From a virus, in UHGV virus genome UHGV-0227205: DNA of 10,294 nucleotides; one strand, given 5' to 3'. Below the pieces are notes generated by a model that had not been told where the DNA came from, did not search any database, and saw only the letters and a list, made by a program, of their open reading frames with translations. The position numbers were made by a program, and so were the translations under genes. Positions within the stretch are counted from its first letter, which is position 1. Every line of letters begins with the position of its first letter. Below, piece by piece: positions 1 through 10,294 of the stretch.

Positions 1-2
1 CT

Positions 3-218
3 GCCACCCCGTGTCAGCAGGGAGACTGCGTCATCCACCGGGCGCGTCAGGGACCAGGCTTTATTGCTCTGCTTGGTGCTGGCCCGGCATTCCAGGTCAT
101 AAAAGACAGTCTGACACTGGGGCTGAATGCGCTGACGTTAACTGATATCACTAAAAATGCCGCGTACGGCGTCGATATCGGCAGCCTGGTGCTGGAAATC
201 AATAATCCCGCAGCATAA
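3..218 (+). CDS. Hypothetical protein, C-terminal fragment (5' end outside window)
   Basis: Frame 3 is open from the first base of the window to TAA at 216-218 (71 codons, no in-frame stop; the other two plus frames hit stops at about 97 and 143). Same strand as the R-like gene and 23 bp upstream of it; an AGGAG-like RBS for R (227-231) follows its stop. No family recognised from the fragment (ends ...SLVLEINNPAA). In P2 synteny this position is the lysis-gene end of the operon, but the fragment does not look like an Rz/LysB coiled coil. Confidence 0.3.
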   Translation, partial: ATPCQQGDCVIHRARQGPGFIALLGAGPAFQVIKDSLTLGLNALTLTDITKNAAYGVDIGSLVLEINNPAA

Positions 219-241
219 GGAAGAGCAGGAGAGCAAAACAG

Positions 242-709
242 ATGCTTAAGACAAACAGTCTGCGAGAGTCCATGCTTCATGGGTGTCGGTGGTGCCAGGC
301 TAATCCCGAGAAATTCACCATTTTCGTGGAGAGCGGCAACATTGAAACGACCGGAGAAGCGCCCTCGTTTGTTTACCGCTATCAGATGGTGATGTTTGTC
401 ATGGATTACGCCGGAGAGCTGGACGACCTCACGCTGCCGCTGCTGGCGTGGTTATCCGAAAATCAGCCACAGTTGTTGCTCAATCCGGAGCGTAATCAGG
501 ACATCAAATTTTCTGCCGTTATCAATGACGATGACAGCGCCGATCTCCTGTTTACGCTCCCCCTGCGGGAACGCGTTCGCATCACGCGCAACAGTCAGGG
601 CACACCGCAGGCAGAACACCTGCCGGAGCCAAAACCCCGTCTGCCTTCTTCCGAAGGCGACTGGTCGCATGTATTCCAGGATGTGACGTGGGGTGAAAGC
701 GATGGATAA
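242..709 (+). CDS. R: P2 gpR-like tail completion protein
   Basis: 155-aa ORF with ATG at 242 preceded by an AGGAG-like RBS. N-terminus MLKTNSLRE... and length resemble P2 gpR as I recall it. Sits immediately upstream of S-V-W-J-I-H in P2 gene order. Stop overlaps the next start (ATGGATAA). Confidence 0.7.
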   Translation: MLKTNSLRESMLHGCRWCQANPEKFTIFVESGNIETTGEAPSFVYRYQMVMFVMDYAGELDDLTLPLLAWLSENQPQLLLNPERNQDIKFSAVINDDDSADLLFTLPLRERVRITRNSQGTPQAEHLPEPKPRLPSSEGDWSHVFQDVTWGESDG

Positions 710-1337
710 GGCATTCACCCGCGTGGATGAAACCTTTGAGGCTATCCGCGACAGCCTGAATCAGCAGGCCATCAATAACATCGCCAGAAAGCTGGCACAG
801 GATTTACGTCGCGCCCAGCAGGCACGTATCCGGTCACAAAAAGCGCCGGACGGGACCGAATGGACACCACGCAGACGCCGCGTAACCCGGATACAGGAGC
901 GCATTCGCTTTATCTGGAATAACGAAGCACGCACGCTGAAAAACTGGCATCACGACACAGGGAAATACGGGCGAACCATTACCGGGTGGGATGAGGATAA
1001 AAACAATATCCGCACGTTTTACCGGGATGACATCGACCGTTTTCTGGAAATACGCACCCGGCGCATCAACCAGGACAGCACAAAGCGCGTCCCCATGTTC
1101 GTAAAACTGCGCACCGCCCGCTACCTGAAAGCCCGTGCAGATGCCTCCGGTGTGACGGTGGGTTACAGCGGCGTGGCCGCACGTATTGCACGCGTTCATC
1201 AGTTCGGTGAGCGCGATCAGGTTGCGCCGGGCATTTTCACCGATTACCCGGTACGTGAGCTGTTGGGTATCAGCCAGGCAGATGAGCGCCTGATTTATAA
1301 CACGGTGCTGGGCCGGATTGCGGAGGCTGTACGGTGA
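702..1337 (+). CDS. S: P2 gpS-like tail completion / virion morphogenesis protein
   Basis: ORF in P2-syntenic position between R and V. ATG at 702 overlaps the R stop; an alternative GTG start at 693 is possible. Basic, Arg-rich protein. Family assignment is by synteny and size rather than recalled motifs. Confidence 0.65.
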   Translation: MDKAFTRVDETFEAIRDSLNQQAINNIARKLAQDLRRAQQARIRSQKAPDGTEWTPRRRRVTRIQERIRFIWNNEARTLKNWHHDTGKYGRTITGWDEDKNNIRTFYRDDIDRFLEIRTRRINQDSTKRVPMFVKLRTARYLKARADASGVTVGYSGVAARIARVHQFGERDQVAPGIFTDYPVRELLGISQADERLIYNTVLGRIAEAVR

Positions 1338-1915
1338 GCGCAGAACTCATGCGACTGCTGAGCAACATCATCCGCACCGGGATCATCTCTGAAGTTGATG
1401 AGAAGTCCTGGCGCGTGCGCGTTCGCAGCGGCGAACTGGAAACAGGCTGGTTGCGCTGGAACACCACGCGCGCGGGAGCCTTCAATGTGTGGCTGCCGCC
1501 ATCACCAGGCGAACAGGTGGTAATTGCCTGCATTGGCGGCAACCCGGAAACCGCCATGATAATTGGCAGCCTGTGGAGTGATGCCAGTCCGGCCCCCGGC
1601 AAAAGCCTGAAAGAAATCGTGGTCAGCGCGCCGGATGGCGCGGTGTTCCGCTACGACGCAGACGCTGGCGCACTGAGCGCCAGCGGCATGAAAACAGCCA
1701 CCCTGCAGGCATCCGTCAGCGTGACACTGGATACGCCCGTCGTGGAATGCACAAACCTTCTGAGAACGGCGACGCTTGACGTCACAAAAGAGGGAAAGAT
1801 GAGCGGCAATATCACGCACAGCGGCGGCAATTTCACCTCAAACGGCATTACCGTGCATACGCATAAGCACGGTGGCGTTAAAGGTGGCAGCGATTCGACA
1901 GGAGGCCCGCAGTGA
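1334..1915 (+). CDS. V: Baseplate assembly protein V (spike/hub), P2 gpV-like
   Basis: 193-aa ORF; GTG start at 1334 overlaps the S stop (GTGA), with an alternative ATG at 1349. Motifs ...IRTGIISEVDE..., GWLRW, PSPGEQVVI, C-terminal GITVHTHKHGG and Gly-rich tail match P2 gpV as recalled. Syntenic with W-J-I. Confidence 0.9.
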   Translation: MSAELMRLLSNIIRTGIISEVDEKSWRVRVRSGELETGWLRWNTTRAGAFNVWLPPSPGEQVVIACIGGNPETAMIIGSLWSDASPAPGKSLKEIVVSAPDGAVFRYDADAGALSASGMKTATLQASVSVTLDTPVVECTNLLRTATLDVTKEGKMSGNITHSGGNFTSNGITVHTHKHGGVKGGSDSTGGPQ

Positions 1916-2262
1916 CAACCCGCTACACAGGAATGAACCCGGACGGGACGGGAAACCTGAACGATATGGAGCACCTGAAACAGTCAGTCAGGGACATCCT
2001 GATCACCCCGCTGGCAAGCCGGGTTATGCGACGGGAATATGGCAGCCTTGTGCCTGATTTGATTGACGAACCCATGAATAACACCACGCGTCTGCAATGC
2101 ATGAGTGCTGCCGTGATTGCGCTGACACGATGGGAACCCCGCATTGCCCTGGACGCCATCGACGTTGTCTGGAAGGCAGGAGGCCGCGCCGGGGTGACGC
2201 TGTCGGGCACTGTCATGCAGACCATGCAGAATGTTGAATTAACCATCACGCTGAGAGAGTAA
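1912..2262 (+). CDS. W: Baseplate wedge protein W (GPW/gp25 family), P2 gpW-like
   Basis: 116-aa ORF; GTG start overlaps the V stop (GTGA). MTTRYTGMN..., VMRREYGSL and WEPRI motifs match P2 gpW as recalled. Confidence 0.9.
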   Translation: MTTRYTGMNPDGTGNLNDMEHLKQSVRDILITPLASRVMRREYGSLVPDLIDEPMNNTTRLQCMSAAVIALTRWEPRIALDAIDVVWKAGGRAGVTLSGTVMQTMQNVELTITLRE

Positions 2263-2265
2263 ATC

Positions 2266-3162
2266 ATGCCTGCTGTTGATCTTTCCCAGTTACCGGAACC
2301 CGCCATCATCGCGGAGCCTGATTTTGAGGCAATTCTGGCTGACACAAAGGCCATGATGATTGCGTCCTATCCTGCCGAACAGCGTGAAGCCGTCTCCGCC
2401 GCGCTGGAGCTGGAATCAGAACCCCTGAACGTTATCGCTCAAACCATGTCGTTTCGTGAAATGCTGTTACGCCAGCGGGTTAACGAGGGCGCACGCGCCT
2501 GCATGTTAAGCCACGGTTCAGGGACAAACCTGGACAACCTCGCGGGCAATATGAACACAAAGCGCCTGGTTATCACTCCGGCAACGGATACCACCGACGC
2601 GGTGATGGAGAGCGACACCTCGCTGAGACTGCGGGCGCAGCGGGCGTATGACGGCCTGAGTGTTGCTGGCCCGTCAGGTGCATACGAGTATTTTGCACGC
2701 AGCGCCAGCGGTCTGGTGCGTGATGCGCGGGCCATCAGCCCGTCTCCGGCCTGTGTGACGGTTTCCATTCTGTCCACTGAAGGCGACGGCACAGCAACGG
2801 AGGCGTTGCTTAATACCGTTCGCGCCGTTCTGAATGCAGAGGATACCCGCCCGGTGGCCGACCGACTGACCGTACAGAGCGCCAGCATCGTGACATGGCG
2901 GCTGAATGCAAAACTGTACTTTTACCCCGGCCCGGAATCCGAACCTATTCTGGCTGCGGCTGAATCGTCGTTCAGGAAGTGGCTGGCTGAGCAGGGGCTT
3001 ATTGGTCAGGACGTGGCGTTGTCAGCCATTGCTGCCGCACTTCATGTGCACGGCGTGCAACGCGTGGAGATAATCGAACCCACACAGAATATGGCCATCA
3101 GCGACATACAGGCGGCGCGCTGTGAGTCATTCACCATCAGCGAAGGTGGGCGTAATGAGTAA
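2266..3162 (+). CDS. J: Baseplate assembly protein J (gp6-like), P2 gpJ-like
   Basis: 298-aa ORF starting 3 bp after the W stop. MPAVDLSQLPEP..., LESEPL, RQRVNE, SPSPACVT, RPVADRLTVQSA, YFYPGPESEPI and LHVHGVQRVEI match P2 gpJ as recalled. Stop overlaps the I start (ATGAGTAA). Confidence 0.9.
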   Translation: MPAVDLSQLPEPAIIAEPDFEAILADTKAMMIASYPAEQREAVSAALELESEPLNVIAQTMSFREMLLRQRVNEGARACMLSHGSGTNLDNLAGNMNTKRLVITPATDTTDAVMESDTSLRLRAQRAYDGLSVAGPSGAYEYFARSASGLVRDARAISPSPACVTVSILSTEGDGTATEALLNTVRAVLNAEDTRPVADRLTVQSASIVTWRLNAKLYFYPGPESEPILAAAESSFRKWLAEQGLIGQDVALSAIAAALHVHGVQRVEIIEPTQNMAISDIQAARCESFTISEGGRNE

Positions 3163-3685
3163 TTCACTGTTACCGCCATCAGCCAGCAATTTCATGCGTT
3201 GCGCCGAAGCTGTCGGAGCGCGCATTACAGACATCCCGGTAGACCTCAACACGCTGTGGTCACCGGACACCTGCCCGGTGCATCTGCTGCCTTATCTCGC
3301 CTGGGCATTTTCCGTTGACCGCTGGGATCGCAACTGGCCGGAAGAGACAAAGCGACAGGTGATTCGTGATGCATGGCTGATACACCGACACAAAGGGACC
3401 ATCAGCGCACTGCGCCGGGCCATTGAGCCGCTGGGATACCTCATTCGCGTGTCTGAGTGGTGGGAGTTCGGCGGAGAACCGGGAACATTTACCGTTGAAG
3501 TCGGCACGCTGGACAGTGGCGTGACGGAGGAAATGTATCTGGAAATGGAGCGGTTGATTGCTGATGCCCGCCCGGTCAGCCGCCACATGACAGGGCTGAA
3601 TATCATTCAGGAGATTCAGGGAGATATTTTCGCGGCGGCAGCAACTTACGACGGCGAAGTCATTACCATTTATCCGGACGATTAA
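3155..3685 (+). CDS. I: Baseplate/tail protein I, P2 gpI-like
   Basis: ATG at 3155 overlapping the J stop; the longer track ORF from 3122 is probably an upstream extension. Motifs LWSPDTCPVHLLPYLAWAFSVDRWD, HRHKGTISALRRAIEPLGYLI, EMERLIADARP and YDGEVITIYP match P2 gpI as recalled. Confidence 0.9.
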   Translation: MSNSLLPPSASNFMRCAEAVGARITDIPVDLNTLWSPDTCPVHLLPYLAWAFSVDRWDRNWPEETKRQVIRDAWLIHRHKGTISALRRAIEPLGYLIRVSEWWEFGGEPGTFTVEVGTLDSGVTEEMYLEMERLIADARPVSRHMTGLNIIQEIQGDIFAAAATYDGEVITIYPDD

Positions 3686-3687
3686 GC

Positions 3688-5031
3688 ATGAGTACCACAA
3701 CACGTAAATTTAAAACCGTTATCACCGATACGGGTGCCAAAAAATTAGCTCAGGCAGCCGCGCCAGATGGTAAGCCTGTCCGCCTGACTCATATGGCCGT
3801 GGGCGACGGTGGCGGCACGTTGCCCACACCAGACAGTAAGCAGACCCGTCTGGTGCATGAGGTGTGGCGACATACTGTTAATCGCGTCATCCTGGACGCA
3901 ACACATCAGAACCGCATTATTGCGGAGCTGGTTATTCCTCCTGAAACGGGCGGATTCTGGATCCGGGAAATTGGTGTATTTGATGAGCACGGCGATTTAA
4001 TCGCGGTGGGCAATACTGCCGAAAGTTACAAGCCAGCCGTTGCCGAAGGGTCCGGTCGTGCACAAACATTTCGCACCATTCTGACCGTATCCAGCACTGC
4101 CACCGTGGTGCTTACCGTGGATAACACCATGGTGATGGCCACAGTGGATTACGTGGATGACAAACTGAAAGAGCATGAACAGTCACGACGTCACCCGGAC
4201 GCCTCGCTGACCGCAAAAGGCTTTGTTCAACTCAGTAGCGCCACTAACAGCGTGTCTGAAACGCAGGCTGCAACGCCGAAAGCAGTAAAGGCCGCGTATG
4301 ACCTTGCTAACGGTAAATATACTGCGCAGGATGCCAGCACGACGCGAAAAGGCCTTGTCCAGCTCAGTAGCGCCACCAACAGCACGTCTGAAACGCAGGC
4401 TGCAACGCCGAAAGCAGTAAAGGCCGCGTATGACCTTGCTAACGCAAAATATACCGCTCAGGACGCCACGACGGCACAAAAAGGGATAGTCCAGCTCAGT
4501 AGTGCCACCAACAGCACGTCTGAAACACTGGCCGCGACATCGAAAGCTGTTAAGGCGGTAATGGATGAAACGAACAAGAAAGCGCCCTTAAATAGTCCTG
4601 CACTGACCGGAACGCCAACAACACCAACTGCGCGACAGGGAACGAATAATACCCAAATCGCAAGCACGGCTTATGTTATGGCTGCGATCGCTGCCCTCGT
4701 GGACTCGTCGCCTGACGCACTGAATACGCTGAACGAGCTGGCTGCGGCGTTGGGCAACGACCCGAATTTTGCGACCACCATGACTAGCGCGCTTGCGGGT
4801 AAGCAACCGAAAGATGCCACCCTGACGGCGCTGGCCGGGCTTGCTACTGCGGCAGACAGGTTTCCGTATTTTACGGGGAATGATGTTGCCAGTCTGGCAA
4901 CCCTGACAAAAGTTGGGCGGGATATTCTTGCGAAATCGACCGTTGCCGCCGTTATCGAATACCTCGGTTTACAGGAAACGGTAAACAAGGCTGGTAACGC
5001 CGTTCAGCGTTCCGGCGCATTACCGCCTTAA
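3688..5031 (+). CDS. H: Tail fibre protein H, P2 gpH-like, apparently 3'-truncated (constant N-terminal part only; possible pseudogene)
   Basis: 447-aa ORF starting 3 bp after the I stop. N-terminus (..TVITDTGAKKLAQA..MAVGDGGG..EVWRH..IIAELVIPPE..GGFW.RE.G..D..G.LIAV.N.AESYKP..AEGSGR..) matches the P2 H attachment domain. It then has three tandem repeats and a ...GIVQLSSATNSTSETLAAT.KAVKAVMDETNKKAPL...ALNTLNELAAALGNDP...VIEYLGLQETVNKAGNAVQ segment shared with lambda Stf. Recognisable sequence stops at 5007, then 7 codons (RSGALPP) and TAA. P2 H is about 670 aa as I recall, so the distal receptor-binding part appears to be missing, and no G gene follows. Confidence 0.85.
   Translation: MSTTTRKFKTVITDTGAKKLAQAAAPDGKPVRLTHMAVGDGGGTLPTPDSKQTRLVHEVWRHTVNRVILDATHQNRIIAELVIPPETGGFWIREIGVFDEHGDLIAVGNTAESYKPAVAEGSGRAQTFRTILTVSSTATVVLTVDNTMVMATVDYVDDKLKEHEQSRRHPDASLTAKGFVQLSSATNSVSETQAATPKAVKAAYDLANGKYTAQDASTTRKGLVQLSSATNSTSETQAATPKAVKAAYDLANAKYTAQDATTAQKGIVQLSSATNSTSETLAATSKAVKAVMDETNKKAPLNSPALTGTPTTPTARQGTNNTQIASTAYVMAAIAALVDSSPDALNTLNELAAALGNDPNFATTMTSALAGKQPKDATLTALAGLATAADRFPYFTGNDVASLATLTKVGRDILAKSTVAAVIEYLGLQETVNKAGNAVQRSGALPP
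4198..4563 (+). repeat. Tandem direct repeat, 132-bp (44-codon) unit, 2 full copies plus 1 partial, in frame within H
   Basis: Copy 1 at 4198-4329 (DASLTAKGFVQLSSATNSVSETQAATPKAVKAAYDLANGKYTAQ), copy 2 at 4330-4461 (DASTTRKGLVQLSSATNSTSETQAATPKAVKAAYDLANAKYTAQ), copy 3 at 4462-4563 (DATTAQKGIVQLSSATNSTSETLAATSKAVKAVM, then diverges into DETNKKAP). Copies are near-identical at nucleotide level by eye. Confidence 0.9.
4480..4563 (+). repeat. Inverted repeat, left arm (H repeat core KGIVQLSSATNSTSETLAATSKAVKAVM)
   Basis: 84 nt at 4480-4563 align codon for codon with the reverse complement of 5018-5101 (stf KGIVQLSSATNSTSESLAATPKAVKAVM). I count 70/84 identical, with the last 15 nt (GTTAAGGCGGTAATG) identical. 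Confidence 0.8.
4952..4977. other. Candidate Din-family (Gin/Cin/Pin/Hin-type) invertase crossover site, orphan
   Basis: TTATCGAATACCTCGGTTTACAGGAA at 4952-4977. As I recall, Mu gixL is TTCCTGTAAACCGAGGTTTTGGATAA; its reverse complement TTATCCAAAACCTCGGTTTACAGGAA differs from the window at 2 of 26 positions. The site is 12-bp half-sites around a central TC dinucleotide and lies inside the H codons VIEYLGLQE. No second site in inverted orientation and no invertase gene were found in the window by eye. Confidence 0.6.
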
Positions 5032-6496
5032 CCGCTTTTGGCGTTGCCGCCAGTGACTCGGAAGTGCTGTTGGTCGCACTGCTGAGCTGTACTATCCCCT
5101 TTTTCGTCGTGCTCGCATCCTCAAGCGCCACGGCGGATGCAATATCCTCTGCCCGTTTTGCCGCTGTCTCGGCGCGCGTTGCCGCGGATTCCGCCGTACT
5201 TTTGCTCTGAGCTGCCGCCGTCGCACTGCCAGCTGCCTCTGTCGCCTTCGTGGATGCCGTCGTGGCGCTGCCCTTTGCTGCTGACGCCTGTCTGGTCGCC
5301 TCATCTTTTGAAGCAGACGCAGATGATGCCGATGACGCCGCTGAACTGGCTGACGATGCGGCTGCCGCCTTAGAGGAAGCAGCATTGTCTGCTGAAGTCT
5401 TTGCATTTGTTTCAGAGGTTTTTGCTGCAGAAGCAGACCTCGCTGCTGCAGTGGCTTGCTCAGTGGCTTTGCCAGCCTTCGTTGTGGCTGTTGAAGCGGA
5501 TGATGCGGCGCTTTCTGCCGATTTTCCGGCGGCGGTGGCACTGGCTGAGGCCTGCCCGGCACTTGTTGACGCGGCACTGGCAGATAATGCAGCCGCTGTT
5601 TTTGAACCTGCCGCAGCTGAGGCGCTCTGTCCCGCTGCTGTTTCAGAAGACTTAGCGTTCGTCTCGGACGTTTTTGCCGCCTTCGCGGAATTTCCTGCCG
5701 CCGTTGCCGAGGAAGCTGCACTACTGGCACTTGATGATGCATTCGTTTCTGAAGATTTCGCTGCCTCTTTTGAGGCCGCCGCACCCCGTGCCGAGGTGGC
5801 AGCTTCTGACGCCTTCGTGGTCGCTGTGGATGCAGAAGTGGCTGCCGATTTTTGTGATGCTGCGGCATTCGTTTCTGACGTTTTCGCGGCACTGGCGCTG
5901 GTAGCTGCCGCGCTTTTTGATGACTCTGCAGCAGCAGCACTTTTTGCTGCTTCACGGGCCTTTGTCGATGCCGTTCCTGCGCTGGAAGACGCTGACTGAG
6001 CCGACGACGCGGCCTGTCCGGCTGACGTGCTGGCGGCACGTGATGAGGCTGCAGCATCGGTTGCATGAGTTGCCGCCTCGCTGGCTGATGCACTGGCATC
6101 GCTGGCTGATTTTTTCGCGGCTGCCGTATTCTGTGCAACCGCGGAGGCGTTACGTGACACCTCTTCTACCATCTGCTCAAAGCGGCGCAGTGCCTCCGGT
6201 CGTACATCATCCTCCGTCATGGCACCGAGAAAATCATTCAGCGTACCTGGTCTGGAACCTTCATAGACGGTAATGGTCCCGGCATGTGAAGGCGGAAAAC
6301 CTTCAACCAGCAGGGTGACGCTGTACTGACCATGCTCAACATCCATGCTGTAACGTCCGGCTTCATCCGGATTTTCAGAGGCCACCGTGTTCACCACCAC
6401 CGTGCTGCTGGTTCGTCTGGCCTTCAGCACAATGGTGCAGTTCTGTACTGGTTTTCCTGTGCCATCTTTAAGCACGCCAGAAATTTTTACTGTCAT
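4952..6496 (-). CDS. stf: Side tail fibre protein, lambda Stf-like, apparently 3'-truncated (N-terminal and shaft part only; possible pseudogene)
   Basis: 514-aa minus-strand ORF with ATG at 6494-6496 and a GGTGGA RBS. N-terminus MTVKISGVLKDGTGKPVQNCTIVLKARR...YSMDVEHGQYSV...GFPPSHAGTITVYE...GTLNDFL is almost identical to lambda Stf as recalled. It continues into the Ala/Ser-rich shaft with KTSETNA repeats and then ...AVALEDASTTKKGIVQLSSATNSTSESLAATPKAVKAVM. The last 21 codons (RRNAERRYQPCLPFPVNRGIR) are the antisense of the H 3' end, not Stf sequence. Lambda Stf is about 770 aa as I recall; the C-terminal receptor-binding part and tfa are absent. Confidence 0.85.
   Translation of the reverse strand: MTVKISGVLKDGTGKPVQNCTIVLKARRTSSTVVVNTVASENPDEAGRYSMDVEHGQYSVTLLVEGFPPSHAGTITVYEGSRPGTLNDFLGAMTEDDVRPEALRRFEQMVEEVSRNASAVAQNTAAAKKSASDASASASEAATHATDAAASSRAASTSAGQAASSAQSASSSAGTASTKAREAAKSAAAAESSKSAAATSASAAKTSETNAAASQKSAATSASTATTKASEAATSARGAAASKEAAKSSETNASSSASSAASSATAAGNSAKAAKTSETNAKSSETAAGQSASAAAGSKTAAALSASAASTSAGQASASATAAGKSAESAASSASTATTKAGKATEQATAAARSASAAKTSETNAKTSADNAASSKAAAASSASSAASSASSASASKDEATRQASAAKGSATTASTKATEAAGSATAAAQSKSTAESAATRAETAAKRAEDIASAVALEDASTTKKGIVQLSSATNSTSESLAATPKAVKAVMRRNAERRYQPCLPFPVNRGIR
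5018..5101 (-). repeat. Inverted repeat, right arm (stf KGIVQLSSATNSTSESLAATPKAVKAVM)
   Basis: Reverse complement of 5018-5101 matches 4480-4563 at about 83% identity. The arm begins exactly where recognisable stf coding sequence ends (ATG codon at 5018-5020 on the minus strand). Confidence 0.8.
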
Positions 6497-6510
6497 ACTT
6501 TTCCACCAAT

Positions 6511-6544
6511 AAAAAAAGCCCGCAGCAGTGACGCCACGGGCTTC
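6511..6544 (-). terminator. Putative intrinsic terminator downstream of lom
   Basis: On the minus-strand transcript: stem AGCCCG (revcomp of 6537-6542), 14-nt loop, stem CGGGCT (revcomp of 6517-6522), then a run of 7 T (revcomp of the A-run 6511-6517). Stem is short with a large loop, so strength is uncertain. The stf RBS follows directly. Confidence 0.5.
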
Positions 6545-6647
6545 AGGACAGTGTAACTTTACGTTTCCTCAAACGCAGTTCACCCCATAAGGTGGATGAA
6601 CCTGCGTATCATAACAATATTTACAGAAGATAAATCGGCGTCTGTTG

Positions 6648-7247
6648 TCAGAAACGGTATCCGATACCAACAATAAATGCATCCGTTCGCCAGTCGCCAC
6701 TACCGGAACCTTCATAAGCAAGGTCAATGGTCACGGATTCGGTCGGGTTAAACTGCACGCCAGCCCCCCACGCCAGAGACGTGTTGCTGTGGCGACCGTC
6801 ATCACTTCCGGTCAGCACATCGTGCTTTTTCCCCTTGTTGTCAGTTACGCGAAGATAATCCCCGGAGAAAGTCGACACACGGCTGTAAGCCACACCCGCC
6901 ATCGCATACGCGCTGAACCATTCATTCACGCGCACAGACGGCCCCGCCATTACGCTGAACCAGCGGTTACGAACGGAATCTTCATGCCAGCGGGTATCGC
7001 TGTAACGGGTCAGCTGGCGATTCTTGTCTCCTGCATAGCTGAACGACGTCTCCAGCCCCAGTGTGTCCGTAAACTCATAACGGTATTTCACGTTAATCCC
7101 GTTCAGATCATCACTGCCGGGAACGTTCGTCGAGGCATGAAGATAGCCCGCGCTCAGCGTGGACTGATGTTCAGACGCCCATGCAGGCGCACCGGATACG
7201 GCCAGACAGATGGCTGCGGACAAAATGGCGGCATAAAGTTTACGCAT
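6648..7247 (-). CDS. lom: Outer membrane beta-barrel protein Lom (Ail/Lom/PagC/Rck/OmpX family)
   Basis: 199-aa ORF with ATG at 7245-7247 and a GAGAGG RBS. Signal peptide MRKLYAAILSAAICLAVSGAPAWA with AWA cleavage motif. C-terminus ...LAYEGSGSGDWRTDAFIVGIGYRF closely matches lambda Lom as recalled and ends in an aromatic residue typical of OM beta-barrels. Sits in the lambda J-lom-stf position. Confidence 0.9.
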   Translation of the reverse strand: MRKLYAAILSAAICLAVSGAPAWASEHQSTLSAGYLHASTNVPGSDDLNGINVKYRYEFTDTLGLETSFSYAGDKNRQLTRYSDTRWHEDSVRNRWFSVMAGPSVRVNEWFSAYAMAGVAYSRVSTFSGDYLRVTDNKGKKHDVLTGSDDGRHSNTSLAWGAGVQFNPTESVTIDLAYEGSGSGDWRTDAFIVGIGYRF

Positions 7248-7268
7248 AATTACCTCTCGCTTTTCTGC

Positions 7269-7296
7269 AATAAAAAAGGCGTCATTCCTGACGCCC
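7269..7296 (-). terminator. Putative intrinsic terminator between J and lom
   Basis: On the minus-strand transcript: GGCGTCA-GGAA-TGACGCC hairpin (7-bp GC-rich stem, 4-nt loop; plus coordinates 7277-7294) followed by TTTTTTATT (revcomp of 7268-7276). Lies 22 bp after the J stop and before the lom RBS. Confidence 0.7.
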
Positions 7297-7317
7297 TTTA
7301 TTGGGGTTATAAATATT

Positions 7318-10294
7318 TCAACGAATACTGATGCCGGAAGCGGCTTTTTTGGTCACAATCACCGTACAGTCGGTGATATTGCCTGCCCCCTGATTGCCTT
7401 TCTGGAAAATCTTAAACTCCAGAGTGACGCTTCCCCTGCCACTCGGCATATCAATAACTGCACTGTAACTACCGGGAATGGCCCCTTTAGTTTCTCTGGA
7501 TGCGATTAATACGCCGTTTTTGCGAACTTCAAAACCATAACCCGTGTATCGCGTGCCTCCTGGGTTATTTCCGCTCCCCGGATCGTCATACGCTATACCG
7601 TTAAAAATAATGGGCGGAATAATAATCTGGCGGTCAAAGTTATGATCATCGCTGATGGTGACTGTAACCGTACCGTTTGGTGTTTCCGTGTTACCCCACG
7701 TACCGACTTTTTTCGGGAAGGCTTTTGATACAGCTTTAACGAAATCTCCTCTGACCTGGGTCGCCTCCAGCATGCCCTTAATCGTACAGTTCTGGTTAAT
7801 CGTGACATTGTTGAGCGTTCCTGAGTTCGCATTCACACTGCCACTGATATCCACATTTTTCGCCGTCAGTCTCCCGTCTGATGTCAGGGAAAATGCCGGA
7901 GGATTACCGCCGCTGGTAATGGTGGGGGCCGTCAGGCGTTTCAGGAACACTTCATTCATGAATATCTGATCGCCCTGACCAACAAACATCGGCTTTGTGT
8001 TGCCATTCGCAGGATTAATCATCGCAATCCTGTCTGCCGCCAGCAGCACCTGACTCTGCATTCCTGCTGGCGTATTCTCAATACCGGCACCGATACCCGC
8101 AATATAAAGGCGTCCGTCCTGCATCTGCTGCAGTTTCACGGCCCACATGCTGTTCAGGTTATTATTTGTATCAACCTGAACTTTCTGTATCTGCTGGATT
8201 GCCGCACTCTGATTTTCCAGTTTTTTATTGACGGTCTGCGTGATTTCATTGCTGACATTCGTAATGGACGTCCTGATTTCAGCCAGGTCCGGCGCAAGCT
8301 GACCGTTATCAATCTGCGTCCACAGCTCCTGGGCCAGATGTGTTTTCCCGATTTCTCCTTTGAAAAAATCCAGGTAACCTTCCGCATCATCGCTCGCCCG
8401 ACCGACAGCCTCCACGAATGCCGATTTGCCAACAGTATTCACACTGCGGATATAAAAATAATAATCATGGCCCGGTTTGATATTGATACTGGCAGCTATC
8501 CAGTACAGCGCCGAGCCAAGATAGCGGGCTGCGGTTTCAACCTGCCTGATATCCGCAATCCGCTTTTCCGAGAACCAGAACTCAAACTGTACCGTCGGGT
8601 CATAAACGGCAAGATGTGGCGTTGCGGTTATCTGAAAATAGCCCGGCGTCAGCTCAATCCGCGACGGTGCTGCCGGTGCGGCAATCCGGAAGGTGGTGGT
8701 GGCAGGTTCACCCTGCTGGCCATAGCTGTTTATCGCCCGCACCGTCAGGGTGTATTCCCCGAGCGGCAGGCCGCTGAAACGGTGCTCCGTGTCTGCGGTG
8801 ATGGCGGTGGTCACCAGTCTGGCATCCGTTCCCTTACCACTGGTCAGGCGCAGACTGAAGCGCACACCCTTCACCACCCGCGGCGTGTCCCATTTCGCCT
8901 GCGCCAGATACTGGCCGTCAGCTGCGCTCACCTCCACCGTCAGGTGCTGCACTGCCGGTGGGATGACGCTGTTCAGGGAACCTGACTGCGGCTCAAAGCG
9001 GGCACCGTTATCCACGATGGCTTCTTTTTCCGGTACGTGCTGCACCGCCGTGATGGCAAAGGTGCCGTCCGTGTTTTCCCGGATGGAGACACAGCGGAAC
9101 AGGCGACGGCGCAGTGACGGCAGGGAGAGTCCCCACACCCCGTATGTCTCCACACCATCAGGCAGGGTACTGACCTGTATCCGGTCCGGCGCGGGGTGTG
9201 CGGTGATGTCCACACTCACCGGCTTACCGCTGCCGTTAATCAGGTTCACCGCCGATGTACCTGTCTCCGGCAGGGTAACCTCACGGTCCAGCGTCAGGGT
9301 GCGGGTGGCAGCATCAATGGACAGGACACGTCCGCCGGTCAGGGTCCCGGCATAGTCATTATCACAGATTTCAATAATGTCACCGGGTGTGTGCCGCAGC
9401 CCCTGAGACCCGAGCGTGAAATCCACCGTCTGCGTTTCCAGCAGTTCGGTCTTTATCACCCACAGTCCGGCACGGTGGGCCTGACCGCGGCTGGTACAGC
9501 CGAACGCGTCCATCTTCAGCAGGTTGCGTCCGTAGCGCAGTATGGCTTCCGGGTCTTCCACCAGTTCCGTGGAGGTCTGCCAGCCGTTCTGCGGGTCGGT
9601 GTAATTCACCTCCACCGCCGTGTGCCGGTCCTTCAGGGCACTGAAGCTGTAGCGGAATCCCACGCCGTTATCATCCACCACCACATCGCTGTTGGTGTAC
9701 GGCCACACCACATCCGACGGGCGGTCCTGAACGAACGTCAGCGTCTGACCGTTCCATACCGGCATACAGCGCATCGCAGAGCAGAAATCACTGAGAACGT
9801 CCCACGCCTTACGCTGTTGTGCCAGGTACGCATTAAAGGTCATCCGCGGCTCGGTCCCCCCGAAACCATCCGGGACCGTCTGGTCGCAGTACTGCCCGAT
9901 GGCATACAGCGCCCACTTGTCCACATCCGCCGCCCCCAGACGTTTTCCCATGCCGTAGCGCGGGTGAGTCAGCATGTCCCACAGACACCAGGCCGGGTTG
10001 TTGCTGTATGCCGGTTTCAGACTGCCGTCCCAGATACCACTATACGTGCGTTTTTCCGGGTCATAGTTTGACGGCACCTGGATGATGCGACCGCGGATAT
10101 GGTAGTTCACCGTCATCTGCTGGCCGCCGAACTGCTCCGCATCCACCTGCAGCCCCACAATGGCCGTGTTCGGGTAGCACTGTTTCACATCGATGATTTC
10201 GGTGTATGACGACCACAGCGTCTTATTCTGCAGCTGGTCCGTGGTGCTGTCCGCCGTCTCCCTGACCATCCGGATGTTAAAGGGCCGGGGAGGC
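7318..10294 (-). CDS. J: Host specificity / tail tip protein J, lambda J-like (central tail fibre); 5' end outside window
   Basis: Minus-strand frame open from the window end (translation ...[44 protein letters not shown]...) to the stop at 7318-7320, at least 992 codons. Long stretches ([191 protein letters not shown]) match lambda J as recalled. The ATG at 10267-10269 is internal, not the start; lambda J is about 1130 aa. Confidence 0.92.

What the first reader, a model, noticed from the sequence alone, without database searches (positions are those of the whole stretch)
242..10294. Myovirus (P2-like) baseplate module and siphovirus (lambda-like) tail-tip module arranged back to back
The plus-strand genes R-S-V-W-J-I-H belong to a contractile-tail baseplate, while the minus-strand J-lom-stf belong to a lambda-type non-contractile tail tip. 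These cannot be parts of one virion tail. So the window spans either two adjacent prophages or remnants in opposite orientation fused within their fibre genes, or a composite degraded element. The P2 genes expected after H (G, sheath FI, tube FII, E, T, U, D) and the lambda genes expected after stf (tfa) are missing on the respective sides. Flanking sequence would show whether either element is still inducible.
Basis: partly seen in the sequence, partly recalled or inferred. Interest (0 to 1): 0.5.

Follow-up and report, generated by a model that had tools for sequence, protein, structure and literature searches.

The report
Two known prophage tails joined end-to-end
The window joins the baseplate genes of a P2/P88-type contractile-tail prophage to the tail-tip genes of a lambda-type prophage. 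These two well-known E. coli ST131 prophages normally lie about 520 kb apart, the join inside their shared tail-fibre sequence occurs in no other sequence searched, and it may be a private rearrangement or an assembly chimera.

Summary
R-S-V-W-J-I-H of a P2-family myovirus lie on the + strand, and J-lom-stf of a lambdoid siphovirus lie on the - strand, converging inside their fibre genes.

- **Identity.** Bases 78-4672 are 100% identical to ST131 prophage Phi1 (P88-like, next to serS). Bases 4566-6872 and 7961-10294 are about 100% identical to ST131 prophage Phi4 (lambdoid, next to trp). In reference genomes the two are about 520 kb apart.
- **The join.** There is a homologous switch from Phi1 H to Phi4 stf within 4566-4672. 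There is also a blunt non-homologous join at 5017|5018. This leaves a 454-bp fibre piece inverted relative to stf; the piece carries the Phi4 26-bp invertase crossover site at 4952-4977. Both fibre genes are truncated (H 447 aa, stf 514 aa).
- **A second join.** Another blunt inverted join lies at 77|78.
- **Uniqueness.** None of the three joins occurs in 5,426 complete E. coli genomes, GTDB representatives, IMG/VR or JGI metagenomes. The normal junctions are common.

This is not one tail. It is a secondary fusion or chimera of two known prophages. I put roughly 50% on artefact and 40% on a real private rearrangement. Novelty and interest are low.

The parts
1..77 (-). Antisense fragment (gene coordinates 1442 down to 1365) of the 625-aa DUF6645/SASA-esterase moron gene. 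It is 100% identical both to the Phi1 copy and to the paralogue in the Phi4 lysis region.
77..78 (.). Junction J1: a blunt inverted join (1-3 nt microhomology) between esterase-gene coordinates 1365 and 1738. Found in no other sequence searched.
78..218 (+). Last 47 codons of the Phi1 DUF6645 gene
242..709 (+). P2 gpR-type tail completion protein
702..1337 (+). P2 gpS-type virion morphogenesis protein (the ORF is open from 693)
1349..1915 (+). gpV baseplate spike (the ORF is open from 1334)
1912..2262 (+). gpW/gp25 baseplate wedge protein
2266..3162 (+). gpJ (P2) baseplate protein
3155..3685 (+). gpI (P2) baseplate protein (the ORF is open from 3122)
3688..5031 (+). Truncated hybrid fibre gene H' (447 aa, against 740 aa in Phi1). 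It is Phi1-type up to at most 4672 and Phi4-type from at least 4566, and it ends 4 codons past J3.
4460..4563 (.). Left arm of a 104-nt, 80% inverted repeat formed by the fibre-repeat ends of H and stf. Its inner 15 nt, GTTAAGGCGGTAATG, are perfect.
4566..4672 (.). Junction J2: the 107-nt interval, identical in both parents, within which the sequence switches from Phi1 H to Phi4 stf
4564..5017 (+). The 454-bp fibre cassette piece ('B' plus the first 40 nt of the variable part). In Phi4 it directly follows stf-N in the same orientation; here it is inverted relative to stf-N.
4952..4977 (+). 26-bp Din-family invertase crossover site TTATCGAATACCTCGGTTTACAGGAA, identical to EC958 Phi4_5prime. It has no partner site in the window.
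5017..5018 (.). Junction J3: a blunt inverted join with no microhomology. Phi4 position L002:12418 is joined to the reverse complement of L002:11964.
5018..5121 (.). Right arm of the 104-nt inverted repeat
4952..6496 (-). Truncated lambda-type side tail fibre stf' (514 aa, against 1132 aa in a normal relative). It is authentic up to residue 493, followed by 21 out-of-context residues and a stop inside the crossover site.
6648..7247 (-). lom (Ail/Lom outer-membrane protein), intact at 199 aa
7318..10294 (-). Lambda-type tip attachment protein J. The N-terminal roughly 170 codons lie beyond the window.
6873..7785 (-). Patch (lom N-terminal part through the J C-terminal receptor-binding end) that differs from ST131 Phi4. 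It is 100% identical to metagenome contig L006 and 98.8% identical to the bioA-side lambdoid prophage of strain ZH193.

Best explanation
The window is a secondary fusion of two separate, already described prophages. It is not one phage tail and not a functional unit.

The left half is the tail-completion, baseplate and fibre block of the P88-like (Peduoviridae, P2 family) prophage known as Phi1 in E. coli ST131. The right half is the J-lom-stf tail-tip block of the lambdoid prophage known as Phi4. Both prophages carry the same fibre cassette: H-type fibre repeats, a 26-bp Din-invertase crossover site and an invertible C-terminal segment. The join lies inside that shared cassette.

Reading left to right, Phi1 H switches by homology into the Phi4 copy of the cassette somewhere in 4566-4672. 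It runs through the Phi4 crossover site and 40 nt of the Phi4 variable part. At 5017|5018 it is joined bluntly, in inverted orientation, to the end of the Phi4 stf N-terminal part.

Consequences (inferred). H loses its receptor-binding C-terminus and its chaperone, so a P2-type particle from this locus would lack fibres and be non-adsorbing. stf is also truncated, but lambda-type tails can use J alone. Neither module can serve the other.

Origin (not decidable from the window). The join is either a strain-private rearrangement between two co-resident prophages or a chimera made during library preparation, assembly or finishing. I lean slightly to the second.
For: Gene content. Bases 78-4672 are 100% identical to Phi1 of strain 4/4 (L009). 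Bases 4566-6872 are 99.9-100% identical to Phi4 (L002), bases 5018-8015 are 100% identical to a normal lambdoid contig (L006), and bases 7961-10294 are 100% identical to L002. In ST131 genomes the two elements lie at about 961 kb and about 1484 kb on opposite strands. Forde et al. 2014 (PMC4134206) describe Phi1 and Phi4, their invertible fibre segments and their near-identical crossover sites; the Phi4_5prime site equals window 4952-4977. The switch interval is bounded by 22 Phi4-specific mismatches before 4566 and 12 Phi1/P88-specific mismatches after 4672. The blunt fold-back at 5017|5018 is shown. No phage genome and none of the fetched IMG/VR fibre loci holds both halves. No complete E. 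coli genome holds both halves within about 5.6 kb of each other.
Against: The flanks of the source contig are unknown, so I cannot show that the remaining parts of either prophage are elsewhere or absent. Nothing in the window proves the fusion is non-functional; that follows from what is known of P2 H/G and lambda stf/tfa. The two junction-spanning ORFs stay open for a few codons, which I take to be chance.
Confidence: 0.88

Rival explanations
1. The join exists only in the sequence record. It would be a chimera from library preparation (strand-switch or fold-back chimeras as in multiple-displacement amplification), from low-coverage metagenome assembly, or from contigs clipped at repeat borders and abutted in the wrong orientation.
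For: There are three private junctions within 5 kb, each flanked by sequence 100% identical to known prophages. Two are blunt inverted joins whose partner points lie only 373 and 454 nt apart in the parent gene, which is fold-back geometry on the scale of a library fragment. All breakpoints lie at or near the borders of sequences shared by Phi1 and Phi4: the fibre cassette and a 447-nt exact esterase repeat. J1, J2 and J3 are all absent from 5,426 complete genomes. J1 and J3 are also absent from GTDB representatives, IMG/VR and JGI metagenomes, and the J2 base combination is absent from the IMG/VR loci fetched here. The junction-spanning proteins are not on record. The normal junctions occur in 30 and 34 IMG/VR contigs. 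E. coli lacks classical end-joining (general knowledge).
Against: Graph assemblers cannot create a blunt antisense join without reads that contain it; there is no shared k-mer at J3 or J1. A test of de Bruijn edge boundaries gave no single consistent k. I have no read data.
Confidence: 0.5
2. The join is a real, strain-private chromosomal rearrangement between co-resident Phi1 and Phi4. Recombination in the shared fibre cassette would have brought the two tail modules together. It could be homologous, or an inter-prophage exchange at crossover sites catalysed by the Phi1 invertase. An illegitimate deletion or inversion then removed the invertible segment and one arm. Alternative topologies are a tandem-duplication joint or a circle made of the Phi4 late region plus the 4.9-kb Phi1 block.
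For: There is a precedent in a complete genome. In strain 4/0 a P2-like prophage at serS and the Mu-like prophage Phi2 have exchanged at their fibre crossover sites. One invertible segment is flanked by two fibre-gene 5' half-sites (L012 2401+/4468-). Another is flanked by two invertase-side half-sites (L062 9668+/11780-). The roughly 45 kb between them, including dmsABC to aroA, is inverted, giving two baseplate modules tail to tail. The Phi1 invertase is thought to act in trans on Phi4. Both flip states of the Phi4 segment occur in nature. The contig runs straight through the fibre repeat as if it were single-copy.
Against: In the ST131 reference orientation, neither homologous recombination nor invertase action between Phi1 and Phi4 can give a tail-to-tail product; both give co-oriented hybrids (my derivation). 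The homologous switch maps to 4566-4672 and the blunt join to 5017|5018, so neither lies at the crossover-site centre at 4964/4965. J3 and J1 still need two separate illegitimate events, and neither resembles an invertase quasi-site (own sequence comparison; site scans). No precursor arrangement exists in 5,426 genomes.
Confidence: 0.4
3. Two intact or remnant prophages integrated next to each other independently, and the window merely spans their border.
For: Convergent orientation and the absence of host genes between them are what a tools-free reading would suggest.
Against: There is no attachment site, integrase or host DNA between them. The border lies inside both fibre genes, with 454 bp of one gene inverted. 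Both elements have fixed, distant insertion sites next to serS and next to trp/ompW in every genome examined.
Confidence: 0.03
4. A single phage with a hybrid tail that uses both a P2-type baseplate and a lambda-type tip.
For: None beyond co-location.
Against: No record among 50,697 phage genomes and no IMG/VR locus fetched has both halves. Both fibre genes are truncated at the join. Contractile and non-contractile tail tips are alternative structures (general knowledge).
Confidence: 0.01

Closest known systems
E. coli ST131 prophage Phi1 (EC958; next to serS), a relative of phage P88 (Xuanwuvirus, Peduoviridae)
   Same: Window 78-4672 is 100% identical to Phi1 of strain 4/4 and about 97% identical to phage P88. 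It has the same R-S-V-W-J-I-H order and the same DUF6645 moron upstream of R.
   Different: H is cut at residue 444 and carries Phi4-type sequence from at least 4673. The window lacks tfa, the invertible segment, the invertase, sheath, tube, tape measure, D and ogr. A piece of the moron gene is inverted at the left edge.
E. coli ST131 prophage Phi4 (EC958; lambdoid, next to trp/ompW)
   Same: stf-N, part of lom and most of J are 99.9-100% identical. The 26-bp Phi4_5prime crossover site is identical.
   Different: There is no ISEc12 in lom. The region from the lom N-terminus to the J C-terminus comes from another lambdoid lineage. stf is broken after AVKAVM (residue 493), and the next 454 bp are inverted. 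tfa, the alternative fibre ends and the truncated invertase are missing.
Din-family invertible fibre systems (Mu G/Gin, P1 C/Cin, e14 P/Pin)
   Same: The crossover site has the same 26-bp architecture and lies inside the fibre gene at the border between the constant and variable parts.
   Different: Only one site is present, with no invertase and no alternative ends. The join here is not at the crossover dinucleotide.
Inter-prophage inversion in E. coli strain 4/0 (P2-like prophage at serS crossed with Mu-like Phi2)
   Same: Two unrelated prophage baseplate modules end up tail to tail around a fibre cassette in an ST131-type genome.
   Different: There both recombinant junctions are clean crossover sites with a complete 2067-bp invertible segment between them, and both partners are myoviruses. 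Here the segment is gone and the joins are illegitimate.
Mosaic homology between P2 H, lambda stf and other fibre genes (from memory: Haggard-Ljungquist et al. 1992; Sandmeier 1994, the latter cited)
   Same: A shared fibre module between a myovirus and a siphovirus provides the recombination substrate.
   Different: The classical cases are in-frame, co-oriented exchanges that yield working fibres. This one is antisense and truncating.

Membership tests
P2-family (Peduoviridae, P88-like) tail/baseplate module | Collinear R-S-V-W-J-I-H genes with the corresponding Pfam families | tested here: met
   all seven families above their cut-offs; same order in Phi1 and P88.
P2-family (Peduoviridae, P88-like) tail/baseplate module | Complete fibre H with its chaperone (G/tfa), plus sheath, tube, tape measure, U and D in the same element | tested here: not met
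   H is 447 aa against 740 aa in Phi1. None of the other genes is in the window. Their presence elsewhere in the source genome is unknown.
Lambda-type tail tip (J-lom-stf-tfa) | gpJ with FNIII, Ig, tip and C-terminal receptor-binding domains, followed by lom and stf | tested here: met
   The same order appears in L002, L003, L004 and L005.
Lambda-type tail tip (J-lom-stf-tfa) | Full-length stf followed by tfa | tested here: not met
   stf is 514 aa, with only 493 authentic residues, against 1132 aa plus tfa in L005.
Din-invertase invertible fibre cassette | 26-bp crossover site inside the fibre gene | tested here: met
   Window 4952-4977 is identical to EC958 Phi4_5prime.
Din-invertase invertible fibre cassette | A second site in inverted orientation, alternative fibre ends with chaperones, and an adjacent invertase gene | tested here: not met
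   Only one match at up to 3 mismatches and up to 8 substitutions. No recombinase or tfa family appears among the ORFs.
Single hybrid phage genome | Both modules present together in an isolated phage or viral contig | tested here: not met
   No phage record covers at least 80% of the window; the listed records (15 of 319 shown) match only the P2-type or only the lambda-type half. No IMG/VR locus fetched has both halves, and the junction is absent from IMG/VR.
Recombination product of the invertase at crossover sites | Parental sequence changes exactly at the central dinucleotide (4964/4965) | tested here: not met
   The Phi1-to-Phi4 switch lies in 4566-4672 and the inverted join lies 40 nt beyond the site.
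Genuine chromosomal arrangement (not chimeric) | Junctions supported by reads or seen in an independent assembly | not testable with these tools
   No reads are available. The junctions are absent from every collection searched.

The most novel reading that the evidence does not exclude
The join is real and records an exchange between a myovirus prophage and a siphovirus prophage through their shared invertible fibre cassette. The two loci would have been brought together by homology or by the Phi1 invertase acting in trans, and the product then resolved by illegitimate deletion. If so, fibre-switching cassettes act as hot spots that rearrange the host chromosome and inactivate two prophages at once.
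Probability: 0.35. Interest if true: 0.35.

Novelty: already known. Interest (0 to 1): 0.15.

Why it matters
The finding matters little for phage biology. Both prophages, their invertible fibre segments and their near-identical crossover sites were described in 2014, and fibre genes are the classical site of phage mosaicism.

The practical value is as a caution. A back-to-back pair of incompatible tail modules should first be read as a prophage-prophage junction or a chimeric contig. Prophage predictors would probably call this one element.

If the join is real, it adds one example of fibre cassettes driving rearrangement between co-resident prophages. The cleaner example is the strain 4/0 inversion seen in passing.

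Tried and rejected
1. Invertase crossover as the joining event. Rejected: the parental switch maps to 4566-4672 and the blunt join lies 40 nt past the site.
2. Invertase quasi-sites at J1 or J3. The half-sites match the consensus at only 3-4 of 12 positions (own sequence comparison; scans).
3. One simple inversion of 78-5017. The inferred parent would have two unnatural junctions (derivation).
4. Homologous recombination between the inverted Phi1 and Phi4 copies. This explains P-B-C but always gives co-oriented hybrids, never the antisense join.
5. De Bruijn graph misjoin. There is no shared k-mer at J1 or J3, and the breakpoint offsets from the repeat borders (60, 57, 15 and -2 nt) fit no single k. 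The left piece is 77 nt long, which matches SPAdes k=77, but the right window end shows no repeat border.
6. Blunt restriction-like cuts. The four breakpoints share no motif.
7. My early idea that the sheath-to-U block of Phi1 is an inversion. Dropped, because phage P88 has the same native order.
8. Searching for the source contig or an independent copy. Exact junction scans of GTDB, IMG/VR and JGI, and exact look-ups of both junction proteins, all returned nothing.
9. Searching for a P2-type H allele that natively carries the Phi4-type bases. The best match in complete genomes is 97.2%, and none was found in the IMG/VR loci.

Full report
**1. What is in the window**

On the + strand lie:
- gpR (242-709)
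- gpS (702-1337)
- gpV spike (1349-1915)
- gpW/gp25 (1912-2262)
- baseplate J (2266-3162)
- gpI (3155-3685)
- a fibre gene with the P2 collar N-terminus and Phage_fiber_2 repeats (3688-5031)

On the - strand lie a lambda-type stf N-terminus (6496-4952), lom (7247-6648) and lambda-type gpJ (from the window end to 7318). The two fibre ORFs converge and overlap by 80 nt. No chaperone, sheath, tube or tape-measure gene is present.

**2. Whose genes they are**

Against 5,426 complete E. coli genomes, no genome holds both halves together. Each half alone is common.
- Bases 78-4972 match a P2-like prophage next to serS at 99.6-99.7% in ST131 genomes.
- Bases 5018-10294 match a lambdoid prophage next to trp/ompW in the same genomes.
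- In strain 4/4 the two lie at about 961-966 kb (genes on the - strand) and about 1478-1487 kb (genes on the + strand).

These are prophages Phi1 and Phi4 of EC958 (Forde et al. 2014, PMC4134206). [quoted passage not shown]

Base by base:
- Window 78-4672 is 100% identical to Phi1 of strain 4/4.
- Window 4566-6872 is 99.9-100% identical to Phi4.
- Window 5018-8015 is 100% identical to a metagenome contig (L006) in which stf continues normally.
- Window 7961-10294 is 100% identical to Phi4.

Among isolated phages, the left half is about 97% identical to phage P88 (Xuanwuvirus). The right half is about 88% identical to lambdoid phages such as mEp332. No phage record has both.

**3. Anatomy of the join**

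Three-way alignments show where the sequence changes parent.
- The window carries Phi1/P88-type bases up to 4565. Phi4 differs at 22 positions between 4464 and 4565.
- The window carries Phi4-type bases from 4673. Phi1 and P88 differ at 12 or more positions between 4673 and 4787.
- The sequence therefore switches from Phi1 H to the Phi4 fibre cassette by homology within the 107 nt at 4566-4672. I call this junction J2.

The sequence then continues as Phi4 through the crossover site TTATCGAATACCTCGGTTTACAGGAA (4952-4977). This site is identical to EC958 Phi4_5prime. It then runs 40 nt into the Phi4 variable part.

At 5017|5018 it is joined, with no microhomology, to the reverse complement of Phi4 at the point where stf-N ends (after AVKAVM; L002:11964). 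I call this junction J3.

In Phi4 the 454 bp now at 4564-5017 follow stf-N directly in the same orientation. Here they are inverted relative to it. They are flanked by a 104-nt, 80% inverted repeat formed by the homologous repeat ends of H and stf (4460-4563 and 5018-5121). The inner 15 nt of that repeat are perfect.

H' ends after 447 aa and stf' after 514 aa, of which 493 are authentic.

**4. A second odd join**

Window 1-78 is 100% identical to an internal piece of the 625-aa DUF6645/SASA-esterase moron gene that precedes R in Phi1, but in antisense. From base 78 onward the same gene resumes in sense 373 nt further downstream. I call this junction J1; it has 1-3 nt of microhomology.

Both points lie inside a 447-nt run that is exactly shared with the esterase paralogue in the Phi4 lysis region. 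The 78 nt can therefore be read in two ways:
- as an in-place inversion within Phi1, or
- as Phi4 sequence in its native orientation.

Under the second reading, the 4.9-kb Phi1 block is flanked on both sides by Phi4. That would indicate a circle or a tandem joint made of the Phi4 late region plus the Phi1 block.

**5. Are the joins seen anywhere else?**

No. J1, the exact J2 combination and J3 are all absent from the complete genomes. J1 and J3 are also absent from GTDB representative genomes, IMG/VR and JGI metagenomes, and the J2 combination is absent from the IMG/VR fibre loci fetched here. Neither junction-spanning protein is on record.

As positive controls, the normal stf-N|B and B|variable-part junctions occur in 30 and 34 IMG/VR contigs. 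Of the 16 contigs that show both junctions, 14 have them on the same strand (unflipped state) and 2 on opposite strands (flipped state). L002 and L006 are the two flip states of the same Phi4 segment.

**6. What it is**

It is not one tail. It is a fusion of the tail modules of two distinct, known prophages inside the fibre cassette they share. The following steps are inferred from established knowledge of P2 H/G and lambda stf/tfa/J:
- The P2-type fibre lacks its receptor-binding end and its chaperone, so it cannot work.
- The lambda side fibre is also dead, but lambda-type tails can adsorb through J alone.
- Neither module complements the other.

**7. How it arose**

I could find no single legitimate event that gives this structure.
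- Homologous or invertase-mediated recombination between inverted copies always yields co-oriented hybrid genes.
- The switch is not at the crossover dinucleotide.
- The blunt joins do not resemble invertase quasi-sites.

Two origins remain.

*(a) Artefact, about 0.5.*
- There are three private junctions in 5 kb, each between perfectly conserved flanks.
- Two are blunt fold-back joins with offsets of 373 and 454 nt.
- All breakpoints lie at or near the borders of sequence shared by Phi1 and Phi4.
- This is what strand-switch chimeras, or contigs clipped at repeats and abutted, would look like.
- Against this, graph assemblers need reads that contain such joins, and no consistent k-mer signature was found.

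*(b) Real private rearrangement, about 0.4.* A complete genome gives a clean precedent. In strain 4/0, a P2-like prophage at serS and the Mu-like Phi2 have recombined at their fibre crossover sites.
- One invertible segment is flanked by two fibre-gene half-sites.
- Another is flanked by two invertase-side half-sites.
- The roughly 45 kb between them is inverted, so two baseplate modules lie tail to tail.

A similar Phi1-Phi4 intermediate followed by a deletion would give the window. It would need further illegitimate events and a different starting orientation, and no such intermediate exists in 5,426 genomes.

**8. Verdict**

Both elements and the shared cassette are already known. Novelty and interest are low.

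Noticed in passing
window 1-78 (junction at 77|78): The left edge holds 78 nt of the DUF6645/SASA-esterase moron gene in antisense, joined bluntly to the same gene 373 nt downstream. The piece is 77 nt plus one shared base, which equals a common assembler k-mer size.
   Followed up: partly
L011/L012/L062 (E. coli strain 4/0, NZ_CP023849.1, about 955-1006 kb): A P2-like prophage at serS and the Mu-like prophage Phi2 appear to have recombined at their fibre crossover sites. One invertible segment lies between two fibre genes (sites at L012 2401+/4468-). Another lies between two invertase genes (L062 9668+/11780-). The intervening roughly 45 kb, including dmsABC to aroA, is inverted. This is a clean inter-prophage inversion.
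   Followed up: partly
window 6868-6872 versus L002 7587-10106: In ST131 Phi4, lom is interrupted by ISEc12, which is absent here. Identity to Phi4 drops from 99.9% to about 85% exactly at the IS insertion point and recovers at 7786.
   Followed up: partly
window 6873-7785: The lom N-terminal part and the J C-terminal receptor-binding domain come from another lambdoid lineage. They are 98.8% identical to the bioA-side prophage of ST131 strain ZH193 and 100% identical to metagenome contig L006. This looks like a natural host-range patch.
   Followed up: partly
L002 12353(+)/15459(-) and L006 3387: The Phi4 invertible segment is found in both orientations in public sequences (14 unflipped and 2 flipped among IMG/VR contigs) although the Phi4 invertase is truncated. 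This is consistent with inversion in trans.
   Followed up: partly
L009 18047-19924 and L013 2562-4415: The Phi1 DUF6645 gene and the Phi4 SASA esterase share 87% identity, with an exact 447-nt run. This is a second inverted repeat pair between the two prophages, besides the fibre cassette.
   Followed up: partly
window 4212-4556: There are two copies of a 132-nt (44-aa) unit at 86% identity inside H. These are the Phage_fiber_2 repeats, and the same motif forms the inverted repeat with stf.
   Followed up: no
L009 3005-3805 versus L010 16334-17434: The gpD-like gene of ST131 Phi1 is 266 aa, against 366 aa in phage P88. Phi1 may therefore be defective independently of this junction.
   Followed up: no

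What the first reader, a model, noticed from the sequence alone, without database searches (positions are those of the whole stretch)
4952..5031. Tail-to-tail breakpoint joining a 3'-truncated P2-type H to a 3'-truncated lambda-type stf
H (plus) is recognisable through ...LQETVNKAGNAVQ (ending 5007), then reads 7 unrelated codons and stops at 5029-5031. stf (minus) is recognisable from 6496 down to the M of KAVKAVM (5018-5020); its remaining 21 codons are the antisense of the H 3' end. Only 10 bp (5008-5017, CGTTCCGGCG) separate the last recognisable H codon from the last recognisable stf codon, and the two ORFs overlap antisense over 4952-5031. Both fibres therefore lack a distal receptor-binding domain, and neither a P2 G nor a lambda tfa assembly gene is present. 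This looks like a deletion or other rearrangement that removed both fibre tips and everything between two convergent prophage tail modules, or else a chimeric assembly join.
Basis: partly seen in the sequence, partly recalled or inferred. Interest (0 to 1): 0.7.

Follow-up and report, generated by a model that had tools for sequence, protein, structure and literature searches.

The report
Probable assembly chimera joining two fibre genes
Two prophage tail-fibre genes do meet tail-to-tail here, but the join is a blunt, one-off inverted junction between sequences that run straight on in every comparable genome, so it is most likely an assembly or library error and not biology.

Summary
The two ORFs and their antisense overlap exist as described, but the join is sharper than reported. 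It is blunt at 5017|5018, with no spare bases; "RSG" after NAVQ is genuine fibre sequence.

- **Left arm:** window 78-5017 matches natural P2-like prophage contigs exactly (4940 nt, 0 mismatches). Their fibre gene continues to 767 aa, followed by chaperone genes and an invertase.
- **Right arm:** window 5018-8015 matches a metagenome scaffold exactly (2998 nt). That scaffold reads straight through the breakpoint.
- **Geometry:** in homologous fibre coordinates the two joined points lie only 454 bp apart, in opposite orientation, with 0 bp of microhomology.
- **Second junction:** a similar private junction sits at 77|78 (373 bp apart, 1 bp overlap), 77 nt from the window start.
- **Uniqueness:** neither junction occurs in 5426 complete E. 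coli genomes, or in the phage, plasmid, GTDB, metagenome or IMG/VR collections searched.

The best explanation is a chimeric assembly or library artefact (about 0.68). A real rearrangement remains possible (about 0.25).

The genuine biology nearby is already known. A Mu gix-type invertase crossover site (4952-4977, 24/26 identical to Mu gix) marks the constant/variable boundary of the fibre gene.

The parts
1..77 (-). Inverted fragment of the P2-like prophage cargo gene (DUF6645/SASA esterase). It is the reverse complement of sequence that naturally lies 296-373 nt upstream of window position 78.
   Evidence: Window 1-78 equals the reverse complement of L002 5628-5705, L015 2317-2394 and L014/L016 6018-6095, all at 100%. 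Sequence read.
77..78 (.). Junction J1: a private inverted join with 1 bp of overlap. The joined points are 373 bp apart in the natural prophage.
   Evidence: No E. coli genome, metagenome contig or IMG/VR contig crosses it.
78..3685 (+). Natural P2-like tail module: the 3' end of the DUF6645 gene, then gpR (242-709), gpS (693-1337), gpV (1334-1915), gpW (1912-2262), gpJ (2266-3162) and gpI (3155-3685).
   Evidence: Pfam hits. 100.000% identity over window 78-5017 to L015, L016, L018, L019 and L021.
3688..5017 (+). Codons 1-443 (plus one base) of a natural 767-aa P2 H-type tail fibre allele. It carries the N-terminal collar-fibre domain, three Phage_fiber_2 repeats and the conserved shaft region, and it reaches 40 nt into the variable tip.
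   Evidence: P0092-P0094 (767 aa) are 100% identical over all 443 residues. Their loci continue with ...RSGDKMTGEL.
4952..4977 (+). Gin/Cin/Pin-type 26-bp crossover site TTATCGAATACC-TC-GGTTTACAGGAA at the constant/variable boundary of the fibre gene. It is the only such site in the window.
   Evidence: 24/26 identical to both Mu gix sites at the annotated G-segment boundaries. Single copy in the window, with 0 expected by chance. Half-sites are exchanged at the central TC between ST131 strains 4/4 and AR_0086.
5017..5018 (.). Junction J2, the reported breakpoint. It is a blunt tail-to-tail join with 0 unassigned bases and 0 bp of microhomology. In homologous coordinates it joins L003 6517 to the complement of L003 6063, which are 454 bp apart.
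   Evidence: All database hits stop at 5017 or 5018.
5018..6496 (-). Codons 1-493 of a lambda Stf-type side tail fibre, ending at ...KAVKAVM. It comprises the N-terminal domain, an Ala/Ser-rich shaft and one fibre repeat.
   Evidence: PF08400. 100.000% identical to L011 and 99.9% to L003, both of which continue with GETNKKAPL....
4460..5121 (.). Imperfect inverted repeat created by the join. The arms are 4460-4563 (the third fibre repeat of H) and 5018-5121 (the Stf fibre repeat): 104 nt, 80% complementary, with a 454-nt loop.
6648..7247 (-). lom (Ail/Lom outer-membrane protein), intact.
   Evidence: PF06316 over its full length. Exact protein found on four public metagenome contigs.
7318..10294 (-). 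Lambda J-type tail tip attachment protein. Its C-terminal 991 codons are present; the window end cuts the gene.

Best explanation
The tail-to-tail join is most likely not a structure of the living genome. It looks like a chimeric contig built from two intact prophage loci of one E. coli sample: a P2-like prophage whose fibre gene is the natural 767-aa allele, and a lambdoid prophage with a normal J-lom-stf-tfa arm.

These two fibre genes share a conserved shaft region of about 450 bp plus the start of the variable tip. The junction connects the end of the stf-specific part (after KAVKAVM) to a point 454 bp further along that shared region, on the opposite strand, with no overlap.

An inverted, blunt, few-hundred-bp offset is what a mis-oriented read pair or short fragment would produce. 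One example is read 1 concatenated directly to an un-reversed read 2, which gives an offset of insert size minus read length. Another is a short repeat unitig placed backwards. After such a junction, an assembler can continue through the shared repeat into the P2-type gene. A second junction of the same geometry at 77|78, 77 nt from the window start, fits the same process.

Shown: the anatomy, the identity of each arm, the uniqueness of both junctions and their geometry. Inferred: that the cause is technical, and which technical step caused it.
For: (1) Both arms exactly match natural sequences that continue past the breakpoint. Window 78-5017 matches L015/L016/L018/L019/L021 over 4940 nt with 0 mismatches; H continues there to 767 aa, followed by chaperone genes and an invertase gene. 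Window 5018-8015 matches L011 over 2998 nt with 0 mismatches, and L011 reads through KAVKAVM|GETNKK.
(2) The joined points are 454 bp apart in homologous coordinates, inverted, with 0 bp of microhomology. My rough estimate is about 1e-4 that a random illegitimate join between two prophages in a 5-Mb genome would land that close.
(3) J1 at 77|78 has the same geometry: inverted, 373 bp apart, 1 bp overlap.
(4) J1 lies 77 nt from the window start. This is also where other draft assemblies of this prophage break: their contig starts correspond to L002 5635, 5942, 5962 and 6062. About 78 nt is close to the overlap length de Bruijn assemblers use (k of 77-79, from my own knowledge). This suggests the window is a whole short-read contig.
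(5) Neither junction occurs in 5426 complete E. coli genomes, 50,697 phage records or 72,556 plasmids. Exact junction words searched in GTDB species representatives (J2 only), JGI metagenome contigs and IMG/VR gave no real match. The 21-residue chimeric tail peptide did not appear among the 21 candidates retrieved from the 5.8-billion-protein index, and neither chimeric ORF product is on record.
(6) Both junctions lie in sequence that is multi-copy in E. coli genomes. The junction-spanning 1-kb query had up to 11 places per genome, and the J1 region up to 18. Assembly errors concentrate in such sequence.
(7) An inverted duplication of this kind would be a large palindrome. By established knowledge these are unstable in sbcCD+ E. 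coli.
Against: - No reads, assembly graph or provenance are available, so the artefact is inferred and not demonstrated.
- The breakpoints do not coincide exactly with repeat or branch boundaries that I could identify. The stf-specific arm ends 2 nt before the H/stf diagnostic SNP, and H-767 and ST131 stf stay identical beyond 5017.
- The 78-nt terminal piece is one base off the value expected for k=77.
- A mainstream assembler should normally prefer the well-covered true path over a junction supported by few reads.
- Rare real illegitimate joins without microhomology do occur in E. coli.
Confidence: 0.68

Rival explanations
1. Real small in-place inversions. A 454-bp segment of stf (L003 6064-6517) and a 373-bp segment of the DUF6645 gene (L002 5628-6000) were cut out and re-ligated backwards in vivo, for example by two double-strand breaks with end-joining or by gyrase-mediated illegitimate recombination. 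The inverted stf segment then led into the P2-type H gene through the shared exact repeat of about 450 bp, either by real homologous exchange or by assembler collapse.
For: Both junctions have exactly the form of one end of an in-place inversion. They are blunt or near-blunt, as expected for homology-independent joining. H-767 and stf are identical across the segment, so a switch between them is possible.
Against: This needs two independent, very rare events in one strain, plus a third event or an assembly collapse to link stf to H. The reciprocal junctions are not in the window. Neither junction appears in any other genome, although the flanks are 100% identical to widespread prophages. J1 lying 77 nt from the window start would be a coincidence of about 1.5%.
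Confidence: 0.15
2. One reading: a genuine large deletion, inversion or duplication joint fused a P2-like prophage cut at H codon 443 to a lambdoid prophage cut at stf codon 493. This removed both fibre tips, both chaperone genes and everything in between, and left two defective prophages tail-to-tail.
For: The sequence as given shows exactly this, and both ORFs are truncated. Prophage tail-fibre regions are recombination hot spots. A 767-aa H allele with a B region like that of stf shows that natural exchange between these genes occurs.
Against: In complete ST131 genomes with near-identical copies, the two genes are about 525 kb apart and divergently oriented. Homologous or invertase-mediated exchange between them would give in-frame hybrids, not a tail-to-tail join. 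The breakpoints fall 454 bp apart in homologous coordinates, which is unexplained under a random join. It does not explain J1. No other genome has the joint.
Confidence: 0.08
3. Aberrant site-specific recombination by the Gin-like invertase that normally flips the fibre-tip segment, acting on a secondary site.
For: A functional-type gix site lies 40 nt upstream of the junction. Related prophages encode an invertase 85% identical to Mu Gin and do flip at this site.
Against: The junction is 52 bp from the crossover dinucleotide (4964-4965), not at it. The four breakpoint sequences show no resemblance to the 26-bp site and no shared 2-bp core. Genuine invertase products in related genomes exchange exactly at the central TC.
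Confidence: 0.02
4. Chimera from multiple displacement amplification (phi29) of the sample, a specific sub-case of the artefact reading.
For: More than 85% of MDA chimeras are inverted joins with an intervening deletion, mostly less than 10 kb apart (PMC1855051). That matches the geometry here.
Against: In that study 93.5% of inverted junctions less than 10 kb apart showed at least 2 nt of complementarity at the join. Here the overlaps are 0 and 1 nt.
Confidence: 0.05

Closest known systems
Phage Mu G segment / P1 C segment / e14 P segment: Gin-Cin-Pin invertible tail-fibre host-range switches
   Same: The window carries the left 26-bp crossover site (24/26 identical to Mu gix) at the constant/variable boundary of the fibre gene. 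The residues after it (TVNKAGNAVQRSG) parallel those of Mu S (TVNRARNAVQKNG). Exact-match natural relatives carry the full system: two convergent tip-plus-chaperone cassettes, an inverted second site and a Resolvase-family invertase.
   Different: In the window the system is cut 40 nt after the site. There is no second site, no alternative cassettes and no invertase. The breakpoint is not at the crossover dinucleotide.
P2 gpH / gpG tail fibre and chaperone
   Same: PF12571 N-terminal domain, Phage_fiber_2 repeats, and the gene order R-S-V-W-J-I-H.
   Different: The receptor-binding distal part (codons 444-767 of the natural allele) and the downstream chaperone gene are absent.
Lambda Stf / Tfa side tail fibre
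   Same: PF08400 N-terminal domain and the J-lom-stf gene order.
   Different: It stops at codon 493, whereas relatives are 898-1132 aa, and there is no tfa.
Inverted chimeric junctions from sequencing or assembly (concatenated un-reversed read pairs, mis-oriented short contigs, MDA chimeras)
   Same: Inverted orientation, an offset of a few hundred bp, no conserved sequence at the breakpoints, location in multi-copy sequence and next to a probable contig end, and uniqueness to this sequence.
   Different: No reads are available to prove it. The MDA sub-type usually shows at least 2 nt of microhomology, which is absent here.

Membership tests
Gin/Cin/Pin-type invertible tail-fibre segment | 26-bp imperfectly palindromic crossover site at the constant/variable boundary of the fibre gene | tested here: met
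   4952-4977 is 24/26 identical to both Mu gix sites at the annotated G-segment boundaries. The site is unique in the window, with 0 expected by chance.
Gin/Cin/Pin-type invertible tail-fibre segment | Second site in inverted orientation bounding the segment | tested here: not met
   The window holds only one site at up to 3 mismatches. Relatives have the partner site.
Gin/Cin/Pin-type invertible tail-fibre segment | Adjacent serine invertase gene (Resolvase plus HTH_7) | tested here: not met
   No such ORF in the window; all large ORFs are assigned to other families. It is present in the exact-match relatives L014 and L015, and the ST131 homologue is 85% identical to Mu Gin.
Gin/Cin/Pin-type invertible tail-fibre segment | Two convergent alternative tip-plus-chaperone cassettes | tested here: not met
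   Absent from the window. Present in L014-L018.
Gin/Cin/Pin-type invertible tail-fibre segment | Inversion actually occurs at the central dinucleotide | tested here: met
   Met for related loci only. ST131 strains 4/4 and AR_0086 differ by inversion of the 3.1-kb segment, with half-sites exchanged at the central TC. It cannot occur in the window as it stands.
P2 gpH-type tail fibre | N-terminal collar-fibre domain and fibre repeats downstream of baseplate genes J and I | tested here: met
   PF12571 at 1.2e-53 and PF03406 three times; gene order confirmed.
P2 gpH-type tail fibre | C-terminal receptor-binding part followed by a gpG-type chaperone gene | tested here: not met
   The ORF ends 4 codons after the junction. 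The natural allele is 767 aa and is followed by a Caudo_TAP gene.
Lambda Stf-type side tail fibre | Prophage tail fibre N-terminal domain downstream of J and lom | tested here: met
   PF08400 at 1.8e-70; Lom and J confirmed.
Lambda Stf-type side tail fibre | Distal receptor-binding part and tfa chaperone gene | tested here: not met
   Genuine sequence stops at codon 493. Relatives are 898-1132 aa and have tfa.
Assembly or library chimera | Each side matches a natural sequence that continues collinearly past the breakpoint | tested here: met
Assembly or library chimera | Junction not reproduced in independent genomes or assemblies | tested here: met
Assembly or library chimera | Junction lacks read support, or is supported only by discordant or duplicate reads | not testable with these tools
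   No reads, depth data or assembly graph are available.

The most novel reading that the evidence does not exclude
The junctions are physical. A strain exists in which homology-independent breakage and rejoining flipped or fused short pieces of prophage tail-fibre DNA next to an active invertase site. This left a P2-like and a lambdoid prophage fused tail-to-tail, with both fibres lacking their receptor-binding tips. It would be an example of blunt illegitimate inverted joining in natural E. coli prophages, possibly linked to DNA breakage around the invertible segment.
Probability: 0.22. Interest if true: 0.3.

Novelty: not a real feature. Interest (0 to 1): 0.08.

Why it matters
If the join is an artefact, its main value is as a warning. 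Truncated fibre genes, 'missing' chaperones and apparent prophage fusions at this spot should not be read as biology, and the source assembly probably contains more inverted blunt junctions. If it is real, it would only document a private, disabling rearrangement of two common prophages. The genuinely functional element here, the gix-type crossover site of an invertible fibre-tip switch, is textbook biology. It is present in full in the intact relatives.

Tried and rejected
(1) I first thought the H gene itself was an H/stf assembly hybrid. Relative to the ST131 P2-like prophage, it switches to stf-type SNPs inside a 107-bp identical stretch. I rejected this because natural 767-aa H alleles and five independent contigs match window 78-5017 with 0 mismatches.

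(2) Invertase-mediated origin of the junction: rejected. The breakpoint is 52 bp from the crossover dinucleotide, and the breakpoint sequences do not resemble the site.

(3) MDA chimera: the geometry fits, but the missing microhomology makes it a poor fit.

(4) Priming or template-switch fold-back: no complementarity exists between either 3' end and the sequence next to the other breakpoint (read).

(5) A possible extra chimeric joint at the ISEc12 insertion point of ST131 lom (window 6872): rejected. Identity to ST131 continues about 130 bp beyond that point, and isolate AF39 and four metagenome contigs carry the same uninterrupted lom.

(6) A suspected stop in J near the window end was an artefact of the ORF listing; the frame is open to the window end.

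(7) The only exact hit to a 22-mer across J2, in Acetobacterium fimetarium, does not extend beyond the 22 bases. About 0.07 such hits are expected by chance in 596 Gb, so it is a chance match.

(8) Looking for the source contig through the exact products of the two chimeric ORFs found nothing on record.
Full report
**What is in the sequence**

The window holds two tail modules that face each other. On the plus strand lies a P2-type set: gpR, gpS, gpV, gpW, gpJ, gpI and a fibre gene H (3688-5031). On the minus strand lies a lambda-type set: J (cut by the window end), lom (6648-7247) and stf (6496-4952). Pfam confirms every assignment. The window contains no fibre chaperone gene.

**Where the join is**

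Comparison with natural fibres moves the breakpoint. In the lambdoid stf of ST131 strain 4/4 (L003), the protein reads ...KAVKAVM|GETNKKAPL... and later ...NAVQRSG|DKMTGEL....
- The window's plus strand follows this sequence through RSG, up to base 5017.
- The minus strand follows stf down to the M of KAVKAVM, at base 5018.

No 10-bp spacer exists. The junction is blunt at 5017|5018, with no unassigned base and no microhomology. H therefore carries 443 genuine codons plus 4 foreign ones. Stf carries 493 genuine codons plus 21 antisense ones. An 80-nt query centred on the junction gives hundreds of hits in E. coli genomes, phages and plasmids. Every hit stops at 5017 or starts at 5018, apart from one degraded stf copy (E19) that runs on by chance to 5024, as checked.

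**Both arms are natural sequence**

I first suspected that H was itself an H/stf chimera. Against the ST131 P2-like prophage (L002) it is identical up to about 4565. It then passes a 107-bp stretch shared with stf, and from 4673 it carries the stf-type SNPs. That idea was wrong.
- A protein search found natural 767-aa fibres that are 100% identical over all 443 residues.
- Five independent contigs carrying them are identical to window 78-5017 over 4940 nt with no mismatch. In these contigs H continues past RSG and is followed by a chaperone gene. Those that extend further (L014, L015) then carry an inverted chaperone gene, an inverted alternative tip, a Resolvase-family invertase and the P2 tail genes.
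- On the other side, a metagenome scaffold (L011) is identical to window 5018-8015 over 2998 nt and reads straight through the breakpoint into GETNKK....

Each arm is therefore an exact copy of a natural, intact locus, cut at an arbitrary internal position.

**Geometry of the join**

The 767-aa H allele and stf are identical over the roughly 450 bp that follow KAVKAVM and into the start of the variable tip. In these shared coordinates, the junction links L003 position 6063 to the complement of position 6517. The two points are 454 bp apart and on opposite strands. In the window this appears as a 104-nt, 80% inverted repeat with a 454-nt loop. I estimate roughly a 1 in 10,000 chance that a random illegitimate join between two prophages of a 5-Mb genome would place its two ends that close in homologous coordinates. 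A process that acts locally on one DNA fragment explains it directly.

**A second junction of the same kind**

Window 1-78 is the reverse complement of sequence that naturally lies 296-373 nt upstream of window position 78 in the same P2-like prophage, with 1 bp of overlap. The window therefore contains two inverted, essentially blunt junctions, with offsets of 373 and 454 bp. This second junction is also absent from all 5426 E. coli genomes and from the metagenome and IMG/VR collections.
- It lies 77 nt from the window start.
- Other draft assemblies of this prophage also break in this region. Their contig starts correspond to L002 5635, 5942, 5962 and 6062.
- The sequence there is multi-copy in E. 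coli, with up to 18 places per genome.

These points suggest that the window is a whole short-read contig and that the terminal 77-78 nt are a graph artefact of about one k-mer in length. The k-mer link rests on my knowledge of assemblers. It is one base off for k=77, so it is only a hint.

**Uniqueness**

Neither junction appears in the 5426 complete E. coli genomes or in the phage and plasmid collections. Junction words searched in GTDB representatives (J2 only), JGI metagenome contigs and IMG/VR gave no real match. A single 22-mer hit in Acetobacterium does not extend and is a chance match. The products of the two chimeric ORFs are not on record. The 21-residue antisense tail of the stf ORF did not appear among the 21 candidates retrieved from the 5.8-billion-protein index. 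Yet the flanks are exact copies of prophages seen in many assemblies.

**Most likely cause**

The combination of inverted orientation, blunt ends, an offset of a few hundred bp, two occurrences in 10 kb, location in repeated sequence, a position next to a probable contig end, and uniqueness is best explained by a technical chimera.
- **Favoured mechanism:** a read pair or short fragment used in the wrong orientation. Read 1 concatenated to an un-reversed read 2 gives exactly a blunt inverted join with an offset of insert size minus read length. Here that implies inserts of about 450-600 bp. After the join, the assembler can continue through the shared exact repeat of about 450 bp into the P2-type gene.
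- **MDA chimeras:** these have the right geometry, being more than 85% inverted with an intervening deletion. However, 93.5% of such local junctions show at least 2 nt of complementarity (PMC1855051), and here the overlaps are 0 and 1 nt.
- **Fold-back priming:** excluded for the same reason.

I put the artefact reading at about 0.68. It is inferred and not shown, because no reads are available.

**Real alternatives**
- **Two small in-place inversions:** two genuine events plus a switch through the shared repeat (about 0.15).
- **Large tail-to-tail fusion:** a genuine fusion of the two prophages (about 0.08). In complete ST131 genomes with near-identical copies, the two genes lie about 525 kb apart and divergent. 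Homologous or site-specific exchange between them would give in-frame hybrids, not a tail-to-tail join.
- **Invertase error:** unlikely (about 0.02), because the breakpoint is 52 bp from the crossover dinucleotide and the breakpoint sequences do not resemble the site.

**The real biology next to the junction**

The first 26 bases of the reported interval (4952-4977, TTATCGAATACC-TC-GGTTTACAGGAA) are a Gin/Cin/Pin-type crossover site.
- The site matches both gix sites of phage Mu at 24 of 26 positions, at the annotated G-segment boundaries.
- The invertase of the related ST131 P2-like prophage is 85% identical to Mu Gin.
- The site is active in relatives. ST131 strains 4/4 and AR_0086 differ by inversion of the 3.1-kb fibre-tip segment of the lambdoid prophage, with the half-sites exchanged exactly at the central TC. 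L011 carries the other tip after the same site.

This is the known host-range switch of Mu, P1, e14 and many prophages. Recent work shows that such invertases act in trans on other cryptic prophages (PMC12529663). In the window, only the left site survives.

**Verdict**

Nothing here is new biology, and interest is low.

Noticed in passing
window 1-78: A second private inverted junction. The first 77-78 nt are the reverse complement of natural sequence 296-373 nt upstream in the same P2-like prophage (DUF6645/SASA gene), with 1 bp of overlap. It is absent from all collections searched.
   Followed up: yes
window 4952-4977: A 26-bp Gin/Cin/Pin-type crossover site, 24/26 identical to Mu gix, lies exactly at the start of the reported interval. 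It marks the natural constant/variable boundary of the fibre gene.
   Followed up: yes
L003 6446-9564 versus L008 4969-8087: The lambdoid prophage of ST131 has its 3.1-kb fibre-tip segment in opposite orientations in strains 4/4 and AR_0086, with half-sites exchanged at the central TC. Its own recombinase gene is only a 180-nt fragment. The inversion is therefore presumably catalysed in trans, for example by the Gin homologue of the P2-like prophage (compare PinQ acting on e14, PMC12529663).
   Followed up: partly
window 7000-7950: The J C-terminal (receptor-binding) and lom N-terminal cassette is only 50-87% identical to ST131 strain 4/4, while the sequence on both sides of it is about 100% identical. 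This looks like a natural mosaic replacement. ST131 also carries ISEc12 inside lom at the point equivalent to window 6872, and the window does not.
   Followed up: partly
window 4300-4563: H contains tandem 132-nt units encoding three Phage_fiber_2 repeats (KG[FLI]VQLSSATNS...KAVKA...). The stf shaft ends with one copy of the same repeat, which creates the 104-nt inverted repeat around the junction.
   Followed up: yes
window 78-218; L002 4264-6141: The P2-like prophage carries a 625-aa cargo gene (DUF1737, SASA sialate O-acetylesterase and DUF6645 domains) between the lysis genes and gpR. Its 3' end is multi-copy in many E. coli genomes, with up to 18 places per genome.
   Followed up: no
L001 (E. 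coli E19) 4500-5400: The stf/tip region of this 'complete' genome is riddled with frameshifts and a premature stop just after NAVQ. This probably reflects consensus errors in that assembly. It explains a misleading 7-nt extension of one BLAST hit past the junction.
   Followed up: partly
L002 versus L015 fibre genes: The same P2-like prophage occurs with two H alleles, of 740 aa and 767 aa. They differ by about 20 SNPs in the 300 bp before the crossover site and by the tip cassette after it. This shows natural exchange of the shaft-end and tip module with lambdoid stf genes.
   Followed up: partly

What the first reader, a model, noticed from the sequence alone, without database searches (positions are those of the whole stretch)
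4952..4977. Orphan Gin/Cin/Pin-type invertase crossover site inside H, 40 bp before the breakpoint
TTATCGAATACCTCGGTTTACAGGAA matches, at 24 of 26 positions, the reverse complement of the Mu gix crossover site as I remember it, with the characteristic 12-bp half-sites around a central dinucleotide. In Mu, P1, e14 and p15B such sites mark the boundary between the constant and the invertible variable part of the tail-fibre gene, and P2-type H genes are known to share sequence with those fibre genes. Here the site sits at H codons 422-430, and H ends 18 codons later. So H retains only a constant-part-like region and the rearrangement breakpoint is close to, but not at, the crossover dinucleotide (4964-4965). 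This could be a relic of a former fibre inversion switch, or a target for an invertase encoded elsewhere. The minus-strand stf stop codon (4952-4954) lies inside the same site.
Basis: partly seen in the sequence, partly recalled or inferred. Interest (0 to 1): 0.6.

Follow-up and report, generated by a model that had tools for sequence, protein, structure and literature searches.

The report
Known phage tail-fibre invertase crossover site
The 26-bp element is a real recombination site for a Gin/Pin-type DNA invertase, already published for E. coli ST131 prophages. It looks orphaned here most likely because this stretch is stitched together from three prophages, probably by a faulty assembly.

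Summary
TTATCGAATACCTCGGTTTACAGGAA lies at 4952-4977 and occurs once in the window. It matches published Mu gix at 24/26. It matches bixL of the Shigella boydii PinB system at 26/26, and the published 5' crossover site of prophage Phi4 in E. coli ST131 EC958 at 26/26. In intact relatives this site opens a 3.1-kb invertible tail-fibre segment that has an inverted partner site and a truncated invertase gene. The P2-like prophage Phi1 of the same genomes encodes an intact Gin-like invertase. A junction I built by recombining the two sites in silico is present at 100% identity in 142 complete genomes, and the unflipped form in 237. The site is therefore functional and already known.

The "orphan inside H" reading is only partly right. 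SNPs show that 4566/4673-5017, including the site, is the lambdoid stf (Phi4) copy, not P2-like H. The join at 5017|5018 is blunt, inverted, 53 bp from the crossover dinucleotide, and absent from every collection searched. The window holds a second blunt inverted join (77|78) and three switches between prophage paralogues inside 77-107-bp identical stretches. This pattern fits a short-read misassembly, as documented for ST131 NA114, better than it fits biology.

The parts
4952..4977 (+). 26-bp Din-family (Gin/Pin-type) crossover site. Outer half-site 4952-4963, core dinucleotide TC 4964-4965, inner half-site 4966-4977. In the fibre reading frame it encodes V-I-E-Y-L-G-L-Q-E.
   Evidence: It matches bixL at 26/26 and gix at 24/26, and the EC958 Phi4_5prime site at 26/26. 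It is identical to L001 8787-8812.
3688..5031 (+). Chimeric, truncated tail-fibre ORF of 447 aa. It has the P2-like (Phi1) H sequence up to 4565, an ambiguous stretch at 4566-4672, the Phi4 stf-type sequence up to 5017, and then 14 nt of antisense stf that supply the stop.
   Evidence: translation; Phage_tail_fib N-terminal domain and Phage_fiber_2 repeats; SNP map.
4566..5017 (+). Segment 100% identical to the constant-part end plus the first 40 nt of the variable part of lambdoid Phi4 stf (L001 8401-8852). It carries the crossover site.
5017..5018 (.). Blunt head-to-head join with no microhomology between the fibre sequence (equivalent to L001 8852) and the reverse complement of stf ending at L001 8398. 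It lies 53 bp from the crossover dinucleotide.
   Evidence: It is absent from 5,426 complete E. coli genomes, GTDB representatives, IMG/VR and JGI metagenomes. NA114 has a contig join within 0-2 nt of the same stf position.
4952..6496 (-). Chimeric minus-strand ORF of 514 aa. It has 493 codons of the Phi4 stf N-terminal part (6496-5018) and then 21 antisense-H codons that end at the TAA inside the site.
   Evidence: (phage_tail_N).
4460..4563 (+). Left arm of a 104-nt, 80% inverted repeat whose right arm is 5018-5121. The arms are the Phage_fiber_2 repeats of H and stf, brought into inverted orientation by the join.
   Evidence: I1.

Best explanation
The element is a bona fide crossover site of the Din family of serine DNA invertases (Gin/Cin/Pin/PinB/Hin).

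Native context (shown). The site is the 5' site of the invertible tail-fibre segment of the lambdoid ST131 prophage called Phi4 in EC958. It lies inside the coding sequence at the boundary between the constant stf part and the exchangeable C-terminal part. An invertase dimer binds each of two inverted 26-bp sites. A Fis-bound enhancer next to the 3' site assembles the complex, strands are exchanged at the 2-bp core, and the 3.1-kb segment flips. Flipping swaps the receptor-binding end of the fibre and its assembly chaperone. Phi4's own invertase gene is truncated.

Inference. The intact Gin-like invertase of the co-resident P2-like prophage Phi1 probably acts in trans. This was also proposed by Forde et al. 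2014.

In this window. The site is cut off from its partner and from any invertase by a blunt inverted join 40 bp downstream. I judge that join to be a repeat-induced short-read assembly chimera with concatenated contigs (about 75%) rather than a biological rearrangement. As written in the window the site can do nothing. In the real genome it is most likely an ordinary, active Phi4 site.
For: Site identity:
- 26/26 to bixL and 24/26 to gix.
- 26/26 to the EC958 Phi4_5prime site, for which PacBio reads showed both orientations.

Architecture in relatives:
- L001 reads stf, site, tfa, inverted tfa', inverted partial fibre, 3' site TTCTCGTAAACCGAGGTTTTAGATAA, and a 60-codon invertase remnant.
- L002 has the same module with an intact 199-aa recombinase. 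That protein has Resolvase and HTH_7 domains and is 85% identical to D108 Gin.

Inversion in nature:
- The junction predicted by exchange at the core dinucleotide is present at 100% over 951 bp in 142 genomes. The unflipped form is in 237.
- Sister isolates differ: 2/0 and 4/0 are flipped, 4/1-1 and 4/4 are unflipped.
- Active inversion in P2-like prophages of EPEC is published.

Origin of the copy in the window:
- 4566-5017 shows 0 mismatches to Phi4 stf. Phi1 H shows 20 mismatches and then diverges.

Assembly chimera:
- There are two blunt inverted joins (77|78 and 5017|5018) and three paralogue switches inside identical stretches of 107, 94 and 77 bp.
- Every piece is 100% identical to a prophage of ST131 genomes, yet no join or hybrid is found in any collection searched.
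- The piece that starts at 78 begins exactly 60 nt inside a 447-bp exact repeat, as a k=61 unitig would.
- The window skips the ISEc12 that interrupts Phi4 lom and continues in another prophage's lom.
- NA114, a documented ST131 misassembly, has a blunt contig join within 0-2 nt of the same stf position.
Against: - I could not identify the source record or see reads, so the artefact reading is circumstantial.
- The window is not NA114 itself. NA114 joins that stf end to a different partner, and its P2-like region is only 97% identical to EC958.
- The ends at 5017 and 5018 do not fit the simple k=61 unitig arithmetic that fits the end at 78.
- Gene conversion between co-resident prophages is real biology and could produce the three homologous switches.
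- Trans action of the Phi1 invertase on Phi4 sites is inferred, not shown.
Confidence: 0.8

Rival explanations
1. The join is real. An illegitimate recombination in an ST131-like strain fused a P2-like H/stf hybrid head-to-head to the N-terminal part of lambdoid stf. This left a genuinely orphan crossover site that could still pair with distant sites if an invertase is present.
For: The sequence on both sides is clean and 100% identical to real prophages. Prophage tail modules lying head-to-head do occur in complete genomes, for example strain 4/0. Recombination among prophage fibre genes is common.
Against: The join is found in none of 5,426 complete genomes or in the other collections. A second blunt inverted join and three paralogue switches lie within the same 10 kb. 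In ST131 genomes H and stf lie about 525 kb apart, in orientations that give this junction only through circularisation or tandem duplication. A documented misassembly has a contig end at the same stf position.
Confidence: 0.17
2. The breakpoint was made by the invertase itself, by recombination at the site or at secondary (quasi) sites.
For: Cin is known to use quasi-sites (cited). An active Gin-like invertase is present in related genomes.
Against: The join is 53 bp from the core dinucleotide. The parental sequences at L001 8398|8399 and 8852|8853 bear no resemblance to the Din consensus and share no dinucleotide. The H-to-stf switch lies 290-400 bp upstream of the site, inside a 107-bp identical stretch, so it is homologous and not site-specific. 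Exchange between inverted sites would join constant to variable parts in the same direction, not head-to-head.
Confidence: 0.01
3. The site is a silent evolutionary relic, as in phage P2 H, in a genome that has no Din invertase.
For: P2 H carries a 25/26 copy with no invertase or inverted segment downstream. The window holds no invertase.
Against: The copy in the window is identical, including 450 bp of flank, to the Phi4 site that flips in nature. Its Phi1 neighbour genes are 100% identical to a prophage that encodes an intact invertase.
Confidence: 0.02

Closest known systems
Phi4 5' crossover site of E. coli ST131 EC958 (Forde et al. 2014, PMC4134206, Table 3)
   Same: Identical at 26/26, with the same flanks (ccgccg upstream, ACGGTAAAC... 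downstream). It has the same position in a lambdoid stf gene, and it belongs to a 3,106-bp segment shown by PacBio reads to exist in both orientations.
   Different: In the window the sequence breaks off 40 bp after the site and continues as inverted stf. The partner site, both tfa genes and the invertase remnant are missing.
bixL of the invertible B segment / PinB of Shigella boydii (sequence as listed in PMC3241671, Table 3)
   Same: Identical at 26/26. It has the same GA/TC core and belongs to the same family of tail-fibre switches.
   Different: The host element is different. I could not read the original record (D00660), so the flanks were not compared.
gix sites of the Mu/D108 G segment with Gin
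   Same: 24/26 identity to Mu gix, the same core dinucleotide, and the same placement at the Sc/Sv boundary. Homology continues about 30 nt into the variable part. The Phi1 invertase is 85% identical to D108 Gin.
   Different: There are two substitutions in the outer half-site. The host genes are P2-like H and lambdoid stf rather than Mu S.
Crossover-site-like sequence in phage P2 gene H
   Same: It sits at the homologous position in H, matches at 25/26, and encodes the same VIEYLGLQE peptide.
   Different: P2 has no invertase, no inverted alternative segment and no partner site, so there it is a true relic.
P segment / Pin of e14 and the pinR/pinQ modules of K-12 cryptic lambdoid prophages
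   Same: These are lambdoid stf-tfa inversion modules driven by a Din invertase. Activity is documented by whole-genome sequencing.
   Different: The pix sites have an AA core and different half-sites.

Membership tests
Din-family DNA-invertase crossover site (gix/cix/pix/bix/hix) | [quoted passage not shown] | tested here: met
   The minus strand reads TTCCTGTAAACC GA GGTATTCGATAA. The left half and the core fit the consensus. The right half has 2 deviations, one of which (TAA) is shared with gix, hix and bix. The match is 26/26 to bixL and 24/26 to gix.
Din-family DNA-invertase crossover site (gix/cix/pix/bix/hix) | Located in frame at the junction of the constant and exchangeable C-terminal parts of a tail-fibre gene | tested here: met
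   The alignment of the window, Phi4 stf, Phi1 H, P2 H and D108 S diverges right after the site. The annotation of L001 and L002 agrees.
Din-family DNA-invertase crossover site (gix/cix/pix/bix/hix) | A partner site in inverted orientation a few kb away on the same molecule | tested here: not met
   None is present in the 10.3-kb window at up to 3 mismatches or by core pattern. Intact relatives have one: L001 11868-11893 and L002 around 10700-10725. The rest of the source genome could not be searched.
Din-family DNA-invertase crossover site (gix/cix/pix/bix/hix) | A Din-type serine invertase gene (Resolvase + HTH_7), with its enhancer, adjacent to the 3' site or supplied in trans | tested here: not met
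   No resolvase domain occurs in any major ORF of the window. Relatives have an intact Gin-like gene in Phi1 and a 60-codon remnant in Phi4. The enhancer itself was not tested.
Din-family DNA-invertase crossover site (gix/cix/pix/bix/hix) | Recombination actually occurs at the core dinucleotide, so both orientations are found | tested here: met
   This holds for the identical site in relatives. The in-silico flipped junction is found at 100% over 951 bp in 142 genomes, against 237 unflipped. PacBio evidence exists for EC958. It cannot be tested for the window copy without reads.
Invertase-generated rearrangement junction | Junction at the core dinucleotide of a (quasi-)site, with the same dinucleotide in both parents | tested here: not met
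   The join at 5017|5018 is 53 bp from the core. The parental breakpoints have no site-like sequence and no shared dinucleotide.

The most novel reading that the evidence does not exclude
The head-to-head fusion of a P2-like H/stf hybrid with lambdoid stf is real in some ST131-like strain. Exchange among three co-resident prophages has then stranded an active-type invertase site. With the Phi1 invertase in trans, that site could pair with distant prophage sites and drive large chromosomal inversions.
Probability: 0.12. Interest if true: 0.4.

Novelty: already known. Interest (0 to 1): 0.1.

Why it matters
The site itself adds nothing new. The same 26 bp, its partner, its invertible segment and the likely trans-acting invertase were described for ST131 strain EC958 in 2014, and the sequence equals bixL, which was already listed among the classical Din sites.

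The practical value is a caution. Prophage tail-fibre modules share exact repeats of 77-450 bp and flip in culture, so short-read assemblies can thread between copies and produce "orphan" sites, truncated fibres and apparent breakpoints. If the join were real, it would be a modest example of inter-prophage rearrangement in a pandemic clone.

Tried and rejected
- Exact-junction scans of GTDB genome representatives, IMG/VR and JGI metagenomes found nothing.
- Exact-protein look-ups of both chimeric ORFs found nothing, so the source stays unidentified.
- A literature search for the literal gix sequence found nothing. The 1992 P2 H/G paper is not held. What I say about it and about Sandmeier 1994 beyond the citations in PMC4134206 rests on my own knowledge.
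- I tested whether the window is a simple in-place or planted inversion of 78-5017. Un-inverting it does not restore any natural adjacency (reasoning).
- I tested an invertase quasi-site origin of both blunt joins. No common motif or Din-like sequence appears at the four parental breakpoints.
- I tested whether inverted repeats flank the putative 373-bp and 454-bp inverted pieces. Only chance-level 10-16-nt matches turned up.
- I tested whether the window is NA114. NA114 has the same stf contig end but a different partner and a more divergent P2-like region, so it is not.
- k=61 unitig arithmetic fits the end at 78 but does not fit the ends at 5017 and 5018 with the loci I hold.

Full report
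**1. The observation**

Positions 4952-4977 read TTATCGAATACCTCGGTTTACAGGAA. The 26-mer occurs once in the window even when 3 mismatches are allowed, against 0 expected in 200 dinucleotide-preserving shuffles. No other AAACCNNGGTTT-type core is present.

It lies in the plus-strand ORF 3688-5031 (447 aa), starting at the second base of codon 422 and ending with codon 430. In that frame it encodes VIEYLGLQE. The ORF stops 17 codons later. The TAA at 4952-4954 is the stop of the minus-strand ORF 4952-6496.

**2. Check against published sites**

Table 3 of PMC3241671 lists these sites:
- gixL = gixR = TTCCTGTAAACC GA GGTTTTGGATAA

Table 3 of Forde et al. 2014 (PMC4134206) lists crossover sites in E. 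coli ST131 EC958. The site "Phi4_5prime ccgccgTTATCGAATACCTC GGTTTACAGGAA" is identical to the window, including the six preceding bases.

That paper reports the following:
- PacBio reads carried the 3,106-bp Phi4 segment in both orientations.
- The Phi4 invertase gene is severely truncated.
- The P2-like prophage Phi1, which has near-identical sites, probably supplies the invertase in trans.

**3. What the surroundings are**

| Window span | Content | Source |
|---|---|---|
| 242-3685 | P2-type R, S, V, W, J, I genes | |
| 3688-5031 | Fibre ORF with the P2 fibre N-terminal domain and three Phage_fiber_2 repeats | |
| 4952-6496 (-) | ORF with a lambdoid "prophage tail fibre N-terminal" domain | |
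| 6648-7247 (-) | lom | |
| 7318-10269 (-) | J | |

No ORF has a resolvase domain.

The closest relatives are ST131 genomes. I fetched both prophages of strain 4/1-1.
- The lambdoid prophage (L001) reads J, lom::ISEc12, stf, tfa, inverted tfa', an inverted partial fibre gene, and a 60-codon recombinase pseudogene.
- The P2-like prophage (L002) reads I, H, tfa, inverted tfa', an inverted partial fibre gene, and an intact 199-aa recombinase.

The intact recombinase has Resolvase and HTH_7 domains and is 85% identical to D108 Gin.

Each module has a left site inside the fibre gene and an inverted right site next to the recombinase gene:

| Module | Left site | Right site, as read on the locus + strand |
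|---|---|---|
| L001 | 8787-8812, identical to the window | TTCTCGTAAACCGAGGTTTTAGATAA |
| L002 | TTATCGAATACCTCGGTTTACGAGAA | TTCTCGTAAACCGAGGTTTTAAATAA |

An alignment with P2 H and D108 S shows all copies agreeing through the site and splitting into two variable-part families right after it. P2 H has a 25/26 copy, but H is followed only by G, a terminator and fun(Z), with no invertase.

**4. Is the site used?**

I built the junction expected if L001's two sites exchange at the core dinucleotide. It consists of 701 bp of stf up to the core, followed by the reverse complement of 250 bp inside the right site.
- This flipped junction occurs at 100% identity over all 951 bp in 142 complete genomes.
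- The unflipped arrangement occurs in 237.
- Isolates 2/0 and 4/0 are flipped, and 4/1-1 and 4/4 are unflipped.

Together with the PacBio evidence and the published inversion in P2-like prophages of EPEC, this shows that the exact 26-mer is a working crossover site.

The Hin enhancer is a 65-bp element about 100 bp from one hix site and also works at a distance (PMC3798978). In Phi4 that distance from the 3' site falls inside the retained 60 codons of the invertase remnant. That this explains continued flipping is my inference.

**5. Which copy is in the window, and what is the breakpoint?**

Base-by-base comparison gives this map:

| Window span | Relation to ST131 prophages |
|---|---|
| 78-4672 | Phi1 (L002), with a single mismatch at 1030 |
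| 4673-4947 | 20 mismatches to Phi1 H; Phi1 H then diverges completely from 4973 |
| 4566-5017 | 100% identical to Phi4 stf (L001 8401-8852) |
| 5018-6872 | Reverse complement of L001 8398-6544 |

From this map:
- The switch from H to stf lies in the 107-bp stretch 4566-4672 that is identical in both genes. That is 290-400 bp upstream of the core, so the switch is homologous and not site-specific.
- The site in the window is therefore the Phi4 copy in its unflipped state.
- The join at 5017|5018 is blunt with no microhomology.
- Neither parental breakpoint resembles a Din site.
- The minus-strand ORF is 493 stf codons followed by 21 antisense codons. This is why its stop falls inside the site.

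**6. Is the join biological?**

No complete E. coli genome of 5,426 spans it. It is also absent from GTDB representatives, IMG/VR and JGI metagenomes. Neither chimeric protein is on record. The H/stf hybrid itself is unique, with a best match of 96.9%.

The window contains further joins seen nowhere else:
- A second blunt inverted join lies at 77|78. Positions 1-78 are the reverse complement of L002 2783-2706, and position 78 onwards is L002 3079 onwards.
- Two more switches between paralogous prophages occur. Positions 6732-8037 are 100% identical to the att-lambda prophage of ST131 ZH193, flanked by Phi4-type sequence. The switches lie in identical stretches of 94 bp and 77 bp.
- The first of these switches sits where real Phi4 lom is interrupted by ISEc12.

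The piece that starts at 78 begins exactly 60 nt inside a 447-bp stretch that is identical between the Phi1 DUF6645 gene and its Phi4-region paralogue. A k=61 de Bruijn unitig would begin there.

Forde et al. showed that the ST131 "complete" genome NA114 is a short-read assembly with prophage fragments concatenated in wrong places. Their BLAST table shows a blunt NA114 join at EC958 1484397, within 0-2 nt of the window's stf break. There it is joined to an unrelated region.

The window is not NA114, because the partner differs and NA114's P2-like region is only 97% identical to EC958. But the same kind of artefact is the simplest account of five unique joins in 10 kb. I put this at about 75%. 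A real rearrangement remains possible at roughly 15-20%.

**7. Verdict**

The element is a genuine, functional-type Din crossover site. It is already described, down to the identical sequence and its likely trans-acting invertase.

The "orphan relic inside H" reading is partly right for the window as written. But the site belongs to the lambdoid stf copy, the breakpoint is unrelated to invertase chemistry, and the orphan state most likely reflects a chimeric assembly. Interest is low.

Noticed in passing
window 77-78: A second blunt inverted join. Positions 1-78 are the reverse complement of L002 2783-2706 inside the Phi1 DUF6645 gene, and equally of its Phi4-region paralogue L007 2028-2105. 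Position 78 onwards continues at L002 3079. No complete E. coli genome spans it.
   Followed up: partly
window 6732-8037: The lom N-terminal part and the J C-terminal part are 100% identical to a different ST131 prophage (att-lambda prophage of ZH193, L006). They are embedded in Phi4-type sequence, and the switches lie in identical stretches 6732-6825 and 7961-8037. Real Phi4 lom carries ISEc12 at the first switch.
   Followed up: partly
window 4566-4672: This 107-bp stretch is identical between Phi1 H and Phi4 stf, and the window changes from one gene to the other within it. The resulting hybrid is not found in any complete genome (best match 96.9%).
   Followed up: yes
window 78-137 (L002 3079-3138): The P2-like piece begins exactly 60 nt inside a 447-bp exact repeat shared by the Phi1 DUF6645 gene and a Phi4-region SASA-family esterase gene. 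This is compatible with a k=61 unitig end.
   Followed up: partly
window 4460-4563 and 5018-5121: A 104-nt, 80% inverted repeat made of the Phage_fiber_2 repeats of H and stf. It is flush with the join and encloses the 454-bp site-bearing segment.
   Followed up: partly
L005 7167-11072 (E. coli 4/0, NZ_CP023849.1): A different P2-like tail module lies head-to-head with a second myovirus tail module, with one tfa gene and two N-terminally truncated fibre pseudogenes between them. This looks like a natural convergent arrangement of fibre genes.
   Followed up: no
L001 11948-12127: The truncated Phi4 invertase gene keeps its first 60 codons. That is the region about 100 bp from the 3' site where Hin/Gin-type Fis enhancers lie, which may be why the segment still flips with an invertase supplied in trans.
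   Followed up: no
NA114 CP002797 952576|952577 (Dataset S1 of PMC4134206): NA114 has a blunt contig join at EC958 coordinate 1484397 in stf, within 0-2 nt of the window's break. There it is joined to EC958 2284880.
   Followed up: partly

What the first reader, a model, noticed from the sequence alone, without database searches (positions are those of the whole stretch)
4480..5101. Imperfect inverted repeat (84 nt, about 83% identity) bracketing the H 3' end and abutting the breakpoint
The core of the third H repeat (4480-4563) recurs in inverted orientation in stf at 5018-5101, where both encode KGIVQLSSATNS.SE.LAAT.KAVKAVM. The stf arm begins at the very first base of recognisable stf sequence beyond the breakpoint. 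The arms flank a 454-bp spacer (4564-5017) that encodes the H segment also found in intact lambda Stf (DETN...NAVQ). Inverted homology of this size can mediate RecA-dependent inversion, promote deletion via foldback or template switching, and cause assemblers to mis-join contigs. Its position suggests the shared fibre module had a role in creating the junction.
Basis: seen in the sequence. Interest (0 to 1): 0.5.

Follow-up and report, generated by a model that had tools for sequence, protein, structure and literature searches.

The report
Inverted tail-fibre repeat at chimeric junction
The inverted repeat is real, but it is only the same conserved tail-fibre protein motif present in two different prophage genes that this sequence joins tail to tail, and the join itself has no homology, occurs in no other public sequence searched, and is probably a chimeric artefact.

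Summary
The inverted repeat exists: 70/84 identical (83%) at the stated coordinates, extending to 104 nt at 80% (4460-4563 / 5018-5121), E = 9e-21. Both arms encode one Pfam PF03406 tail-fibre repeat unit, and 16 of 22 differences fall at third codon positions, so the similarity is protein conservation.

The window is a mosaic of two E. coli ST131-type prophages: a P2-like one (EC958 Phi1 type) and a lambdoid one (Phi4 type). In fact 4566-5017 is 100% identical to the Phi4-type stf gene. It is the missing continuation of the truncated stf, in the opposite orientation and fused in frame to H. The H-to-stf switch lies in a 107-bp identical stretch (4566-4672), not in the arms, and one independent metagenome contig has the same switch. 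The spacer also holds the Phi4 26-bp invertase crossover site (4952-4977).

The breakpoint 5017/5018 is blunt, mid-codon and without microhomology. It is absent from 5,426 complete E. coli genomes and three contig collections. A second blunt inverted junction lies at 77/78. The arms' longest exact match is 15 nt, so they are poor RecA substrates. The repeat is ordinary, and the junction is probably an artefact or a private rearrangement.

The parts
1..77 (-). Inverted fragment of the P2-like prophage DUF6645 gene, joined bluntly (1 shared base) to the collinear prophage sequence that starts at 78
   Evidence: Window 1-78 is the reverse complement of JJ1887 L002 5628-5705 (100%), and 78-4972 matches L002 6001-10895. 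No complete E. coli genome spans this junction. Metagenome contigs L010 and L012 both end at the position equivalent to window 83.
3688..5031 (+). Truncated hybrid tail-fibre ORF H' (447 aa): P2-type N-terminus and three repeats, then stf-type distal constant region, then 15 codons of variable segment, then 4 junk codons and a stop
   Evidence: ORF list. Pfam PF12571 plus three PF03406 units. The exact protein is not on record.
4195..4590 (+). Three tandem 132-bp (44-codon) tail-fibre repeat units in H
   Evidence: Direct repeat families D1 and D2, translations, three PF03406 stretches. Contig L010 has only two units.
4460..4563 (+). Left arm of the inverted repeat (third H repeat unit), P2-type allele
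   Evidence: 104/104 identical to the JJ1887 P2-like H and 83/104 to stf.
4566..4672 (+). 107-bp stretch identical in P2-type H and lambdoid stf: the interval in which the sequence switches from the H allele to the stf allele
   Evidence: The last P2-specific base is 4565 and the first stf-specific base is 4673. The same switch occurs in contig L010.
4566..5017 (+). 452-bp block 100% identical to the stf gene of the ST131 lambdoid prophage (EC958 Phi4 type, flipped state). It is sense on the + strand, i.e. inverted relative to the stf 5' part at 5018-6496
   Evidence: 100% over 452 nt in strain 4/1-1, EC958 and many other complete genomes, annotated as prophage tail fiber N-terminal domain-containing protein.
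4952..4977 (+). 26-bp DNA-invertase (Din family) crossover site TTATCGAATACCTCGGTTTACAGGAA
   Evidence: Identical to the Phi4_5prime site in Table 3 of Forde et al. 2014 (PMC4134206). JJ1887 and 4/1-1 differ by a half-site swap at this site. It is the only such site in the window.
4973..5017 (+). First 45 nt of the invertible variable segment (ETVNKAGNAVQRSG), cut within the next codon
   Evidence: Identical to JJ1887 L001 2527-2571. Natural genes continue ATAAAATGACC (DKMTGEL) in L009, L010 and L014.
5017..5018 (.). Breakpoint: blunt tail-to-tail junction with no microhomology
   Evidence: Three-way alignments. Absent from the complete E. coli genomes and from the viral, genome and metagenome contig collections.
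5018..5121 (-). Right arm of the inverted repeat (single PF03406 unit of stf), lambdoid allele
   Evidence: 100% to JJ1887 stf and to L005. PF03406 with E = 3.8e-19 when the natural peptide is scanned.
4952..6496 (-). Truncated stf' ORF (514 aa). Genuine stf is 5018-6496 (493 codons); the last 21 codons read the antisense of the H' 3' end
   Evidence: ORF list, Pfam PF08400. The exact protein is not on record.
6648..7247 (-). Intact lom gene
   Evidence: ORF list. The exact protein occurs on four metagenome contigs. In ST131 complete genomes lom is interrupted by ISEc12.
7318..10294 (-). Lambdoid tail tip gene J, 3' part (runs off the window)
   Evidence: ORF list. Annotated gpJ in JJ1887.

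Best explanation
The inverted repeat has no function of its own. It is a by-product of placing two homologous tail-fibre genes tail to tail.

Each arm is the last 'phage tail fibre repeat' unit (Pfam PF03406). The left arm comes from a P2-type H gene (EC958 Phi1 type). The right arm comes from a lambdoid stf gene (EC958 Phi4 type).

The 454-bp spacer is the conserved distal constant region that follows this unit in both gene families. It ends in the 26-bp crossover site of the tail-fibre DNA invertase and the first 45 nt of the invertible variable segment.

In this window the spacer is the stf allele. It is fused in frame to H through a 107-bp stretch that is identical in the two genes. This is a homologous exchange or gene conversion of a kind that independent gut-metagenome contigs also show.

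The spacer then stops in mid-codon and abuts, with no shared base, the antisense of the rest of the same stf gene. This blunt junction was not made by the repeat.

The junction is most likely a chimeric join, either an assembly or scaffolding error or a library artefact in a region with two long, nearly identical and invertible repeats. A second junction of the same kind lies at 77/78. Less likely, it is a private illegitimate rearrangement.

Shown: the anatomy, the allele assignment, the exchange interval, the crossover site, and the absence of the junction from the collections searched. Inferred: that the junction is an artefact. The confidence given (0.6) is for the whole statement. The by-product reading of the repeat alone I put at about 0.85, and the artefact reading of the junction alone at about 0.55-0.6.
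For: - Arms: 83/104 identical, E = 9e-21. Both are PF03406 units. 16 of 22 differences are at codon position 3, and 13 differing codons are synonymous against 6 non-synonymous.
- Mosaic origin: window 78-4972 matches the JJ1887 P2-like prophage, and 5018-6872 matches the JJ1887 lambdoid prophage at 99.9%. The two loci lie about 526 kb apart on that chromosome (coordinates).
- Allele switch: the only 20 mismatches to the P2-like prophage in 78-4972 are the 20 stf-type SNPs at 4673-4947, and the window is P2-type up to 4565.
- Spacer identity: 4566-5017 is 100% identical to stf in many ST131 genomes, 2 nt downstream of the end of the part that matches 5018... in reverse.
- Crossover site: it equals EC958 Phi4_5prime, and both prophages are known to carry invertible tail-fibre segments (PMC4134206). 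A half-site swap distinguishes JJ1887 from 4/1-1.
- Independent exchange: contig L010 has the identical H-to-stf switch and continues naturally past 5017. L012 and L013 carry a shorter stf-type patch (4673-4787). L011 carries P2-type bases in an stf gene.
- Natural continuations exist on both sides of the breakpoint (L010, L009 and L014 on the left; L005 and L001 on the right), and they share no base at the junction.
- The junction is absent from 5,426 complete E. coli genomes, IMG/VR, GTDB species representatives and JGI metagenomes. Both junction-spanning proteins are absent from the gene index.
- A second blunt inverted junction at 77/78 is also absent from all complete genomes. It lies 5 nt from the shared end of two independent metagenome contigs.
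Against: - No reads or assembly graph are available, so an artefact is inferred, not shown.
- The positions 5017 and 5018 do not fit simple de Bruijn unitig boundaries for common k values (my own calculation from the SNP positions).
- Amplification (MDA) chimeras of this inverted, nearby type usually show at least 2 nt of complementarity (93.5% of them when under 10 kb apart, PMC1855051). Here there is 0 and 1 nt.
- All three pieces are about 100% identical to natural sequences. That is equally expected for a very recent real event.
- A complete genome (strain 4/0) shows two P2-like tail modules facing each other, so tail-to-tail prophage junctions do occur in nature.
Confidence: 0.6

Rival explanations
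1. The junction is a real, private illegitimate rearrangement. One form is a deletion between a P2-like and a lambdoid prophage that lie convergently near each other in the source strain. Another form, on an ST131-like map, is the novel joint of a roughly 526-kb tandem duplication. Either would leave both tail-fibre genes truncated. The inverted repeat would again be only a retained piece of homology.
For: Only one non-homologous event is needed if the H gene already had the L010-type stf-like 3' region. Both flanks are about 100% natural. Strain 4/0 carries two P2-like tail modules tail to tail in a finished genome. Both window halves map to the same strand of JJ1887, which fits a duplication-type joint.
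Against: The junction occurs in none of 5,426 complete genomes or three contig collections. It has no microhomology and cuts a codon. A second, unrelated blunt inverted junction 5 kb away would need a separate event. On an ST131 map the alternative to a duplication is loss of megabases (inference from the coordinates).
Confidence: 0.28
2. A replication template switch made the structure in one event. A nascent strand copying H invaded the inverted homologous stf region through the 107-bp identical stretch and copied 345-452 nt. It then made a U-turn onto the opposite stf strand without homology.
For: The pattern is one homology-driven junction (4566-4672) followed by one homology-free junction a few hundred bases on, in inverted orientation. 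The single strand can fold with the arms paired (minimum free energy -159.7 kcal/mol, z = -6.8).
Against: The H-to-stf switch exists on its own in L010 without the U-turn, so the two junctions need not be one event. There is no microhomology to prime the second switch. The model does not explain the junction at 77/78.
Confidence: 0.07
3. The original junction was stf (contiguous up to ...NAVQRSG) joined to H cut right after KAVKAVM. RecA-dependent recombination between the two arms then flipped the 454-bp spacer into the present state.
For: Inverting 4564-5017 restores a contiguous natural stf of 648 codons and shortens H to 313, with the two junk tails simply exchanged. The spacer is the stf allele.
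Against: Both arms are pure: the left arm is P2-type and the right arm stf-type at all 21 differences. A crossover would therefore have to lie in the 15-16 identical bases at the inner ends. Bacterial recombination needs a block of strict identity given as at most 30 bp (PMC8918686), and I recall it as roughly 20-30 bp from Shen and Huang 1986. Base 4565 is P2-type. L010 shows the H-to-stf fusion without any such junction. The model still needs a homology-free primary junction.
Confidence: 0.04
4. The tail-fibre DNA invertase (Phi1-type Din-family serine recombinase) made the junction by recombining a true crossover site with a quasi-site.
For: A perfect Phi4-type crossover site lies in the spacer (4952-4977). 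The P2-like prophage of ST131 encodes an intact invertase with Resolvase and HTH_7 domains. The Phi1 and Phi4 sites are nearly identical.
Against: The breakpoint lies 40 nt beyond the end of the site. Real inversion products show half-site swaps at the core, as between JJ1887 and 4/1-1. No shared central dinucleotide exists at the two parental breakpoints (sequences). The H-to-stf switch is at 4566-4672, not at the site. The window has no second site and no invertase gene.
Confidence: 0.01

Closest known systems
Invertible tail-fibre regions of E. coli ST131 EC958 prophages Phi1 (P2-like) and Phi4 (lambdoid), Forde et al. 2014, PMC4134206
   Same: The window's two halves are these prophage types. 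The 26-bp site at 4952-4977 is identical to the Phi4_5prime site. The stable 5' gene part carries PF03406 repeats followed by an invertible 3' part. The flip state of the 4973-5017 segment matches strains such as 4/1-1 and EC958.
   Different: The window holds only one crossover site, no invertase, no tail-fibre assembly gene and no alternative 3' segment. The inverted repeat in the finding is not the invertase's inverted repeat. The 5017/5018 junction is not at a crossover site.
Shared sequence modules between P2 gene H, lambda stf and the Mu, P1, e14 and p15B fibre genes (Haggard-Ljungquist et al. 1992, recalled from memory; Sandmeier 1994, cited within PMC4134206)
   Same: The same conserved repeat unit and distal constant region occur in an H-type gene and an stf-type gene. 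There is evidence of exchange between them: the switch at 4566-4672 and the patches in L011-L013. Phage records with gpH (Wphi, P88) and side tail fibres (PhiR26_1) match the two halves.
   Different: In those phages the modules sit in intact genes. Here both genes are truncated and face each other.
Inverted chimeric junctions from whole-genome amplification or assembly (Lasken and Stockwell 2007, PMC1855051)
   Same: [quoted passage not shown] That is the dominant class of MDA chimera (85% inverted, most under 10 kb apart).
   Different: Microhomology is 0 and 1 nt, whereas 93.5% of such chimeras have at least 2 nt. There is no evidence that the source DNA was amplified.
Chromosomal rearrangement through co-resident prophage tail-fibre regions (example: strain 4/0, NZ_CP023849)
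   Same: Two phage tail modules face each other across a tail-fibre region.
   Different: That case is in a finished genome, involves two P2-like prophages and retains a tail-fibre assembly gene. How it arose was not analysed here.

Membership tests
Pfam PF03406 phage tail fibre repeat (coding repeat) | Each arm encodes a unit that matches the PF03406 profile above its cut-off | tested here: met
   H': three stretches, 204.8 bits in total. Natural stf peptide across the arm: 68.4 bits, E = 3.8e-19, profile positions 1-41 of 42.
Pfam PF03406 phage tail fibre repeat (coding repeat) | Similarity is maintained at the protein level (differences concentrated at synonymous positions) | tested here: met
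   16 of 22 nucleotide differences are at codon position 3. 13 differing codons are synonymous against 6 non-synonymous.
Din-family invertible tail-fibre segment (Mu G, P1 C, e14 P, EC958 Phi1/Phi4) | Two 26-bp crossover sites in inverted orientation bound the segment | tested here: not met
   Only one site is present (4952-4977). No second match with up to 7 mismatches occurs in the window. The arms of the finding show no similarity to the site.
Din-family invertible tail-fibre segment (Mu G, P1 C, e14 P, EC958 Phi1/Phi4) | Adjacent serine invertase gene, plus alternative 3' fibre segments with assembly genes | tested here: not met
   No such ORFs occur in the window. They are present in the natural loci L001, L002 and L009.
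Din-family invertible tail-fibre segment (Mu G, P1 C, e14 P, EC958 Phi1/Phi4) | Recombinant junctions lie at the site core (half-site swap) | tested here: not met
   The half-site swap is seen between JJ1887 and 4/1-1. The window's breakpoint is 40 nt past the site.
Inverted repeat able to support RecA-dependent inversion | A block of strict identity of the minimal processing length (at most 30 bp per PMC8918686; roughly 20-30 bp from memory of Shen and Huang 1986) | tested here: not met
   The longest exact run in the arms is 15 nt. The 107-bp identical stretch lies in the single-copy spacer, not in both arms.
Hairpin- or cruciform-forming quasi-palindrome | Arms pair in the predicted single-strand fold more stably than in shuffled sequence | tested here: met
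   The minimum-free-energy fold pairs 4460-4563 with 5018-5121; z = -6.8 against 20 shuffles. The 454-nt loop makes extrusion from duplex DNA unlikely (inference).
Amplification-type (MDA) inverted chimera | Inverted join of segments under 10 kb apart | tested here: met
   Offsets are 454 nt (stf) and 373 nt (DUF6645 gene).
Amplification-type (MDA) inverted chimera | At least 2 nt of complementarity at the junction (93.5% of cases) | tested here: not met
   0 nt at 5017/5018 and 1 nt at 77/78. The reference value comes from PMC1855051.
Assembly mis-join at a repeat | Reads do not span the junction; depth anomaly in the shared block | not testable with these tools
   No reads or graph are available. 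Indirect evidence: the junction is absent from every collection searched, and two independent contigs end 5 nt from the 77/78 junction.

The most novel reading that the evidence does not exclude
The window records a real, very recent recombination between two co-resident prophages of a gut E. coli. The first step was a homologous switch from the P2-type H gene into the lambdoid stf gene within a 107-bp identical stretch. The second was a homology-free U-turn back into stf. This would be a template-switch signature in which shared tail-fibre modules seed a large duplication or lock both prophages as fibre-less remnants.
Probability: 0.12. Interest if true: 0.4.

Novelty: already known. Interest (0 to 1): 0.15.

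Why it matters
The finding matters mainly as a caution. Tail-fibre genes of P2-like and lambdoid prophages in one genome share long, nearly identical and invertible segments. Sequences through them are therefore prone to both real exchange and false joins, and an inverted repeat next to such a join should not be read as its cause.

The useful positive result is small. Allele tracing shows ongoing patchwise exchange between H and stf in natural E. coli populations: a 107-bp identical stretch acts as the exchange point, and conversion patches appear in independent contigs. If the junction were real, it would be one more example of prophages driving chromosome rearrangement, which is already well known.

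Tried and rejected
- Invertase-mediated origin. Rejected because the breakpoint is 40 nt beyond the crossover site, there is no shared central dinucleotide, and genuine flip products show half-site swaps.
- Arms as the crossover point. Rejected because both arms are allele-pure and the switch lies at 4566-4672.
- The spacer as the H gene's own 3' end. Rejected because it is 408/409 identical to JJ1887 stf against 389/409 to JJ1887 H, and 452/452 identical to the stf of strain 4/1-1.
- 5017 as a natural mosaic boundary. Rejected because ST131 stf, the ETEC1706 H gene and L010 all run straight through it.
- De Bruijn unitig ends as an explanation for positions 5017 and 5018. My calculation from the last distinguishing bases gives k = 58 for 5017 and no sensible k for 5018, so this is not supported.
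- Search for the source or a second copy of the junction. The exact junction pattern gave 0 hits in the viral, genome and metagenome contig collections. The proteins H' and stf' are not on record. The phage collection gave no hit across the junction.
- IMG/VR relatives. 64 contigs sharing a J-gene 66-mer are all 90% identical or less to the right half.
- Strain 1428_w1_hybrid, the best-scoring match to the left half. It differs only by an indel and has the normal arrangement.
- Simple in-place inversion of 4564-5017 or of larger blocks as the sole change. Rejected because re-inverting still leaves a P2-to-stf junction (reasoning).
- The plasmid collection was not searched.

Full report
**Observation.** The inverted repeat is present as described.
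- Positions 4480-4563 and the reverse complement of 5018-5101 are identical at 70 of 84 positions (83%).
- The match extends to 4460-4563 / 5018-5121 at 83 of 104 (80%). The longest exact run is 15 nt, at the inner ends.
- A BLAST of the window against its own reverse complement gives E = 8.9e-21 for this pair. The other two H repeat units also hit the same stf arm, more weakly. Every other inverted match in the window has E of about 1 or worse.

**What the arms are.**
- H' (3688-5031) carries the P2-type N-terminal fibre domain and three 44-codon units of Pfam PF03406, the 'phage tail fibre repeat'.
- The stf arm is one more unit of the same family: 68 bits when the natural peptide is scanned alone.
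- 16 of the 22 nucleotide differences between the arms lie at third codon positions. 13 differing codons are synonymous and 6 are not.
- The similarity is therefore conservation of a protein motif in two homologous genes, not a DNA-level signal.

**Where the pieces come from.** No complete E. coli genome (5,426 searched) holds the window as such. Its halves match two prophages of ST131 strains.
- In JJ1887, window 78-4972 matches the P2-like prophage near 960 kb.
- Window 5018-6872 matches the lambdoid prophage near 1,485 kb at 99.9%.
- Both lie on the same strand of the record, about 526 kb apart.
- These are the Phi1 and Phi4 prophages of EC958. Forde et al. [quoted passage not shown] Phi4's own invertase is truncated, and the authors suggested that the Phi1 enzyme may act on the Phi4 sites in trans (PMC4134206).
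- The right half is 100% identical over 2,998 nt to a metagenome contig (L005) that continues naturally through stf.

**The spacer is the stf allele, not the H allele.** A three-way comparison shows the following.
- The window follows the P2-type H allele up to base 4565.
- It follows the lambdoid stf allele at all 20 diagnostic positions from 4673 to 4947.
- Those 20 positions are the only mismatches to the P2-like prophage in the whole of 78-4972.
- Window 4566-5017 is 100% identical over its full 452 nt to the stf gene of many ST131 genomes. In strain 4/1-1 it starts 2 nt after the end of the segment that matches window 5018 onward in reverse.

The 'spacer' is therefore the missing continuation of the truncated stf gene. 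It lies in the opposite orientation to the rest of that gene and is fused in frame to H.

**The invertase site.** The spacer contains TTATCGAATACCTCGGTTTACAGGAA at 4952-4977. This is identical to the published Phi4_5prime crossover site. It is followed by the first 45 nt of the variable segment in the 'flipped' state. JJ1887 and 4/1-1 differ by exactly the half-site swap expected of invertase action.

**The exchange between H and stf.** The switch lies in a 107-bp stretch (4566-4672) that is identical in the two genes. It is not private to this window.
- Metagenome contig L010 has the same P2-type arm, the same 20 stf-type bases, the same crossover site and variable segment, and then continues normally (DKMTGEL..., assembly gene, inverted alternative segment).
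- Contigs L012 and L013 carry a shorter stf-type patch (4673-4787) inside an otherwise P2-type H gene.
- Contig L011, an stf gene, carries P2-type bases at two positions.
- No complete genome has the full hybrid: the best match to 4400-5017 is 96.5%.

Patchwise exchange between the two fibre genes thus occurs, through the near-identical distal region and not through the 80% arms.

**The breakpoint.**
- The left side ends at 5017, one base into the Asp codon that follows ...NAVQRSG.
- The right side begins at 5018, with the last base of the stf ...KAVKAVM codons read in antisense.
- Natural continuations are known for both sides: L009, L010 and L014 on the left, L001 and L005 on the right. They share no base at the join.
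- 5017 is not a natural mosaic boundary.
- An exact 43-nt pattern across the join is absent from IMG/VR, the GTDB species representatives and the JGI metagenome contigs.
- Both junction-spanning proteins are absent from the gene index.

**A second junction of the same kind.** Window 1-77 is the reverse complement of a piece of the P2-like prophage's DUF6645 gene that normally lies 296-373 nt upstream of base 78. It is joined with one shared base. No complete genome spans this junction. Two independent metagenome contigs (L010 and L012) both end 5 nt from it, which suggests an assembly-graph branch point there.

**Mechanism and rivals.**
- *Role of the arms.* The arms did not mediate the join. 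They are allele-pure on both sides, and their longest identity (15 nt) is below the block of strict identity that bacterial recombination needs. That block is given as at most 30 bp in PMC8918686, and I recall it as roughly 20-30 bp from Shen and Huang 1986.
- *Flipping the spacer.* Inverting 4564-5017 would simply exchange which gene is the longer one: H 313 and stf 648 codons, instead of 447 and 514. A homology-free junction would still be required.
- *The invertase.* It cannot account for a break 40 nt outside its site with no shared core dinucleotide.
- *Single-strand folding.* As single-stranded DNA the region folds with the arms paired (z = -6.8), so fold-back is physically possible. There is no priming microhomology, however.
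- *A real rearrangement.* On an ST131 map, a real junction would have to be the novel joint of a roughly 526-kb tandem duplication. The deletion alternative removes most of the chromosome. Otherwise the source strain would need the two prophages close together and convergent. A finished genome (strain 4/0) does show two P2-like tail modules facing each other, so such arrangements are not impossible.
- *An artefact.* Two blunt inverted joins occur within 5 kb. Each joins pieces that are about 100% natural. Neither is seen anywhere else. One sits at a recurrent contig end. Together these point, in my judgement, to a chimeric sequence from assembly, scaffolding or library preparation. Amplification chimeras are mostly inverted joins of nearby segments (85%), but 93.5% of those show at least 2 nt of complementarity (PMC1855051), which is not met here. 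The specific artefact therefore remains unidentified.

**Verdict.**
- It is wrong on three points: which gene the spacer belongs to, where the exchange happened, and whether the repeat explains the breakpoint.
- The repeat itself is an ordinary consequence of known tail-fibre modularity.
- I put about 0.55-0.6 on the junction being an artefact, and about 0.35 on a real private rearrangement of some kind.
- Reads from the source would settle this.

Noticed in passing
window 1-78: A second blunt inverted junction. Bases 1-77 are the reverse complement of a DUF6645-gene piece that normally lies 296-373 nt upstream of base 78 in the P2-like prophage. No complete E. coli genome spans it, and metagenome contigs L010 and L012 both end at the position equivalent to window 83.
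   Followed up: partly
window 4952-4977: A 26-bp DNA-invertase crossover site identical to the published EC958 Phi4_5prime site. Strains JJ1887 and 4/1-1 hold the lambdoid prophage's invertible segment in opposite states with swapped half-sites, although that prophage's own invertase gene is truncated.
   Followed up: yes
L012 and L013 (equivalent to window 4673-4787); L011 (equivalent to window 4565 and 4787): Short patches of the stf allele inside P2-type H genes, and of the H allele inside an stf gene, in independent human-gut metagenome contigs. This suggests recurrent gene conversion between the two fibre genes.
   Followed up: partly
window 4195-4590; L010 4133-4400: Copy number of the 132-bp H repeat varies: three units in the window and in ST131 genomes, two in contig L010.
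   Followed up: no
window 6648-7715: lom is intact here, whereas ISEc12 interrupts it in ST131 complete genomes. The lom / J 3' region is only 85% identical to JJ1887 or unmatched (7356-7715). It is 100% identical to metagenome contig L005, so the lambdoid prophage is a variant not present in the complete-genome set.
   Followed up: partly
L003 12683-18323 (E. coli strain 4/0, NZ_CP023849): In a finished genome, two P2-like tail gene clusters face each other across a single tail-fibre assembly gene and partial fibre genes. This is a natural tail-to-tail arrangement of prophage tail modules.
   Followed up: no
window 430-561 (gene at 242-709): Contig L012 lacks exactly 132 nt (44 codons) of this phage tail gene relative to the window.
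   Followed up: no
window 5140-6140: The stf gene has a long Ala/Ser-rich low-complexity region with degenerate internal repeats (direct repeat families D3, D4, D9).
   Followed up: no
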